A DNA stretch of 64,000 nucleotides from NCBI GenBank assembly GCA_030604135.1, contig JAUVWL010000007.1, positions 92,279 to 156,278 of the forward strand, given 5' to 3'. Of this stretch, positions 1 through 64,000 are shown in pieces. Position numbers and translations under genes: made by a program. The stretch's first letter is position 1, and the number at the start of each line of letters is the position of its first letter. The stretch is from Burkholderiales bacterium (GTDB lineage Bacteria > Pseudomonadota > Gammaproteobacteria > Burkholderiales > Burkholderiaceae_C). Under the pieces are notes generated by a model. It saw only the letters and a list, made by a program, of their open reading frames with translations. It did no database searches and was not told where the DNA came from.

Positions 1-237
1 CAGTGGATCGGTCGAGTCCGGCATGACGGATTCACTGTTGATGGTCGGCAAAAGCTTGCTGATGTCCATGCCGATGGTGGCCGCTTCTGCCAGAACTTGC
101 TGTACTGCTGCGAGCCAGCACTTGATCTCAGAGCTGGGCAGTTCAACCCACGCACGAGAGTCGACACCGATGAGCCGTTGGAGCTCCTTGGCGTGGGCGT
201 TGTAGGCTGCGCAAGCGAGGTCGTTCACGGACTTCAT
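1..237 (-). CDS. hypothetical early-operon protein, 3' part runs off window start (partial)
   Basis: ATG at 237 overlaps the stop of the upstream gene (ATGA). Frame stays open to position 1 (MKSVNDLACAAYNAHAKELQRLIG...). Not in the supplied track. Confidence 0.4.
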   Translation of the reverse strand, partial: MKSVNDLACAAYNAHAKELQRLIGVDSRAWVELPSSEIKCWLAAVQQVLAEAATIGMDISKLLPTINSESVMPDSTDPL

Positions 238-776
238 GGCCGATCCCCCACCTCAAAGCAGACGACCCGAACATGGTCTTCGCCTTCGTTCAGGACCGAG
301 AGCTTCCAGCCCTTCTTTCGGAGCTCCGTGACCGCGGTGCGAAGGGCATGGCGGTGAGCCATCGGCATCGAAAAAGACTTGCCAGCGGGCATGGTGGCGA
401 TCTTGGCCACCCAGCGCTGGTGCACCCGTGCCATCGCCTGAGCTGCAGTCTCAGGGATGTCTTCGAACTCAATCGCCTCGATATCCACCAGAGGTGCCAA
501 CCTCGGCTTCTTCGGCGCCGGCTGATCTGAGATGGCCAGTGCCTGGGGAGTCAGATCGAAGCGCTCGATATCCGCGCCGGCCGAAAAGACCAGACCGTCG
601 CGCTTGAGCAGGTTGGAGGCGACAGCCTCAGCCAACTGCTTGGGCACGTTCTTCGAGTCGCTGTGCCATTTGAGCGCAATGTCGTGGTGAGTCAACTCTT
701 CGTCCGGCAGTCGGCGGAAGTAGGCCACGACGCGCCAGGCCAGGCTGTTCTGTTGGGGTGTGTAGGGCGCGCTCAT
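234..776 (-). CDS. hypothetical phage early protein (180 aa)
   Basis: Internal ATG at 776 overlaps the gam stop (ATGA). The longer 278-aa track ORF has an Arg/Gly-rich unnatural N-terminus. Confidence 0.6.
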   Translation of the reverse strand: MSAPYTPQQNSLAWRVVAYFRRLPDEELTHHDIALKWHSDSKNVPKQLAEAVASNLLKRDGLVFSAGADIERFDLTPQALAISDQPAPKKPRLAPLVDIEAIEFEDIPETAAQAMARVHQRWVAKIATMPAGKSFSMPMAHRHALRTAVTELRKKGWKLSVLNEGEDHVRVVCFEVGDRP

Positions 777-1294
777 GCCGCATCTCCCACGTCCACCTCG
801 AACGGCGTGATGATGAAGTCCTCGACGTCGGTCACCACCTTGATCCCCTTGATGCCTGCCACCTGCGTGGGTTCGTCCAGGATGGCGTCCTTGTTGACCT
901 CTTCCTTCTCGCGAATGAAGCGCACAAGGCCAAGGCCTCGAAGACGTGCGATCACATCCTCGGCCTTGGTGATGGAAACGCTGGGGGGACGCTTGCGCCA
1001 GCTCACTTCGCCAGTGATCAGATTGGCGCTCTTGCCCTTGCCGCAGATCTCGACACGATGGGCCTCGCACCAGGTCTGAACGCCCAGCTGGAGCATTTCC
1101 ATGCGATCGCGTAGCGACTCCAGGCGAGGTGCCACGGACTTGGTCAACGTTGCGATCTGGTCGTTGACCTCGGTGTCGATGCGCTTGATCTCGCGCTGCA
1201 GGTCGCCGATGGACTTGATGTCACGCATGACATCGGTCTTGCTCTGCGGCGCCTGCACGTTGCTGACTGCCTTCAGGCGTGTCTTGGTGGCCAT
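773..1294 (-). CDS. gam: Mu Gam-like host-nuclease inhibitor (173 aa)
   Basis: Length and sequence pattern (…IGDLQREIKRIDTEVNDQIATL…) are typical of the Phage_Mu_Gam family. Lies downstream of the A/B transposition genes. Confidence 0.85.
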   Translation of the reverse strand: MATKTRLKAVSNVQAPQSKTDVMRDIKSIGDLQREIKRIDTEVNDQIATLTKSVAPRLESLRDRMEMLQLGVQTWCEAHRVEICGKGKSANLITGEVSWRKRPPSVSITKAEDVIARLRGLGLVRFIREKEEVNKDAILDEPTQVAGIKGIKVVTDVEDFIITPFEVDVGDAA

Positions 1295-1310
1295 GATGCG
1301 TCGCTCCTGG

Positions 1311-1628
1311 TCAGTTGAGGGGGGCTGCAGCAGAGTGGCGTTGGCGGCGCTCGTGCTCCTGCATCAAGTGATCGCTGACATCGAAGGTGACCGACGCAGC
1401 GGTTTCGGTGAGGGTTTCATCGGCGGATGCCAGCGCCATATACGCGGTGATCAGCGCATGCAAAGCCAGCAAGTTGGTGGGCCAGACCTTGTCGGACTCA
1501 CACCTGGGGACACCCAGGACTGCCATGCGCATGAGGCGGCTGGCCAGGTCGGCCTGCTGTTTGGCCGCGGCGTGATTGAGCGTGAACTCTGCAGAGCCAC
1601 GGACGGGAGAGAGAGGGATGTTGTTCAT
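1311..1628 (-). CDS. hypothetical early protein (105 aa)
   Basis: ATG at 1628 preceded by AAAGG. High GC3 frame within the early operon. Confidence 0.5.
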   Translation of the reverse strand: MNNIPLSPVRGSAEFTLNHAAAKQQADLASRLMRMAVLGVPRCESDKVWPTNLLALHALITAYMALASADETLTETAASVTFDVSDHLMQEHERRQRHSAAAPLN

Positions 1629-1638
1629 GGGAAACCTT

Positions 1639-1929
1639 TCAGGCCGGGACGGCCGGGTTTTGGTCATTGCCTGGGGGCATGGGCTCGCCCTCAATGGGTG
1701 TGCACAAGGCTGTGACTCCGTAGCTGGGATAGCGACGAGCCAGCGGGTTGATACGGATGTGATTTCGTCTGGCGAGCGCCATCAGCCATCGGCTGGCGGT
1801 TGCTGACGCCCTATTGAGTGGCTCACCAGGGATGAGGTGACGAGCCACATCTGAGGGCGTCCAGAATCCACCACCATCGCGAATGAGGCGGTAGACCTGA
1901 AGTGCTTCGGGGCTGAGCCGGTCTGACAT
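1639..1929 (-). CDS. hypothetical early protein (96 aa), possibly wHTH-like
   Basis: ATG at 1929 overlaps the stop of the upstream gene. Begins MSDRLSPEALQVYRLIRDGGGFWTPSDVARHL. Confidence 0.5.
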   Translation of the reverse strand: MSDRLSPEALQVYRLIRDGGGFWTPSDVARHLIPGEPLNRASATASRWLMALARRNHIRINPLARRYPSYGVTALCTPIEGEPMPPGNDQNPAVPA

Positions 1930-2198
1930 CACACTCTCCCGACGATCAAGCCAGCCGCCAGTCCTGCCAGGACGGCAAAAGCACACCACCAAGCGGTCGC
2001 CTTGACCCAGCGCAAAAGCTCACGCCGCCGCCTGGCCGTGCCGAACATGCCGACCTTGTGAGCCTCGATCACGCCCGGCGCGAACGGGCGCATGCAAGGG
2101 TGATTGACGTTGATGTGGGTCTCACTGCAGGGGGGCGTACGCATCTGGCAGACTCCCAGCTCGGTGCAACTGCGCATACGCTTTGGGGTGCTGTTCAT
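1929..2198 (-). CDS. Cys-rich protein with C-terminal transmembrane anchor (89 aa)
   Basis: Six Cys in the first 40 aa, C-terminal hydrophobic helix WWCAFAVLAGLAAGLIVG. Coupled to both neighbours. Confidence 0.5.
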   Translation of the reverse strand: MNSTPKRMRSCTELGVCQMRTPPCSETHINVNHPCMRPFAPGVIEAHKVGMFGTARRRRELLRWVKATAWWCAFAVLAGLAAGLIVGRV

Positions 2199-2353
2199 CG
2201 GGCGCCTCCAGTCAGTCGAACTGCGTTGACGGCGCCTGCGTCCGGGTAGTCCGCCCAGGTCTGATCCAGGGCATCTTCACGGGAGAGGAAGAAGCCGAAG
2301 CCCCGCAACAGCTTCCCGTTGTCCATCGTGAGGGTGATACGGAACAGACCCAT
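2195..2353 (-). CDS. small hypothetical protein (52 aa)
   Basis: Hand-translated: MGLFRITLTMDNGKLLRGFGFFLSREDALDQTWADYPDAGAVNAVRLTGGAR. Starts 2 nt after the MuB-like stop and its stop overlaps the next ATG. Too short for the track. Confidence 0.4.
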   Translation of the reverse strand: MGLFRITLTMDNGKLLRGFGFFLSREDALDQTWADYPDAGAVNAVRLTGGAR

Positions 2354-2354
2354 G

Positions 2355-3569
2355 TCACACCTCCTTGACCACGTCGGCGGTGACCTTCGGAGAACCCAGG
2401 TCAGCCGCCAGGTTCATGCAGGCAGTCAGCAGGTTGTTCACCGCCAGCGGGTACAGCAGGCTGACAGCCTGTTGCTTGCCGAAGCCCCCACGTCCTTGAC
2501 CTGGTCGAGTGGTCATGAGGCGGGTGCGGATCATGTCGATCGCCCCCTGGTCGACGACCTCGGCAACCGGCTTGCCTGCCCGGTCGAACTTGAACCGGAT
2601 GTAGTCTTCCAGCCGGGTGTCCAGCGGCTGCAGTTCGATGAGCTCACAGCGCTGGACCACCTCGCGCACCCGGGGGTCGCTCTCGTTGAGCTTGTCGCGC
2701 AGTTCGCTCTGGCCGATCAGGATGATGGACAGGACCTTGCAGAACCCGTCCTCGATTTCGAAGAAGCGCTTGAGGTGCTTGAGCGTGGGGATGGGCAGGC
2801 CGTGTGCCTCTTCAATGACCAGGACATGCTGGTTGCCGCTGCGGTGGCTGTCGCGCAGCGCGGAACGGACCTGCCGAAAGCGCTTCTCCGGACTGCTGTG
2901 GACCGTCTGCAGCGGCGCTACGTCGGCCAGGATGGCCTCTGCGATATGCCCGGCCTTGAGGGTCTTGCCCTTGGTGTCGTTGTCCTCCATGCCCTCGACG
3001 CTGGGCTGGATGACGATCACCCGGGCGTTCTCACGGCTGATGCGGTCGATCAGATCCTTGCGCAGCGTGCTCTTGCCCGAGCCGCTCTCGCCCACGACAG
3101 CGATGAAGCCGCCGTGGCGAGCGGTCTGCCACATCCCTTCGCGCACGTAGCGGATGTCAGGGGAGACGAACACATCCTCGTGGCTGGTGACCGATTCATC
3201 GGCCAGGGGGTCACGGAACAGCCCAAAGTGCTTCTTGGCAGCTGGTGCCAGGCCTTGTTTTCGCAGTAGCATTGCATGGTCCTCTTCGTCAGTGGTTGAT
3301 GAAACCGGGGACACCGCCGGGGCCACGTCTTGCACACGCGGCTCCGGCACCTCTTCAAAAACGGTGGCCAGCGCCCGGTCGCCGACTCCGCAGTCCTTCA
3401 AAAACGCGATGCACACGCCCTTGAGGGCCTCTATGTCCATCGTTCGCGGCCACTGGCCGTGGTTGATCAGGGCGGCCAGCGTGGGCCGCGCAATCCCCAT
3501 TTCTCGCGCCATGTCCTCCTGGCGGATGGCGTGTTCCTTCATGACCTGTTTGAGTTGCAGGGTGGACAT
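2355..3569 (-). CDS. MuB-like AAA+ DNA transposition ATPase with N-terminal HTH (404 aa)
   Basis: Walker A VVGESGSGKST, Walker B-like VLVIEEAH. Start overlaps the transposase stop (ATGA). Confidence 0.85.
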   Translation of the reverse strand: MSTLQLKQVMKEHAIRQEDMAREMGIARPTLAALINHGQWPRTMDIEALKGVCIAFLKDCGVGDRALATVFEEVPEPRVQDVAPAVSPVSSTTDEEDHAMLLRKQGLAPAAKKHFGLFRDPLADESVTSHEDVFVSPDIRYVREGMWQTARHGGFIAVVGESGSGKSTLRKDLIDRISRENARVIVIQPSVEGMEDNDTKGKTLKAGHIAEAILADVAPLQTVHSSPEKRFRQVRSALRDSHRSGNQHVLVIEEAHGLPIPTLKHLKRFFEIEDGFCKVLSIILIGQSELRDKLNESDPRVREVVQRCELIELQPLDTRLEDYIRFKFDRAGKPVAEVVDQGAIDMIRTRLMTTRPGQGRGGFGKQQAVSLLYPLAVNNLLTACMNLAADLGSPKVTADVVKEV

Positions 3570-5419
3570 CAGGCGCCTCCCACTGCGCGCAGCGGTTGCA
3601 TGGTCCTGCCAGCCTTGATCTCATCGGCGATCGTCTGCAGGGCGTCTTCCTGCACGCCGCCTGGGTGCCGCTGTGCCAACCAGGCAAAGTGCTCTGCTGT
3701 CCAGGCATCGCCCACCAGCGCGCGCAACCGCTTGGCCGCCTCGACATGGGACAGCGGCGCCGCCTGCACCTCGCGCACCGAGCGTCCGGCCACGCGAACC
3801 GCCTCGGTCTGCACCTCGGTGGCCACCGGCAAGAGGCGAGCGGGGGCCTCGTGCTCGGCCAGTGGTGTGTGGGCTACCATGCCCTTGCCCCCATTGAAGT
3901 CGGCAAACGGGCGCGCGCTCTTCTCGCGCAGGGCTTCGGCACCGTCCACCGTGGTGCCCTCGCCATAGGCCGCAACCGCCAGTCGGCGGGCCACCGCCTC
4001 ACCGGCCGTCTCCGGTGCGCGGTGGTAGCCCTCACCAATCAGCTGAGCTGAGAGGCTGCGGCCTGCCGCGTCGAAGTCGCGCTGCGGCTCAACCTCCACC
4101 AGCAACGGCTCGGCCCCAGGGCGGGCAATCTCCACCCGCAGCAAGCCGTCGCGCATCAGCAGGGGCGTCACGGTCACCCTCTGCCGGTTGTGGATGAATT
4201 CCGCCCACGCTCGCAGGTCATAGCGCGCGGCCCGGCCCAGCTCCGGGTGAGCAAAGGTGATCTGCAGGTTGTTGACCTGGCGCTCACGCTCGCGCCCGGC
4301 CATGAACCACTGGCACACCTCGCGACTTGGCAACTCCACCAGTGCGCCAGGCGCTCTCAAGATCAGGTTCCACAGGTCATCGCGCACCATCGGTTCACCG
4401 CTGGCACGCACCAGTCGAGCGTCTACGTGCTTGATCAGGTTGGCGTTCCAGGCACGCGACCAGGCCAGGGCTGAAGCGTTCAGCTCTTCTACCGAGTTCA
4501 CAGGCTCCAGCTTCAGTCGGCTCTCGAAGTGCGTCTCCACTAGGTTGTTCGCCTGCTCGACGCTGCCCTTGGCCCAGGAGTGGCCGGCCGCATGCGTCTC
4601 GTGCCGCACACCCAGACCGTCAAGCAGGTTCTTGATCGCGTGGCTCGTGTTGGCACTGCCCTTGTCCCATAGCAACAGCTTGGGCACGCCGAAGTTCAGA
4701 CGTCCCTCCTGGCGACCCCAGGTCCACATCAGAAAGTCGAACAGCACCCCCTGGTTCTCACCCGCGCTCTCGAAATAGCGCACATCGACCACCCCGCTGA
4801 AGTGGTCCACCCGCACGTAGCGCCACACCTTGAGCTTCACCTTGGCGTAGTTCTCGTGCTTGTTCTTGTAGAACTTCGCCTCGGTCATCAGGTGCTGCTT
4901 GCCGCCCATGTAGTACAGCAGGCAAAGCGACGGGTCGATCTGGTGCACGTGGTTCACCATTTCGCTGCGCAGCTCGGTCGTCACGCGTGACGACATGACC
5001 GAGGCCGCATCCATCCGCCGCTCGCGCAGCAGCCGCGCCACCTGGCTCTGGCTCACGTTGACCGTGATACCGTTCATGTCGGCCACGTTCATGGCCACCC
5101 CAATGGGCATGGTCTGCTTGCCGTTGAGGCGAACCCCTTCGCGCTTCATGGCGGCGATCGCCTGCAGGCTCTCATCGGGCAGGCGGCTGCTGCCCTTGTC
5201 GGTGCGCGCCTTGCGGCCGCTGTCGTAGTCCGCGTACTGGCGCAACCAGTTGTAGACCGTGTTCGTGCTGCGACCCAGGCCCATGGCATACCGCTCCACC
5301 ATGGACCGACGATCGCCATGCGCGGCTGCGTTGAGCCGGTCGCGCAGGGCCACCAGGTCAACCAGCGCGTCCGCGCTCAGCGGCATGTTGTTGTTGCTTG
5401 CCATGGCGACCTCGCTCAC
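3569..5419 (-). CDS. MuA-like DDE transposase (616 aa; alternative ATG at 5404 with GAGG SD)
   Basis: rve/DDE-type core (…HQIDPSL…WRYVRVDHFSG…WDKGSANTSH…). Size and position immediately upstream of the B-like ATPase. Confidence 0.9.
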   Translation of the reverse strand: MSEVAMASNNNMPLSADALVDLVALRDRLNAAAHGDRRSMVERYAMGLGRSTNTVYNWLRQYADYDSGRKARTDKGSSRLPDESLQAIAAMKREGVRLNGKQTMPIGVAMNVADMNGITVNVSQSQVARLLRERRMDAASVMSSRVTTELRSEMVNHVHQIDPSLCLLYYMGGKQHLMTEAKFYKNKHENYAKVKLKVWRYVRVDHFSGVVDVRYFESAGENQGVLFDFLMWTWGRQEGRLNFGVPKLLLWDKGSANTSHAIKNLLDGLGVRHETHAAGHSWAKGSVEQANNLVETHFESRLKLEPVNSVEELNASALAWSRAWNANLIKHVDARLVRASGEPMVRDDLWNLILRAPGALVELPSREVCQWFMAGRERERQVNNLQITFAHPELGRAARYDLRAWAEFIHNRQRVTVTPLLMRDGLLRVEIARPGAEPLLVEVEPQRDFDAAGRSLSAQLIGEGYHRAPETAGEAVARRLAVAAYGEGTTVDGAEALREKSARPFADFNGGKGMVAHTPLAEHEAPARLLPVATEVQTEAVRVAGRSVREVQAAPLSHVEAAKRLRALVGDAWTAEHFAWLAQRHPGGVQEDALQTIADEIKAGRTMQPLRAVGGA

Positions 5420-6264
5420 TCGGGCAGGAACATGCCGAGCGTGTCCATGAAGTCCTTCATCGAGCGGCCGAGCTCTTCTTCCATGGCCAGGTAGATGTCG
5501 CGCATCGTCACCGCCATCACCGCCAGGGCTGCGTCGTGGATCTTCTGTCCTTCCTCGTCGCCCGGCCGGTCGTCCATCGCCTGGATGCGGATGTCGCGCA
5601 GTGCCTTGAGCTTGGCCAGTGCATCGCGCTTGAGAGCGCTGGCCAGTGCGTCCGCTGCCTTGAACTGGTCGGGCAGGTCAACCACCACATTGAACCGTTT
5701 ATTCTTACGCTCCAGCTCATTGATTTTGCGGTCTTTGTTAGCGGCCACTTCCTCTGCGGCCTGCTTGTCGGCCTGGAGCTCACGGGCCGCCTGGCGCAGC
5801 TCGCTGGCGCTCATGCGGTCGAAATCGTCCATCTCCTGCAGGCCATCAAGGACGTCGTCGTCGTGGGTGACCAGCTCAAGGAAGGCCTGACCGTTCTTCG
5901 CCCGGTCGGCCAAATGCGACAGAATGTCGCTTTTGGCGGTCTTCAGCGCGGCCTGCATGAAACGTTGAGCTGTCTTGATGTGGAACCCCAGCAGCTCCAC
6001 CCGCTTCGTGAACTCCCCATGCGGTGTCAGCTCCTTGAGCACCAGCAGGCGCTTGCCTGTCTCCAGAATCGCCTCGACGGTGCGACGCTGGTAGAAGCGG
6101 ATTTCGTCTTCCAGGGCGCCGACGGTCATGGTTCCCTCGTATCCGATCTGTCGGGCCACGGTGATCGCCTTGCTGGCCTGCTCGGCGTGCAGCTGGGCCA
6201 GTTCGGTGGTCTTGGCGCCCAGCACCTCGACGGCGTCGAGGGTCTCGTTCTGTTGTTTTCCCAT
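5416..6264 (-). CDS. DUF3102-like phage protein (282 aa)
   Basis: ATG at 6264 with AAGGA upstream. The N-terminal region resembles the DUF3102 proteins commonly found next to Mu-like transposases (recognised from memory). Confidence 0.6.
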   Translation of the reverse strand: MGKQQNETLDAVEVLGAKTTELAQLHAEQASKAITVARQIGYEGTMTVGALEDEIRFYQRRTVEAILETGKRLLVLKELTPHGEFTKRVELLGFHIKTAQRFMQAALKTAKSDILSHLADRAKNGQAFLELVTHDDDVLDGLQEMDDFDRMSASELRQAARELQADKQAAEEVAANKDRKINELERKNKRFNVVVDLPDQFKAADALASALKRDALAKLKALRDIRIQAMDDRPGDEEGQKIHDAALAVMAVTMRDIYLAMEEELGRSMKDFMDTLGMFLPE

Positions 6265-6304
6265 GGTGGGTCTCTGTCCTTGCGGTGGTTGATGAAAACG
6301 GGGG

Positions 6305-6607
6305 TCAGCCCAGCAGGTAGTTGCGGCGCATGTCCTCCAGCTGCTGCGCACACTTCTCGAACGCGCGCAGGCTGCGCACGCTCAGCTGGCTGAAGCGCGT
6401 GGTGATCCGAAAACGCCCCTCGGGCGTCTTCTCGACCCAGCCCTTGTCCATGAGCAGCTCGGCATCACGGGTGACGTAGCTGGCCGGCACAGACAGGGCG
6501 GTGGCGATATCCTTGTTGCTCATGCCCAAGGGAAGCTCTCCGCTGAGCAGCTCCAGCATGGACAGAACGCGCAGCACCTGGGCACCGGTCTTGTCCTGGG
6601 CGCTCAT
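6305..6607 (-). CDS. winged-helix (IclR/MarR-N-like) DNA-binding protein (100 aa)
   Basis: Pattern LRVLSMLELLSG…MSNKDIATALSVPASYVTRDAELLMDKGWVEK. ATGA overlap with the Ner-like gene. Confidence 0.6.
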   Translation of the reverse strand: MSAQDKTGAQVLRVLSMLELLSGELPLGMSNKDIATALSVPASYVTRDAELLMDKGWVEKTPEGRFRITTRFSQLSVRSLRAFEKCAQQLEDMRRNYLLG

Positions 6608-6903
6608 GCCAGCGCTCCCACTGCTGCGTTCTTGCGGCGCGGCAGCTTGGCCGGGTCAGCCGCCTCGGCCATGGACGGGTCCGGCTTGAGCCCGAGCACG
6701 ATGGCGGCCAGGTGCGCATGGCCTCGGGTGCCCTTGAGTTGCCCATTTGGCCGAAGCATGTCCTGCAGCACCAGGCGATTCAGGCCGTTGGCCCGCGCCA
6801 GCTGGCTGATGCTCAGTCCATGCGCCAGGATGAAGGTGCGCGCGCTCTGCACCGTCTGCGGGTACGGCAGGCGCGTGATGACAGCGGTGGGCTTGGTCTT
6901 CAT
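6604..6903 (-). CDS. Ner/Nlp-like early regulator (99 aa)
   Basis: GLSISQLARANGLNRLVLQDML…LAAIVLGLKP resembles Mu Ner/Nlp. First gene of the leftward early operon, divergent from the XRE gene. Confidence 0.65.
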   Translation of the reverse strand: MKTKPTAVITRLPYPQTVQSARTFILAHGLSISQLARANGLNRLVLQDMLRPNGQLKGTRGHAHLAAIVLGLKPDPSMAEAADPAKLPRRKNAAVGALA

Positions 6904-6953
6904 GGTGTGTTTGAAAGTGGTAAATTGATGTTTCTAAGAATCAGGAGGAACGC

Positions 6954-7436
6954 ATGGACATCTCAACGGGTCTCGCCAGCTTCAGCGCGATGTCGGACCT
7001 GTTCGCCTTGCTTGTGAATGAGCGAGACCGCCAGAAAGCGACGGCCATCCAGGTCGAGTTCACGAACAAACTCATTGAGGCTCAGACCCATCTCTCGCAA
7101 CTGCAGGGCACCGTCATCGAGCAGCAGCGGCTTATCGCTTCCCTGGAGCAGCGCGTTCGCGACATGAGCGCTCGCGAGGCTGAGAAAGAGCGTTACGTCC
7201 TTTCCAAAGTGGGAAGTCACAGGGAGTTCTTCGCGTATCGCCTGCGTGGCGCGGCTGAACTTGTTGAGCGCGCTGACGAGATCGACCACTTCCTCTGTCA
7301 GCCTTGCTTCGACAGTGGCAAGAAGGTCGTGCTCAGCGGCAACGGGGAGGGTTACTGGGAGTGCCCTGTCTGCAGGCACGGCAGCCAGACCACTCATTCC
7401 AAAGTGAGCATTCGCCGCCGAATCGCTGGCGGCTAA
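6954..7436 (+). CDS. coiled-coil protein with C-terminal CxxC…CxxC zinc ribbon (160 aa)
   Basis: AGGAGG SD, high GC3 frame. Heptad-rich 30-90, then FLCQPCFDSGKKVVLSGNGEGYWECPVCRHG. Confidence 0.65.
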   Translation: MDISTGLASFSAMSDLFALLVNERDRQKATAIQVEFTNKLIEAQTHLSQLQGTVIEQQRLIASLEQRVRDMSAREAEKERYVLSKVGSHREFFAYRLRGAAELVERADEIDHFLCQPCFDSGKKVVLSGNGEGYWECPVCRHGSQTTHSKVSIRRRIAGG

Positions 7437-7501
7437 AGGCACTGGGTTTTTGTTCATCGTCTGTGTGGTGGATGCGTCTGGTTCGGGATGGATTGATAGT
7501 G

Positions 7502-7530
7502 ATTGTGGTGCAGATATTTGCACCTGTCAA
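7502..7530 (-). promoter_or_regulatory. candidate leftward sigma70 promoter with palindromic operator in the spacer
   Basis: Minus strand reads TTGACA-N17-CACAAT. The spacer is filled by the inverted repeat GGTGCA-N6-TGCACC (7507-7524). Confidence 0.3.
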
Positions 7531-7551
7531 CAAATAGATGAGGATTTCTGC

Positions 7552-7974
7552 GTGATCAATTTCAGGCTGAAGGAAGAGCGCGAGCGACTCGGGCTCACGC
7601 AACCTCAGTTAGCCGAGGTCGCCATGTCCTCAAAGAGGACAGTGATCGACTGGGAGAAGGGTGTTTCGTCACCGACAACGGTGCAGCTCGCTGCACTGGC
7701 CGAAGCGGGCGCAGATGTGCTCTACATCGTGGCTGGCCAACGCAGTCAAGGCGTAGCCGAAGTGGAGTTGCTGCCTTCAGATGAGCGCGTACTGCTGGAC
7801 AGCTACCGTCGATGCAACCCGGAAGCAAAACGCAACCTCATCCAGACGGCCGCGCTGCTGTCGGCCGGCATGGCAGGTCAAGTCGGGGCGAGCATGGTCA
7901 ATAACGCACCAGGCAGCGTGCAGGTGGGTCAACAGTCAGGCAGTCGGGTGACGATCAAGAACAGGGGGAAGTGA
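7552..7974 (+). CDS. XRE-family HTH regulator, likely prophage repressor (140 aa from GTG 7552; ORF open from 7450)
   Basis: HTH LGLTQPQLAEVAMSSKRTVIDWEKG. GAGGA precedes the GTG. Divergent from the early operon. Confidence 0.75.
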   Translation: MINFRLKEERERLGLTQPQLAEVAMSSKRTVIDWEKGVSSPTTVQLAALAEAGADVLYIVAGQRSQGVAEVELLPSDERVLLDSYRRCNPEAKRNLIQTAALLSAGMAGQVGASMVNNAPGSVQVGQQSGSRVTIKNRGK

Positions 7975-8016
7975 GCATTGATCGCGTACAGAAGATTTCT
8001 CAGGGAGCTGTGGGCC

Positions 8017-8460
8017 ATGTTGATGCCCAGGCAGAGCAACAAAGGTGGTGGCACGGTGCAGGTAGGACGACTGAACGGCAACGTCACCGTCATCAACCAC
8101 CACCATGCGAGCGGCCCCTCTCGCGGCGGCCGGGCCTCGGCTGCAGGCCGAAGAGCCACGCCCGCTCAGCGCGAAGTGCTTGATCTGCTGAACAGGGTCC
8201 CGGATCGCATTGCAATCCTGAAGTTCATGGAGAAGGAGTTCAAAACGCGACTGGTGATCGAGCTCCAACCCGATCAGTTGTATCGGGTCAAGCGCTACGT
8301 GCAGGCGGTGCTGACCAACAGTGAAGCACCGGTGACCTTGGAGCCGCCACCGGTCTCGGCCTTTCAGCGAGAACGTGCGCTGAGGCTGGCCAATGAGGCC
8401 GACGAGGCGCAAGCTCGCAGACTGCAACGCTCATCAACCACGTCAGGGAGGAACTCATGA
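8017..8460 (+). CDS. hypothetical protein (147 aa), resembles the C-terminal module of longer XRE-type phage regulators
   Basis: Starts with a repeat of the preceding gene's C-terminal motif (GTVQVG..G.VTVIN), then a His run and a helical domain. Start uncertain (TTG 7978 or ATG 8017). Confidence 0.5.
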   Translation: MLMPRQSNKGGGTVQVGRLNGNVTVINHHHASGPSRGGRASAAGRRATPAQREVLDLLNRVPDRIAILKFMEKEFKTRLVIELQPDQLYRVKRYVQAVLTNSEAPVTLEPPPVSAFQRERALRLANEADEAQARRLQRSSTTSGRNS

Positions 8461-8966
8461 AAAAGAGCATGGTTTTGATCGCGCTGCTCACCCTTGGATC
8501 TGCGCCGGCCTGGGCCGTCAACAAGTGCACCGGTCCTGATGGCAAGGTGGTTTTTCAGGATGCACCATGTTCTGGGAGAGGGGAGACCATCATTGTTCGA
8601 CCTGCCTCGGGCTCGGCTCCTGCACGGGCAGAGGCCATGCCAGGTGCAATGACCGAGGCCCAGCGAATCGAGGCAGCGGTGGCAGAGAGCCAGAAGGACA
8701 GGCGCCGTCGCGAACTGGTTGAGCGTGAAGTGCCCGCAGCTGCGAGCGCTATTCAGGTGAACATCAATCAGTGCCAGGAAGAACAGGACCGGCTGGAGCG
8801 CAGCAAGGGTCAGTACGTGCAGAACCTGTACGGTAAAACGGACGCTGCTCAAAAGGCGGCCGAGCAAGCTGCATCGGCCGCACGGTGCAACACCAAGGAT
8901 CGTGAGCTCCGCGAGAGGCACGCACTACTTTTGGCCGAATGCCGAAAGCTTGGGGGGTGCCCCTGA
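8457..8966 (+). CDS. secreted DUF4124-type protein with coiled-coil C-terminus (169 aa)
   Basis: Signal peptide MKKSMVLIALLTLGSAPAWA, then VNKCTGPDGKVVFQDAPC. ATGA overlap with the upstream gene. Confidence 0.7.
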   Translation: MKKSMVLIALLTLGSAPAWAVNKCTGPDGKVVFQDAPCSGRGETIIVRPASGSAPARAEAMPGAMTEAQRIEAAVAESQKDRRRRELVEREVPAAASAIQVNINQCQEEQDRLERSKGQYVQNLYGKTDAAQKAAEQAASAARCNTKDRELRERHALLLAECRKLGGCP

Positions 8967-8967
8967 T

Positions 8968-9672
8968 ATGAGCCTCAATCACCAAAATTGGGTTACCTGC
9001 ATTGGTCTTGAGAGCCGTGGCAAGTCCCGACCCTTTGGGCTCAGATTTCTGCCCACGACGCTTCTCATGTTCACCTTCATCGTCACCGTTGCCGCGTCCC
9101 CATCTGCTTGGGCAGTCAACAAATGCACCGGGCCCGACGGCAGGGTGGTGTTCCAGGATGCGCCATGCGCCGCCACTGCCAAAAAGTCCGAAACGGTGAA
9201 GACCTGGGACAGCAACCTAAGTGGCCGCTCCACGCGAGGCACGTGGGAATTCCGCCGCACCAAAGATGACATGACCGGCCGCACTGGGTGTCTCGTTATT
9301 TCGCCTGTAACGACCCCCGAGCCGAAAGGCGACTTCAAGTTCATTCCGGTCAATCTGGCGATCTCGGTTGCCCCTACTGGCACTGTCTTCGGGGTGCGCA
9401 CCAGCACGGACAAGGACCTGTTCCACAACGATATCAACGGGATGGGGGTCAAGCTAGACAACCTTGACTTCGTCGCCCTCGATATCAAGGGCGGGCAGCA
9501 TGTCATGGGCAGCTCGAAGGGACCGCAGCTCATTGAGTCACTGTCTTCGGCCCGCACCGTTCGTCTTCGCCTGCGGTTCTGGCCCTATGACACGCTCTAT
9601 GACACGATGGCTATCGACACTGCAGGCTTCGCGCAGGCCTTCGCGCAGGCAAAGTCGTGTGCGGGCATGTGA
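8968..9672 (+). CDS. secreted DUF4124-type protein with unrelated ~150-aa C-terminal domain (234 aa)
   Basis: Hydrophobic leader …LLMFTFIVTVAASPSAWA, then VNKCTGPDGRVVFQDAPC (paralogous to 8457). Starts 2 nt after the previous stop. Confidence 0.7.
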   Translation: MSLNHQNWVTCIGLESRGKSRPFGLRFLPTTLLMFTFIVTVAASPSAWAVNKCTGPDGRVVFQDAPCAATAKKSETVKTWDSNLSGRSTRGTWEFRRTKDDMTGRTGCLVISPVTTPEPKGDFKFIPVNLAISVAPTGTVFGVRTSTDKDLFHNDINGMGVKLDNLDFVALDIKGGQHVMGSSKGPQLIESLSSARTVRLRLRFWPYDTLYDTMAIDTAGFAQAFAQAKSCAGM

Positions 9673-9762
9673 CCTTCTAGAGTTGCTCAAGCAGCTGGGT
9701 GATGCAAGCAGGTGTGGTCGTTCGGCGTTGACCAACAAGAAAGCTGAAACTGGAGGAATCCG

Positions 9763-10749
9763 ATGGACCTGGTGATCCGCAGCGAGGAAGATGCGTGGCT
9801 TGCACTAGAACGAGCCACCTCTGGAGATGGTTTCCAGGATGATGTGCACCTGGTCTGTGACGGATGGCCAGTGTTCAAGATGGACGTCAAAGGGAAAGAC
9901 TGGAGCAGCACAGTTCCGACCCGAATCATGTCGCCGTTCCTGGATGTGCAGCGCGATATCAACCGGGCATACGCGAGTGTTCGCTATGGGACCCCAAACC
10001 TTCGTAAACTCAAGGACGAAGAGCGAGACGACATCGAGGTCGTTGTCAAGGTCGGCGAAGGCTCGTCTCTCTTCGATGCTGAACTATGGAAGCAGCTGAA
10101 CACCATCGCGGAGGCAGCTGTTCTGCGTATGAATGGAAACCAGGTTGTCATCACCGTTCTTGGCATTGGCCTGATGCTCACGGCGCCGGTCCTGTACAGG
10201 GCATGGCTCGCTCATCGCCAGCGCGAGAAGGAGATGGAGACGCAGATTGCGCTGTCAGACCGTGAGACCGAGCGGATGAGGATTTTTGCCGAAGCCCTCG
10301 GAAGGCAGCCCATTCTGGAGGCGACCAAGGAAGACATTTCCGACACGCGCAATCGAATGTTGAAGGTGGTCCGCCCTGGCGACGTGATGACAACTGGAAC
10401 GGTACCCGTCCCAGCAGAGGAAGCCGCGGCCTTGGTTCATCCAGAGCGCGCACGCGCCGAGGACCACTTCATGGAGGGCGAGTTTGTCGTGCTTGGCAAT
10501 CGAACGGACAAGGGTGAGGGGTTCAGGATCACCTTGCGGAGTTTGGAAAACGACATGACGCTGCAGGCTGATGTGCCGCCGGAGCTCCCCTACCACCAGC
10601 AGCAGCTGATCCAGGATGCCGAGTGGGGAAAAAAGAAGGTCCTGCTTAGCATCAACGCTTCCCTGCTGCGAGGCAAGGTGAGTGACGCTGTGGTGATAAG
10701 CGCCAGAGAGGCATCCGACGCGGGTGCTTCAAGCCAGGCAACCCGCTGA
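9763..10749 (+). CDS. single-pass membrane protein of unknown function (328 aa)
   Basis: GGAGGA SD. Central TM VVITVLGIGLMLTAPVLYRAWL between two soluble domains. Third codon positions are more A/T-rich than in flanking genes. Confidence 0.7.
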   Translation: MDLVIRSEEDAWLALERATSGDGFQDDVHLVCDGWPVFKMDVKGKDWSSTVPTRIMSPFLDVQRDINRAYASVRYGTPNLRKLKDEERDDIEVVVKVGEGSSLFDAELWKQLNTIAEAAVLRMNGNQVVITVLGIGLMLTAPVLYRAWLAHRQREKEMETQIALSDRETERMRIFAEALGRQPILEATKEDISDTRNRMLKVVRPGDVMTTGTVPVPAEEAAALVHPERARAEDHFMEGEFVVLGNRTDKGEGFRITLRSLENDMTLQADVPPELPYHQQQLIQDAEWGKKKVLLSINASLLRGKVSDAVVISAREASDAGASSQATR

Positions 10750-10750
10750 A

Positions 10751-10808
10751 ACACTGCCCTCGGCCCAAATACGCCATCGCGCGCGCACGGCATCCTGCCG
10801 TGCATGCC
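10751..10808 (+). promoter_or_regulatory. late-operon leader element, copy 1 (before the lysis cassette)
   Basis: ACACTGCCCTCGGCCCAAATAC…CGCGCGC plus hairpin GCACGGCA-TCC-TGCCGTGC, directly followed by ATG 10804. About 50 of 58 nt identical to copy 3 at 26500. Confidence 0.6.
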
Positions 10809-11286
10809 TACCCAGAACCCCACCTCTGCTGAGCGCCGGCTCTCGCCGCACTTCACCCTCGCTGAGCTGACGGTCAGCCAAACGGCCGCCAGGCGCGGCA
10901 TCCGCAATGCGCCAGTGGGCACGGCCCTGGCCAACCTGCAGCGCCTGGCGCTGTTCCTGGAGCAGGTGCGCCGGGTTCTGTTGAACTCGCCCATATTGGT
11001 CAGCTCGGGCTACCGGTCACAGGCGCTGAACAACCTCATTGGAGGGGCGTACAACTCGGCCCACACGCGCGGCCTAGCGGTCGACTTCATCGCCCCGCGC
11101 TTTGGCACGCCCAAGCAGATCGTGGCGGCCATCCGGGACAGCTCTCTGCAGTTTGACCAGGTCATCCATGAGGGTACGTGGGTGCACCTGGCCATAGCGG
11201 AGGAGAGCAAGATGCCCCGCCGCGAGGTGCTGACCGCCGTGTTCCGGGGTGGAATGCCCACGCAGTACCTCAAGGGTCTGGCATGA
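10804..11286 (+). CDS. peptidase M15-family endolysin (160 aa)
   Basis: Peptidase_M15_3-like motifs (SGYRS…NSAHTRGLAVDF…H). First gene of the lysis cassette. Confidence 0.85.
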   Translation: MPTQNPTSAERRLSPHFTLAELTVSQTAARRGIRNAPVGTALANLQRLALFLEQVRRVLLNSPILVSSGYRSQALNNLIGGAYNSAHTRGLAVDFIAPRFGTPKQIVAAIRDSSLQFDQVIHEGTWVHLAIAEESKMPRREVLTAVFRGGMPTQYLKGLA

Positions 11287-11705
11287 GCGGGGTCAAGCTG
11301 ATCCCCGACTGGCGCCTGGCCTGGCGGTTCCTGAGCGTGCAGGCCGCCATGCTGCTGGCTCTGCTCTCGGGTATCCAGGCCGAGGTGCTGCCGCTGGTGG
11401 CGCCGCTGTTTCCCGACAGCAAGTGGCCGATCATCTCGGGTGGCCTCGCCTTGCTGGTGGTGCTGCTGCGCCTGCTGGCACAAGATGGCCTGGCCACGGC
11501 TCGCGCCGAGATAGAGCTCGATGCGCTCGAGGCCCAAACCGATCGCGTGCCACTGGACCAGCACATGCCTGTGCCCGCGCCTTCAGGTCAGATGCTGCCT
11601 TCTGGCCGCTTCGAACGCTGGCTGGGCGCTGTCGTGCTGGTGCTGATTGTGTTGTTTGTCTGCGCCTTGGCGGCCTTCACCTGGTTTGTCTGGGGGATCA
11701 GGTGA
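11283..11705 (+). CDS. holin-like membrane protein (140 aa, 3 predicted TM)
   Basis: ATGA overlap with the endolysin. Hydrophobic helices at about 15-32, 50-68 and 112-138. Confidence 0.6.
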   Translation: MSGVKLIPDWRLAWRFLSVQAAMLLALLSGIQAEVLPLVAPLFPDSKWPIISGGLALLVVLLRLLAQDGLATARAEIELDALEAQTDRVPLDQHMPVPAPSGQMLPSGRFERWLGAVVLVLIVLFVCALAAFTWFVWGIR

Positions 11706-12259
11706 GCTGGTGGTCTTTGGCCCCCTACCTCATGGCCGCAGGGCTGACTTCGGCCGTCGTCTGGCCCATGGCGCGCGCGCCTGTGCAGCTGCAGCTGGCC
11801 GATCTGCGCACCGAGCACGCACAGCTGCGTGAATCTCACGCAGAGTCGCTCAGGCTGGCGGCCATGGCCAGCGCCCAGCGGCTGGAACAAGCCCAGGCCC
11901 GCGGCAACCATTTGACCAAGAAGCTGCAGGCGGCCGAACGGGCCAACACCCAGCTGACCCAGGAGAAAAAGCATGCACTCAAGGCTGCAACTGATGGCCG
12001 CGCCTGTCTGTCTGATCGTGCTCTGCGCGTGCTCGACGGCGCCACCGGCCTCACCGTTTCCGGTCTATCTGAGCTGCCCACGCCCACTGGAGACGCTGCT
12101 GCAGAGGGTGGATCCGTTGCCACCGATTCCGACCTCGCGCAGTGGGCCCTTGAAGCCGGAAGCCGATTCGAGTCCTGCCGCGAACGCCTTGACGCCCTGA
12201 TCGACTGGCACCTGACCCCCACAACCACCGAAGAGCCCCAAAGAGAGCCAGCCGAATGA
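11702..12259 (+). CDS. Rz-like i-spanin (DUF2514-like, 185 aa, GTG start)
   Basis: GTGA overlap with the holin stop. N-terminal TM WWSLAPYLMAAGLTSAVVW, then a long coiled coil. Confidence 0.7.
   Translation: MSWWSLAPYLMAAGLTSAVVWPMARAPVQLQLADLRTEHAQLRESHAESLRLAAMASAQRLEQAQARGNHLTKKLQAAERANTQLTQEKKHALKAATDGRACLSDRALRVLDGATGLTVSGLSELPTPTGDAAAEGGSVATDSDLAQWALEAGSRFESCRERLDALIDWHLTPTTTEEPQREPAE
11973..12200 (+). CDS. Rz1-like o-spanin lipoprotein embedded in the +1 frame of the Rz-like gene (75 aa)
   Basis: Lipobox-like VLCAC, Pro-rich mature part. Entirely inside 11702-12259, as in lambda Rz/Rz1. Confidence 0.55.
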   Translation: MHSRLQLMAAPVCLIVLCACSTAPPASPFPVYLSCPRPLETLLQRVDPLPPIPTSRSGPLKPEADSSPAANALTP

Positions 12260-12615
12260 CCTTGCAGATCGAACTCCCTCAACTGATTGCCATCGCGGTG
12301 GCTTTGCTTGGCGCCTTCGCTGGCCTGCTAAAGCTGCTCTTGGGCCAGCAGGTGCGACACATCGACGCGTCGTTTCAGGCTCAGAACGTGCGCTTGGACC
12401 AGATCGAGGCGACCAACCGCGCGGAGGCAGGCAACTGGCAGCGCATCGAGCGCGAGCTGATGGGGCTCAAGGCCGAACTGCCGCTTTCATACGTGCGTAG
12501 AGACGACTACATCCGCGGCCAGAGCGTGCTGGAGGCCAAGCTCGACGGGCTGGCCACCAAGATCGAAAACGCCCAACTGCGTGGCCTCATGCCCAACACC
12601 GGAGTCGCCAAGTGA
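12256..12615 (+). CDS. DUF2730-like membrane/coiled-coil protein (Mu gp25-like position, 119 aa)
   Basis: N-terminal TM, coiled coil. ATGA overlap upstream. Confidence 0.6.
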   Translation: MTLQIELPQLIAIAVALLGAFAGLLKLLLGQQVRHIDASFQAQNVRLDQIEATNRAEAGNWQRIERELMGLKAELPLSYVRRDDYIRGQSVLEAKLDGLATKIENAQLRGLMPNTGVAK

Positions 12616-12935
12616 ACCCGCAACTTCCCATGCCCGACCTGGCCCGCGTGCGCCGCGAGGCCCTGCGCTGGCTGATCCTGCTGACGCTGAACAATGCCCG
12701 TCCGCTGGGCTGCGCCGAAGGGCCCATCTTGAGCGTGGCCCAGACGCAGTACCCGGATGCCTCGCCACTGGAGATCCGCCGAGAGCTGGACTATCTGGAC
12801 GATCGCCAGCTGGTCGAGATCAAGAAGGCACCCTCCGGTCCCTGGCACGCCGAGCTGACGCGACACGGCGTGGATGTGGCCGAATACACCGTCGACGTTG
12901 AGCCCGGCATCGCCCGCCCGGCCAAGTACTGGTGA
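12612..12935 (+). CDS. small winged-helix-like phage protein (107 aa)
   Basis: GTGA overlap. Pattern RREALRWLILLTLNNARP…IRRELDYLDDRQLVEI. Confidence 0.55.
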   Translation: MNPQLPMPDLARVRREALRWLILLTLNNARPLGCAEGPILSVAQTQYPDASPLEIRRELDYLDDRQLVEIKKAPSGPWHAELTRHGVDVAEYTVDVEPGIARPAKYW

Positions 12936-12940
12936 CACCC

Positions 12941-13528
12941 ATGGGCCGCAAATCCAGCGTCAGCCGCCTGCCGGCCGAGGTCAAGAGCTACATCGAGGCC
13001 ATGCTCGCCACCGGCGCACAGACCCTCGACGAGCTGATCGCCGACCTGAGAGAGCGCTTCCCGGCCGAAGCCAAGGCCGGCGATCTGCCCAGCCGCAGTG
13101 CGTTGCACCGCTACGGCAGCAAGCTCGATCGCCGCCTGGCCGCCATCAGGGCCAGCACCGAGGCCGCCAAGCTCATCCAGGCCCAGGCTGGCGACGACCA
13201 GGACGCCCGCAGCGAGGCACTGACCGCCCTGGTGCAGACCGAGCTGTTCGAGGCCATCCTGGCGCTGCAGGAGGCCGACGACGTGGATCTGCCCGAAGGC
13301 GCCAGCGCCGACGAGATCGCATCTGCCCGGGTCGACCTGCTCAGCAAGGCGGCCCGCAACATCGCCACGCTCACCCGCTCCAGCATCGGCCTCAAGAAGT
13401 TCCAGTCCGAAGTCCGCGCCAAAGCCCAGGCCGCCGCCGACACCGTCGACAAGCTCGCCAAGAAAGGCGGCCTCACCGCCGACACCGCCGCGCAGATTCG
13501 CCGCGAGATCCTTGGCATCGCCGTCTGA
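12941..13528 (+). CDS. Mu gp27-like small terminase subunit (DUF3486-like, 195 aa)
   Basis: MGRKSSVSRLPAEVKSYIEAMLATGAQTLDELIADL is typical of DUF3486 proteins. Lies upstream of the large terminase. Confidence 0.7.
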   Translation: MGRKSSVSRLPAEVKSYIEAMLATGAQTLDELIADLRERFPAEAKAGDLPSRSALHRYGSKLDRRLAAIRASTEAAKLIQAQAGDDQDARSEALTALVQTELFEAILALQEADDVDLPEGASADEIASARVDLLSKAARNIATLTRSSIGLKKFQSEVRAKAQAAADTVDKLAKKGGLTADTAAQIRREILGIAV

Positions 13529-13577
13529 CCGCTGCTCGCCACACCTCAACCTGTTGTCAACCACAAGGAGCCGCGCC

Positions 13578-13820
13578 ATGAACTTCCCCGACCTGCGCCC
13601 CCAGACCTTCGGCCAGAAAGCCGTGGGCTTGCAGTTCAACCCCAGCAACCAGGACGACGTGGTCTTGGCCAAGGCCGAAGCCGCCGCCCTGATCGACCGC
13701 GCCCACCAGCTGCGCCAGAACACCGAAAACCCGGAGATCAAGCGCATGGCCTCGCTGGCGATCACGCACGCGCAGGAAGCCCAGATGTGGCTGGTCAAGG
13801 CCCAGACCTGGAAGGACTGA
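13578..13820 (+). CDS. small helical protein of unknown function (80 aa)
   Basis: AAGGAG SD. MNFPDLRPQTFGQKAVGLQFNPSNQDD…RMASLAITHAQEAQMWLVKAQTWKD. Confidence 0.6.
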   Translation: MNFPDLRPQTFGQKAVGLQFNPSNQDDVVLAKAEAAALIDRAHQLRQNTENPEIKRMASLAITHAQEAQMWLVKAQTWKD

Positions 13821-13827
13821 GCGCCCA

Positions 13828-15363
13828 ATGACCGACGCGGCCCTCGTCCCCTTCGAAGTCCCGAACACCGCGCTCCTGCCGGTGCCGGGCGCCGTGCTCA
13901 TGGGCTACCAGCAGCGCTGGGTGGCCGACCGCTCGCCGCTGAAGGTGATGGAGAAAAGCCGCCGCACGGGTATCACCTGGGGCGAGGCGTCCGACAACGT
14001 GCTGACCGCCGCCAGCGAGCGCACGGCGGGCGGGCAGAACGTCTACTACATCGCCTACAACCAGGACATGACCATCGAGTACATCCAGGCCTGCTCGATG
14101 TGGGCTCGGGTGTTCAACTACGCGGCCGGCGAGATCGAAGAGGGCATCTGGGACGACGAGGCCGACGCCGACAAGGCCATCAAGACGTACACGATCAAGT
14201 TCCCCTCGGGCTTCCGCATCGTCGCGCTGTCCAGCCGGCCAAGCAACCTGCGCGGACGCCAGGGCGTGATCGTGATCGACGAAGCCGCCTTCCACGACCA
14301 GCTCAAGGAATTGCTCAAGGCAGCGCTGGCCATGCTGATCTGGGGCGGCCAGGTGCACGTCATCAGCACCCACAACGGCGACGACAACCCGTTCAATGAG
14401 CTGATCACCGACATCCGCGCCGGCCGCCGCGCCGGCACCGTGCACCGCGTCGACTTCCAGGAAGCCGTGGCCGACGGCCTGTACCAGCGCGTGTGCATGC
14501 GCCTGGGCAAGCCCTGGACCGAGCCCGACCAGGCCGTCTGGGTGGCCGGCGTGTACAGCTTCTACGGCGAGGGCGCGGCCGAGGAGCTGGACTGCATCCC
14601 CGCCAACGGCTCGGGCGCCTGGCTCTCGCGCGCCCTGATCGAAAGCCGAATGAGCGCCGACACGCCCGTGCTGCGCTGGGCCTGCAAGCCCGGCTTCGAG
14701 CTGCTCTCCGACCACATTCGCGCCGCCGAATGTCGCGACTGGCTCGAAGGCCAGATGCTTCCGCATCTGGAGCGCCTACCGCCCGAGGCGCTCAGCTTTG
14801 ATGGCGAAGACTTCGGCCGCTCCGGAGACCTCTCGGTGCACGTGCCGCTGATCCAGCACCAGAACCTGGTGCGCCGCGTGCCGTTCACCGTGGAACTGCG
14901 CAACGTGCCCTTCCGCCAACAGGAGCAGGTTGCCTTCTATCTGCTTGACCGCCTGCCGCGCTTCATGGGTGGGGCCTTCGACGCCCGGGGAAACGGGCAG
15001 GCTCTCGCTGAGTTCGCCATGCAACGCTACGGCGCCACGCGCATCCAGCAGATCATGCTCAGCGAGAGCTGGTACCGAGAACACATGCCACCGGTCAAGG
15101 CCGCCCTGGAAGACGGCAACCTTGTCGATTTGCCCAAAGACGCCGACACACTGGCCGACCTGCGCGCGGTGCAGGTGGTGCGTGGCGTGCCGCGCATCCC
15201 CGACGTGCGCACCAAGGGCGAAGACAAGGGCAAACGCCACGGCGACGCGGCCGTGGCCGTGGCCCTGGCGTACTACGCCAGCCGCGAGCTGAACGCCGGG
15301 CCGGTCACCGTGGGCAGCCGCCAGCGCAAGGGCAGCATTCGCAGCCAGCTGGCCGGTTACTGA
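13828..15363 (+). CDS. large terminase subunit, Mu gp28-like (511 aa)
   Basis: Size and position. Walker-B-like GVIVIDEAAF and a C-terminal nuclease-like region. Confidence 0.85.
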   Translation: MTDAALVPFEVPNTALLPVPGAVLMGYQQRWVADRSPLKVMEKSRRTGITWGEASDNVLTAASERTAGGQNVYYIAYNQDMTIEYIQACSMWARVFNYAAGEIEEGIWDDEADADKAIKTYTIKFPSGFRIVALSSRPSNLRGRQGVIVIDEAAFHDQLKELLKAALAMLIWGGQVHVISTHNGDDNPFNELITDIRAGRRAGTVHRVDFQEAVADGLYQRVCMRLGKPWTEPDQAVWVAGVYSFYGEGAAEELDCIPANGSGAWLSRALIESRMSADTPVLRWACKPGFELLSDHIRAAECRDWLEGQMLPHLERLPPEALSFDGEDFGRSGDLSVHVPLIQHQNLVRRVPFTVELRNVPFRQQEQVAFYLLDRLPRFMGGAFDARGNGQALAEFAMQRYGATRIQQIMLSESWYREHMPPVKAALEDGNLVDLPKDADTLADLRAVQVVRGVPRIPDVRTKGEDKGKRHGDAAVAVALAYYASRELNAGPVTVGSRQRKGSIRSQLAGY

Positions 15364-15383
15364 GAGAGAAACGGGCTTACACC

Positions 15384-17015
15384 ATGAACCACAGAATCCG
15401 AGGCCTGTACCTACCAGACGGCACTTTGCACCGCTTTGCCGAGGGCAAGGCGACCAAAGGACTGACCGAACACATCGCCAGTCGAGACCGTTCGACCGAC
15501 TTCCAGGCGTTGGGGATGTACCTTCCCAACCCGGATCCGGTGCTCAAGAAGATGGGCAAGGACACGGCGGTCTATCGAGACCTCAGGAGTGATGCCCACG
15601 TCGGAGGCTCGGTGCGCCGACGCAAGGCGGCGGTCAAAGCGATGGAGTGGCGCATCGTGGACTCTGTAACCGGTCAAACTGGCACCAGGCCCAGCCAGAA
15701 GGCCAGCCCTCGAGCCATGCTTCTGGCCCAGGATGCCCTGGCCGATCTCGACCTGGATGCACTACTTTCGGAGATGCTGGACGCGCCACTGCTTGGGTGG
15801 GTACCCATGGAGGTGATGTGGCAGCGCATGCCTTGGGCTGGCGGTGCGCTGCTGCCGGCCCAGGTGCTGGCCAAGCCGCACGAGTGGTTCCATTTCACAC
15901 CTGAAGGTGAGCTGCGCTTCAGGTCGAGAGACCAACCGATGTACGGCGAAGCTCTGCAGCCGCGCAAGTTCCTGGTGCCGCGCCAGGATGCCAGCTACGC
16001 CAATCCGTATGGTTTCGCAGATCTGTCCATGTGTTTCTGGCCCACCACGTTCAAACGTGGGGGACTGAAGTTCTGGGTCACCTTCGCCGAGAAGTACGGC
16101 ACCCCCTGGGTGGTCGGAAAGCAGCCGCGCAGCGCAGGTAAGACCGAGACTGACGCCTTGCTGGACCAGCTCGAAGCCATGGTCCAGGACGCGGTGGCCG
16201 TCGTGCCGGACGATTCGAGCGTGGACATCATGGAGAGTGGCGGCAAAAGCGACTCAGCCGGGGCGTACAAGGAACTGCTCATGTTCTGCCGATCGGAGGT
16301 CTCCATTGCCCTGCTCGGTCAGAACCAGTCCACGGAGGCCAGCAGCACCCACGCCAGCGCGGTGGCTGGCCTGCAGGTGACCCAGGACCTGCGAGACGGC
16401 GATGCCAGGTTGATCGAAGCCGCGATCAACAGACTGTTGCGGTGGGTCACCGATCTCAATGAAAGCGAGGCGGCCCCGTCACCGCGTTTTGAGTTGTACG
16501 AGCAGACTGAAATCAGCGAGACCCAGGCCAAGCGCGACGAGGCCATGCACCGTGCAGGAGCAACTTTCAGCCCAGCCTACTGGATGCGTGCCTACGGATT
16601 GCAGGAGGGCGACCTGGTGCAGACGGCGGTCAATCCGACCGAGTCCCCCGGAACAAACCCACCCAGGCGAACCGAGGGCAGCGATGCCCCACCTGAGGGT
16701 GATTCTGGAACGCCCGACTACGCGGACCATTTTGCTGATCCGCGCAAGATGGTGCAGCGCGACGCGATTGATGACTTGGTCGACCAGGAGCTGCAGGGTT
16801 GGCAAGACGCTATCAGCCCACTGATCAACCCGGTGCAGGACCTGCTGGATGAAGCGGTGACCAAGGGATGGACTGCAGCAGAGCTCATCGAGCGACTACC
16901 TGCCCTGGCCGCCCAGATGGATCCGTCAGCCCTGGCCGAGCAGCTGGCACGCACATCCATGTTGGCGCGATTGGGCGCAGGTGCTGGGATCCCAACCGAC
17001 GACACGCAAGGCTGA
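15384..17015 (+). CDS. portal protein, DUF935 / Mu gp29-like (543 aa)
   Basis: Size, and position between terminase and MuF. Sequence resembles DUF935 portals. Confidence 0.85.
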   Translation: MNHRIRGLYLPDGTLHRFAEGKATKGLTEHIASRDRSTDFQALGMYLPNPDPVLKKMGKDTAVYRDLRSDAHVGGSVRRRKAAVKAMEWRIVDSVTGQTGTRPSQKASPRAMLLAQDALADLDLDALLSEMLDAPLLGWVPMEVMWQRMPWAGGALLPAQVLAKPHEWFHFTPEGELRFRSRDQPMYGEALQPRKFLVPRQDASYANPYGFADLSMCFWPTTFKRGGLKFWVTFAEKYGTPWVVGKQPRSAGKTETDALLDQLEAMVQDAVAVVPDDSSVDIMESGGKSDSAGAYKELLMFCRSEVSIALLGQNQSTEASSTHASAVAGLQVTQDLRDGDARLIEAAINRLLRWVTDLNESEAAPSPRFELYEQTEISETQAKRDEAMHRAGATFSPAYWMRAYGLQEGDLVQTAVNPTESPGTNPPRRTEGSDAPPEGDSGTPDYADHFADPRKMVQRDAIDDLVDQELQGWQDAISPLINPVQDLLDEAVTKGWTAAELIERLPALAAQMDPSALAEQLARTSMLARLGAGAGIPTDDTQG

Positions 17016-17021
17016 CCGTCG

Positions 17022-18284
17022 ATGGCCACCGCAGCCCAGGCGTTCGCGGCATTGCGCCGTCTCACACCACGGGAGGCGGTGGATTACCTGCGCGCCCGGG
17101 ATCGGCTAACCACCACCTACAGCTGGTCGGAGCTGTGGCAGGAAGAACACGCGCGCCAGTTCACGATCTCCCGCCTGGCCAGTGCCGACCTGCTTGCCGA
17201 CATGCAGCGCCTGATCACCGAGAGCGTTCAGGGCGATCTGAGCCGCAGCGACTACCTGCGCGATGCGCGTGCTGCTTTGACCAGGGCAGGTTGGTGGGGC
17301 GAGCGAGAAGTGTTGGACCCCGCCACCGGTGAACTGGTCAGAACCCGCTTCGACCCGCCCCGCCTCAAACTCATCTACGACACCAACACCCGCCAGGCCT
17401 ATGCAGCCGGACAGTGGGAGCGCGTGCAAGCCACGAAGAAGACGCATCCTTACCTGCGCTACGTGACCATGGACGATGACAGGGTGCGCCCGGCGCATCG
17501 CGCCTGGCACAACGTCACGCTGCCGGTCGATGACCCGTTCTGGACAACGCACTTCCCTCCGAATGGATGGCGTTGCCGTTGTCGCGTGGTGCCGGTGAGT
17601 CGCCGGGACTTCGAGCGCGGCGCGACGCCCACCGGGGCGACCATGGTCAAGACCGCGCCTGAGGTGGTCATGCGCGACTGGCTTGACCGGGCCGCGGGCA
17701 AAGTGCGCAGCGTCCCTGCAGGCATTGACCCCGGCTTCGGGTACAACCCGGGCCGCGCTGGTCGCAAGCTGCTGGAGCTGCAGGAGACGGTGGATCGCAA
17801 GGCGGCAGCCATGCCTTCGGGGCTGGCATCCGGACTTGCCGATCGGCTGCCGGGTGCCATGCAGCTGGCTGCGATGGACTACGCCATCACGGCCTGGGCC
17901 GACAGGGCGACCAAGCAAAAGCCGTTTGCCTTCGGAAAGGTGCTGCCGGAGACGGCCGCCAGGGCTGGGGCATTGGGCGTGAGCATCGCCGGCAAGTCCA
18001 TCGGACTGGTGCATGACGAAATCATCCACGCGATCAGGAGCCACTCGAGCGATGCAGAGACCCTGCGCGGCCAGATTCCAGCGACAGCCTACGACTTCGG
18101 GATGTTTGACCGACTGCTGGGTATCGCCCAATTCAAGCCGGGCGATCCGCCCGTTGGAAGAGACGGCACCCCTCGCCTGATCGCCGTGGCCATAGACGCC
18201 GGGATCGTGTACGAGATGGTGGTGAAGGTGCGCCGCTCGGATGTGGTCCTGTTGACCATGTACAAGCGCAAGGTGAGGGGCTGA
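17022..18284 (+). CDS. MuF-like head morphogenesis protein with extra C-terminal domain (420 aa)
   Basis: Phage_Mu_F signature RPAHRAWHNVTLPVDDPFWTTHFPPNGWRCRCRV. About 150 additional C-terminal residues. Confidence 0.85.
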   Translation: MATAAQAFAALRRLTPREAVDYLRARDRLTTTYSWSELWQEEHARQFTISRLASADLLADMQRLITESVQGDLSRSDYLRDARAALTRAGWWGEREVLDPATGELVRTRFDPPRLKLIYDTNTRQAYAAGQWERVQATKKTHPYLRYVTMDDDRVRPAHRAWHNVTLPVDDPFWTTHFPPNGWRCRCRVVPVSRRDFERGATPTGATMVKTAPEVVMRDWLDRAAGKVRSVPAGIDPGFGYNPGRAGRKLLELQETVDRKAAAMPSGLASGLADRLPGAMQLAAMDYAITAWADRATKQKPFAFGKVLPETAARAGALGVSIAGKSIGLVHDEIIHAIRSHSSDAETLRGQIPATAYDFGMFDRLLGIAQFKPGDPPVGRDGTPRLIAVAIDAGIVYEMVVKVRRSDVVLLTMYKRKVRG

Positions 18285-18393
18285 GGATGCTGGCCTGCCG
18301 CATGAACCGCATTGCTGCGTTCCTTGGGCACAACGTCCGAAACGTCGGCCAGCGATTCGATTTTAGGGTGTGCCGGCATGTAGGGCAAACACC

Positions 18394-18843
18394 ATGATCG
18401 AGATCCAGACGAACACCGAGGCCTTCGACCAGGCGCTGCAGCAGCTGCAGCGGCGCCTGAAGAACCTCAGGCCGGTCATGCAGTCCGTGGGCTCGGAGCT
18501 TGAGAGCCGCATTGCCAACCGGTTCGAGACGCGCAGCGACCCTGATGGCAAAGCCTGGCAGGCCTGGTCTCCTTCATACCTGGCCAACTACCCCAAGGAC
18601 GGGCGCGGCAAGCTCCTGCAGCGCACCGGCGACCTGATCAGCAGCCTGAACTGGCAGGCGACCGATACGAGCGTGCGCGTCGGCTTCGGTCAGATCTACG
18701 GCACCTATCACGAGTTCGGCACTGAGCGCATGCCCCGCCGAGGACTGCTCTATTCCGATCCGGAACAAGGGCAGTTGGGCGCCGAAGACGAGGCCGCCAT
18801 CGACGAGCTGCTGCAGGATTGGATCGACGGGATTTTTGACTGA
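18394..18843 (+). CDS. Mu G-like virion morphogenesis protein (149 aa)
   Basis: Pattern …IANRFETRSDPDGKAWQAWSPSY…LQRTGDL…YGTYHEFGT. Confidence 0.8.
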   Translation: MIEIQTNTEAFDQALQQLQRRLKNLRPVMQSVGSELESRIANRFETRSDPDGKAWQAWSPSYLANYPKDGRGKLLQRTGDLISSLNWQATDTSVRVGFGQIYGTYHEFGTERMPRRGLLYSDPEQGQLGAEDEAAIDELLQDWIDGIFD

Positions 18844-18914
18844 CCCGAAATCCGGCCCTGTGAGGCGTTTTTTGGGCTTGGTGCGGCGCTGGTATGTCCT
18901 GGCCCGCTGACCCA

Positions 18915-18934
18915 CGTCATGACGCGTCATGACG
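18915..18934. repeat. two abutting perfect 10-bp palindromes, CGTCATGACG CGTCATGACG
   Basis: Read directly from the sequence. Lies about 30 bp upstream of late-leader copy 2. Confidence 0.9.
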
Positions 18935-18961
18935 CGGTTTCTGAGGCTCTATCCCCCGCAA

Positions 18962-19017
18962 AGACTGTCCCCGTTCCAAATACTTCCACGCGCGAGGGCC
19001 CGAACATGCCCTCCATG
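18962..19017 (+). promoter_or_regulatory. late-operon leader element, copy 2 (before the protease/scaffold gene)
   Basis: GACTGTCCCCGTTCCAAATAC…CGCGCG plus hairpin GAGGGC-N8-GCCCTC, then C and ATG 19015. Confidence 0.55.
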
Positions 19018-20103
19018 CGTCGAATCCACATCTTCAAGGCCGGCCGACAGACCGCAATGAGCGGCCAGACGATCGACTTCACCGAAGCCGACATGGCGGC
19101 CACAGCAGCCGCCTACGACCCGGTCAAGCACGAAGCCCCCATCGTGGTTGGCCACCCGGCCATAGATGACCCGGCCTACGGCTGGACGCGATCGCTGGCT
19201 GCACAAGGCTCAGATCTGTTTGCCGAGCCGCACCAGGTCAACCCCGAGTTCTCCGAGCAGGTCAAGGCCGGCGCCTACAAAAAGGTCTCAGCCAGCTTCT
19301 ACCCGCCCACGCACCCAAACAACCCGGTGCCTGGCGTGTACTACCTGCGTCACATCGGCTTCCTGGGCGCCCAGCCGCCCGCCGTCAAGGGCCTGAAGGC
19401 CACCGAGTTCGCCGAAGAGGCCGACTGCATCGAGCTGCAGCTGGACTTCAGCGAAGAGCCAACCGCACAACCCGCCGCAGCAGACCCCGAGTCTTCGAGC
19501 CTGCCTCCTGAGAACACCCACACGCCGGGTGCAGGTGGCAGTCCCGAGGGTTCGACACCACCACCCTCGCCATCCTCACAGGAGAGCAACACCGTGACCC
19601 CTGAAGAAAAAGCCGCGCTCCAAGCGCTGAACGCCCAGCTCAAGGCCGCCCTTGACGCTGCCAACAGCCGTCTGCGCGAGAGTGCCCAGGCAGCCAAGAC
19701 CGCCGAGCACGCAGCCTTTGCCGATGCACTGGTGGCCGAAACCCGCCTGCCGGGCGATTGCAAGGACCTGGTCGTGGCCATGCTCAACCACCTGGAGCCG
19801 GCGGTGATTGCCGGTGAACAGATCAGCAACGTCCAGTTCGGCGAGGGTGAAGCGGCCAAGCCCATGGGCGAGGTGTTCAAGGCCTTCCTGCAGGGGCTGC
19901 CCAAACGGGTCGAGTTTGGCGAACAGGCCAGCCGCGAGCGCGCCGCCCAACGCCAAGGCGACGGCCAGGCCGTGCAGTACGCCGAGGGCACCTCGCCCGA
20001 GGCGATCGAGCTGGACAAGAAGATCCGCGCCTACGCCGTCGAGCACAAGCTCACCTACGGCGAGGCGGCCCTGGCCGTGGCAACGCTTCCCGCGCAGGTC
20101 TGA
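19015..20103 (+). CDS. Mu I-like head protease/scaffold (362 aa; alternative ATG 19006)
   Basis: N-terminus RRIHIFKAGRQTAMSGQTIDFTEADM…IVVGHP is typical of Mu-like prophage I proteins. C-terminal Ala/Glu-rich scaffold-like part. Confidence 0.8.
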   Translation: MRRIHIFKAGRQTAMSGQTIDFTEADMAATAAAYDPVKHEAPIVVGHPAIDDPAYGWTRSLAAQGSDLFAEPHQVNPEFSEQVKAGAYKKVSASFYPPTHPNNPVPGVYYLRHIGFLGAQPPAVKGLKATEFAEEADCIELQLDFSEEPTAQPAAADPESSSLPPENTHTPGAGGSPEGSTPPPSPSSQESNTVTPEEKAALQALNAQLKAALDAANSRLRESAQAAKTAEHAAFADALVAETRLPGDCKDLVVAMLNHLEPAVIAGEQISNVQFGEGEAAKPMGEVFKAFLQGLPKRVEFGEQASRERAAQRQGDGQAVQYAEGTSPEAIELDKKIRAYAVEHKLTYGEAALAVATLPAQV

Positions 20104-20142
20104 TCCCCAACCGCAACCCCCACCACCAGGAGCACATCCACC

Positions 20143-21096
20143 ATGGGACGCCTTTCCAATCTGCGCATCGTCAACCCGGTGCTGACCAACCTGGCCGTCG
20201 GCTACACGAACGAACAGTTCGTCGCCACTGCCCTCATGCCCTACGTGTCGGTCGACAAGGAGGCCGGCCTGGTGCCGATCTTCAACAAGGACCACTTCAA
20301 GGTCTACCAGACCCAGCGTGCCCTGCGCGCCAAGTCCAACCGCGTCGATCCGGGTGATGTCTCCACGGTGCCGTTCGCGCTCACCGAGCACGACCTGGAA
20401 TACCCGATCGACTACCGCGAGGAGTCCGAAAGCGCTTTCCCGCTGGAGCGGCAAGCCACCATGAGCGTGACCGAAGGCATCCGCCTGCGACACGAGAAGA
20501 TGGTGGCCGACCTGGTGCAGAACCCGGCCAGCTACCACACGAGCAACCGGATTGCTCTGTCCGGCGCCGACAGCTTCACCGACCCGGACAGCGACCCCGA
20601 AGGCGTGATCGACGACGCCAAGGCTGCCGTGCGTGCCGACATCGTCAAGGAGCCGAACACCATGGTGATCGGCTACACCATGTGGCGCAGCTTGAAGCGC
20701 CATCCCAAGCTCAAGGCCGTCCTGAGCGACAACCGCCCGCGCCTGGTGCAGCTGGCGGACCTGCGCGAGATCTTCGAAATCCCCAACATCGTGGTCGGCC
20801 GCGCCGTCTATCAGAACGACAGCGGCGCCGTGACCGACATCTGGGGCAACAACGCGGTGCTGGCCTTCGTGCCCGATGCGCCGCAGGCCCCGGTGGTCAA
20901 CGGCATGGCCGGCGATCCGGGCAGCATGCGCAGCATGTACGAGCCCAGCTTCGGCTACACCCTGCGCAAGCGTGGCCAGCCGGTGGTGGACACCCGTACC
21001 GAGGATGGCAAGCTGGAGCTGGTGCGCAACACCGACATCTTCACGCCCTTCCTGCTGGGTGCCGACGCCGGCTATCTGGTGCAGGACGCTGGCTGA
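20143..21096 (+). CDS. major capsid protein (lambda gpE-like family, 317 aa)
   Basis: AGGAG SD, position after the protease/scaffold gene. C-terminus …IFTPFLLGADAGYLVQD resembles the gpE family. Confidence 0.8.
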   Translation: MGRLSNLRIVNPVLTNLAVGYTNEQFVATALMPYVSVDKEAGLVPIFNKDHFKVYQTQRALRAKSNRVDPGDVSTVPFALTEHDLEYPIDYREESESAFPLERQATMSVTEGIRLRHEKMVADLVQNPASYHTSNRIALSGADSFTDPDSDPEGVIDDAKAAVRADIVKEPNTMVIGYTMWRSLKRHPKLKAVLSDNRPRLVQLADLREIFEIPNIVVGRAVYQNDSGAVTDIWGNNAVLAFVPDAPQAPVVNGMAGDPGSMRSMYEPSFGYTLRKRGQPVVDTRTEDGKLELVRNTDIFTPFLLGADAGYLVQDAG

Positions 21097-21108
21097 TAGG
21101 AGCTGCGC

Positions 21109-21378
21109 ATGAGTGCCCCCGCCAAGAAGTCTGCCGCCCGCAAGACCACACCTTCCAGGAAGCCCGTGGCTCCTGTGGTTGTGGTCAAGAGCGAAGCCCA
21201 GGACGCCAGCACCTACCGCGTGCTCGGACGCATCCGCCGCGACGGTCAGGTGCTGCGACCTGCAGACCCGGCCACCGGGCGCGAGGCCGACACCGTGGAG
21301 CTGACCGAGCGCGAGGCCTTTGGCCTGCGTGGCTTTGTCGAACCCGTCGAATCTGCCACCACGCCATCCGAGGAATAA
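21109..21378 (+). CDS. small basic head-associated protein (89 aa)
   Basis: Lys/Arg-rich N-terminus, in-operon position. Function unknown. Confidence 0.5.
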   Translation: MSAPAKKSAARKTTPSRKPVAPVVVVKSEAQDASTYRVLGRIRRDGQVLRPADPATGREADTVELTEREAFGLRGFVEPVESATTPSEE

Positions 21379-21401
21379 CACCCCCCCCGAGAGCGTCGAC
21401 C

Positions 21402-21430
21402 CCCCACCAGGCCATGAGTGCCTGGTGGGG
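21402..21430 (+). terminator. 11-bp-stem hairpin after the capsid genes (possible partial terminator)
   Basis: CCCCACCAGGC-CATGAGT-GCCTGGTGGGG. The following T-tract is weak (TTGAGG … ATTTTTT 25 nt later). Confidence 0.4.
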
Positions 21431-21472
21431 TTGAGGCAGTGAAAGCCCCCATTTTTTGACCAGGAGCAATCC

Positions 21473-21799
21473 ATGAAAACCAACGTCATCATCGGCACCA
21501 TCTCCGTGCTGGCCGCCGGCGCCCTGACCAGCAACCGCTTTGTCAACTTCGCTGGCGCCACCCCGGCAGCCGGAGATCCGGTCATCGGCCGCGCCAATGC
21601 CGACTACTCGGCCGGCGAAATGGCCGGTGTGGACACCCACGGCGCGCTGGTGGTCGAGTCCGGTGGCGCCATCGCCCTGGGTGCCCAGGTGCAGACCGAC
21701 GCTTCGGGCCGCGCCATCACCCTTGCAGCTGGAGCTGCTGCAGGCCGTGCCCTGGATGCCGCCACCGGCGCTGGCGAGTTCATCCGCATCCTGCGCTGA
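21473..21799 (+). CDS. DUF2190-like capsid decoration/cement protein (108 aa)
   Basis: AGGAG SD. Gly/Ala-rich beta-type sequence typical of DUF2190. Confidence 0.65.
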   Translation: MKTNVIIGTISVLAAGALTSNRFVNFAGATPAAGDPVIGRANADYSAGEMAGVDTHGALVVESGGAIALGAQVQTDASGRAITLAAGAAAGRALDAATGAGEFIRILR

Positions 21800-21810
21800 C
21801 CTGAGCCTCC

Positions 21811-22317
21811 ATGGCCTACTGCACCGCTGCCGACATTGCAGACACCGCCACCGGTGGCTGGGAGGAGCTGGCGCAGCGCGCGCAGCCCACCGGCGCCGGG
21901 GTCGACGGCGACTTGCTGCAGGCAGCGGTGCAGGGTGACAGCCTGGACGAATGGTCGGCTGAGCAGCAAGCCATGGCGGCCGAGGCTGCCGCGCGCGTGG
22001 AAAGCGCGATCGACATGGCCAGCAAGCACATCGACACCTACCTTTTCCCCCGGTACCGCAGCGTGATGCCGCTGGCACCCGAGGTCGTGCTCGCCTCAAG
22101 CCTGCCGGCCGTGTGCGCAGCGATCGCGCTGCGCCGTCTGTGGGGCGCGAGTCTGCCTGAGGAGCTGCGCCGCGGCACAGCCTGGGCGGACCAGTACCTG
22201 GTGGACGTCTCCAAAGGTGTGGTCAGCCTCGGGCAGCCCGATGTCGGGGTGGCCCAGCCGCCTGGACAGACGGTGGCACGCAGCCCGTCCAAGTCGTTCG
22301 ATTGGGGGGCGTACTGA
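21811..22317 (+). CDS. DUF1320 / Mu gp36-like head-tail connector protein (168 aa)
   Basis: MAYCTAADI… and …KHIDTYLFPRY pattern. Consistent position. Confidence 0.7.
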   Translation: MAYCTAADIADTATGGWEELAQRAQPTGAGVDGDLLQAAVQGDSLDEWSAEQQAMAAEAAARVESAIDMASKHIDTYLFPRYRSVMPLAPEVVLASSLPAVCAAIALRRLWGASLPEELRRGTAWADQYLVDVSKGVVSLGQPDVGVAQPPGQTVARSPSKSFDWGAY

Positions 22318-22799
22318 TGCCCGCGCCCATCACCAGCTTGCTCGTGCTGCAGGACGAGCTGGAAGCGCTGATCAAGACCCGTCTGGCCGACATCCGGCCG
22401 GCGGTGCACGTCCTGACACCTGCCGACCTGGGAAGCGAAGGCGAGGGAGAGAAATCCAATGCCAAGACCCAGCCGGTACCGGCCGTAAACGTCGTGTACC
22501 TAGGGCACAAGTTCAGCTCCAGCGAGCAGCGTCAGCGAAGCGATGGCCGCGCCACCCTGCTGGCGCAGCTCTTCGCTCTGGAGGTGGTCACCCGCAACGT
22601 GCGCAACCTCCGAAGCGGCTCTTCGGCCAGGACGGACGGCGGCGAGCTGGCCCTGCGCGTATTCCAGGCTGTGGTGGGCGAGCGCCTGCCCAGTGCCGCC
22701 TCTCCTGTCAAGTTCGTTCCAGGACCAGGACCGGTATTTCGCAACGGCATGCAGTACCTGCCGCTGATCTGCCAGGTCGATCTGAACATCCTGAAGTAA
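22317..22799 (+). CDS. head-tail joining protein (Mu gp37-like position, 160 aa)
   Basis: The ATG (22317-22319) shares one nucleotide with the upstream TGA stop (22315-22317). In-operon position. Confidence 0.55.
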   Translation: MPAPITSLLVLQDELEALIKTRLADIRPAVHVLTPADLGSEGEGEKSNAKTQPVPAVNVVYLGHKFSSSEQRQRSDGRATLLAQLFALEVVTRNVRNLRSGSSARTDGGELALRVFQAVVGERLPSAASPVKFVPGPGPVFRNGMQYLPLICQVDLNILK

Positions 22800-22847
22800 C
22801 CCCCCCTAAGCAAATCGCTTTCATCCACTGCAACACAGGAGCCCACC

Positions 22848-23651
22848 ATGCTCAGCACCCGAGTTTTCCGCCCCACCATGATGGCCGGCGTCGTCTATGC
22901 CCGTGAACTGGGCTCCCTGCAGCCGATGCAACCCATCGGCGGCGTTGAAGAACTCACCGTCGGCATCGACGAGCAGAAGATCACCCAAAGCAACACCGAG
23001 TCCAGCGGTGGTGGTAACCGGGCGGTGGTCTACCGCATCAACGAGATGACCTTGGCGGCCAAGCTGCAGGACCTCAACCCGGTCAACCTGGCCCGCTCCC
23101 TGCGCGCCCGCCACGAGGAAATTGCCGCCAGCACGGTCACCGACGAGGAAGCGGTCGCACGCGCCGGGGGCCTCACGCGCCTGGAGCATCTGAACCCCTC
23201 GACTGTGGTGGTGCGCAATGCGGACACATCCACCGCGATCGCCGCCGCTGGCAACTTCGAGGTGCGCCCCGAGGGCTTGTTCTGGTTCGACGATTCGACT
23301 GCACTTGCGGCAGCGAGAACGGCCTTCGAAACCGCTAACCCCGGCCAGGACTTCCCTGGCCTGGACATCGAGGTCGACTATGCGCACAGCGGCTACGACC
23401 TGCTGGAGGTGCTGGCCGCTGCCACTCCCATCCTGGAGATGGTGTTCTCTGGCGTCAACGAGGCCCAGGAGGACGCCCCCAGCGTGGTGGACTTCTGGCG
23501 CGTGCAGCTCTCGGCCACCCAGGGCCTGAACCTCATCAGCGCGGGCACCTTTGCCACGCTGGACATCGAGGGCGAGGTGTTGCGCGACCCGACCAAGACC
23601 GGAGCCGGCATCTCGAAATACATGCGCAAGCAGATGCTCACGCCGGCCTGA
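22848..23651 (+). CDS. major tail (tube) protein (267 aa)
   Basis: AGGAG SD, immediately upstream of the tape measure gene, followed by a strong hairpin plus T-tract. Confidence 0.6.
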   Translation: MLSTRVFRPTMMAGVVYARELGSLQPMQPIGGVEELTVGIDEQKITQSNTESSGGGNRAVVYRINEMTLAAKLQDLNPVNLARSLRARHEEIAASTVTDEEAVARAGGLTRLEHLNPSTVVVRNADTSTAIAAAGNFEVRPEGLFWFDDSTALAAARTAFETANPGQDFPGLDIEVDYAHSGYDLLEVLAAATPILEMVFSGVNEAQEDAPSVVDFWRVQLSATQGLNLISAGTFATLDIEGEVLRDPTKTGAGISKYMRKQMLTPA

Positions 23652-23677
23652 TGTCCGGCCAGGCCTGAATCAGCACG

Positions 23678-23701
23678 ACAGCGCCTGCGGGCGCTGTTTT
23701 T
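23678..23701 (+). terminator. rho-independent terminator after the tail tube gene
   Basis: ACAGCGCC-TGCG-GGCGCTGT followed by TTTTT. Confidence 0.7.
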
Positions 23702-23727
23702 CCATCTGAACCATTGGAGCCAGCACC

Positions 23728-26478
23728 ATGGCCATCAAGCCGATCTCCATCCTGATCAATGCCAAAGACCAGGCTTCTGGTGTCCTGGATCTGCTCAGAC
23801 AGAACGCCAAGAAGGTGGGCGCGGCCATCGTGGCCTACTTTGGCTTCAGGTCATTCCTGGGGGCCATCAATGGTGCAGCCGAGCTCGAGGGCAAGCTCAG
23901 CGAGGTGCAAGCGGTCAGCGGCGCCACTGCCGATGAAATGGTGCGGTTGCGAAAGGCCGCAGAGGATGCCGGCGCCACGACACGCTACACCGCCACGGAG
24001 GCTGCTGGGGCTTTGGGGAACCTCTCCCGTGCAGGCCTGGATGCAAACCAGTCGATATCTGCTCTGCCTGGTACGTTGGCGCTGGCCCAGGCCGGCAACA
24101 TTGGTCTGGAGGAGTCGGCCAGCATCGTCACAAAGACCTTGGCAGGGTTCGGCCTGGAGGCGGAGAAATCCGGCCAGGTGGCCGACGTGCTGGCCAAGGG
24201 GGCGAACAGCGCGAACACCAACGTCCTGGGCCTGGCCCAAGCCCTGAGCTACGCTGCACCCACAGCGCAAAGCCTGGGTCTGAGCATGGAGACCACGGTC
24301 GCCATCATCGGAAAGTTCGCCGATGCGGGCATCGACGCCAGCCGGGCAGGTACCGCGCTCAACGCCATCCTGGCTCAATTCAGCGATCCTGCAAGCAGGT
24401 TTCGCCAGGAGCTGGCGGCCATCGGCATCACCACCAACGACTTCGAAGAGGCTCTTCGTCAGATGGCAGCAGCTGGGCCAGGGGCTCAAAAGGCGCTGCT
24501 GGCGGTGGGCACTGAAGCCGGGCCAGCGATTCGCGCCTTTCTGAACCAGGGCATTGGTGCGTTTGACGAGCTCAAGACCAAGCTCCTGGACGCCGAAGGC
24601 GCGGCAAAGGCCACCGCCGACACAATGGAAAACAACCTGCAGGGCGCCGCGCGAGGCCTGGGCAGTGCATGGGACACCGTCAAGAACGCGCTGGCGACCC
24701 CTGTGCTGCCAGTTCTCAAGGACGGTATCACCCAACTGGCCGGCGCGCTGCGATCTGCTGTCAGTGATGGCACGGTCGGACGGTTCGGCAGTGCGATCGC
24801 ATCGGGCTTCCAGGCGGCACTCACCTGGGCCAGAGCCTTCATCTCTGAGGTGGACTTTGCCGCATTGGCCGAGCGGGCAGGGAGTGCCGCCGATCGCGTC
24901 GGCGCTGCATTCGACAGTCTTGCCGAGAAGGCAACCAACGCTGGGAACATCGCCAGCACCATCTGGGGAGTCATGACCGCTGGCGTCAACGGTGTGATGT
25001 CCGTTGTCTATACCGTCGGCGAGGCGTTCGCCGGAGTGGCCAGCAATATCCAGTCTGGCATCGCCCTCATCCTGCAGGGCCTCTCGCGCATCACCTTCGG
25101 AGACGTATCCAAATCCTTCAGCGCGGCTGCCGAGGAGATGCGCATCAGCGCAGAGGCCACCTGGGCTTCGTCGGAGGCGCTGGCCCAGAAGGCGCGGGAG
25201 AGCTTCATTGGCATGGCCGACGGTGCCGAACTGGCCAGGAGTGGTTGGGCAGGCTTGACGGGTCAGACGCAAGAGGCGGCTGCCCAGGCCAGAGCTAGCG
25301 AAAAGGTCTTCGAACAGCTTGGGGAAACGCTCAAGGAAACCGGTGGTGACGCTGAGGCCGTTGGGATGAAGGCACGCGCTGCGGCGGCCATGCAAACTGC
25401 GGCGGCACGGCAGGTTCGTGTTGAAGTCGAGAACCTCAAGCGAGAGTACGAGGCCGCCCTGAAGGCAGGGGACGTTCAGACCGCGGTTTCCAAGCTGCAG
25501 CAGATGCAATCCGCGCTCGGGCAAACGCGCCGCGAGGCCTCGGTCACTGCGGCCGAGGTGGCCAACGCCTTTGAACGCATGGGCATTCGGACGAAGGACG
25601 AGTTGGCGCAAGCTGCAGCCAACGCACGGCGTGACTTCGATCTCATACGACAGAGTGGCCAGGCCACGGCCGAGGGCCTGCAGACGGCATTCCGCACCTA
25701 TGCCGAGGCCGCCATCGGAGCCAACGGCGGCGTCGCTTCCGAGTCCTTGAAGGCCGAGGCTGCCATGCGAGGCCTTCAGATCACGACTGATGCCGCAGGT
25801 CGATCTATCGTGCAGGCTATGACCGAGGCATCTACAGCGACCGGACAGCTTGGTGACGCCGCAGGATCCGCAGCTGGTCAGTTTCGGGTTCTGGCCAGCG
25901 CGGCGGACAGTGCCGCTGCCGCGGCTGCACGGGTAGCCGAGATGAGCCGGAGATACAGCCGTCCTGGTGAGGGTTCAACCGACCCCAAGGACCCCGGCAG
26001 AGGAAGTCCGTACGCGCGGCCGCAAGACGCGAAACCAGTCAACTCTGATGGACAGACGCAGGAAGAGTACCTGAGGGCGGAGAAACTTAAGGGGCAGAAC
26101 GCCGTCGACAACACACTGGCATTCGCGCTCAGGGACAAGCTGCGCACCGGCACGCTGACTCCAGAAGATGCAGACTCGATTCGCGCCGTCATCTCCGCCC
26201 TGGACCAGAACGAGGCGATAAACCGTGACCTTGACCGACTCAATCCTGCGGCATTTTCGCTGGAAGGGGCAGCCGACCGAAACGAGTGGCGCAACGTGCG
26301 TCAGCAGCTGGCGCAGCAGCTGGCTCGCCTGGGTGGACAACAAGCCCCAGCCGTAGGCCGCACCGTGCAGGTCAGGATCGACACCGGTCGCGGTACCGAG
26401 ACCGTGAACACCGACGACGCCGGGGCCCAAGCCATCGTGCGTAGTCTGCAGCAGGCCGCCATGCGGGCCGGCAGGTGA
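23728..26478 (+). CDS. tail tape measure protein (916 aa)
   Basis: TP901-type TMP core (…TATEAAGALGNLSRAGLDANQSISALPGTLALAQAG…). Ala-rich helical repeats. Confidence 0.9.
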   Translation: MAIKPISILINAKDQASGVLDLLRQNAKKVGAAIVAYFGFRSFLGAINGAAELEGKLSEVQAVSGATADEMVRLRKAAEDAGATTRYTATEAAGALGNLSRAGLDANQSISALPGTLALAQAGNIGLEESASIVTKTLAGFGLEAEKSGQVADVLAKGANSANTNVLGLAQALSYAAPTAQSLGLSMETTVAIIGKFADAGIDASRAGTALNAILAQFSDPASRFRQELAAIGITTNDFEEALRQMAAAGPGAQKALLAVGTEAGPAIRAFLNQGIGAFDELKTKLLDAEGAAKATADTMENNLQGAARGLGSAWDTVKNALATPVLPVLKDGITQLAGALRSAVSDGTVGRFGSAIASGFQAALTWARAFISEVDFAALAERAGSAADRVGAAFDSLAEKATNAGNIASTIWGVMTAGVNGVMSVVYTVGEAFAGVASNIQSGIALILQGLSRITFGDVSKSFSAAAEEMRISAEATWASSEALAQKARESFIGMADGAELARSGWAGLTGQTQEAAAQARASEKVFEQLGETLKETGGDAEAVGMKARAAAAMQTAAARQVRVEVENLKREYEAALKAGDVQTAVSKLQQMQSALGQTRREASVTAAEVANAFERMGIRTKDELAQAAANARRDFDLIRQSGQATAEGLQTAFRTYAEAAIGANGGVASESLKAEAAMRGLQITTDAAGRSIVQAMTEASTATGQLGDAAGSAAGQFRVLASAADSAAAAAARVAEMSRRYSRPGEGSTDPKDPGRGSPYARPQDAKPVNSDGQTQEEYLRAEKLKGQNAVDNTLAFALRDKLRTGTLTPEDADSIRAVISALDQNEAINRDLDRLNPAAFSLEGAADRNEWRNVRQQLAQQLARLGGQQAPAVGRTVQVRIDTGRGTETVNTDDAGAQAIVRSLQQAAMRAGR

Positions 26479-26499
26479 ACATCTCAGTCCAGCCAGCAG

Positions 26500-26557
26500 A
26501 CACTGCCCTCGGCCCAAATACCTGATCGCGCGCGCGCGGCACGATGCCGTGCATGCC
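26500..26557 (+). promoter_or_regulatory. late-operon leader element, copy 3 (before the tail-tip genes)
   Basis: The same 22-mer ACACTGCCCTCGGCCCAAATAC as copy 1, plus hairpin GCGCGGCA-CGA-TGCCGTGC, directly followed by ATG 26553. Confidence 0.6.
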
Positions 26558-27041
26558 CGTCATCACCCTCACTCACCCGACCGCGGGACCCGGCAGCACC
26601 CCCTTGGCGGTGCAACTGCCGTCCAACCTGCTTTGGGTGGACCAGTACACCTGGAACCGGGTTGAATCCACACGTCAGTACGCCAGCACTGGCGCTCTGG
26701 TGATTGACCAGTGGACGCGCCAGGCCGGCCGACCCATCACGCTTCAAGGCACCCAGGAACGGGCCTGGTGCGAGCGCGGGCTGCTGACCACGCTGCGTGG
26801 ATGGGCTGACCAGGCCGGGCTGCAGCTAACTCTCACCCACGGATCTGATGCCTACCAGGTGGTCTTCGACCACCAGCAGGCTGCCATTGATGCAGAGCCG
26901 CTACCCGACATGCTAGGTGCGCCAAGCCGCTACACGGTGCGCAACAGCCTTGGTCAGGTCATCACCGACGTCGACGTCGACTACTTCAACCCCCAGGCCA
27001 CAGACCCGTTTCAGGTCACGCTGCGCCTGCTCGTCCTGTGA
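26553..27041 (+). CDS. minor tail / distal tail protein candidate (162 aa; alternative ATG 26544)
   Basis: First gene after the tape measure gene. No recognisable motif. Confidence 0.6.
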   Translation: MPVITLTHPTAGPGSTPLAVQLPSNLLWVDQYTWNRVESTRQYASTGALVIDQWTRQAGRPITLQGTQERAWCERGLLTTLRGWADQAGLQLTLTHGSDAYQVVFDHQQAAIDAEPLPDMLGAPSRYTVRNSLGQVITDVDVDYFNPQATDPFQVTLRLLVL

Positions 27042-27049
27042 GGCAATCC

Positions 27050-27580
27050 ATGGATGTACAGAAGACCGACTCACCGAAGACCCAGACCTGCCAGCGCCGG
27101 GTCCTGCAGGCCCTGCACCGTGCCATTTCCTCAGTGAAACCCTTCCTGCAGGGCCTCGTTGCGCGGGTGAAGGGCGCAGCTGGTCGGGCAATGCCATGGG
27201 CTCAGCAAAACACGCAGGTGCTGGGTGTTGCACTGGTGATCGCGTTGCTCCTGGCGTCACTGGTTTTCGTGTGGCGGTACTGCAGAAGCTGTCGGGACGT
27301 TCCGGCACCTTCGCGCGCAGATTCGATTGCCGCTGCCACGATGGCACAGGAATCCAACCTGCTGCTCGGACAACGCATTGACAGGGTAGAGGCCAGTCTC
27401 GCCCAGCTGCAGGCTGCTCGCGCGACCGCCTCAGGCTCCAACCGCAATTCCTCGGCTTCCCGTCAGCCGGCCACCTTCCCGCCATCAGCAGGCCAGATCA
27501 CCGCTCCCGTTTGGGGCACAACCGACCTCGATCGGGCTATTGCGGAGTTTCCCTCGTCCACTCTGGAGCAAACCCAATGA
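27050..27580 (+). CDS. bitopic membrane protein with periplasmic coiled coil (176 aa)
   Basis: TM VLGVALVIALLLASLVFVW preceded by a basic region, then LLGQRIDRVEASLAQLQAARA. Confidence 0.55.
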   Translation: MDVQKTDSPKTQTCQRRVLQALHRAISSVKPFLQGLVARVKGAAGRAMPWAQQNTQVLGVALVIALLLASLVFVWRYCRSCRDVPAPSRADSIAAATMAQESNLLLGQRIDRVEASLAQLQAARATASGSNRNSSASRQPATFPPSAGQITAPVWGTTDLDRAIAEFPSSTLEQTQ

Positions 27581-28173
27581 AGCGCAGCACCTTCAAATTG
27601 ATCCTGGTCGTTGCCTCAGCCTTGGCGCTGAGCGCATGCCAAACGGCACCCACCAAACCTGAGACAGCGGGCCAGGCGCCGGCTGTTCAGAAGAGCACCA
27701 CGGACCTGATGCTGGAGGTGCGTAAAGCCGAGCTTGAGCTCGAGCGCCTGGAACAGATGGCTTGGCTAAAGTTCGCTGTCGAGTCGGGCAACGACATGGT
27801 CAAGGGCTTTGTCATGGGCCGATCCGGCACTGGCAAGCCGGCAGCGTCAGGCGGAAGTACTTCCCAGCTGGTACTTGCCGCACAGGCCCAGGCCGATGCC
27901 ACTGCGCTCAAGCGTGAAGAACTGGCCGAGCAGCGTTCCTGGTGGAACCGTGGCCTGCAAATCTTCGATCGATTTGTGCCGGTGCTGAACATGACGCAGG
28001 ACTACCGGCTTCGCAAGCGGCAGATGGACATCAGCGCTGACCAGTACAAGTACACGCTCGACGTCTTCGGTGAAACCCAGCGCCAGGCCTACCGATTCGG
28101 TAGCGATGTACTCGACCAGGGACCCTACTTCTTCACGGCACCGCTGGGCAGCTCTGCAACGCGCCTGGATTGA
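27577..28173 (+). CDS. lipoprotein (198 aa)
   Basis: ATGA overlap. Signal plus lipobox MKRSTFKLILVVASALALSAC. Confidence 0.7.
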   Translation: MKRSTFKLILVVASALALSACQTAPTKPETAGQAPAVQKSTTDLMLEVRKAELELERLEQMAWLKFAVESGNDMVKGFVMGRSGTGKPAASGGSTSQLVLAAQAQADATALKREELAEQRSWWNRGLQIFDRFVPVLNMTQDYRLRKRQMDISADQYKYTLDVFGETQRQAYRFGSDVLDQGPYFFTAPLGSSATRLD

Positions 28174-28519
28174 AATCACCTGACAGGAGCGAACACATGC
28201 TGCTCGAAGAAGTGGCTGGCGCTGATCTCGACCGCGCCGCTGATGCTGCTGATGTTTGGGTTCGACCTGGTGGTGCAGTTCACGGCGGCCACGATCGCCT
28301 TTGCCGAGAGCCCCATGGCCTGGGCTTCGCGCGGCGGCCGTTCGCGGTGCGCGGCCGGTCGCTCTCGTTGCCTGTGCCAGTGGGCGAGTGGCGGGTGAGA
28401 GATCGACTGCGCCGCTACATCTGCACAGGCGCAGGGTGGCGCCACCGCGTCGCGCATCCGCTGTGGAGCGCTCCTGCAGCTCAGCCTGAAACCACCCGGA
28501 CCTGACCGGACGAATTCAA

Positions 28520-31500
28520 ATGCCCATCCAATCTGACGACATCAAACTGCTGCGGTCCGCCGTGATGGCCGACGTACCCGAAGGCGGCGGCGCGGCCACC
28601 GGTATCGAGGTGGTCGACGGCCAGAGCAACAACATCTTCCCGGACACGTCCAGCGACGACCGCGCCAGCGGTCGCTTCCGGCTGCGCAAGGTGTTCGGCG
28701 CTGCGCACACCGACGACACCGACCTGCTGCTGGGGGCCAGCTTTGCCGTGCTGTCGCCGCCCGAGGACCCGCTGGTGCATGTCAACCTGGTCGAGGTGGA
28801 TGAGTGGTTCAGCGAGCGGACCGATGCCACCGACAAGATCGAGCGTTACCTGGTCAAGGGTTCGCGCCTGCTCAGCCGCATCCAGGACGTTCACTACGCC
28901 GGCGCGCTGCTGCTGCAGCTTTACAACATCGCCCCGGGCACGAGCTTCCCGGAGCCGGGCGACACCATCGTGGTGCGCAACCCCAGCGGCGCGGAGCAGT
29001 ACGTGCGGGTGCTCAAGACCACGCTGTCCACCGCCTTGGTGTTCCTGGAGGGTGGCCAGCGCGAGATCAACCTGTGTTCGTGTGAGCTCAGCAACGAGCT
29101 CGAATTTGATCTGCTCGGCAAGGCGATCCAGCTGACCGACCCGTCGGCCGGCAACACGGCCGTGGCCTACTCGACCACGCCCAGCGTGGGTGCGCGGTTC
29201 TATGGCGTCAAGCGCCTGGGCATCGCTGCCGAGATCGGCGACCGGTCGGTGACGGCCGAGGACGGCATCTACTCGCCGATCGTGCCGGCCGCGACGGTCG
29301 AGGAGCCTGTGCTGGACGTGTATCCGCTGGTGCCGCGCCCCAGCCTGTCGCGCACCTCGGCTGCAGTGCTCACGCTGCCGGCACAGTCGCTGGCGCTGGG
29401 CCCTGGCACGGTGCTGCGCATGCCCACCGCTGCAGAGCCGACCACGGTCGCGTTCACCCACGGCGCGACGGCGTTCACGACGAACAATGCCGGCGAGGTG
29501 CTGCAGGGCACCACCGTGGTCGGTACGGTGGACTACCGCAACGGCACGGTGACGATGTCGGGCTCTGCGCCCAGCTACGGCACGCAGTCGCTCACGCTCA
29601 GCTACCGGCCGGCCACCGTGGTCGGGGCCCTGGCCCACTCGGCCAGCCAGGAGATCACTACGGGCAACCAGGGGCTGGCCTGGGTGTTTGCCTTTGATCC
29701 GCCGCCGGCGCCGGGCACCCTGATGGTCAGCTACATGGCACAGGGCCGCTGGTACACGTTGGAGGAAGACGGCACCGGCCGCCTGTCCGGCGCTGACAGC
29801 AGCTACGGCTCGGGCACGATCTCGTTCCAGACCGGTTCGCTGGCGTTGAGTCTGGGCGCCATCCCCGACGTGGGCAGTGACATCATATTTTTGTGGGGTG
29901 ACGCCGAGACCGCTCAAGCGGCCACAGGGCTGCCCACGCGCGCCTGGGCGGCCATCCCGCTGGCTGAGCCGCCGGCACCGGGTACGTTGGCGTTTGAGTG
30001 GGGCCGCGGCGGCACGACGTACAACGCCTCGCTGGCGGCCAACGGCACCGTCACCGGCCCGGCCCAGATCCGTGAGGTCGAGCGCCTTGACGGCGGCACT
30101 TACCGCGTGCTGTTCAGCCCGGACACCATGCCCGACGGGCTGATCTCGGTCAGCTACGAAAGCCAGGCCGAGAACGCTGCGTTCACGAATGACGGCGGCG
30201 GCAACTACACGCTCAGCGGCGCACCCATCGCGGTCGGCAGTCTGCGCTTCCGGCTGTTCGCCACGGCGTCGACGGGGCTGACCTACGTTTTCAACTGCTT
30301 CTCGCGCGGCACCGACGTCTATGCCCGCACACCGGCCGGCAACACGGTCATCGGCACGATCAACAACACAACGGGCGCCGTGAGTCTGGCCGCCGGCGGC
30401 GTCACCCTGTCCTCGACGCGCGTTGAGCGCACTTCGTCGAGTTCGTGGCAGGGTGGGTCTGACCCCTGGTACTACGACCGGGTCATCACCGAAAACACCT
30501 CGTACACGCTGGATGTCGACGGGGTGCTGCAGATGGGCTACCTGCCGGCCGCAGGCGCATCGGTGCAAAGCGTGGCGGTCTCGCCGCCCTGGCTGATCGA
30601 GGTCACGCCGGCTGTGGGGCTGAATCTGGTCACCAATGGCCTGGCGTTCACGTGGGCTGGTGCTGTGCATGCCTCGCGCGACGGCGCGCTCTCGCGCGGC
30701 TGGCATGTGGGCACAGCTGCCACCACCCCGGTGGGCAGCGTCAGCAGCGAAGGCCTGATCAGCATGGGCCAGTCGCTGCCGGGTGGATCGAGCAACTCGG
30801 TCGCCTGGGCCAACGCCGCGCTGGACGCGGCGTCCATGCTCAACGTCTACCAGGGCGTGTTCAGGGTCGGTGTGGCGCCGATCAAGGCTGGAGCGTTCCA
30901 GTTGCAGGCCGGCGCGGTCATCGGCTCGGCCAACAGCGGCGGCGTGCTCTCGGGCGGCTTCGATGGCCTGGTGGACTTCGTGCGCGGCATCGTGCGCTGG
31001 GCGGTGGACGACCTGGGTGCCAGCACGGGTGTGCCGGTGCGCGCCGACGAGGTCACATACAACGCGGTCTATCTGCAGTACGTGCCACTGGATGAGGATC
31101 TGCTGGGGGTCAAGACCACGCGTTTGCCGCTGGACGGCAGGGTGCCGATCTTCCGGCCCGGTGGTCAGGTGCTGGTGCACAACACGCTGCCCACCGTGCT
31201 GCCCAACCCTGTGACGCTGGGCACGGCCTATGACCTGGGGCGCGAGCGAATCGCGGCCGTCAAGGTGCGGACCGTGGCCGGTATCAAGGTGCCCGGTGAC
31301 CGGTACACAGTCAATTTCAACGCCGGGACAATCACGTTCCCTATCGGCACCGACCTGAGCGGCTTCGACCAGCCGTTCACGGTGCACCACCGGATCGAGG
31401 ACGAACTGCTGGTGCTTCGTGCCGATATCAGCGGCCGACTGGACCTGGTGGCCGGCCTCACGCACAACTACCCGGCCGAGACCAGTTACGTGTCGAGCAA

Positions 31501-31966
31501 GCTGCGCAAGGGTGACCTGTTCGCCAGGACGTTCGGCTACATCGAGCAGTCTGCCTGGACCGGCGCCTGGTCGGACGAGTTGATCGGCAGCGCGCCGACG
31601 GCCGGCTTCAATGACATCGACTACCCGATCGAGGTGACCAACCGTGGAGCGATCACCGAGCGCTGGGCTGTGATCTTCACCGGTGCCACCCAGGTGCGCG
31701 TTGTGGGTGAAAACGTCGGTCAGGTGCTGACCAACGTCAGCATCACCACGGCGATCGAGGCGATCAACCCGCAGACCGGTGCACCGTACTTCACCATCCC
31801 GGACCTTGGCTGGGGCGGCGGCTGGTCCGTTGGCAACGTGCTGCGATTCAACACGGCCGCATGCGGTGCCCCAGCCTGGGCTGCCCTGACTGTGCTGCAG
31901 GGCCCGCCCAGCGTGCAGAGCGACGCCGCCACCATCGCGTTCCGTGCCGACGTGGACGCCCCCTGA
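28520..31966 (+). CDS. large tail tip / host-specificity protein (1148 aa)
   Basis: Normal amino-acid composition and high GC3, co-directional with the tail operon. The 1357-aa antisense ORF is Arg/Gly-rich shadow. Confidence 0.8.
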   Translation: MPIQSDDIKLLRSAVMADVPEGGGAATGIEVVDGQSNNIFPDTSSDDRASGRFRLRKVFGAAHTDDTDLLLGASFAVLSPPEDPLVHVNLVEVDEWFSERTDATDKIERYLVKGSRLLSRIQDVHYAGALLLQLYNIAPGTSFPEPGDTIVVRNPSGAEQYVRVLKTTLSTALVFLEGGQREINLCSCELSNELEFDLLGKAIQLTDPSAGNTAVAYSTTPSVGARFYGVKRLGIAAEIGDRSVTAEDGIYSPIVPAATVEEPVLDVYPLVPRPSLSRTSAAVLTLPAQSLALGPGTVLRMPTAAEPTTVAFTHGATAFTTNNAGEVLQGTTVVGTVDYRNGTVTMSGSAPSYGTQSLTLSYRPATVVGALAHSASQEITTGNQGLAWVFAFDPPPAPGTLMVSYMAQGRWYTLEEDGTGRLSGADSSYGSGTISFQTGSLALSLGAIPDVGSDIIFLWGDAETAQAATGLPTRAWAAIPLAEPPAPGTLAFEWGRGGTTYNASLAANGTVTGPAQIREVERLDGGTYRVLFSPDTMPDGLISVSYESQAENAAFTNDGGGNYTLSGAPIAVGSLRFRLFATASTGLTYVFNCFSRGTDVYARTPAGNTVIGTINNTTGAVSLAAGGVTLSSTRVERTSSSSWQGGSDPWYYDRVITENTSYTLDVDGVLQMGYLPAAGASVQSVAVSPPWLIEVTPAVGLNLVTNGLAFTWAGAVHASRDGALSRGWHVGTAATTPVGSVSSEGLISMGQSLPGGSSNSVAWANAALDAASMLNVYQGVFRVGVAPIKAGAFQLQAGAVIGSANSGGVLSGGFDGLVDFVRGIVRWAVDDLGASTGVPVRADEVTYNAVYLQYVPLDEDLLGVKTTRLPLDGRVPIFRPGGQVLVHNTLPTVLPNPVTLGTAYDLGRERIAAVKVRTVAGIKVPGDRYTVNFNAGTITFPIGTDLSGFDQPFTVHHRIEDELLVLRADISGRLDLVAGLTHNYPAETSYVSSKLRKGDLFARTFGYIEQSAWTGAWSDELIGSAPTAGFNDIDYPIEVTNRGAITERWAVIFTGATQVRVVGENVGQVLTNVSITTAIEAINPQTGAPYFTIPDLGWGGGWSVGNVLRFNTAACGAPAWAALTVLQGPPSVQSDAATIAFRADVDAP

Positions 31967-31978
31967 CAGGAGACTTGA

Positions 31979-33142
31979 GTGACATTGCCCGTTTCCACCC
32001 CCTGCTGGTTCGATTCGTCGGAAGCGGGGGCGCCTACGCTCAACAATGCGGCCGGCAGCCTGCTGGAGGTGCTGCGTTCGTGCCTGATCAACGGCTTCGG
32101 CGCGGTGTCTGTGACCAGCATCGTGGTCGCCAGCGGCGTGGCCACAGTCACGGCCGCTACGCATGGCTTCTCGGCAGCCTATGGCAAGCTGGTGCTCATC
32201 GAGGGGGCGCCGGTGTCCGAGCTCAACGGGCGCAAGCGCATCAGCAACGTGCTGACCAACACGTTCACGTTCCCGGCCCCTGGCGTGGCAGATGGGACCT
32301 ATACCGGCACCATCAGCGCCAAGCGCGCGCCGCTGGGATGGTCCGAGACGCACACCGGAACGAACATCGCCATCGTTGGGTCCACGGCGCCCGAGGCGAA
32401 GCCGAACAGTCTGCGGGTCGACGACTCGGGCTCGGCATCCATGTCTCGCTGGTTGTGTATCCCGACGGCCAGCATCACTGACATCAACACGTACTCGGGG
32501 CAGGCGCCGTCCAACGCACAGGTGGCCGGTGGTGCCTACGTCCAGAAGGGGCACGTCAACAACGCAACGGCAAAAGCGTGGGCGGTGGTCGGTGATGACC
32601 GCGGGTTCTATCTCATCACAGAGATGAACACGTCGCCCCTGCAGTTCGGCATCAACTGGTTCGGCGACATCGAGTCGTTTTATGAGGCGGACGCTGGTAG
32701 CACACTGCTTGCCACACAGTCGAACACGACTGTCGCAGGCTCTACCTCCTGGGGGTTGGTGAGTGGCGCTGCGCCGCAGACTTCACCCAGCTTCAACGCG
32801 GGCCTTTATGCACCTCGCGGCGTCCTGGTATCCGAAGACCAGCCGATCTACCAGGCGGTGCTTGGAGTGCCTGGTAGCACTGCACAGTCCGGGTCCAGCA
32901 CGTTTCAAAACCCGGCTGTGTATGCGAACCCGGTGGTGCACGACATCACCTACGTGCTCAGCGCCGGACCCTGCGTGCGAGGACGACTACCGGGTTATGC
33001 ATGGCTCTTGGCGAACCAGGCGGGCGTGCCGTTTGTAGCGCGCGAGGTTGTGACCGTGGGCTCCAAGGTCTTTCTGTGCGTGCCTTCTCGTTCTGGCAAC
33101 ACGCCGTCCATGCATTTCATCCGACTGGATGGGTGGCGCTGA
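31979..33142 (+). CDS. tail fibre/baseplate-associated protein (387 aa, GTG start)
   Basis: AGGAG SD, in-operon. Confidence 0.65.
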   Translation: MTLPVSTPCWFDSSEAGAPTLNNAAGSLLEVLRSCLINGFGAVSVTSIVVASGVATVTAATHGFSAAYGKLVLIEGAPVSELNGRKRISNVLTNTFTFPAPGVADGTYTGTISAKRAPLGWSETHTGTNIAIVGSTAPEAKPNSLRVDDSGSASMSRWLCIPTASITDINTYSGQAPSNAQVAGGAYVQKGHVNNATAKAWAVVGDDRGFYLITEMNTSPLQFGINWFGDIESFYEADAGSTLLATQSNTTVAGSTSWGLVSGAAPQTSPSFNAGLYAPRGVLVSEDQPIYQAVLGVPGSTAQSGSSTFQNPAVYANPVVHDITYVLSAGPCVRGRLPGYAWLLANQAGVPFVAREVVTVGSKVFLCVPSRSGNTPSMHFIRLDGWR

Positions 33143-33444
33143 TGCCGGCTGTGACCACGCCGGACAACATCGCGCAGGCGTACCTGATCGGTCGCGCAGG
33201 TCGGCATCGCGTGGCCGGCACGACCCGGAACACAGGCACACCGCCGACGCCTGTGCGTCGCCGTGTCCGCCTGCATCGCCAGTCCGACGGACTGCTTGTG
33301 AAAGAGACGTGGTCGGCTGCTGCGACTGGCGAGTACGTTTTCGACTTCGTGGCGGCTGGCACCTACTACGTCACGGCCTTTGACCACACCGGGCTGTACG
33401 GCGGCGTCATCGAGACCGACGTGGTCGCGGAGCCGATGCCGTGA
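33142..33444 (+). CDS. small beta-sandwich-like tail protein (100 aa)
   Basis: The ATG (33142-33144) shares one nucleotide with the upstream TGA stop (33140-33142). …GEYVFDFVAAGTYYVTAFD pattern suggests a prealbumin/Ig-like fold. Confidence 0.55.
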   Translation: MPAVTTPDNIAQAYLIGRAGRHRVAGTTRNTGTPPTPVRRRVRLHRQSDGLLVKETWSAAATGEYVFDFVAAGTYYVTAFDHTGLYGGVIETDVVAEPMP

Positions 33445-33848
33445 GTCTTTCGCTCGCCGCTCGTCGTGCCCGGCTTGTGACCGTCCGGGACTTGATACTG
33501 GCCAGCGATGGCGGGTCGCTTTTGCTGCTTGACGGCCCCATGGCCAGCAACCCGGGTGAGGCGCCGTCGGGCTCGCCCCTGGCCATCATTGCGCTCGATG
33601 TCGAGTCGTTTGCGCTGCATGAGACGTTGGACATCCTGCTGCTGAGCGTGGTCGGCAACGCCGCCACAAGTGGCCAGCCGACCTGGGGTCGGTTCGTTGA
33701 TGGCGATGGCGTGGGTGTCTATGACGTGACGGCCGGCCCGCCCGGGAGTGGTGCGCAGGCGATTGTGTCCGATGATGACAACCCGACGTCTGCACAGATA
33801 TGGACCGGCGGGCAGTTGACCGTCACCGGTACGTTCGCGGAGCCCTGA
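33441..33848 (+). CDS. tail protein of unknown function (135 aa, GTG start)
   Basis: GTGA overlap, in-operon. Confidence 0.55.
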   Translation: MSLSLAARRARLVTVRDLILASDGGSLLLLDGPMASNPGEAPSGSPLAIIALDVESFALHETLDILLLSVVGNAATSGQPTWGRFVDGDGVGVYDVTAGPPGSGAQAIVSDDDNPTSAQIWTGGQLTVTGTFAEP

Positions 33849-33849
33849 C

Positions 33850-35694
33850 GTGGCCGACTTGGTATTCAGCCGGCCGCGCTACACCGGGGGCCCTGTTGAC
33901 CTGGTGTTCGGCGACTCAGCCGGAACTGGAGGTGGTGACTCAACGGTCACGATTACGGCCACGTTCTCGGCCATGACGTTCTCGGCGCTGGTGGCATACG
34001 ACAACCGCAACCCGCGCCGAGCAAGCACCATCGCACGTCTGCCTCACCAGGTGGCCGACCGGGCGCTGCCTGAGACGCGCATGGGCTGGGGCACCAGTCG
34101 CCAAGGGCTGCGCGAGGAGCGCACCACCTGGCAGCAGGCAGGCCGCGCTGCGCGCGAGACCGACACCGGCTGGAATCGCCCCGGCCGCATCGTTGACCAG
34201 CGCGCCGTGCCCTGGGTGCTGGCTGTGCCGGCTGGAACCCAGGCAGCGTTCGTGCACCAGGCCGCTGAGATGCTGCGGGCTCAGGCGCTGCTGCCCTGGC
34301 AGGTCGCGGCAGCCCTGCATGCCACCTCACGCGCGCCGCACCAGGTCGGCCTGCAGGTGCACACCGATCGGGTCGTGCCATGGCTTCTGGCCGCTCGTCA
34401 GCAGGCGCTGGCAAGCGGCGGGCGCCAGGTGGCAGCCGCTGCCGGCCTGACGTCGCTGTGGCCGTGGGATGTGGCCCGCGTCATCCCGCCCGGCCGCGAG
34501 GTGTGGCCACCGGTGGATCCTGGGACGGTGACGCCCAGGGTGCCCAGCACGCACCTGGTGTTCGGCTGCCCGCCGTGGCTGGGTGGGTCCGTCAATTTGG
34601 TCTTTGGGCGGGTGTGCGTGCTGCCGCCACCGGAGCCAGGCGCGCCGCTGCAGATTCTTCCCGCGAGGTTCTACATGAGCGTCCACGACTTAATTGCCTA
34701 TCGCCTGCCGGAGCTTGTACCGGTCCCGATTTACGACGTTTCGATCAGTGCTGATCGGGGCAGCTTTGGGTGGAGCTTGCAAATCAATGCTCCGGCCAGC
34801 TCGTACGACTTGTTGGCTCCGGATGGCGCTCAGCGGGCGCAAATCCGAGTCGTGCTTGACGGCCTGGCCTTTGAGGGCTTGGTGCTGGCGAGGGCACAGC
34901 GCGAACAGTTTGGTCAGCGAGGCTGCAGCATTACCGCCCGCAGCATCACCGCCCTTCTGGCCAGGCCGTTTGCTCGCCAGACCCAGCGCCTCAGCACCGA
35001 GACGCGTTCAGCCCAGCAGTTGGCATTGGACGCACTGGAGTTCACAGATTTTGCGCTTGATTGGGGGCTTGTCGATTGGCTGGTGCCTGCGGGTGCCTGG
35101 AGCCATTCAGGTACACCACTTGAGGCGGTTCAAGCTATCGCGGAGGCAGCCGGTGGGTATCTTCAGAGCGCACGCAGCGGCCCGACGCTATTGGTGCGTC
35201 ACCCCTACCCCGACCTAGTTGGCGGGTTACCTGGTGGGCCGTGGAACTGGTCGCACCCCACGGTCGTGCCTGACGTCGAATTGGCTCCTGACGCGCTGGT
35301 CACCCTGGCCAGCGAAGAGATGGATGGGCCCGACATCAATGCCGTCTATCTTTCGGGTGAGATGCAGGGAGTGCATGGCCTATACAGGCGTGATGGAACT
35401 GCAGGCGAGAAGCTCGCAGTTCCTGTCACTGATCCGTTGATGACCGAAGCGCAGGTTGTTCGACAGCGGGGGCGGTCCATCGTTGGCGCAGGAGGCAGAA
35501 AGGAGTTGGTCACCTATAGCCTCCCGATCCTAAGCGGCCCCGGTCAGCCGGGGATCCTTGACATCGGCCAACTGGTTCAGATCAATGTTTCCCAGCCCTG
35601 GCGAGGTCGGGTTCGATCGGTAAACGCATCAGCAGTTTTCGGTGGAGTCGTCCGTCAGAGCATCCAGATAGAGCGCCCACTCACATCTGTCTGA
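33850..35694 (+). CDS. tail fibre / receptor-binding candidate (614 aa, GTG start)
   Basis: GGAG SD. Large distal tail gene. Confidence 0.65.
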   Translation: MADLVFSRPRYTGGPVDLVFGDSAGTGGGDSTVTITATFSAMTFSALVAYDNRNPRRASTIARLPHQVADRALPETRMGWGTSRQGLREERTTWQQAGRAARETDTGWNRPGRIVDQRAVPWVLAVPAGTQAAFVHQAAEMLRAQALLPWQVAAALHATSRAPHQVGLQVHTDRVVPWLLAARQQALASGGRQVAAAAGLTSLWPWDVARVIPPGREVWPPVDPGTVTPRVPSTHLVFGCPPWLGGSVNLVFGRVCVLPPPEPGAPLQILPARFYMSVHDLIAYRLPELVPVPIYDVSISADRGSFGWSLQINAPASSYDLLAPDGAQRAQIRVVLDGLAFEGLVLARAQREQFGQRGCSITARSITALLARPFARQTQRLSTETRSAQQLALDALEFTDFALDWGLVDWLVPAGAWSHSGTPLEAVQAIAEAAGGYLQSARSGPTLLVRHPYPDLVGGLPGGPWNWSHPTVVPDVELAPDALVTLASEEMDGPDINAVYLSGEMQGVHGLYRRDGTAGEKLAVPVTDPLMTEAQVVRQRGRSIVGAGGRKELVTYSLPILSGPGQPGILDIGQLVQINVSQPWRGRVRSVNASAVFGGVVRQSIQIERPLTSV

Positions 35695-35705
35695 GGATCG
35701 ACCGA

Positions 35706-35927
35706 ATGAATCCATACAAGCAACTTCTGGATCTGCTTCCCTTGCCGCCATTGCTCAGTGGCACGGCTACCGTCAGCCATTCGGACGGATCCGTAACGGT
35801 AGAACTACCCGGGGGCGGTGAGGTTCGAGTGAGAGGTGTTGCCGCCTCTGGCGACCGTGTTTTGATCAAGGATGGCGAGGTTCGCGGTGACGCTCCCGAC
35901 CTACCTTTCGTGCTGGTGGAGGAGTAG
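35706..35927 (+). CDS. small protein, last phage gene (73 aa)
   Basis: GAGGA SD. Possibly a fibre assembly factor. Locally lower GC. Confidence 0.5.
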   Translation: MNPYKQLLDLLPLPPLLSGTATVSHSDGSVTVELPGGGEVRVRGVAASGDRVLIKDGEVRGDAPDLPFVLVEE

Positions 35928-35987
35928 TCGGGCCCTGCCGTTTCTCTTGAAGTAACGCCGTTCTGCTAGATGCAAATCTGAACTGGC

Positions 35988-36032
35988 CGATTTATCCAAC
36001 GCAAGTGGTGCGATTTATCTCGCCGCGCTTCA
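35988..36032 (+). repeat. prophage right end (attR): two direct CGATTTATC repeats 23 bp apart and terminal CGCGCTTCA
   Basis: CGATTTATC at 35988-35996 and 36011-36019. The terminal …TCTCGCCGCGCTTCA ends at 36032 with CA, resembling the Mu right end (…GCGCCGCTTCA, recalled from memory). Confidence 0.65.
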
Positions 36033-36108
36033 TCATCGAACAGGGCATCACGCCCGACACCTGGGACCGGGAACACGCCCCGTCCCCCTGACACCGGAGA
36101 GACTTTTC

Positions 36109-36867
36109 ATGCCCGACGCCACCCTGGAGACCCGCGGCCCCATCAGTCTGGTCACGCTCAACCGCCCGCAGCGCCTCAACGCCATTGGCGGGCAGCTGCT
36201 GCCCGACCTGCACGAGGCCCTGCAGCGGGCCCAGCGCGACCCCGAAACCCGCGTCATCGTGCTGACGGGCGCCGGCCGGGCCTTCTGTGCCGGCGACGAC
36301 CTCAAGGAGTTCAGCGAACAGACACAGTCAGCGCAGCACGTGGCCCAGGTCTGCGCCGACATCCAGCAGATCACCCGCGACCTGATGCTCGGCCCCAAGC
36401 TGGTGGTGGGTGCGGTGCATGGCTGGGCGGTCGGGGGTGGTTTCGAATGGGTGCTCAATTGCGACCTGGTGGTGGCCGCCGAGGACCTGAAATGCTTTTT
36501 CCCGGAGATGCAGCTGGGCCATTTCGTGACCGGCGGCGTGACGCATCTGCTGCCGCAGGCGCTGGGTCACCAGCGTGCGATGGAACTGATTGTGCTGGGT
36601 GAACAGCTCGATGCCCGCGCGCTGCAGTCGCTGGGCCTGGTCAACCGGGTTGTGCCTGCCGATCAGGTGCTGGAACAGGCGCTGGCCCTGGCCACGCAGG
36701 TGGCCGAACGCGCCAGCCACGCCACCGCCCTGCTCAAGAAGGCCCTGACCGGCCTGGGCGGCGCGCTGGAAGCGGCCCTGGAGACCGAGCGCCAGGCCGC
36801 GATGACCTGCTTTGCCCACCCCGACACGGCGCGGCGCATCGAGGCCTTCGGTGGCCACAAGGGCTGA
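36109..36867 (+). CDS. enoyl-CoA hydratase/isomerase family protein (252 aa)
   Basis: Crotonase motifs …VIVLTGAGRAFCAGDDL… and GWAVGGGFEW. Confidence 0.85.
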   Translation: MPDATLETRGPISLVTLNRPQRLNAIGGQLLPDLHEALQRAQRDPETRVIVLTGAGRAFCAGDDLKEFSEQTQSAQHVAQVCADIQQITRDLMLGPKLVVGAVHGWAVGGGFEWVLNCDLVVAAEDLKCFFPEMQLGHFVTGGVTHLLPQALGHQRAMELIVLGEQLDARALQSLGLVNRVVPADQVLEQALALATQVAERASHATALLKKALTGLGGALEAALETERQAAMTCFAHPDTARRIEAFGGHKG

Positions 36868-36880
36868 TCAGGACAGCCTA

Positions 36881-37321
36881 TCAGGACAGGTTTGGCAGCC
36901 CCGCCACCTGCTCCAGAAAGACCGGCGGAACCGGCGCCACCTTGCGCGTGGCGCGGTCGATGAACACGATGCCGATCTTGCCGCGTGCCACCTCGCGCCC
37001 GGTGTCGACACAGTCCATGCAGTAGGCCAGGTCAAAGCCGTAGCGGTTGAAGTCCTGCGGCACCATGCGCACGCGCATGGTCTCGCCGTGAAAACCTTCG
37101 GACTTGTACTGCGCCACCAGATCACCGACCACGATGGGGCAGCCGGCCACGTCGGACTCGCGCCAGCCCAGCGACTTGAAAAAGCGCACCCTGGCCTCCG
37201 ACACCAGGGTCAGCAGCTGGGCATTGTCCAGGTGCCCGCCCTGGTTCACGTGGCTGATGTAGATCTGGATCTCGGTGGCGAAGACAAAGCCCTGCGGCAG
37301 CGCGAACTGGATGCGGCTCAT
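36881..37321 (-). CDS. hotdog-fold thioesterase (146 aa)
   Basis: Internal ATG at 37321. 4HBT-like pattern …YISHVNQGGHLDNAQLLTLVSEARVRFF. Confidence 0.65.
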   Translation of the reverse strand: MSRIQFALPQGFVFATEIQIYISHVNQGGHLDNAQLLTLVSEARVRFFKSLGWRESDVAGCPIVVGDLVAQYKSEGFHGETMRVRMVPQDFNRYGFDLAYCMDCVDTGREVARGKIGIVFIDRATRKVAPVPPVFLEQVAGLPNLS

Positions 37322-37340
37322 GACAAGGCCAGGCGTGCGC

Positions 37341-37607
37341 TCACTTGCGGTCCGGCAGCTCGATCTTGACCTCGAGCACCTCCAGGTCATCCTGGCGTTC
37401 GAGCTGGACCTTGATGTCGTCCGGGTTGATCTTGATGTACTTGCCGATCACAGCCACCAGCTCTTTCTGCAGCGCGGGCAGGTAGTCGGGCTCGGCGGCG
37501 TTGCGGCCACTGCGTTCGTGGGCCAGGATGATCTGCAGGCGTTCCTTGGCCACACTGGCGGTCTTCTTTTTTTCGCCCAGGAAGAAGGACAGGAAGGACA
37601 TGTTCAC
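37341..37607 (-). CDS. minE: cell division topological specificity factor MinE (88 aa)
   Basis: [32 protein letters not shown]. Confidence 0.9.
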
Positions 37608-38419
37608 TTCCTCCCGAACACGCGCTTGAAGAAACCGGGCTTCTCGGCGTCGATGAAACGCAGCGGCTTGTCGGCGCCCAGGAAACGGTCGATCACGTCG
37701 CTGTAGGCCTCGGCGACGTCGGTGCCCTTGAGGTGGATGGCCGGTGTGCCCTGGTTGGACGCGGTCAGCACGTTCTCGCTCTCGGGAATGACGCCGATCA
37801 GCTTGATGCGCAGGATGTCCTGGATGTCCTCCAGGCTGAGCATCTGGCCGTCGGCCACTCGGCTGGGGTTGTAACGCGTGATCAGCAGGTGCTCCTTGAT
37901 CGGCTCCTTGCCTTCGATGGCGCGCTGTGTCTTGCTGCCCAGCATGCCCAGGATGCGGTCGGAGTCGCGCACCGAGGAGACCTCGGGATTGGTCACCACC
38001 AGCGCCTCGTCGGCGTAGTGCATGGCCATGAGGGCACCGGTCTCGATGCCGGCAGGCGAGTCGCAGACGATGTATTCGAAGCCCATGGCGGCCAGATCGG
38101 TCAGCACCTTGTGCACGCCTTCCTGCGTCAGCGCGTCCTTGTCGCGGGTCTGGCTGGCCGCCAGCACAAACAGGTTCTCGCAGGTCTTGTCCTTGATCAG
38201 GGCCTGGTTCAGGTTGGCTTCGCCGTGGATGACATTGATCAGGTCATAGACCACGCGGCGCTCGCAACCCATGATGAGGTCGAGGTTGCGCAGGCCGACG
38301 TCGAAGTCGATGACGGCGGTCTTGTGGCCGCGCAGCGCCAGGCCGGCAGCAAAACTGGCGCTGGTCGTGGTCTTGCCCACGCCACCTTTGCCGGAAGTGA
38401 CGACAACGATCTTGGTCAT
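37604..38419 (-). CDS. minD: septum site-determining ATPase MinD (271 aa)
   Basis: [18 protein letters not shown] deviant Walker A. The track ORF (465 aa) over-extends upstream. Confidence 0.95.
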
Positions 38420-38451
38420 GGTGAAGGTTTCCTCGGGGTGAAGGGTTCGGG

Positions 38452-39222
38452 TCAGGTGCTCAGGGGGTCGATCACCAGCTTGTCGCCGTCGGGTCCGGCC
38501 ACCAGGCGCACCTGGGCGGCCTTGCCGGCGACCTCGGGCGGCAGCGCCACCTCGCTGGTGCGGTAAATGCCGGCAATCGAGATCAGCTCGGGCGACATGG
38601 ACAGGGCGAAGATGCGGGCATCGCCGTTGCCGCGGGCACCGGCAATGGCCTTGCCGCGCAGCGGTGCGTAGACATGGATGTGGCCATCGGCAATGACCTC
38701 GGCACCGGGGTTGACCATGGCCATGACGACCAGGTCGCGGCCACGGGCATAGACCTGCTGGCCCGAGCGCAACGGGCGGTCGATGACCAGGGCACCGGGC
38801 TCGGGCGGTGGCGCCACGGCCTGAACCGGTTCGGGCGCGGCACTGGCAGGTTCTTGCGGGGCTTCGGTGCGCGGCGGGGGGCGCTGGACCACAGCGTCCG
38901 GCGCGGCCAGCAGGCCGGCCGCGGTGGCCTGCTCCATCTGCACCTCGTTGCCACCCCGCACCGCCAGCGGCGACAGGCGGTACTGACGCAGCATGTCGCA
39001 CAAGGCAGCGAAGTCAGGGCTTGCTTCGTCCGCAGCCAGCGCCTGCAGGTCGATCAGCAGGGGATCGTTGTCGAAAAAATCAGGAACATCGCCGAAGCGC
39101 CGGGCGAATTCGTCGGCCAGGCGGGTCAGGTCGGCGGACTTCAGGAGGAGCGCGACCAGGGGCAGGTTGGCGCTCTTGATCTCGAAGGTGACGGGCGCGT
39201 TGGCAGCGAGGGCAACGGACAT
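38452..39222 (-). CDS. minC: septum formation inhibitor MinC (256 aa)
   Basis: Position upstream of minDE. C-terminal beta-helix motif …VMAMVNPGAEVIADGHIHVYAPLRGKAIAG. Confidence 0.9.
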   Translation of the reverse strand: MSVALAANAPVTFEIKSANLPLVALLLKSADLTRLADEFARRFGDVPDFFDNDPLLIDLQALAADEASPDFAALCDMLRQYRLSPLAVRGGNEVQMEQATAAGLLAAPDAVVQRPPPRTEAPQEPASAAPEPVQAVAPPPEPGALVIDRPLRSGQQVYARGRDLVVMAMVNPGAEVIADGHIHVYAPLRGKAIAGARGNGDARIFALSMSPELISIAGIYRTSEVALPPEVAGKAAQVRLVAGPDGDKLVIDPLST

Positions 39223-39427
39223 GGGCAGGGGGGTTCCGGGGGGTCGGCCGAAGGAGGCGACCGCTCAGCCGCGCATCTTATCAGCCGGGCGGAAGGCGCA
39301 CCTCGGGCTTTCGGTGACGGCTTGTGACAGAAGACCTTGGTCAGCAGACTGCGGTCGGATGCCTTCCTGGCCATGCCGGCAACCGGTCTGCTCCGTGCAA
39401 CTGTCCAGCTTGGCTTGTCAACAAGCC

Positions 39428-39582
39428 TGTGGATAAAATCCGTGAAAACCTTCAGTTATCCACAAGATCATGGAAATTCTGGAACTTGTCCCCGTTGGCC
39501 TGTCAAGCCACTGGTCCTCTTCGCACAGGTTTTTGAGGCTGGCAAGTCCTTGATCTGGATGGAAAAACAGGGCTTTTCCACA
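39428..39582. promoter_or_regulatory. DnaA-box cluster
   Basis: TGTGGATAA (39428-39436) and TTATCCACA (39456-39464), perfect consensus boxes in inverted orientation. TTTTCCACA at 39574-39582. An AT-rich stretch follows at 39601-39650. Confidence 0.6.
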
Positions 39583-39686
39583 CAGATAGCGTCCCTCTAC
39601 TACCACTACTAATCTAAAAAATTAAGAATGTAGATAAGAAGAGTAGGAGCGGGAGACACCGGTTCGAGTCCACCAATGCGTCCGTC

Positions 39687-39714
39687 GTGGATACCCACGT
39701 GCGCGGGCATCCAC
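39687..39714. repeat. REP-like palindrome (GTGGATACCCACG-TG-CGCGGGCATCCAC)
   Basis: Imperfect inverted repeat. Same family as the copies at 48812, 48896 and 49784. Confidence 0.7.
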
Positions 39715-39734
39715 GAGAGAGACGATCTGGGCGG

Positions 39735-42413
39735 CTACAGCGTGTGTGTCACCAGCATGAAATCCGGGTCGTCGGCGAACCGTTTGATGACGAAGCCCAG
39801 GCTTTTCATCAGCTTGAGCATGCCGGGGTTGTTGGCCAGCACCAGACCCTCGATCTCGGTCAGCCCCTTGTCACGGGCCTCTTCCATGATGCTGAGCATC
39901 AGGCGCGAGCCCAGGCCCTTGCCGTTGAAGTCGTCGGCCACCACCAGCGAGAACTCGCAACTGGTCTTGTCGGGGTTGGTGACGTAGCGTGAAACACCGA
40001 CCACCCGCTCGATCTCACGGTCGTCGCCCGGCACGCGGGTGTCGCGCTCGCGATGGATGGCCACCAGGGCCATCTCGCGGTCGTAGTCGATCAGCGTCAG
40101 ACGCGAGAGCATGGACGGGGGCAGCTCTTTCAGCGAAGACACAAAGCGGAAGTAGCGGCTTTCGGGCGAGAGGTTCTGCACCAGCTCCTGCAGCATCTGG
40201 GCGTCGTCCGGGCGGATCGGGCGGATGGTGTATTCACCGCCGCCTCGCAACGGCCAGCGCTGCTGGTAACGCGCCGGGTAGGGCAGGATGGCCAGGTGGC
40301 TGTAGTCGTGGGTGCCGGCCGGCGCATGGTCGATCACCACCCGGGCATCGACCGCCACCGCGCCGTGGGCGTCGACGATGATGGGGTTGATGTCCATCTC
40401 GCGCAGTTGGGGCAGCTCGCAGACCATTTCCGAGACCCGCAGCAGAACCTGCTCCAGGGCTTCGCGGTCGATGGCATCGGCACCACGCCAGTCACCCAGG
40501 GTTTCGGCCACCCGGGAGCGGTCGATCAGGCGGCGGGCCAGAAACTGGTTGAGCGGTGGCAGTTCCATCGCCCGGTCGTCGATCAGCTCGATCATGGTGC
40601 CGCCGGCACCGAAGGCAATCACCGGCCCGAACGGGTCGTCGGTCACCAGGCCCACGCAGATTTCGCGCCCGCGCTGCGCCGGCGCCATCTTCTGGATGGT
40701 CACACCATTGATGCGGGCACCGGGCTGGGCCTTGCCGACCGCCTGGATCATGCTGTTGTAGACGTCGCGCACCACGGTGGCGTTGCGCACGTTCAGGGCC
40801 ACACCATTGACATCGGACTTGTGGCTGATGTCGGGTGAATCGATCTTGAGTGCCACCGGGTAACCCAGCTGGGTGGCGATCATCATGGCCTCGTTGGCGC
40901 TGCGCGCCAGGATGGTCTGGGTGACCGGGATGTGGAAGGCCGACAGCAGGGCCTTGGACTCCATCTCGGTGAGTACCTTGCGCCGCTCGGCCAGCACGTT
41001 TTCGATGATCAGGCGGGCACCTTCGACATCGGGCTTGGCCAGGCTGGACAGCGGCGGTGGCGTCTGCTGCAGCAGTTGCTGGTTCTGGTAGAAGCTGGCG
41101 ATGTTGCCAAAGGCCCCGACGGCGGCCTCGGGCGTGCGGAAACTCGGAATGGCGGCGGCGGCCAGAACCTGGCGGGCTTCGCCGACCGAGGCGTCTCCCA
41201 TCCAGCAGCTGAGCAGGGGCTTGCTCAGGTGGCTTTTGGCGTCGGCCATGGCGCGGGCGATCTCGGTGGCATCGACGCCCGCCTTGGGTGAATGCACCAC
41301 CAGGATGCCATCCACGGCCTTGTCACGCCCGGCGGCGTCGATGGCGGTGCGGTAGTGCGCCGGGGTGGCCTCTTCGGACAGGTCCAGCAGGTCGGTCAGC
41401 GAAGCCAGCGCCGGCAGCTGCGGCGCGATGTCTCTCGCCAGCTCGGGGCTGATCGGGCCCAGCTCCAGCCCGATTTCGCTGGCCCAGTCGGCGGCCAGCA
41501 CGCCCGGTCCACCGCCGTTGGTGATGATGTTCAGGCGTTTGCCGACCGGTCGGTAGCGCGAGGCCAGGCATTTGGCGGCCGAGAAGAGCTCCACAAAAGA
41601 GCGCACCCGCACGGCGCCGGCTCGGCGCAGTGCAGCGTCGAACACGTCGTCGCTGCCGACGATGGCGCCGCTGTGGGTCTGGGCGGCCTGGTTGCCAGCC
41701 TTTTTCCGGCCGGCCTTGAGTACCACCACCGGTTTGGCGTTGGCGGCCGCACGCAGTGCGCTCATGAAGCGACGGGCGTTGCCGATGCCCTCCATGTAGA
41801 CCACGATGCTGTGGGTCTGGGCGTCGTTGGCCAGGAAATCCAGCACCTGGGCGATGTCGACCGAGGTGTGCGGGCCAAGCGAGACCACGGCCGAGAAACC
41901 CACCGAATTCTGTGTTGACCAGTCGAGGATGGACGCTGTCAGTGCCCCCGATTGCGATACCAGGGCCAGGGAGCCGGTGGCCGCCAGCGGACCGACCACG
42001 CTGGCGTTGAGACCGGCGCGCGGACGCTGCATGCCCAGGCTGTTGGGGCCCAGCATGTGCATGCCGTGACGCCGGGCTACCCGGTGCATCTCGGCTGCCT
42101 TATCGGGCGTGACGCCGCTGCCGACGACCAGGGCGGCGCGGCACTTGATGCGACCGGCCACTTCCAGCGCCTGGATGACGTCTTCCGGTGGCAACGCGAT
42201 GATGGCCAGGTCGGCCCGGGTCTGCGCCAGGTCGGCCAGGGTACCGGTGGTGTGGATGTCGATGAACACCAGTTGCCCGGCAAAACGCTGGGCCCGCAGC
42301 GCGGCGCTGACGGCCTGGGCCTGGGCAAAGCGTGGCTCGGTCGAATCCTTTGGGCCGGCAAAGACAGCGATTGATTCGGGCAGAAACAGGGGGGTGAGGT
42401 AGTGTTTTTCCAT
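39735..42413 (-). CDS. Pat/PatZ-type protein acetyltransferase: NDP-forming acyl-CoA synthetase-like domains plus C-terminal GNAT (892 aa)
   Basis: CoA-binding/ATP-grasp N-terminal part and C-terminal GNAT motif (…VADDFNGKGLGSRLM…). ATG at 42413. Confidence 0.85.
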   Translation of the reverse strand: MEKHYLTPLFLPESIAVFAGPKDSTEPRFAQAQAVSAALRAQRFAGQLVFIDIHTTGTLADLAQTRADLAIIALPPEDVIQALEVAGRIKCRAALVVGSGVTPDKAAEMHRVARRHGMHMLGPNSLGMQRPRAGLNASVVGPLAATGSLALVSQSGALTASILDWSTQNSVGFSAVVSLGPHTSVDIAQVLDFLANDAQTHSIVVYMEGIGNARRFMSALRAAANAKPVVVLKAGRKKAGNQAAQTHSGAIVGSDDVFDAALRRAGAVRVRSFVELFSAAKCLASRYRPVGKRLNIITNGGGPGVLAADWASEIGLELGPISPELARDIAPQLPALASLTDLLDLSEEATPAHYRTAIDAAGRDKAVDGILVVHSPKAGVDATEIARAMADAKSHLSKPLLSCWMGDASVGEARQVLAAAAIPSFRTPEAAVGAFGNIASFYQNQQLLQQTPPPLSSLAKPDVEGARLIIENVLAERRKVLTEMESKALLSAFHIPVTQTILARSANEAMMIATQLGYPVALKIDSPDISHKSDVNGVALNVRNATVVRDVYNSMIQAVGKAQPGARINGVTIQKMAPAQRGREICVGLVTDDPFGPVIAFGAGGTMIELIDDRAMELPPLNQFLARRLIDRSRVAETLGDWRGADAIDREALEQVLLRVSEMVCELPQLREMDINPIIVDAHGAVAVDARVVIDHAPAGTHDYSHLAILPYPARYQQRWPLRGGGEYTIRPIRPDDAQMLQELVQNLSPESRYFRFVSSLKELPPSMLSRLTLIDYDREMALVAIHRERDTRVPGDDREIERVVGVSRYVTNPDKTSCEFSLVVADDFNGKGLGSRLMLSIMEEARDKGLTEIEGLVLANNPGMLKLMKSLGFVIKRFADDPDFMLVTHTL

Positions 42414-42539
42414 GATCAGGGCATGGCCAGACTCCGGCCTGCCCAAAGGGGCAGACCGCTTAGGCCAGGTTTCAACAGGTATTTATCGGCCACCCGCGTG
42501 TCCAGCGGGTGGTGGGCCGACGGCCGGTCGGACTGAGGA

Positions 42540-43466
42540 TCAGTCGGCGCCGATGAGGACCCGCACGTGCGCGGCCACACTGCGCGCCAGCGGACTGAGG
42601 ACATAGCCGCCCTCCAGACAGGAGATCACCCGGCCCCGGCAGTGGCGCTGGGCCACAGTCATGAGCTGCTGGGTGACCCAGGCATAGTCGGACTCGACCA
42701 GGCCGAGGTTGCCCATGTCGTCTTCGCGGTGGGCATCGAAGCCGGCCGAGATGTAGATCATCTCGGGTGCGAAGGCGTCCAGGGCCGGAATCCAGTGTTC
42801 GGTCACGGCCGCGCGGAAAGCGTCGCTGCCCGATCGGCTGGGCAGCCCGACATTGACCATGTTCGGGCCGATGGCGCTCTCACCGTTGAAGGGGTAGAGG
42901 CCCTTTTCGAAGATCGAGCACATCAGCACCCGCTCATCACCGCGGAAGATGTCCTCGCTGCCGTTGCCGTGGTGCACGTCGAAGTCGATCAGGGCAATCC
43001 GGCTCAGGCCGTGCACGTCCAGTGCGTGGCGCACACCCACGGCCACGTTGTTGAAGAAGCAGAAACCCATGGCGGCTTCGCGTTCGGCATGGTGACCGGG
43101 CGGGCGCACACAGCAGAAGGCGGTGGGGGCTTCACCGGCAATGACCATGTCGGTGGCCTTGACGGCCGCGCCCGCAGCCCGCAAGGCGGCCTGCAGGGTG
43201 TACGGGTTCATGTTGGTGTCCGGGTCGACAGCATGCAGACCTTCGGTCGGCGAGGCGGCGAACAGTTCGCGCACGTAAAGCGAAGCATGGGCACGCCCGA
43301 GTTGCTCTTCGGTGGCCAGTGGGGCATCGACCGGGATCATGCAGTCGAGCAGGCCCTTGACCAGCAGGTGGTCGTTGATGGCGCCCAGGCGTTCGGGGCA
43401 TTCGGGGTGATCGGGGCCCATGGCGTGGCGGGCACAGTCGCTGTGGGTGATGTAGGCGGACAACAT
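42540..43466 (-). CDS. histone deacetylase-family (Zn-dependent) deacetylase (308 aa)
   Basis: Motifs RPPGHHAE, DFDVHHGNG, GFDAHREDD. Confidence 0.85.
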   Translation of the reverse strand: MLSAYITHSDCARHAMGPDHPECPERLGAINDHLLVKGLLDCMIPVDAPLATEEQLGRAHASLYVRELFAASPTEGLHAVDPDTNMNPYTLQAALRAAGAAVKATDMVIAGEAPTAFCCVRPPGHHAEREAAMGFCFFNNVAVGVRHALDVHGLSRIALIDFDVHHGNGSEDIFRGDERVLMCSIFEKGLYPFNGESAIGPNMVNVGLPSRSGSDAFRAAVTEHWIPALDAFAPEMIYISAGFDAHREDDMGNLGLVESDYAWVTQQLMTVAQRHCRGRVISCLEGGYVLSPLARSVAAHVRVLIGAD

Positions 43467-43597
43467 GGCAAGGTCTCCTCGGCGATCGGGTCGGTTCCGA
43501 TCCTGCGGCGGGACCAGTCACCACCTTCACTTTAGGAGTTCAACCTGACGTCAGCCTTGATGTTGAGCAATGTTCTCGAGTGGGGTCTGCAGCTTGG

Positions 43598-44809
43598 TCA
43601 GGCCAGCCCGGTCAGGCTGGCCGCGACCGCGCGCTTGAAAGGCACAAAACGCTCGCCCAGCTGCACCAGCGCATGGCGGATCAGGCGCGCCGGTACCTGT
43701 TCGCGTGTGTAGAGCGAGGCGACGGCGTGGGTGGCGAAATACAGGCCGCGGCTGGCCGAGCGGTGCCGTCGCTGGTAACGCGCCAGGCCGGCCGTCTCGG
43801 CGATGTCTGCACCGCGCCGTTGCGCCTGCAACACCACCTCCGACAAGGCCTGCACGCTGTGCAGACCGAGGTTGAACCCGTGGGCTGTGACCGGGTGCAT
43901 GCCGACCGCTGCATCGCCGATGGCGGCAAAACGCCGACCCACCAGGGCGTGTGGCCAGACACCGACCAGGGGGTAGGCGTGGCGTGTGCTGACCAGGCGC
44001 ATGGCCCCCAGTTGGGAGGCGAAGCGCAGGGTGATGGCTTCGTTGAAGGCGACCTCGGACAAGGCCATCAGGGGGTCGATGTCCTGGCTGGGCAGGGTCA
44101 GCACCACCGAGGAACGGTGGCGCCCGGTCTGCTCGCAGGGATTCATCGGCAGCAGGGCCAAGGTCTGGCCGTGGTCGAACCATTCCCAGGCGGTGGCGTG
44201 GTGCGGCTCGTCGTGGGTCATCTGGCACACCAGCATGGTGCGGCCGTAGTCATGCAGGTCGGCGCCAATGCCCATGGCGCGGCGGGTGAGCGAATGCCGG
44301 CTGTCGGCGGCCACGGCCAGGCGGGCCGTCAGCGTTTGGCCATCGTCGAGTGTGGCGCGGGCGGCCTCTGCGTCGGTGCGGATCTGCACCACCCGCCGGC
44401 CGTGCAGCAAGGTGGGTGCCTGACCGGGTTCAGAGGCGCCGAAACTGGCCTGCCAGGCGGCGCGCCGGATGTGGTGGTTGCCAACCAGAAAACCCAGTTC
44501 CTGGCAGTGGCTGAGTTCATGGCCGATGCGCATGCGCGCCTGTCGCCCGGCGGGGTGCCCGTCGAGCACCAGGGCATCCTTGAGGGGAGCGATGTGGTCC
44601 TGTCCCAGATGTGGCCACAGGCCGAGCTCGCGCAGGTGCTGGGCACTGCGCTGTGTCAGCGCAATCTCGCGTCCGTCAAACGGCGGGTCGGCCAGGGCAT
44701 CGCGGTCCTGGGGGTCCACCAGCGCCACCGACAGACCGCTGTGGCGCAGAGCGCGGGCCAGGCACAGCCCGGCCGGGCCTGCCCCGATCACAAGGAGGTC
44801 GAAATCCAT
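43598..44809 (-). CDS. UbiH/UbiF/VisC-family FAD-dependent monooxygenase (403 aa)
   Basis: MDFDLLVIGAGPAGLCLA Rossmann motif. …GDAAVGMHPVTAHGFNLG. Confidence 0.8.
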   Translation of the reverse strand: MDFDLLVIGAGPAGLCLARALRHSGLSVALVDPQDRDALADPPFDGREIALTQRSAQHLRELGLWPHLGQDHIAPLKDALVLDGHPAGRQARMRIGHELSHCQELGFLVGNHHIRRAAWQASFGASEPGQAPTLLHGRRVVQIRTDAEAARATLDDGQTLTARLAVAADSRHSLTRRAMGIGADLHDYGRTMLVCQMTHDEPHHATAWEWFDHGQTLALLPMNPCEQTGRHRSSVVLTLPSQDIDPLMALSEVAFNEAITLRFASQLGAMRLVSTRHAYPLVGVWPHALVGRRFAAIGDAAVGMHPVTAHGFNLGLHSVQALSEVVLQAQRRGADIAETAGLARYQRRHRSASRGLYFATHAVASLYTREQVPARLIRHALVQLGERFVPFKRAVAASLTGLA

Positions 44810-44882
44810 GGAGCGCCAGCATACGCGCCACCGCCACTGGCTCGCTTGACGCAGGTCAAGCGAGTGGTGGGGCCGAGGGACC

Positions 44883-45518
44883 TCAGCTCTGGGGCTGGCA
44901 GGGCATGCCACCCATGCCCATGCCCTGACCGTGCCGGTGCATCATCTTGCCGCTGGCCTGGCCCGGTTTGCCGGATTCGCCCTGCATGCCCATGCGGTGT
45001 CCACCGTGCATGCCGGTGCGCATCATGCCGCCCATGGCACGCTGGTCGAAGACCTGCTTCTGCTCGTCGCTCAGCGTGGCATAGAGGCTGCGTGTGGCGT
45101 CGATGCGCTGTTTCATGGCGGCGCTGTGGGCCTCATGCTGTGCCTCCATGCGTTCCAGTCGCTGCACCGTGTTCAGCTGGGACCAGTCGGCGCGCTCGGC
45201 TGCGGCCCTGGGCTGCGCATCGGGCGAGGTTCGGGCCACAAAGGCCAGCCAGGCTGGTTCCTGTTCGGGCGTGAGCTTCAGGTCGGTCTTGAGCTGCTCC
45301 AGGCGTTCGGTGCGCTGGGCCTGCATGTGTTCGCGGTACTGGCCGTGGCGGTGCATCCGGCCCATGCGGGGTGTTTCGGCTTTCTGGACCTCAGCCGATG
45401 CGGCCTGGGGGGCCTCGGGGGTGGTGCTGCCCTGGGCGATCGCGGTGGCCGAGACACCGAGCACGGCAGCAGCCAGGCTCAGCGACAACAGGGTCTTGCG
45501 GGGAAGGTGCTGGATCAT
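44883..45518 (-). CDS. periplasmic Spy/CpxP-family (LTXXQ) protein with Met/His-rich C-terminus (211 aa)
   Basis: Signal peptide MIQHLPRKTLLSLSLAAAVLGVSATAIA. LTPEQ and LSDEQ motifs. C-terminus MGGMMRTGMHGGHRMGMQ…MMHRHGQGMGMGGM. GGAG SD. Confidence 0.7.
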   Translation of the reverse strand: MIQHLPRKTLLSLSLAAAVLGVSATAIAQGSTTPEAPQAASAEVQKAETPRMGRMHRHGQYREHMQAQRTERLEQLKTDLKLTPEQEPAWLAFVARTSPDAQPRAAAERADWSQLNTVQRLERMEAQHEAHSAAMKQRIDATRSLYATLSDEQKQVFDQRAMGGMMRTGMHGGHRMGMQGESGKPGQASGKMMHRHGQGMGMGGMPCQPQS

Positions 45519-45690
45519 GGGGTCACTCCTTGAAAGGGGGGAACAGAAGGCGGGGCCGGGAGCTTGGCCAGGCACCGCATCGAGGACTCCAGTGTCAAAG
45601 CCGGGTGTGTCTGTCCTGTGCGTGAAAGATGACCCTGTGTAAAGTTTTGTTCCACTGTCTGACGGCTTTCCGTCTGGGTCTTGACCCAGG

Positions 45691-46140
45691 TCAAGGGTGG
45701 GCCAGATCGTCCAGGATCGGGCAGTCGGGACGCTCGTCACCCGGGCAGGCACAGAGCAGGGCCTGCAAGCTGCGCTGCATGGCTTGCATCTGTTCGATGC
45801 GCCTGTGCAGCTCATCCAGGTGGTGCTGGGCCACCTTCTTGACGCTGGCGCTGCTGCGGCGGCGGTCCTGCCACAAGCCCAGCAGTTCGGTGATCGCGTC
45901 CAGACCGAAGCCAAGGTCTCGGGCGCGCCGGATGAAGCGCAGGGTGTGCACATCGGCCAGGCTGTATTGCCGGTAGTTGCTGCCTGTGCGCGCGACGTGG
46001 CCCAGCAGGCCCAGCGATTCGTAGTGCCGCAGCATCTTGGGCGAGATGCCGCTCAGGCTGGCGGCGGTGCCGATGGGCACCGGCCAATGCACGGTGCTGT
46101 CCCGGTCTTGCGCCGTGGACTGCAGCAGGCCGGGCTTCAT
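45691..46140 (-). CDS. cueR: MerR-family Cu(I)-responsive regulator CueR-like (149 aa)
   Basis: HTH …SGISPKMLRHYESLGLL… and C-terminal CACPGDERPDCPIL metal loop. ATGA overlap with the copZ stop. Confidence 0.8.
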   Translation of the reverse strand: MKPGLLQSTAQDRDSTVHWPVPIGTAASLSGISPKMLRHYESLGLLGHVARTGSNYRQYSLADVHTLRFIRRARDLGFGLDAITELLGLWQDRRRSSASVKKVAQHHLDELHRRIEQMQAMQRSLQALLCACPGDERPDCPILDDLAHP

Positions 46141-46334
46141 GCGGCGACGGTGTAACCCTCTTCGCGAATGGCCTGGGCAATGGCTTCGCGTTCGAGGGCC
46201 GATTCCACTTCGACCCGGTTCTGACTGCGGTCGACCTGTACCGTGGCCTTGGGGTCGATTTCGCGGATGGCGCTGATCACGGCTTTTTCGCAGTGGCCGC
46301 AGGTCATACCCTGCACGTCGAAGATCTGGCTCAT
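46137..46334 (-). CDS. copZ: CopZ-like heavy-metal-associated chaperone (65 aa)
   Basis: MSQIFDVQGMTCGHCEKAV. GGAG SD. The longer track start at 46388 lies inside the operator palindrome. Confidence 0.8.
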   Translation of the reverse strand: MSQIFDVQGMTCGHCEKAVISAIREIDPKATVQVDRSQNRVEVESALEREAIAQAIREEGYTVAA

Positions 46335-46371
46335 GGGGAACTCCTTGGGATATGCCTGTTTCGAAGCTTGT

Positions 46372-46402
46372 ATTTTCAACCTTGACATGGTGTCAAGGTC
46401 AA
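46372..46402 (-). promoter_or_regulatory. MerR-type promoter for copZ-cueR with CueR-box dyad
   Basis: Minus strand reads TTGACC-N19-GAAAAT. Perfect dyad ACCTTGACA-N3-TGTCAAGGT (46379-46399), with the same outer arms as the E. coli copA CueR box. Confidence 0.6.
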
Positions 46403-46425
46403 GCGCTTTGTTACCCGGGCAGGTC

Positions 46426-46456
46426 TTGACCTTGCCATCATGTGAGGCTTTATGCT
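46426..46456 (+). promoter_or_regulatory. candidate MerR-type promoter for copA (19-bp spacer)
   Basis: TTGACC-N19-TATGCT. The -10 ends 6 nt before ATG 46463. The dyad in the spacer is weak. Confidence 0.4.
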
Positions 46457-46462
46457 CAAGGC

Positions 46463-48706
46463 ATGGATTCCGTGATCGATCTGGGTATTGGCGGCATGAC
46501 CTGTGCCTCCTGTGTGTCGCGTGTGGAGCGGGTGCTCAAGAAGCAGCCTGGGGTGGCCGAGGCGTCGGTGAATCTGGCGACCGAGTCGGCCCGGGTCATG
46601 CTGGCGGGCGAAGCCGCTGAGGACACCCTGTTGCGACTCAAGCGCGCGGTGCGCGATGCGGGTTACGAGCCGCGATCGCCCATGGCCACACAAGAGGAAA
46701 CACCCCCCGGCTGGCTGGGTGTGCCACGTGATGCCTGGCCGGTGGTGGCCGCCCTGTTGCTGGCAGCGCCATTGGCCTTGCCCATGGTCGGTGATCTGTT
46801 TGGCAAGCACTGGATGCTGCCCGCCTGGGCGCAGTTCCTGCTGGCCACGCCGGTGCAGTTTGTGCTGGGTGCCCGTTTCTACAGGGCTGGCTGGCACGCA
46901 CTCAAGGCCTTGACCGGCAACATGGAGCTGCTGGTGGCCATTGGCACCACGGCGGGCTGGTCCTTGTCAACCTGGTTGTGGTGGCGGGCCGAACCCGGTG
47001 AAATGGTCCACCTCTATTACGAGGCCTCGGCGGTGGTGATTGCCCTGGTGCTGCTGGGCAAGTGGCTGGAGTCACGGGCCAAGCGCCAGGCCACCGATGC
47101 CATCCGTGCCCTGCATGCCTTGCGGCCCGAGCGGGCCCACCTGCTGCCCGACGGCGTCAAGCGCACCGAACTGACCGATGTGGCGGTGGACGAACTGCTG
47201 CCCGGTGACCTGGTTCGGGTGCTGCCCGGCGAGCGCTTCCCGGCCGATGGCGAGGTGCTGATCGGTGAATCGCAGGCCGACGAGTCCATGCTGACCGGCG
47301 AATCGATGCCGGTGCCCAAACAGCCCGGCGATGGGGTCACGGGCGGGGCCATCAATGGCGACGGCTCGCTGGAGGTGCGGGTGCGCGCGGTGGGTGCCCA
47401 GAGCGTGCTCTCGCACATCATCGCCCTGGTGCAGGACGCCCAGGCGGCCAAGGCGCCGGTGCAGCGGCTGGTCGACCGCGTCGCGGCGGTGTTCGTGCCG
47501 GCGGTGCTGCTGATTGCCATGGCCACCCTGGTGGTCTGGTGGCAGCTGGGCGCCCCCATCGAGACCGCCCTGCTCAATGCCGTGTCGGTGCTGGTGATCG
47601 CCTGTCCGTGTGCACTGGGTCTGGCCACCCCGGCGGCCATCATGACCGGAACCGGGGTGGCGGCGCGCCACGGCATCCTGATCAAGGACCCGGTGGCGCT
47701 GGAGATGGCACACCGGGTGGACACGGTTGCATTCGACAAGACCGGCACGCTGACCGAAGGCCACCCTCGGCTGCGCATGGTCGAGGTGGCCGACGGGGTG
47801 GACGAACTGGCGGTGCTGCAGGCCGCTGGCACGCTGCAGAGCCAGAGCACCCACCCGCTGGCCCAGGCGGTCGTTGATGGTGCACGTGCGCATGGGTTGC
47901 GCATTGAACCCGAGACCGCGCGCGATGTGCAGGCGGTGCCGGGCCGGGGCATGGTCGGGCGTGTCACCGGTGCCTGGCTGGCCCTGGGCAGCCTGCGCTG
48001 GATGCAGGAACTCGCGGTTCCTGACTGCCCCCTGGTGCAGCGTGCGCTGGTGCTGCAGGAGGAAGGCGGCACCGTGTCGATGCTGGCCACCGGCAGCGAA
48101 GAGGGTGTCTGGACGCCGCTGGCCCTGTTCGTGTTCGGTGACGAAGCCAAACCCGGTGCGGCTGCAGCGCTGGAGAGCCTGCGCGAGCAGGGTATGCGTC
48201 TGCGCATGGTGTCGGGCGACAGCCGCGGCGCTGCGCTGGCCATGGGCCACCTGCTGGGCCTGCGCGCCGACCAGGGCGAGGTGCTGGCCGAGGTTTTGCC
48301 AGGTGACAAGGCCCGCGCAATAGAGAACCTCCGGGACAAAGGCCAGCATACAGTTGCCATGGTGGGCGACGGGGTCAACGACGCCCCGGCACTGGCCGCT
48401 GCCGATGTGGGCATTGCCATGAGCCACAGCCAGGGTGGTGGTTCGGACGTGGCCATGCACGCGGCCGGCATCACCCTCATGCGCGGCGACGTGGCCCTGG
48501 TGGGTGCTGCGCTGGACATTTCGCACCGCACAGTCTCCAAGATCCGCCAGAACCTGTTCTGGGCTTTTGCTTACAACACCGCCGGTATTCCACTGGCTGC
48601 GATGGGCTTCCTCAGCCCGGTACTGGCCGGTGCTGCCATGGCCTTGAGTTCGGTCAGTGTGGTCAGCAACGCCCTGCTGCTGCGACGCTGGCAACCGCCC
48701 CGATAG
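46463..48706 (+). CDS. copA: copper-translocating P1B-type ATPase CopA (747 aa)
   Basis: GMTCASC HMA domain, CPC motif (IACPCALGLATP), DKTGT, GDGVNDAP. Confidence 0.9.
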   Translation: MDSVIDLGIGGMTCASCVSRVERVLKKQPGVAEASVNLATESARVMLAGEAAEDTLLRLKRAVRDAGYEPRSPMATQEETPPGWLGVPRDAWPVVAALLLAAPLALPMVGDLFGKHWMLPAWAQFLLATPVQFVLGARFYRAGWHALKALTGNMELLVAIGTTAGWSLSTWLWWRAEPGEMVHLYYEASAVVIALVLLGKWLESRAKRQATDAIRALHALRPERAHLLPDGVKRTELTDVAVDELLPGDLVRVLPGERFPADGEVLIGESQADESMLTGESMPVPKQPGDGVTGGAINGDGSLEVRVRAVGAQSVLSHIIALVQDAQAAKAPVQRLVDRVAAVFVPAVLLIAMATLVVWWQLGAPIETALLNAVSVLVIACPCALGLATPAAIMTGTGVAARHGILIKDPVALEMAHRVDTVAFDKTGTLTEGHPRLRMVEVADGVDELAVLQAAGTLQSQSTHPLAQAVVDGARAHGLRIEPETARDVQAVPGRGMVGRVTGAWLALGSLRWMQELAVPDCPLVQRALVLQEEGGTVSMLATGSEEGVWTPLALFVFGDEAKPGAAAALESLREQGMRLRMVSGDSRGAALAMGHLLGLRADQGEVLAEVLPGDKARAIENLRDKGQHTVAMVGDGVNDAPALAAADVGIAMSHSQGGGSDVAMHAAGITLMRGDVALVGAALDISHRTVSKIRQNLFWAFAYNTAGIPLAAMGFLSPVLAGAAMALSSVSVVSNALLLRRWQPPR

Positions 48707-48811
48707 CGTCCACGGGCCACAGGCGCTTTCGTTGATGCCGGCCACAGCCTGCCCCCGTGTAGGCCTGGAGCGGGTATAGAGGGACAGCCACAGACCCGTT
48801 GCAGTTCGTGG

Positions 48812-48989
48812 ACACCCGCGTGCGCGGGTGTGACGGGGCCAGGGTGTTGTGGTCGCTGTGTCTTGTGGCCCCTTCTGCCATCCACTTCCATCATCCCCGC
48901 GCATGCGGGCATCCAGCGGCAGGCACAGACCTCCCCTTTTCTCAGCCCCTTCCGTCATGCCTGCGCACAGCCTGCTCCCGCGAAGGCAT
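48812..48989. repeat. cluster of REP-like palindromes downstream of copA
   Basis: ACACCCGCG-TG-CGCGGGTGT (48812-48831). CCCGC-GCAT-GCGGG (48896-48909). ATGCCT…AGGCAT (48957-48989). Confidence 0.7.
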
Positions 48990-49119
48990 TGGGCGGGCAA
49001 GAACGTCCAGTTACCATCTCCTGGGCAAGGCTTGACGTGCATCAACGCGCGTGGGCTTCAAATCGGAGATGCTCACACACTCAGGGCTTCATGCGAGAGC
49101 CCATCTTGGAGACACGACC

Positions 49120-49716
49120 ATGAACCACAAAGCCCTGCAAGTCATTCGTGACGAACATGCCAGTCTGGCGGCCATGCTGCGCTCGCTGGTGCAGATGGTG
49201 CGCCGAGGCCCCGAGCCGGACGGCAAAGACGAGCACGAACGCTTTTTTGATGTGCTTCGGGCCATGCTGTTCTACATCGACGAGTTTCCCGAAAAACTGC
49301 ACCACCCCAAGGAAACCGATCTGCTGTTTCCGCGCATCGCCCAGGCCTCACCCGAGGTGGTCGATGCCATTGCCCAGCTCGACCGCGATCACGACGTCAG
49401 CGAGGGCAAGGTGCGTGAACTCATGCACCTGCTGATGGCCTGGGAATACCTGGGCGACACGCGTCGGCAGGCGTTCGAAGACGCCGCCAAGCTGTACGTC
49501 GAGCGGTATCTGCAGCACATGGGGCTGGAAGAATCGGTGGTGCTGCCGGCGGCAGAGAAGTCGCTCACCGATGCCGACTGGCACGCCCTGAACGCGGCCT
49601 TTGCCACCAACCAGGACCCGCTGAACGCCCGTATCCCACGCGACCCGATGTTCGATCGGCTGTTCACCCGCATCGTGATGAAGGCACCTGCACCGGTGGG
49701 CCTGGGGCAGGACTGA
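49120..49716 (+). CDS. hemerythrin-domain protein (198 aa)
   Basis: GGAG SD. …IRDEHASLAAML… and …FPEKLHHPKETDLLFP… His/Glu motifs. Confidence 0.7.
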   Translation: MNHKALQVIRDEHASLAAMLRSLVQMVRRGPEPDGKDEHERFFDVLRAMLFYIDEFPEKLHHPKETDLLFPRIAQASPEVVDAIAQLDRDHDVSEGKVRELMHLLMAWEYLGDTRRQAFEDAAKLYVERYLQHMGLEESVVLPAAEKSLTDADWHALNAAFATNQDPLNARIPRDPMFDRLFTRIVMKAPAPVGLGQD

Positions 49717-49783
49717 TAGGCTGAAAGGCAATCGGGCAGGCCCAACTCCCTCTCAGCTACTGAGGCACCGCCACCTTTCGTCC

Positions 49784-49813
49784 CGTCGTGCCCGCGGATG
49801 CAGGCATCCATGT
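49784..49813. repeat. REP-like element (CGTCGTGCCCGCGGATGCAGGCATCCATG)
   Basis: Shares CGTCGTG…GGCATCCA with the copy at 39683. Confidence 0.55.
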
Positions 49814-49961
49814 GCACCCATTGCGGTTTGATCCGCAAAGGTTAAGCAAAGCATTGCCGTTCATCCGCCAGAGCAATAAAAACCCTCTATCCACCTTCCG
49901 TAACAAAAGGTTTTTTGGAATACTTAGGGTTTCATTGGTCTTGCCGCTAACGTGGTGCCCC

Positions 49962-50534
49962 ATGTCCCAATCAGTCAACCCCCTGTCGCAGCCCGAGGGC
50001 GCCGAAGTGCCGGTGTCCTTGCGGGCCCTCATGCAGCAGCTCGGTCAGGTCGCCGGTGTCCAGGGTTTGTCGGCACACGGCCGTTTTTTCGATGCGTTTC
50101 GGGCCATCTGCCTGACGGTGGATCCGACCCTGTTGTGGCAGTCACAGAGCAACGGTCTGGCCGATTTCCTGGCCGCCATCTGCAGTGTGGAAGACCGGGT
50201 TCAGGACGGCTCGCTGGACGATGAGGCCAGTCTGGATGCCCTGATGGCCGTGCTGGCGGTGCACGGTTACCTCTCGCCAGCGGCCCGGCCGGTGCTGACC
50301 GACCGCCTCAGGCGCACGCTGGCCTCCTACCAGTCGGCGTTCTGGCAGGAAGACGAGGCCCCAGCCGCTGAAATTGCCCCGCCTTCGCCAGTGGACAGCC
50401 TGGTCGACTGGAACGCCCTGGGCGTGCGCCTGATGCCGTCGTCCAGCGACCGGGCAGACCCGGCAGATGCCCAGGACGACGCGGAATGGGAAGCCTTCCC
50501 GGCCATCTTCCCCAACGGGCCGACCCTGCACTAG
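49962..50534 (+). CDS. acidic hypothetical protein (190 aa)
   Basis: Internal ATG 49962. The upstream part of the track ORF reads through a REP element and AT-rich DNA. Confidence 0.5.
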   Translation: MSQSVNPLSQPEGAEVPVSLRALMQQLGQVAGVQGLSAHGRFFDAFRAICLTVDPTLLWQSQSNGLADFLAAICSVEDRVQDGSLDDEASLDALMAVLAVHGYLSPAARPVLTDRLRRTLASYQSAFWQEDEAPAAEIAPPSPVDSLVDWNALGVRLMPSSSDRADPADAQDDAEWEAFPAIFPNGPTLH

Positions 50535-50640
50535 TCATGGTTGGGGCCGGTTGGCCCTGCCGACCGCGTCCAAGTGGACCTGCCGGTCTGGGAGAAGATG
50601 GCGTATCGTCGCGCCAATTGCATCTTCTTCGGACCCCGCC

Positions 50641-51582
50641 ATGGCCATCGGTCAATTCGCCTACGCCAACCACAGCACCCGCTTTCTGGCCTGTGAGCCC
50701 CTGGCCGACCAGCCGTTCGCGGTGGCCGGAGTGCCCTACGACGGGGTGGTGACCAACCGCCCCGGGGCGCGCTTCGGGCCGCAGGCCATTCGCAGCGCCA
50801 GCCTGATGCTGTGTGACGGCATTCACCCGGTGTTCGACGTGTCGCCGCTGGAGCACCTGGGCGATGCGCTGGACCTGCGCCTGCCCAATGCCTCGCCGCT
50901 GGATGAGGTGCGCCGGCACATCGAAAGCCAGGCGGCCGAGCTGATGGCGCGCCACCACTGTGTGTTCCTGGGGGGTGACCACTCGGTGACCTTGTCCTTG
51001 CTGCGTGCGGCCCGGGCACGCCACGGTGGTCAGCCGCTGGCCCTGGTGCATTTCGATGCCCACTGCGACACCTGGACCGACCATTTCGGCGAGCCCTCGG
51101 GCCACGGCACCTGGACCTACGAGGCTTTGCAGGAGGGCCTGGTCAGCGCCGCCCACACGGTACAGATCGGCATACGCTCCGCGGGCGTGCGCGAAGCGCG
51201 CGAGTACGTGGCCGACCAGGGTGGGCAGATCTTCACCGCCCGTGCCCTGCGCGGTCTCGACGGCGCCGGTCTGCAGCCGGTGATCGCTGCCATCCGCGAC
51301 CGCATCGGCCAGCGCCCCTGCTACCTCAGCCTGGACATCGACTGCCTGGATCCGGCGTTCGCGCCCGGCACCGGCACGCCCGAGCCCGGTGGGATGACCA
51401 GCTCACAGGTGCTGACCCTGCTCGAGGACCTGGCCGATCTGAACTGGATCGGCATGGACTGCGTGGAAGTGGCCCCGGCCTACGACCATGCCGAGCTGAC
51501 CAGCAACGCCGCCGCCAGCTTTGTCTGGACCTACCTGTGCGGGCAGGTGGCGCGCCGTCTGGGCCGCCTGGCGGAGGTCTGA
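50641..51582 (+). CDS. ureohydrolase (agmatinase/guanidinobutyrase family, 313 aa)
   Basis: Mn-binding motifs GGDHS, FDAHCD, SLDIDCLDPAFAPGTGTPEPGG. Confidence 0.8.
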   Translation: MAIGQFAYANHSTRFLACEPLADQPFAVAGVPYDGVVTNRPGARFGPQAIRSASLMLCDGIHPVFDVSPLEHLGDALDLRLPNASPLDEVRRHIESQAAELMARHHCVFLGGDHSVTLSLLRAARARHGGQPLALVHFDAHCDTWTDHFGEPSGHGTWTYEALQEGLVSAAHTVQIGIRSAGVREAREYVADQGGQIFTARALRGLDGAGLQPVIAAIRDRIGQRPCYLSLDIDCLDPAFAPGTGTPEPGGMTSSQVLTLLEDLADLNWIGMDCVEVAPAYDHAELTSNAAASFVWTYLCGQVARRLGRLAEV

Positions 51583-51584
51583 TC

Positions 51585-52901
51585 ATGGCCAGCACGTCCC
51601 TGATCGGCTCGGACACCCAGCTCAACCGCCGCAGCTACTACGAGGCCAGCGTGCAGCGGCCGGCCGCCCACTCGCCGCTGCAGGGTGCGCAGACGGCCGA
51701 TGTGCTGGTGGTGGGTGGCGGCTTTGCCGGGCTGAGTGCCGCACTGGAACTGGCGCAGCGTGGCTATGCGGTGGTGTTGCTGGAGGCCGACCGCATCGGC
51801 TCCGGTGCATCGGGTCGCAACGGCGGCCAGGCCATCGTCGGTTATGCCTGTGGCCAGGAACCGTTCGAGCAGCAGTTGGGGGCGGCCGAGGCGCGCCGGG
51901 CCTGGGACATGTCGCTCGAAGGTCTGGATCTGATCCAGCAACGCATCCATACCCACGGCATCGACTGCGACTGGGTGCCGGGTTACCTGTATGTGGCCGA
52001 CAGCCCGCGCAAGGTGCGCGCGCTGCGCGAGGAGGTCGATGGCCTGCAGGCGCTGGGCATACCGTGTGACTGGGCCGAGGGGGCCGATGTGCCGCGCCTG
52101 ATCGACAGCCCCCGCTACCGGGCCGCGGCCTACGAATCGCGTTCGGGGCACTTGCACCCGCTCAAGTACGCACTGGGTCTGGCCAAGGCCGCGCGCGAAG
52201 CCGGGGTGCGGATTTTCGAGCGGTCGCCGGTGACCGGGTTGACGCGCGGCGCCACGCTGGTGGCACGCACCGAGCAGGGTCAGGTGACGGCGCGTTTCGG
52301 TGTGCTGGCCGGAAACTGCATGCTGCCCGAGTATGGGCCCCAGGTGGCGCCGGAGATCGCGCCGCGCATCATGCCGGTGGGCACCTACATCCTGGGCACT
52401 GCCCCGCTCGATCCGTCGCTCTGCCGCCGGCTGATCCCGTCGAACGCAGCGGCCTGCGACAACAACGTGGTGCTCGACTATTTCCGTTTCAGCGCCGATC
52501 ACCGCATGCTGTTCGGCGGGCGTGTCAGTTACACCACACGCACCCCGGCGCGCCTGGAAGCCGTCATGCGTCAGCGAATGGGCGAGGTGTTTCCGGCGCT
52601 GGCCTCAGCGCCGGTGGAGTACCTGTGGGGCGGTTTTGTCGACATCAGCATGAACCGCTCACCGGACTTCGGCCGACTGGGCGACAACCTCTACTATCTG
52701 CAGGGCTTCAGCGGCCACGGGGTGGCGCTGACCGGACTGGCCGGCCGGCTGGTGGCCGAGGCGGTGGCGGGTCAGGCCGAGCGTTTCGACCTGTTTGCCC
52801 GTCTGCGGCACCACCGCTTTCCGGGTGGCCGGCTGATGCGCACCCCCAGCCTGGCGCTGGGGATGTGGTGGTACCGCACGCGGGACGCGCTGGCCGGCTG
52901 A
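51585..52901 (+). CDS. FAD-dependent oxidoreductase (gamma-glutamylputrescine oxidase PuuB-like, 438 aa)
   Basis: GGAGG SD. VLVVGGGFAGLSAALELAQRG dinucleotide-binding motif. Confidence 0.75.
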   Translation: MASTSLIGSDTQLNRRSYYEASVQRPAAHSPLQGAQTADVLVVGGGFAGLSAALELAQRGYAVVLLEADRIGSGASGRNGGQAIVGYACGQEPFEQQLGAAEARRAWDMSLEGLDLIQQRIHTHGIDCDWVPGYLYVADSPRKVRALREEVDGLQALGIPCDWAEGADVPRLIDSPRYRAAAYESRSGHLHPLKYALGLAKAAREAGVRIFERSPVTGLTRGATLVARTEQGQVTARFGVLAGNCMLPEYGPQVAPEIAPRIMPVGTYILGTAPLDPSLCRRLIPSNAAACDNNVVLDYFRFSADHRMLFGGRVSYTTRTPARLEAVMRQRMGEVFPALASAPVEYLWGGFVDISMNRSPDFGRLGDNLYYLQGFSGHGVALTGLAGRLVAEAVAGQAERFDLFARLRHHRFPGGRLMRTPSLALGMWWYRTRDALAG

Positions 52902-52905
52902 TGCG

Positions 52906-54393
52906 TCAGCCAAGGGCCTGGTGCACGGCGGTGGCGATCGCCGGGCCCCAGCGCCCGATGCCGGTCAGCGGCGCGTATCCGTAGCCGATCACAAGTCCGC
53001 GCAGGTCCTGGCGCGCCAGGCAGTAGGCTGACAGGGGCCGCACCGTCAGGCCCTGCAGAGCCAGCTGGCGGGCCAGGGCGACATCGTCCACCGGAGCCGG
53101 CAGGCGCAGGCACAGGTGCAGGCCCTGTTCGGCGCCGCTGATGAAAGGCCCTTGGCCTCCAGGGGCGTCAAGCACCGGTTGCAGGGCCTGGAGCAGGCAG
53201 CGACGCCGTTCGGCATAGCCCTGTCGCGCCTTGCGCAGCGCGCTGGCGAAGTGGCCCATCTCGATGAACTCGGCCAGCGCCGCCTGGGTCGGCATCTGAC
53301 CGGGGCGGTTCAGGTCGTAGTGGGCCTGGCGGAAGGCCTCGGCCAGCGCCTTGGGCACCACCAGATAGCCCAGCTTCAGGCCGGGGTAGAGCACCTTGGA
53401 GAAGGTGCCCATGTAGAGCACACGGCCGTCGGCGTCCAGTCCCTGCAGCGAGGACAGCGGCGGACCGCTGAAGCGGTACTCGCTGTCGTAGTCGTCCTCC
53501 AGCACCCAGGCGCCGTGGGCGCGCGCGGTGGCCAGCAACTGGTGGCGCCGGGCCAGCGACATCACGGCGCCGGTCGGGTATTGGTGGGAAGGTGTGACGT
53601 AGATCAGCCGGGGCGATTGCGCCTCGTCGGTCGGGCCGGGGCAGATGCCTTCGTCGTCCACCGGGACCGGGTGGATGCGCTGGCCGCAGGCGCTCAGGGC
53701 CTTGGCCGCACCCCAGTAGGCGGGGTCCTCCACCCAGACCGTGTCGCCGTGGTCGGCCAGCAGGCGGGCGCACAGCTCCAGCGACTGCTGGGTGCCGGTG
53801 GTGATGACCACCTGGTCGGGGTCCAGGTGCACGCTGCGGAACACCCGCAGGTAGTCGGTGATGGCACGCCGCAACGGCGCGTAGCCGCCCGAGGCGTTGT
53901 AGTCCAGCATGTCCGGGTAGGTCATGCGCCAGTGCTTGTTCTGCAGCCGCTGCCACAGGGCCAGCGGAAAGGCGCTGAAGTCGGCGATGCCGGGGGTGAA
54001 GGGCTGAACCTCCAGCTCCCGGGCACAGAACTGCCGACTCAGGGTCTGGCCACGCGCCGACAGACCGCCTGCCGGGGTGCCGGCTGGCAGGTGCTGGCGG
54101 GCGCCGCCGTTGCCGCGCCCGGCACGGGGCACGTTGTCGTGCACATACGTGCCGCTGCCCACATGGCTGCTGAGGTAACCCTCGACTGAGAGCTGGTTGA
54201 TGGCGGCCACCACCGTGTTGCGCGAGAGCTCCAGGTCCTGCGCCAGGTCACGGCTGGACGGCAGGCGCTCACCCGGCGCCAGCTTGCCGTCCAGTACCGC
54301 CCGCCGCAGCGCCTCGTAGAGCTGCCGGTGCAGGGGCAGCGCATCCTGGCTGCCCAGCCGGTGCATCTCCGCCAAAAGAAATTCAGAAAGCAT
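52906..54393 (-). CDS. MocR/GabR-type regulator (GntR HTH plus PLP aminotransferase-like domain, 495 aa)
   Basis: N-terminal …LPSSRDLAQDLELSRNTVVAAINQLSVEGYL…. PLP-Lys context TFSKVLYPGLKLGY. ATG at 54393. Confidence 0.85.
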   Translation of the reverse strand: MLSEFLLAEMHRLGSQDALPLHRQLYEALRRAVLDGKLAPGERLPSSRDLAQDLELSRNTVVAAINQLSVEGYLSSHVGSGTYVHDNVPRAGRGNGGARQHLPAGTPAGGLSARGQTLSRQFCARELEVQPFTPGIADFSAFPLALWQRLQNKHWRMTYPDMLDYNASGGYAPLRRAITDYLRVFRSVHLDPDQVVITTGTQQSLELCARLLADHGDTVWVEDPAYWGAAKALSACGQRIHPVPVDDEGICPGPTDEAQSPRLIYVTPSHQYPTGAVMSLARRHQLLATARAHGAWVLEDDYDSEYRFSGPPLSSLQGLDADGRVLYMGTFSKVLYPGLKLGYLVVPKALAEAFRQAHYDLNRPGQMPTQAALAEFIEMGHFASALRKARQGYAERRRCLLQALQPVLDAPGGQGPFISGAEQGLHLCLRLPAPVDDVALARQLALQGLTVRPLSAYCLARQDLRGLVIGYGYAPLTGIGRWGPAIATAVHQALG

Positions 54394-54498
54394 GAGGAGT
54401 CCGACAGGACGACGATGAGGTGCCACCACAACCCAAGCGCCAGTCCAGCACGCGCCGCGGAACCGGCTTTGCCGGGCCGCAGGCGCGGTCCCCCCTTT

Positions 54499-54659
54499 GG
54501 TGTGGTGAGTTGGGCTTTCTGGAACGCACAACCGCGTCTTTTCGGCCCTGATGTCGTTGCAAATCCTCGCCATAGTCGAACTATGGCTGTGGTTTGCGCC
54601 TAATCAGTGCCAAAAATCCATCGGTTCTGCTGTTTCCATCAAGCCCAACTCACCACACC
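54499..54659. mobile_element. 161-bp palindromic MITE-like element with perfect 19-bp terminal inverted repeats
   Basis: GGTGTGGTGAGTTGGGCTT (54499-54517) and AAGCCCAACTCACCACACC (54641-54659). The interior is an imperfect long palindrome centred at 54578. It interrupts a REP unit (54451-54689). Confidence 0.7.
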
Positions 54660-54772
54660 GGGGAAGACGCGAAGCGGCGCAGGGGGGTCATTCCAATTGG
54701 CACCATCACGGCATGCCAACTGGCTCCCATTGTGATCCAATTTTCAGAGCAGAATCAAGTCTAGGAGACTCC

Positions 54773-55564
54773 ATGAAGACGCCACCCTGCATGGTCTGGC
54801 TGCCTGCCGACCACCGCCTGCTGGGCGATCACGGGCACCAGATGCCTTTTCTGCTGCTGGGCGACAAGTACGCCCGTGCGGTGAAGGTGTCCGCCCACGC
54901 CCAGCCTGTCATGTTCCCGCTGGCCGACGTCGAGCAGATCGACGAGCTGCTGTCGCTGGTGGACGGCGTGATGCTGACCGGCTCGCCGTCCAATGTGCAC
55001 CCTTCGCATTTCGACGAGGCGGTGGCTGACCCCAGCCTGCCCCTGGACCCGGTGCGCGATTCGCTGACCCTGGCCCTGGTCAGGGCCTGCGTGCACCAGG
55101 GCGTGCCCTTGCTGGGCATCTGCCGCGGTTTCCAGGAGATCAACGTGGCCCTGGGAGGCGCCCTGCACCAGCGGGTGCACGAGGTGCCCGGCCAGATGGA
55201 CCACCGTGAAAACAAGGGCGCACCGCCGGACGTGCAGTACGCGCCGTCGCATCCTGTGCGTTTCGTCCCGGGCAGTCCGTTCGAGACCTGGGCCGGAGCC
55301 CGCGAGGCGCGCGTCAACTCGCTGCATGGCCAGGGCATTGCGCGTCTGGCGCCCGGCCTGGAGGCCATGGCCCACGCCCCCGACGGTCTGGTCGAAGCCT
55401 TTGCCGTGAAGGGCGCGCGCACCTTTGCCTATGCGGTTCAGTGGCACCCGGAGTGGCGCAGCCACGAGAATGCCTTCTACAGTGCCATCTTCGAGGCCTT
55501 CGGTCGGGCCTGCCGCCAGCGCATGAGCCTGCGCTTGCAGGCCGCCGACCTGGCCCGGCACTGA
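54773..55564 (+). CDS. puuD: gamma-glutamyl-GABA hydrolase (peptidase C26, PuuD-like, 263 aa)
   Basis: AGGAG SD. Class-I amidotransferase motif GICRGFQEINVALGG, later HPEW. Confidence 0.8.
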   Translation: MKTPPCMVWLPADHRLLGDHGHQMPFLLLGDKYARAVKVSAHAQPVMFPLADVEQIDELLSLVDGVMLTGSPSNVHPSHFDEAVADPSLPLDPVRDSLTLALVRACVHQGVPLLGICRGFQEINVALGGALHQRVHEVPGQMDHRENKGAPPDVQYAPSHPVRFVPGSPFETWAGAREARVNSLHGQGIARLAPGLEAMAHAPDGLVEAFAVKGARTFAYAVQWHPEWRSHENAFYSAIFEAFGRACRQRMSLRLQAADLARH

Positions 55565-55595
55565 CGCACACGATCAACCACCAAGGAACCGGCAG

Positions 55596-56957
55596 ATGAA
55601 TGCCCCGCAGAACTTCAACGACCTGGAGCAGTGGCTCAACCGAAACCGCGTGACCGAGATCGAGTGCCTGGTGCCCGACCTCACCGGCGTGGCCCGCGGC
55701 AAGATCCTGCCACGCGAGAAATTCACCGAGGACCGCGGCATGCGGCTGCCGCACGCCATCGTGGCCATGAGCGTGACCGGCGAGCAGCCCACCAGCGGCT
55801 CGTACTTCGATGTCATTGAACCGACCGACCGCGACATGCAGCTGCGCCCGGACCCGTCCACCGTGCGCATCGTGCCCTGGGCCAGCGACCCCACCGCCCA
55901 GGTCATCCACGACTGTTTCGACCACACCGGCAAGCTGGTGCCCTACGCCCCGCGCTCGGTGCTGCGCCACATCTGCAACCTGTACGAGGCCGAGGGTTGG
56001 TCGCCGGTGATCGCACCCGAGCTCGAGTTCTACCTGACCGCCCGCAACACCGACCCCAACACCCTGCTGCGTCCGCCGGTGGGCCGCAGCGGTCGGGCCG
56101 AAACCTCGCGCCAGGCCTACAGCATCGACGCGGTGAACGAGTTCGACCCGCTGTTCGAAGAAATCTACGAGTATTGCAACCTGATGGAGCTCAATGTCGA
56201 CACCCTGATTCATGAGATCGGTGCCGGCCAGATGGAGATCAATTTTTTCCACGACCATCCGCTGGGCCTGGCCGACGAGGTGTTCTTCTTCAAACGCACG
56301 GTGCGCGAAGCGGCGCTGCGCCACGACATGTACGCCACCTTCATGGCCAAGCCGATCGCCGGCGAGCCCGGCAGCGCCATGCACATCCACCAAAGCATCG
56401 TCGACAAGGCCAGCGGCAAGAACCTTTTCAGCAACCCGGACGGCAGTCCCAGCGAGGCCTTCTTCCATTACATCGGTGGTCTGCAGCGCTACATCCCGGC
56501 GGCCATGGCCCTGGTGGCGCCCTACGTCAACAGCTACCGGCGCCTCTCACGCCACACGGCGGCACCGATCAACATCGAGTGGGGTTACGACAACCGCACC
56601 GTGGGCATCCGCTCGCCCATCTCCAGCCCGGCCGCGCGCCGTGTCGAAAACCGCGTCATCGGAGCCGATGCCAACCCCTATGTCGCCATGGCCATGACGC
56701 TGGCCTGCGGCTATCTGGGCATGAAGAACCAGATCAAGCCCAAGCCCGAAATGAAGGGTGACGCCTACCTGGCCCCCTACGCGCTGCCGCGCAGCCTGGG
56801 CGAGGCGCTGGACTGGCTGCGCCGCGAATCCGACCTGCACGAGGTGCTGGGGAAGGAGTTCGTGACCATCTACACCGAGATCAAGGAGCTCGAGTTCGAG
56901 GAGTTCATGAAGGTGATCTCGCCCTGGGAGCGCGAGCACCTGCTTCTGCATGTCTAA
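55596..56957 (+). CDS. puuA: glutamine synthetase-family glutamate-polyamine ligase (PuuA-like, 453 aa)
   Basis: GS catalytic-domain motifs (…MAKPIAGEPGSAMHIHQS…). Context with puuD. Confidence 0.8.
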   Translation: MNAPQNFNDLEQWLNRNRVTEIECLVPDLTGVARGKILPREKFTEDRGMRLPHAIVAMSVTGEQPTSGSYFDVIEPTDRDMQLRPDPSTVRIVPWASDPTAQVIHDCFDHTGKLVPYAPRSVLRHICNLYEAEGWSPVIAPELEFYLTARNTDPNTLLRPPVGRSGRAETSRQAYSIDAVNEFDPLFEEIYEYCNLMELNVDTLIHEIGAGQMEINFFHDHPLGLADEVFFFKRTVREAALRHDMYATFMAKPIAGEPGSAMHIHQSIVDKASGKNLFSNPDGSPSEAFFHYIGGLQRYIPAAMALVAPYVNSYRRLSRHTAAPINIEWGYDNRTVGIRSPISSPAARRVENRVIGADANPYVAMAMTLACGYLGMKNQIKPKPEMKGDAYLAPYALPRSLGEALDWLRRESDLHEVLGKEFVTIYTEIKELEFEEFMKVISPWEREHLLLHV

Positions 56958-57028
56958 CCCCCCCGCGCCGCTTCGCGTCACCCCCCAGGGGGCAACGCCA
57001 GCGGCCCGGCAAAGCCGGTTCCGCGGCG
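56958..57028 (+). repeat. uninterrupted copy of the REP unit that is split by the MITE at 54451-54689
   Basis: CCCCCCCGCGCCGCTTCGCGTCACCCCCCAGGGGGCAACGCCAGCGGCCCGGCAAAGCCGGTTCCGCGGCG. 28-nt and 15-nt blocks are identical to the reverse complement of the other locus. Confidence 0.75.
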
Positions 57029-57079
57029 TTATGGACCGAAGCCCTTCCCGGCGTCCCTTTCCGTGAAAGCGAGTACCTT

Positions 57080-58519
57080 GTGAACACTTCTTCCCTCATT
57101 GCCCCGCCGGTGCTGGTTCAGCGTGCCGAGAAGCACGACACCAAGTCCATCCAGGCGCTGGACAGCGCGCACTTCCTGCACCCGTTCACCGACCACGGTG
57201 ACCTGGCCACGCGCGGTGCAAGGGTCATCACCCATGCCGATGGCATCTATGTCTGGGATTCCGAGGGGCACAAGATCCTCGACGGCATGAGCGGGCTTTG
57301 GTGTGTCAATGCCGGATACGGCCGCAAGGAACTGGCCGACGCGGCCTACCGGCAGATGATGACGCTGCCCTTCTACAACAGCTTCTTCCAGACCACCAAC
57401 GTGCCAGCGGTGCAGCTGGCCACCAAGCTGGCGCAACTGGCACCCCAGGTCGGCGGGCGCCGTTTCGAACACGTGTTCTTCTCCAGCAGCGGTTCCGAGA
57501 GCAACGACACCAACGTGCGCATGGCGCGCCGATACTGGGACCTGTTGGGTCAGCCCCAGCGCAAGGTCATCATCAGTCGCCACAACGCCTACCACGGCTC
57601 GACCATGGCCGGTGCCTCGCTGGGTGGCATGAGCGGCATGCATGCCCAGGGCGACCTGCCGATTCCCAACATCGTGCACATCGATCAGCCTTATTTCTTC
57701 GAGAACGCGAACCCGGGCGAGAGCCGCGACGACTTCGGCATCCGGGCCGCGCGCTGGCTGGAGGAGAAGATCCTGGCGGTCGGGCCGGACAAGGTGGCGG
57801 CCTTCATCGCCGAGCCGGTGCAAGGTGCCGGCGGCGTGATCATCCCGCCGGCCACCTACTGGCCCGAGATCCAGCGCATCGTCGACCGGTACGGCATTCT
57901 GCTGATCTCCGACGAGGTCATCTGCGCCTTCGGACGCCTGGGCCACTGGTTCGCCTACGAGAAGTTCGGCTACCGCCCCGACCTGGTCACCTTCGCCAAG
58001 GGCGTGACCAGCGGCTACATACCGCTGGGCGGGGTCATGGTGGGCGACCGCGTGGCCAAAGTGCTGATCGAGCAGGGGGGCGAGTTCAACCACGGCTACA
58101 CCTACAGCGGCCACCCGGTGGCCTGCGCCGTCGCGCTCGCCAACCTGGAGCTGATGGAGCGCGAGGGCCTTGCGCAGCGGGTGCGCGAGGACACCGGCCC
58201 CTACCTGGCCGAGCGCTTTGCCGAGCTCAACAGCCACCCGCTGGTGACCGAGGCCGAGACCTGCGGTCTGGTGGCCGGCCTGGTGCTGGTCAAGGACAAG
58301 GCGCGCCGTGAAATGTTCGACCCCGACCTGGCGGTGGGCATGGTCTGCCGCGGCCACTGCTTCCGCAACGGACTGATCATGCGTGCGGTGGGCGACCGCA
58401 TGATCATCGCCCCGCCCCTGAGCATGAGCCGGGCCCAGATCGACGAGATGATGGCCCTGATCGTGCGTTGCCTGGACGCGACGCATGAGGAGTTGAAGAT
58501 CCAGGGTCTGTGCGCGTGA
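57080..58519 (+). CDS. class-III aminotransferase (putrescine-pyruvate aminotransferase SpuC-like, 479 aa, GTG start)
   Basis: …GLWCVNAGYGR…, DEVICAFGRLG, TFAKGVTSGY (PLP Lys). Confidence 0.85.
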   Translation: MNTSSLIAPPVLVQRAEKHDTKSIQALDSAHFLHPFTDHGDLATRGARVITHADGIYVWDSEGHKILDGMSGLWCVNAGYGRKELADAAYRQMMTLPFYNSFFQTTNVPAVQLATKLAQLAPQVGGRRFEHVFFSSSGSESNDTNVRMARRYWDLLGQPQRKVIISRHNAYHGSTMAGASLGGMSGMHAQGDLPIPNIVHIDQPYFFENANPGESRDDFGIRAARWLEEKILAVGPDKVAAFIAEPVQGAGGVIIPPATYWPEIQRIVDRYGILLISDEVICAFGRLGHWFAYEKFGYRPDLVTFAKGVTSGYIPLGGVMVGDRVAKVLIEQGGEFNHGYTYSGHPVACAVALANLELMEREGLAQRVREDTGPYLAERFAELNSHPLVTEAETCGLVAGLVLVKDKARREMFDPDLAVGMVCRGHCFRNGLIMRAVGDRMIIAPPLSMSRAQIDEMMALIVRCLDATHEELKIQGLCA

Positions 58520-58693
58520 CATCTCATGGGCAACCTGCACCATGGTGGGGCAAAATTTTTGCTACAGTGCCCGCTTGAGTGCCCCGCGGCGTCTGAAGGT
58601 GGCCTGCTTATTGCTAAGTTGCGTTTGCAGACCGGGTTGAACCGCATTCACTGTTTTTTTGTCCCTCCACATCCTGTACGGAGTACCTGACCC

Positions 58694-59824
58694 ATGAAGA
58701 AACAAGCCCTGGCCCTGGCGATGTCGGTCGTTTTCCTGGCCGCCTGTGGCAAGAAAGAAGAGGCTGCAGCCCCGGCGGCAGCGCCTGCCAGCCCCACCGC
58801 CCAGGTGCTGAACATCTACAACTGGGATGACTACATCCCCGATGGCATGCTGGCCGCCTTCGAGCAGGAAACCGGCATCAAGGTCAATTACGACACCTTC
58901 GACAACAACGAGACCCTGCATGCCAAGCTGATCGCCGGCAACTCGGGTTACGACATCGTGGTGCCGACCATCGGCTTCTCCAAGAAGCAGCTGGAAGCCG
59001 GCATGTACCAGCCGCTGGACAAGAGCCAGATCCCCAATCTGGCCAACCTCGATCCCACCTTCATGAAGAAGCTGGCCTCGATCGACGACGGCAACCGACA
59101 CTACGTGCCCTGGGGCTGGGGTTTCACCACCGTGGGCATCAACAAGCAGAAGGTGGCGGCGGCCCTGGGCACCGACGCCCTGCCGGCCAACTCCTGGGAG
59201 CTGGTGTTCAACCCCGAGTACAGCAACAAGTTGCGCGGCTGCGGCATCCTGTTCCTGGATTCGCCCACCGAAATCATGCCGGCGGCCCTTCATTACATCG
59301 GCAAGGACCCCTACAGCAGCAACCCGGATGACCTGCGTGCCGCCGGCGAAATGCTGGCCAAGGTCCGCCCCGACATCCGTCAGTTCTCCAGCAACATGAT
59401 CGACGACATCGCCGGCGGTCTGGGCTGTGCCTTCGTCGGCTGGTCGGGCGACATCAACATCGCCGCCGACCGCGTCAAGGAGCAGGGCGGCGCCGACGAA
59501 ATCGTGCCGCTGCTGCCCAGCACCGGGGGCATTTTCTTTGTCGACGTGATGGCCATCCCGGCCGATGCGCGCAACGTGGCTGCCGCCCACAAGTTCATCG
59601 ACTTCTTCCTGCGTGCCGAAAGTGGCGCGTCCATGGCCAATGAAATGAACTACCCGACCGGCAACAAGGCCGCACTGCCGCTGATCAACGAAGAGATCAA
59701 GGGCAACGAGACCATCTTCCTGAACGAAGAGAACATGGCCCGTCTGGTGCCCTCGGGCAGCTACCCCAATGAGCTGAGCGGCGTGCTCAACGAGGTCTAC
59801 AACGCTTTCAAGCGCGGCCGCTGA
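58694..59824 (+). CDS. potF: polyamine ABC transporter substrate-binding lipoprotein (PotF-like, 376 aa)
   Basis: Lipobox FLAAC. PotD/PotF family pattern LNIYNWDDYI. Confidence 0.85.
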   Translation: MKKQALALAMSVVFLAACGKKEEAAAPAAAPASPTAQVLNIYNWDDYIPDGMLAAFEQETGIKVNYDTFDNNETLHAKLIAGNSGYDIVVPTIGFSKKQLEAGMYQPLDKSQIPNLANLDPTFMKKLASIDDGNRHYVPWGWGFTTVGINKQKVAAALGTDALPANSWELVFNPEYSNKLRGCGILFLDSPTEIMPAALHYIGKDPYSSNPDDLRAAGEMLAKVRPDIRQFSSNMIDDIAGGLGCAFVGWSGDINIAADRVKEQGGADEIVPLLPSTGGIFFVDVMAIPADARNVAAAHKFIDFFLRAESGASMANEMNYPTGNKAALPLINEEIKGNETIFLNEENMARLVPSGSYPNELSGVLNEVYNAFKRGR

Positions 59825-59843
59825 TTTTCGTTGGCCAACACAC

Positions 59844-59881
59844 AGGGCTGTTCATCCCACGGGTTGGACAGCCCTTTTTTT
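59844..59881 (+). terminator. rho-independent terminator/attenuator after potF
   Basis: AGGGCTGT…ACAGCCCT stem followed by TTTTTTT. Confidence 0.6.
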
Positions 59882-59913
59882 ATCTGCATTCCGCATGAAC
59901 GACAGGTGCTGAC

Positions 59914-61008
59914 ATGGTGGACAACCCGGGTTTTCTGGTGACGGAGAAGGTGGTCAAGCGGTTCGACGACACCGTGGCGGTGGACGATGTGTCCCTGTCC
60001 ATCGGCAAGGGCGAGATTTTTGCCCTGCTCGGTTCTTCAGGTTGCGGCAAGTCGACCTTGCTGCGCATGCTGGCCGGTTTCGAGACCCCGACCTCGGGCC
60101 GCATCCTGCTCGGTGGACAGGACGTGGTGGGCATGCCGCCCTATGTGCGCCCGGTCAACATGATGTTCCAGTCGTATGCCCTGTTTCCCCACCTGTCAAT
60201 CTGGGAGAACGTGGCCTTCGGTCTCAAGCGCGAAGGCCTGCCCAGGGACGAGGTGGCCAAGCGCACCGACGAAATGCTGGCCCTGGTGCAGTTGACCCCG
60301 TACGCCAAGCGCAAGCCGCACCAGCTCTCGGGTGGTCAGCAGCAGCGGGTGGCGCTGGCGCGCAGCCTGGCCAAAAAGCCCAAGCTGTTGCTGCTGGACG
60401 AACCCCTGGGGGCGCTGGACAAGAAGCTGCGCGAGCAGACCCAGTTCGAACTGGTCAACATCATCGAGAAGGTCGGCGTGACGGTGGTCATGGTCACGCA
60501 CGATCAGGAGGAGGCCATGACCATGGCCAACCGCATCGCCATCATGAGCAAGGGGCGGGTGCTGCAGGTGGGCTCGCCGCAGGAGATCTACGAGTACCCG
60601 GCCAACCGATTCGTGGCCGATTTCATCGGCAACGTCAACCTGTTCGAGGGCAAGCTGACGCTGGACGAGCCGGACCGTTGTGCCGTGGGCTCCTCGATTG
60701 GCGAGGTCCACGTGGGTCATGGCATCAGTGGTGCGGCCGGCATGCCGGTGGCGGTGGCCGTGCGACCCGAGAAGATCGACATTGCCAAGGAGCGGCCGGT
60801 GGGCGTGGACCACAACGTGTTCAGTGGCCGCGTCAAGGAGATCGCCTATTTCGGCTCATACAACACCTTCATCGTGGTGACGCCCCAGGGCACCAAGGTC
60901 AAGATCACCGAGCCCAACGGATCGCGGCATGAGCAGCTGGACGTGACCTGGGAGGACGATGTGTTCTTCTGGTGGGACGATCTGGACGCCGTCGTTCTGC
61001 GCGACTGA
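59914..61008 (+). CDS. potG: polyamine ABC transporter ATPase (PotG/PotA-like, 364 aa)
   Basis: Walker A GSSGCGKST, signature LSGGQQQR, Walker B LLLLDEP. Confidence 0.9.
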   Translation: MVDNPGFLVTEKVVKRFDDTVAVDDVSLSIGKGEIFALLGSSGCGKSTLLRMLAGFETPTSGRILLGGQDVVGMPPYVRPVNMMFQSYALFPHLSIWENVAFGLKREGLPRDEVAKRTDEMLALVQLTPYAKRKPHQLSGGQQQRVALARSLAKKPKLLLLDEPLGALDKKLREQTQFELVNIIEKVGVTVVMVTHDQEEAMTMANRIAIMSKGRVLQVGSPQEIYEYPANRFVADFIGNVNLFEGKLTLDEPDRCAVGSSIGEVHVGHGISGAAGMPVAVAVRPEKIDIAKERPVGVDHNVFSGRVKEIAYFGSYNTFIVVTPQGTKVKITEPNGSRHEQLDVTWEDDVFFWWDDLDAVVLRD

Positions 61009-61028
61009 TTCAGAGACAGGAGCGATCC

Positions 61029-61946
61029 ATGGCTTCTTCCCTACCGATTCCAGGCAAGCGCTTCGTCATCGGGGTGCCGTTCACCTGGCTGCTGCTGTTC
61101 TTTCTGGCGCCCTTTCTGATCGTCCTGTACATCAGTTTTGTGGACCAGGGGGCGGACATCCACCCATTCAAGGCCCTTTGGGACGCCGAGGCCGGGGTGC
61201 TGCGCCTGCGCTACGAGAACTACCTGTCCATCTTCCGCACGCATGAGGGGGCGCCGCTGTTTCGCACGCTCTACATCGAGGCCTATGGTCGTTCGGTGTA
61301 TTACGCGGCGGTGACTGCGGTCTTGTGCTTGCTGATCGGGTACCCGTTTGCTTACTTCATCGCGCGTTCGCCCGAGGGCATCCGCCCGGTGCTGCTGCTG
61401 ATGGTGATGCTGCCGTTCTGGACCGCGTTCCTGTTGCGTGTCTACGCCTGGCGCGGCTTGCTCGGCGACCGCGGGGTGATCAACCAGTTCTTCATGGCCA
61501 TCGGCCTGACCTCGGAGCCGATCCGCATGGTCTACACCGACATCTCGATGATTGTCGGCATGACCTACGTCTACCTGCCCTTCATGATCCTGCCGCTGTA
61601 TGCCAACCTGGTGAAGATGGACACGCGCCTGCTGGAGGCGGCCTATGACCTGGGCACCACGCCGTTCAAGGCCTTCTGGCTGATCACGGTGCCGCTGTCC
61701 AAGTCGGGCATCATCGCCGGCTGCATGCTGGTGTTCATCCCCTGCGTCGGTGAGTTCGTGATTCCGTCGCTGCTGGGGGGGCCGGAGAACCAGATGATCG
61801 GCCGCGTGGTCTGGGACGAGATGTTCCTGGGCAACAACTGGCCGCGGGCCACCGCCCTGGCCACCGTCATGATCCTGTTCATCGTGGTGCCGCTGGCCTT
61901 CTACCACCACCACATGGCGCGCCAGCAGGAAGGGGGCCGGGCATGA
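61029..61946 (+). CDS. potH: polyamine ABC transporter permease (PotH-like, 305 aa)
   Basis: AGGAG SD. Multi-TM protein with an EAA-like loop (LEAAYDLGTTPFKAFW). Confidence 0.85.
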   Translation: MASSLPIPGKRFVIGVPFTWLLLFFLAPFLIVLYISFVDQGADIHPFKALWDAEAGVLRLRYENYLSIFRTHEGAPLFRTLYIEAYGRSVYYAAVTAVLCLLIGYPFAYFIARSPEGIRPVLLLMVMLPFWTAFLLRVYAWRGLLGDRGVINQFFMAIGLTSEPIRMVYTDISMIVGMTYVYLPFMILPLYANLVKMDTRLLEAAYDLGTTPFKAFWLITVPLSKSGIIAGCMLVFIPCVGEFVIPSLLGGPENQMIGRVVWDEMFLGNNWPRATALATVMILFIVVPLAFYHHHMARQQEGGRA

Positions 61947-62779
61947 ACCAGCTGATCTCGCGCTACTTCGGCCGCCTGTGGCTGGTGCTGGTGTTCGCCT
62001 TCCTGTACCTGCCGCTGGTGTTCATGATCGTCTTCTCGTTCAACAGCACGCGCCAGGATGCCCGCTTCACCGGCTTCTCGCTGCGCTGGTACGAGGCGCT
62101 GCTCAACGACACCCGCATCATCGACGGCTTCTGGACCTCGATCAAGGTGGCCACCACCACCGGCATCCTGTCGGCCACGCTGGCGACGTTCGCGGCCTTT
62201 GTTCTGGTGCGTTACCGGCGCTTTTTCGGGCGCACGGTGTTCTCGGGCATGGTCAGCGCACCGCTGGTGATGCCCGAGGTGATCATCGGCCTGTCCCTGT
62301 TGCTGCTGTTCGTGGGTTCCCAGAACCTGTTCGGCTGGCCGCAGCGCGGCTTGATGACCATCGTCATCGGTCACACCCTGTTCGGCATGGCGTTTGCGGT
62401 GGTGGTGATCCAGAGCCGGTTGCAGGAAATGGACCGCAGCCTCGAAGAGGCGGCCATGGACCTGGGGGCCAAGCCGCACCAGGTGTTTTTTCTGGTCACG
62501 TTGCCCAACATGTCGCAGGCCATCCTGGCCGGCTTCCTGCTGGCCTTCACCCTGAGTTTCGACGACGTGGTGATTGCCGAATTCCTGTCCGGACCCGGGG
62601 TGAACACCTTGCCGCAGGTGATCTATGGTTATGCCCGACGGGGCATCAACCCGACCATCTACGCGGCGGCCACCATCCTGATCTGCACCGTCACCATCGT
62701 GGTGGTGACCTACGCCCTGTGGGTGGCGCGCAGCGCCCGCAAGCGCCAGCGCGAAATCGCCGCTGCGGCCAAGACCTGA
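61943..62779 (+). CDS. potI: polyamine ABC transporter permease (PotI-like, 278 aa)
   Basis: ATGA overlap. EAA loop LEEAAMDLGAKPHQVFF. Confidence 0.85.
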   Translation: MNQLISRYFGRLWLVLVFAFLYLPLVFMIVFSFNSTRQDARFTGFSLRWYEALLNDTRIIDGFWTSIKVATTTGILSATLATFAAFVLVRYRRFFGRTVFSGMVSAPLVMPEVIIGLSLLLLFVGSQNLFGWPQRGLMTIVIGHTLFGMAFAVVVIQSRLQEMDRSLEEAAMDLGAKPHQVFFLVTLPNMSQAILAGFLLAFTLSFDDVVIAEFLSGPGVNTLPQVIYGYARRGINPTIYAAATILICTVTIVVVTYALWVARSARKRQREIAAAAKT

Positions 62780-62795
62780 GCCCAGGCGCAGGTTT

Positions 62796-64000
62796 TCACA
62801 GCTGCGATTCGATCGGCAGCCAGCCCAGCAGGTGGACCAGCGCCAGCAGCCAACGGGGCACCTGGGGTTCGCTGCCGTGGGTTTGGTCGGCCTCGTGCCA
62901 GCGCAGGGCGCCCGTGTCGTCCAGTGACAGCCGCCAGGACTTGTCGGGCTCGCTGGCCCGAACGAACATGGCTTCCAGTTCGGCGGCCAGGGGGGCGTGG
63001 TCGAACAGCACCCCCATCTCGGTGTTGAGCTGGGCCGAGCGCGGGTCGAAATTGAAGGAACCGACGAAGCCGCGCCGGCCATCGATGACGAAGGCCTTGG
63101 TGTGCAGGCTGGCGCCGCTGCTGCCCAGGAGTTCCCGGTTGATGTTGGCCGCCGACGGCTTCAGTTCGTACAGGCGCACGCCCCGCGACAGCAGCGGCGC
63201 GCGCTGGTGCTGGTAGCCGGCGTGCACCACCGGCACGTCGGTGGCCGCCAGTGAGTTGGTGATGACCTTGACGTCGACGCCGCGGGTGGCCTGCCCGGTC
63301 AGCAGCAGCACCCCGGGGTCGCCGGGCACGAAGTAAGGCGACATGAGCCAGCTGCGCTCGCGGGCCGAGAACAGCAGCTGCATCAGGTCGTACAGCAACC
63401 AGTCGGCCCGTTCCCGGCGGCTGGCCAGCGGGGCGGCTTTCTCCGGCGGGTCGGAGAGCACGCGCAGGCTGGGTGTCCAGTGCATGCGCACCTCCTGGCG
63501 CAGCCGGTCGGCCAGCACACGCGGGTCACCCAGGGCCTGCACCCAGGCAGAGGCACCGGCGTCGGCGTACAGCTGGGCCCGCCACTGGGGCAGTTTCTCG
63601 GGTTCGGCGGGTTTGGAGCGCAGGGCGCGCAGCGGAATGACCTCGGCGCTGTTCCAGAAGCGGTCGAACACGGCGCTGGCCTGCTCGACGGCCGGCCCGG
63701 CCAGCAGGAGGTCGGCGTCGTGGAAGTTCATGGTGGGGGCTGCGTCGAAGTACTCGTCGCCGATGTTGCGTCCACCGACCAGGGCCAGGCGGTTGTCGGC
63801 GATCCATGCCTTGTTGTGCATGCGGCGGTTGAAGCCGACAAAGCGCATCACCTTCTCTAGCGCGCGGCGCCAGGCGGTGGTGCGGTTGCGGGTGGGGTTG
63901 AACAGGCGCACCTCGAACAGGGGGTGGGTGTCCATGGCCAGCAGCAGCGGGTCGCGCGCCGGGCCGTTCATGTCGTCGATCAGCAGGCGCACACGGACGC
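62796..64000 (-). CDS. phospholipase D / cardiolipin synthase-family protein, N-terminus beyond window end (partial)
   Basis: Two HKD motifs (HNKAWIADNRLALVGGRNIGDEY and HTKAFVIDGRRGFVGSFNFDPRS). The frame stays open to position 64000. Confidence 0.8.
   Translation of the reverse strand, partial: VRVRLLIDDMNGPARDPLLLAMDTHPLFEVRLFNPTRNRTTAWRRALEKVMRFVGFNRRMHNKAWIADNRLALVGGRNIGDEYFDAAPTMNFHDADLLLAGPAVEQASAVFDRFWNSAEVIPLRALRSKPAEPEKLPQWRAQLYADAGASAWVQALGDPRVLADRLRQEVRMHWTPSLRVLSDPPEKAAPLASRRERADWLLYDLMQLLFSARERSWLMSPYFVPGDPGVLLLTGQATRGVDVKVITNSLAATDVPVVHAGYQHQRAPLLSRGVRLYELKPSAANINRELLGSSGASLHTKAFVIDGRRGFVGSFNFDPRSAQLNTEMGVLFDHAPLAAELEAMFVRASEPDKSWRLSLDDTGALRWHEADQTHGSEPQVPRWLLALVHLLGWLPIESQL

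What the first reader, a model, noticed from the sequence alone, without database searches (positions are those of the whole stretch)
6954..10749. Uncharacterised repressor-side accessory operon between the immunity gene and the lysis cassette: best candidate for a novel prophage exclusion/defence module
Six co-directional genes sit on the same strand as the XRE repressor and face away from the early operon, which is the arrangement expected for lysogen-expressed genes. In order they are:
- coiled-coil/Zn-ribbon protein (6954)
- XRE repressor (7552)
- 147-aa protein (8017)
- two secreted DUF4124-type paralogues (8457, 8968)
- 328-aa single-pass membrane protein (9763)

The four genes from 7552 to 9672 are contiguous: 8460/8457 overlap and 8966/8968 abut. 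Gaps of 115 bp (7437-7551) and 90 bp (9673-9762) separate the first and last genes from them. The block ends exactly where the conserved late-operon leader begins (10751). Codon third positions from about 8.9 to 10.7 kb are visibly richer in A/T than in the flanking phage genes, which suggests foreign, moron-like origin.

In temperate phages this slot typically carries superinfection-exclusion or anti-phage cargo. None of the four non-HTH proteins matches a defence family I recognise.
Basis: partly seen in the sequence, partly recalled or inferred. Interest (0 to 1): 0.7.

Follow-up and report, generated by a model that had tools for sequence, protein, structure and literature searches.

The report
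Prophage repressor-side defence-gene hotspot
The six genes are real and form the repressor-side arm of a Mu-like prophage, but they are a patchwork of swappable cassettes rather than one system: the first is a relative of the recently described Rip1 anti-phage pore protein, and the last belongs to a large unstudied family that replaces the rexAB exclusion genes in a lambda-immunity coliphage.

Summary
Six co-directional genes (6954-10749) lie between the divergent early operon of a Mu-like prophage and a conserved late leader plus M15 endolysin. All six have lower GC3 (0.64-0.75) than the flanking phage genes (0.80-0.90).

- **Not one module.** In nine related Mu-like prophages or phages the slot carries different combinations of the same few cassettes.
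- **g160 (6954-7436) is a Rip1-family protein.** Rip1 is "ring interacting pore 1" (Patel et al., Nature 2026). Support: Foldseek to PDB 9oox, probability 1.00; profile E 7e-10; hhalign 97-99% to HK446 gp37 and D3112 orf25. So defence cargo is present, but this gene is not novel.
- **XRE (7552-7974) is the probable repressor.** It is tightly coupled to an orphan partner, whose true start is TTG 7978.
- **Two periplasmic DUF4124 proteins** share only their N-terminal module.
- **g328 (9763-10749) is the real lead.** Its family has at least 1,271 clusters at 50% identity, and no Pfam, NCBIfam, PADLOC or PDB match. The model shows one hydrophobic helix and a C-terminal OB-like barrel. Homologues sit directly after cI in place of rexAB (mEp332, which has lambda cI), after other repressors, and beside R-M genes.

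No function was tested here.

The parts
6904..6953 (.). 50-bp spacer between the ner-like start (6903, - strand) and g160. It contains the AGGAGG ribosome-binding site of g160.
   Evidence: The sequence was read. The stretch AAGTGGTAAATTGATGTTTC..AATCAGGAGG is conserved with the equivalent position of prophage L026, where a different 89-aa ORF follows.
6954..7436 (+). g160: Rip1-family protein (ring interacting pore 1). It has a long N-terminal helix (residues 3-79) and a C-terminal beta/zinc-ribbon domain with H112-x2-C115-x2-C118...C137-x2-C140.
   Evidence: phrog_1244, E 2.8e-32. AF2 pLDDT 82.8. Foldseek to PDB 9oox_M/L (HK446 Rip1 with T6 small terminase): E 2.3e-4, probability 1.00, TM 0.53/0.65. 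Profile against PDB sequences: 9oox_L, E 7e-10. hhalign to HK446 gp37: probability 97.2%, E 3.8e-11. hhalign to D3112 orf25: probability 98.9%, E 2.3e-17, 161 columns.
7437..7551 (.). Regulatory gap upstream of the XRE gene. It holds a sigma-70-like promoter on the - strand (-35 TTGACA at 7530, -10 CACAAT ending at 7502). The palindrome GGTGCAGATATTTGCACC (7507-7524) lies in the spacer. This is a candidate early promoter plus operator; that assignment is inferred.
   Evidence: It is the only promoter-like match in 6400-11400, at 10/12 consensus positions. The palindrome was found. The region is conserved with L026 upstream of its XRE orthologue. The palindrome pattern is not statistically enriched in the window.
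7552..7974 (+). XRE/Cro-C1-type HTH protein of 140 aa, with a GTG start and a GAGGA ribosome-binding site. It is the probable prophage repressor.
   Evidence: HTH_3, E 1.3e-9. It matches phrog repressor and regulator families. Orthologues occupy the same position, divergent from the early operon, in L064 (96%), L026 (65%), L023, L065, L019 and Komp_PAO1_1.
7978..8460 (+). g147 (160 aa from TTG 7978; 147 aa from ATG 8017). An orphan protein coupled to the XRE gene; function unknown.
   Evidence: No hit in Pfam, PHROGs, PADLOC or NCBIfam, and no PDB-sequence match below E 0.1. Only 7 clusters in 5.8 billion proteins. It always follows the XRE orthologue, with a 4-bp overlap in L026. The N-terminus upstream of 8017 is conserved.
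8457..8966 (+). DUF4124a: a secreted (AWA|VNKC) DUF4124 protein with a Cys-containing helical C-terminal part.
   Evidence: PF13511, 25.4 bits. Orthologues: L026 (64%), L064 (51%), L031 (30%) and the N-terminus of an L017 protein.
8968..9672 (+). DUF4124b: a secreted DUF4124 module fused to an unrelated beta-rich C-terminal domain (residues about 93-232).
   Evidence: PF13511, 28.0 bits; phrog_11231 on the C-terminal part. The C-terminal domain occurs alone as a secreted 164-aa protein in L017 (34%). The gene is absent from the near-identical relative L064.
9763..10749 (+). g328: member of a large uncharacterised family. It has an N-terminal alpha/beta domain (1-120), one hydrophobic helix (127-148), a helical linker and a C-terminal OB-like barrel (208-316). 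It is a candidate single-gene exclusion or abortive-infection protein.
   Evidence: phrog_6191, E 1.5e-61. No Pfam, PADLOC, NCBIfam or PDB-sequence hit. AF2 pLDDT 90.6. Foldseek found only OB-fold partial matches in PDB and two uncharacterised phage proteins in BFVD. 1,271 clusters at E<=1e-3. Genomic contexts were examined.
10740..10809 (+). Conserved late-region leader just upstream of the M15 endolysin (10804-11286). It marks the right-hand boundary of the variable block.
   Evidence: 80% identity over 70 bp to L017, which has a different endolysin and lacks g328. The endolysin matches Peptidase_M15_3, E 7e-19.

Best explanation
The block 6954-10749 is the lysogeny-side arm of a Mu-like prophage with a BcepMu/B3-type layout. 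Its closest relatives are prophages of Hydrogenophaga and other Betaproteobacteria. It is a recombination hotspot filled with at least five independently exchangeable cassettes, all pointing away from the early operon.

1. **A Rip1-family protein (g160).** By analogy with characterised Rip1, it would stay inert until a superinfecting phage makes ring-shaped packaging proteins (small terminase or portal). It would then assemble around the ring into a membrane pore and abort the infection. The homology is shown; the activity is inferred.
2. **The XRE-type repressor with its coupled orphan partner g147.** The repressor probably binds a palindrome overlapping a leftward sigma-70-like promoter at 7502-7530. 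Position and conservation are shown; the regulatory role is inferred.
3. **A periplasmic DUF4124 protein (DUF4124a).** Function unknown. An envelope-level role such as blocking entry is a guess.
4. **A second periplasmic DUF4124 protein (DUF4124b).** Function unknown, with the same guess.
5. **g328.** It belongs to a very large uncharacterised family of single-hydrophobic-helix proteins with an OB-like C-terminal domain. Members recur directly behind prophage repressors (replacing rexAB in a lambda-immunity phage) and next to restriction-modification genes. I infer a self-contained sensor-effector. The predicted cytoplasmic OB domain would detect a phage nucleic acid or protein. The hydrophobic helices would then oligomerise and compromise the membrane, which is Rex-like in outcome but unrelated in sequence.
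For: **Layout**
- The early genes (ner-like, wHTH, DUF3102, MuA-type and MuB-type) lie on the - strand. Lysis and head genes follow on the + strand.
- GC3 is 0.64-0.745 inside the block and 0.80-0.90 outside it.

**Hotspot and mosaicism** (contents in gene order, written cassette-cassette-cassette)
- L017 (tnpA 81%, terL 87%): another regulator, two secreted proteins, and an Amidase_2 endolysin.
- L064 (g160 99%, XRE 96%, g328 91%): a single DUF4124 gene, only 51% identical to DUF4124a, and no DUF4124b.
- L026: 89aa-XRE-g147-ZnR/TM-DUF4124a.
- L065: Rip1-like-XRE-195-ZnR/TM-g328.
- L031: XRE-266-DUF4124-g328.
- L019: XRE-233-DUF4124-HNH-g328.
- L016: S24 repressor-75aa-g328.
- Klebsiella L023: XRE-lipoprotein-Dam-Rip1-like.
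- Sources.

**Rip1 homology**. The Rip1 mechanism is taken from the review PMC13434031 section 5, citing Patel et al. 2026.

**g328**
- The family is large and uniform in length and architecture, and the model is confident.
- A homologue follows lambda-type cI in mEp332. The cI identity was read, and homology is hhalign probability 98.8%.
- Homologues also directly follow cI in phi458, an S24 repressor in Moraxella phage Mcat17 and an HTH gene in L036.
- Others lie next to type I HsdR and next to SLFN_AlbA_2.
- One lies in Tn7-like cargo with SNase and a type IIG R-M gene.
Against: - No expression or phenotype data exist for any gene here.
- g328 has no detectable relation to any known defence protein, so its role rests on position alone.
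- In most Mu-like contexts g328 sits immediately before the lysis genes. A census of 76 neighbours shows mostly phage genes and few defence genes, so a phage-intrinsic role is not excluded.
- Charge bias around the hydrophobic helix is modest: 1.7 K+R before it and 3.3 after. Topology is therefore uncertain.
- The orders XRE-x-DUF4124-g328 and Rip1-like-XRE-x-x-g328 recur in several phages. Some functional linkage between cassettes therefore cannot be ruled out.
- The promoter and operator assignment rests on one consensus match and a palindrome that is not statistically enriched.
Confidence: 0.7

Rival explanations
1. The six genes form one co-functional system. An operon-encoded multi-component exclusion machine would combine a cytoplasmic sensor, periplasmic parts and a membrane effector under the XRE regulator.
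For: The genes are co-directional with tight junctions. No terminator-like site lies on the + strand. A similar gene order recurs in L064, L065, L031 and L019.
Against: - Every cassette occurs without the others. g328 stands alone behind cI or beside R-M genes.
- Rip1-like genes occur elsewhere in Klebsiella and Comamonas prophages.
- DUF4124a occurs without g328 in L026 and L017.
- DUF4124b is absent from a near-identical relative.
- Characterised Rip1 acts as a single protein.
Confidence: 0.08
2. g328, and possibly g147, serves the phage's own life cycle rather than defence. Possible roles are tuning the lysis-lysogeny switch or induction, as reported for RexA, or timing lysis.
For: g328 homologues are nearly always next to the repressor or just upstream of the lysis cassette in Mu-like prophages. 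g147 is strictly linked to the XRE gene. The rexAB slot is also associated with switch modulation (abstract of PMC11077077, seen).
Against: g328 homologues also occur outside prophages, beside HsdR, SLFN_AlbA_2 and in Tn7-like cargo, and within head genes in L033. The conserved late leader lies downstream of g328, and relatives lacking g328 keep it. Many related phages do without g328.
Confidence: 0.2
3. The secreted DUF4124 proteins, and possibly g328, are lysogenic-conversion or host-fitness factors acting on the cell envelope, unrelated to phage exclusion.
For: Both DUF4124 proteins have signal peptides. Secreted proteins or lipoproteins occupy this slot in many relatives (L017, L019, L023, L031, Komp_PAO1_1). 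DUF4124 has no assigned function.
Against: There is no positive evidence for any host-fitness role. The DUF4124a cassette is far more diverged (51%) than its neighbours (87-99%) between close relatives. That pattern fits an antagonistic interface better than housekeeping.
Confidence: 0.15

Closest known systems
Rip1 (ring interacting pore 1). Examples are Pseudomonas Mu-like prophages such as D3112 orf25, and Escherichia phage HK446 gp37. Reference: Patel et al., Nature 651:1060, 2026; PDB 9oox.
   Same: g160 is a full-length sequence and structure homologue. It has about the same size, the same long N-terminal helix plus C-terminal Cys4 domain, and is prophage-borne. Like HK446 gp37 and D3112 orf25, it points against the neighbouring lytic operon.
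   Different: Identity to the characterised proteins is only about 23-28%. It sits between the ner-like gene and the repressor gene. D3112 orf25 sits between the terminase genes, and HK446 gp37 beside N. Its trigger, oligomer state and activity are untested.
Lambda RexA/RexB exclusion system
   Same: g328 homologues occupy exactly the rexAB position, directly after a lambda-type cI, in mEp332 and phi458. g328 has a membrane-associating segment plus an OB-like domain. That combination could unite the sensing and membrane roles that Rex splits between two proteins. This functional parallel is inferred.
   Different: There is no sequence relation to RexA or RexB (hhalign probability 0.05% and 0.13%). 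g328 is one protein with one hydrophobic helix, rather than a soluble sensor plus a four-helix membrane protein.
Repressor-adjacent and moron defence genes of temperate phages in general. Examples are BstA downstream of cI in BTP1, SieA/SieB of P22, and the P2/P4 hotspots.
   Same: The same genomic logic applies: variable cargo next to the immunity gene, atypical composition, and independent assortment.
   Different: None of those proteins is detectably related to g147, DUF4124a/b or g328 (PADLOC and Pfam searches). BstA and the Sie proteins were not compared directly.

Membership tests
Rip1 (ring interacting pore 1) | Sequence homology to characterised Rip1 proteins | tested here: met
   g160 family profile against PDB 9oox_L: E 7e-10. 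hhalign to HK446 gp37: probability 97.2%, E 3.8e-11. hhalign to D3112 orf25: probability 98.9%, E 2.3e-17 over 161 columns. Pairwise BLASTP: E 9e-9.
Rip1 (ring interacting pore 1) | Fold: N-terminal long helix plus a C-terminal globular half that contacts the terminase ring | tested here: met
   The AF2 model has helix 3-79 plus a beta/zinc-ribbon domain. Foldseek to 9oox_M: probability 1.00, TM 0.53/0.65, 121 columns. H112, C115, C118, C137 and C140 are invariant in 40 homologues.
Rip1 (ring interacting pore 1) | Prophage-encoded single gene | tested here: met
   g160 and its homologues lie in Mu-like and other prophages. The position within the prophage differs from that of D3112 and HK446.
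Rip1 (ring interacting pore 1) | Assembles as a 12-mer around an oligomeric phage protein (small terminase or portal), forms a membrane pore and protects against phage | not testable with these tools
   The mechanism is known only from the review PMC13434031. It needs biochemistry and plaque assays.
RexA/RexB | Homology to RexA or RexB | tested here: not met
   hhalign of the g328 profile against lambda RexA gives probability 0.05%, and against RexB 0.13%.
RexA/RexB | Encoded directly downstream of cI | tested here: met
   This is true for g328 homologues in mEp332, phi458, Mcat17 and L036. In the window three genes intervene.
DUF4124 (PF13511) | Pfam model above the gathering score | tested here: met
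   25.4 and 28.0 bits against a cut-off of 22.
XRE/Cro-C1 HTH prophage repressor | HTH_3 domain, with the gene divergent from the early (ner/transposase) operon | tested here: met
   HTH_3, E 1.3e-9. The position is conserved in six relatives. Repressor activity was not tested.
Any system in PADLOC-DB 2.0 (g147, DUF4124a/b, g328) | Match to a defence-protein model | tested here: not met
   No significant hit for these four or for five diverse g328 homologues; the only entry is a chance-level Cas3a2 match (E 0.056) for g147.

The most novel reading that the evidence does not exclude
The g328 family is a new, widespread single-gene anti-phage system. The family has at least 1,271 clusters at 50% identity. 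Its members are about 320-350 aa, with an N-terminal alpha/beta domain, one hydrophobic helix and a C-terminal OB-like barrel. It would stand in for RexAB behind prophage repressors and also travel in defence islands, and it would be unrelated to any described defence protein. The neighbouring periplasmic DUF4124 cassettes might be a second, envelope-level layer.
Probability: 0.45. Interest if true: 0.7.

Novelty: new member of a known kind. Interest (0 to 1): 0.5.

Why it matters
The block shows how a Mu-like prophage lineage uses its repressor-side arm as a swap-shop for accessory cassettes. It also extends the newly described Rip1 family to a new subfamily and a new genomic position.

The more useful outcome is a testable lead. 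A very large, unannotated protein family sits in the classic rexAB position of a lambda-immunity coliphage, mEp332. Its function could therefore be probed directly in E. coli K-12 with standard phage panels. If it is a defence gene, annotation pipelines currently miss it in many prophages.

Tried and rejected
- **DNA search against phages.** A search of 6500-11300 against 50,697 phage records found nothing relevant.
- **g328 sequence searches.** Pfam, NCBIfam, PADLOC and PDB-sequence searches returned nothing.
- **g328 structure search.** Foldseek gave only partial OB-fold matches (eIF5A, the LysRS N-domain, the DNA-ligase OB domain), too weak to assign a function.
- **'T2SS GspM' label.** One GenBank record (mEp332) uses this name for the g328 homologue. 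No GspM or other Pfam match was found for it, and PGAP calls it hypothetical.
- **g147.** No family and no PDB match. The XRE-adjacent proteins of L019 and L031 look superficially similar but are not detectably related.
- **DksA/TraR-type reading of g160.** Considered because of the Cys4 spacing. Rejected because there was no Pfam hit and the domain is a beta ribbon. It was superseded by the Rip1 match.
- **Palindrome as a repeated operator.** Only two exact copies exist and the pattern is not enriched.
- **Literature searches.** Searches on mEp332, the rexAB slot and DUF4124 in prophages found no description of the g328 family or of the DUF4124 genes.
- **Primary papers.** The Rip1 primary paper and a related Nature paper are not held in the library.
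- **Neighbour census.** The ORF calling behind the census of g328 neighbours was crude, and most neighbours had no Pfam match.

Full report
**1. The observation**

The six + strand ORFs are present as described. An independent gene caller finds the same set on an identical metagenomic contig. To the left, on the - strand, lies a Mu-type early operon:
- a ner-like HTH gene (6604-6903);
- a winged-helix regulator gene;
- a DUF3102 gene;
- a MuA-type transposase gene (3569-5419);
- a MuB-type AAA gene.

To the right lie an M15 endolysin (10804-11286), DUF7940, Mu gp27-like, terminase, portal and Mu F genes.

GC3 is 0.64-0.745 for all six genes and 0.80-0.90 for the flanking phage genes, so the compositional anomaly spans the whole block. 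Two details need correcting.
- The '147-aa' gene almost certainly starts at TTG 7978, 3 nt after the XRE stop, because the extra N-terminal residues are conserved in homologues.
- The two DUF4124 proteins share only about 36 residues at the N-terminus.

**2. The slot is a mosaic hotspot, not a unit**

I anchored on the transposase and then on the individual proteins, and compared the slot in related elements. The slot contents, written in gene order as cassette-cassette-cassette, are as follows.

| Element | Relation to the window | Slot contents |
|---|---|---|
| L017 (Hydrogenophaga sp. A37) | closest by core genes: tnpA 81%, terL 87% | different regulator; two secreted proteins (one is the C-terminal domain of DUF4124b on its own, the other a DUF4124 protein); different endolysin. 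No g160, no this-type XRE, no g147, no g328 |
| L064 | near-identical: g160 99%, XRE 96%, g147 87%, g328 91% | one DUF4124 gene, only 51% identical to DUF4124a; no DUF4124b |
| L026 | XRE 65%, g147 55% | 89aa-XRE-g147-(zinc-ribbon/TM protein)-DUF4124a |
| L065 | g160 homologue 67%, g328 homologue 62% | Rip1-like-XRE-195aa-(zinc-ribbon/TM)-g328 |
| L031 | g328 homologue 47% | XRE-266aa-DUF4124-g328 |
| L019 | g328 homologue 30% | XRE-233aa-DUF4124-HNH-g328 |
| L016 | g328 homologue 45% | S24 repressor-75aa-g328 |
| Klebsiella L022-24 | g160 homologue 54% | XRE-lipoprotein-Dam-Rip1-like |
| Komp_PAO1_1 | tnpA 43% | XRE plus other small genes |

At the DNA level the window is a patchwork whose similarity to these relatives breaks at gene boundaries. 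Similarity to L017 resumes at 10740-10809, the leader of the late region.

The block is variable cargo. The idea of a single six-gene module fails too.

**3. g160 is a Rip1-family protein**

Pfam gave only noise, while PHROGs placed the protein in an unannotated family. An AF2 model built on 40 homologues (pLDDT 82.8) shows one long helix followed by a small beta/zinc-ribbon domain.

Evidence of homology:
- Foldseek against PDB returned one significant match, chains M and L of 9oox, 'phage HK446 Rip1 in complex with T6 small terminase' (E 2.3e-4, probability 1.00, TM 0.53/0.65).
- The family profile finds the same chain by sequence (E 7e-10).
- hhalign gives 97.2% to HK446 gp37.
- hhalign gives 98.9% (E 2.3e-17, 161 columns) to D3112 orf25. 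That is the Pseudomonas Mu-like phage homologue lying between the terminase genes, the position described for Rip1.

According to the review PMC13434031, citing Patel et al., Nature 2026:
- Rip1 is a prophage-encoded single protein and is harmless on its own.
- It forms a 12-mer around the 11-mer small-terminase ring of an infecting phage. Escape mutations map to portal or small terminase.
- The assembly makes a membrane pore, causing premature lysis.

In all three phages the Rip1-type gene points against the adjacent lytic operon. In the window it lies between the ner-like gene and the repressor. It would be antisense to early transcription if the early promoter is the sigma-70-like site at 7502-7530. 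That placement is an inference.

**4. The XRE gene and g147**

The XRE protein has a clear HTH_3 domain. Its orthologues hold the same position opposite the early operon in at least six relatives. Its upstream gap is conserved with L026. The gap contains the only good promoter-like match in 5 kb. That site faces left, with a perfect 6-6-6 palindrome in its spacer. This fits a repressor and operator arrangement but is not proof.

g147 occurs in only seven protein clusters and is always directly after this XRE type. It has no detectable relatives of known function. I treat it as a repressor-linked factor of unknown role.

**5. The DUF4124 genes**

Both have cleavable signal peptides and the DUF4124 module. 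Secreted proteins or lipoproteins are a recurring feature of this slot in relatives. Between the window and L064 the DUF4124a cassette is much more diverged (51%) than its neighbours (87-99%). That suggests either replacement or fast evolution. No function can be assigned.

**6. g328**

This is the most interesting part.
- **Family size.** The family is large: 80 clusters at 90% identity by word search. An exhaustive profile search gave 1,271 clusters at 50% identity with E<=1e-3, of which 884 had E<=1e-10.
- **Uniformity.** The full-length matches among the 150 best hits listed are mostly about 320-350 aa and align end to end.
- **No annotation.** There is no Pfam, NCBIfam, PADLOC or PDB-sequence match.
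- **Model.** The AF2 model is confident (pLDDT 90.6). It has an alpha/beta N-domain, one hydrophobic helix (127-148), a helical linker and a C-terminal OB-like barrel.
- **Structure search.** Foldseek finds only OB-fold fragments in PDB, and two uncharacterised phage proteins in BFVD.

Its genomic contexts are telling.

| Context | Elements |
|---|---|
| Directly after cI, where lambda has rexA-rexB | mEp332 (repressor essentially lambda cI), phi458 |
| Directly after another repressor-type gene | Mcat17 (S24 repressor), L036 (HTH gene) |
| One to three genes after the repressor, last gene before lysis | several Mu-like prophages |
| Outside prophages | beside type I HsdR; beside an SLFN_AlbA_2 gene; in Tn7-like cargo with SNase and a type IIG R-M gene |

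The mEp332 protein is a true homologue (hhalign 98.8%). RexA and RexB are unrelated to g328. PGAP labels the E. coli copies 'hypothetical protein', and they occur in 18 of 5,426 complete genomes.

The pattern is the one seen for prophage defence genes, but it is circumstantial. A census of neighbours is dominated by phage genes, so a role in the phage's own switch or lysis is not excluded.

**7. Verdict**

It is wrong to treat the block as one novel module.

One gene is a new member of a family published in 2026. One is the repressor, and one is its coupled partner. Two are periplasmic unknowns. One is a well-founded candidate for a new single-gene system, with a ready E. coli model in mEp332.

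All functional statements beyond homology and position are inferences. I found no paper describing the g328 family.

Noticed in passing
window 13578-13820 (+): An 80-aa gene between the Mu gp27-like gene (12941-13528) and the large terminase gene (13828-15363) matches the Acb2/Tad1 hairpin domain (PF24729, E 3.7e-9). These are anti-CBASS and anti-Thoeris sponge proteins. The position, between the small-terminase-like and large terminase genes, is where D3112 carries its Rip1 gene. It may therefore be a second moron site, here holding counter-defence cargo.
   Followed up: partly
window 8457-8966 compared with L064 4793-5338: Between two otherwise near-identical prophages (neighbouring genes 87-99% identical), the DUF4124a-type gene is only 51% identical. 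DUF4124b is present only in the window. This could be cassette replacement or rapid diversification; which one is unresolved.
   Followed up: partly
L016 6733-6960; L026 6345-6794; L065 4335-4835; L028 349-837: A small protein with an N-terminal CxxC...CxxC zinc ribbon and a C-terminal membrane segment recurs in the same slot of several related Mu-like prophages. It is often next to g328 or DUF4124 genes and is absent from the window. L065_166 and L026_149 are 36% identical. Its function is unknown.
   Followed up: no
window 7937-7974 and 8035-8100: The C-terminal tail of the XRE protein (GSVQVGQQSGSRVTIKN) and the N-terminal part of g147 (GTVQVGRLNGNVTVINHHH) share a short 'G-x-VQVG...V-T-(V)-I-N' motif. 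The same pairing is seen in L026. This may reflect an interaction or a duplication across the gene boundary. It was not analysed statistically.
   Followed up: no
window 6895-6953 compared with L026 about 5190-5250: The short spacer between the ner-like start and the first + strand gene is conserved between two prophages, although the gene that follows differs (Rip1-like against an 89-aa ORF). The ner-like gene has no obvious Shine-Dalgarno sequence. It may be a conserved regulatory element of the early/lysogeny switch.
   Followed up: partly
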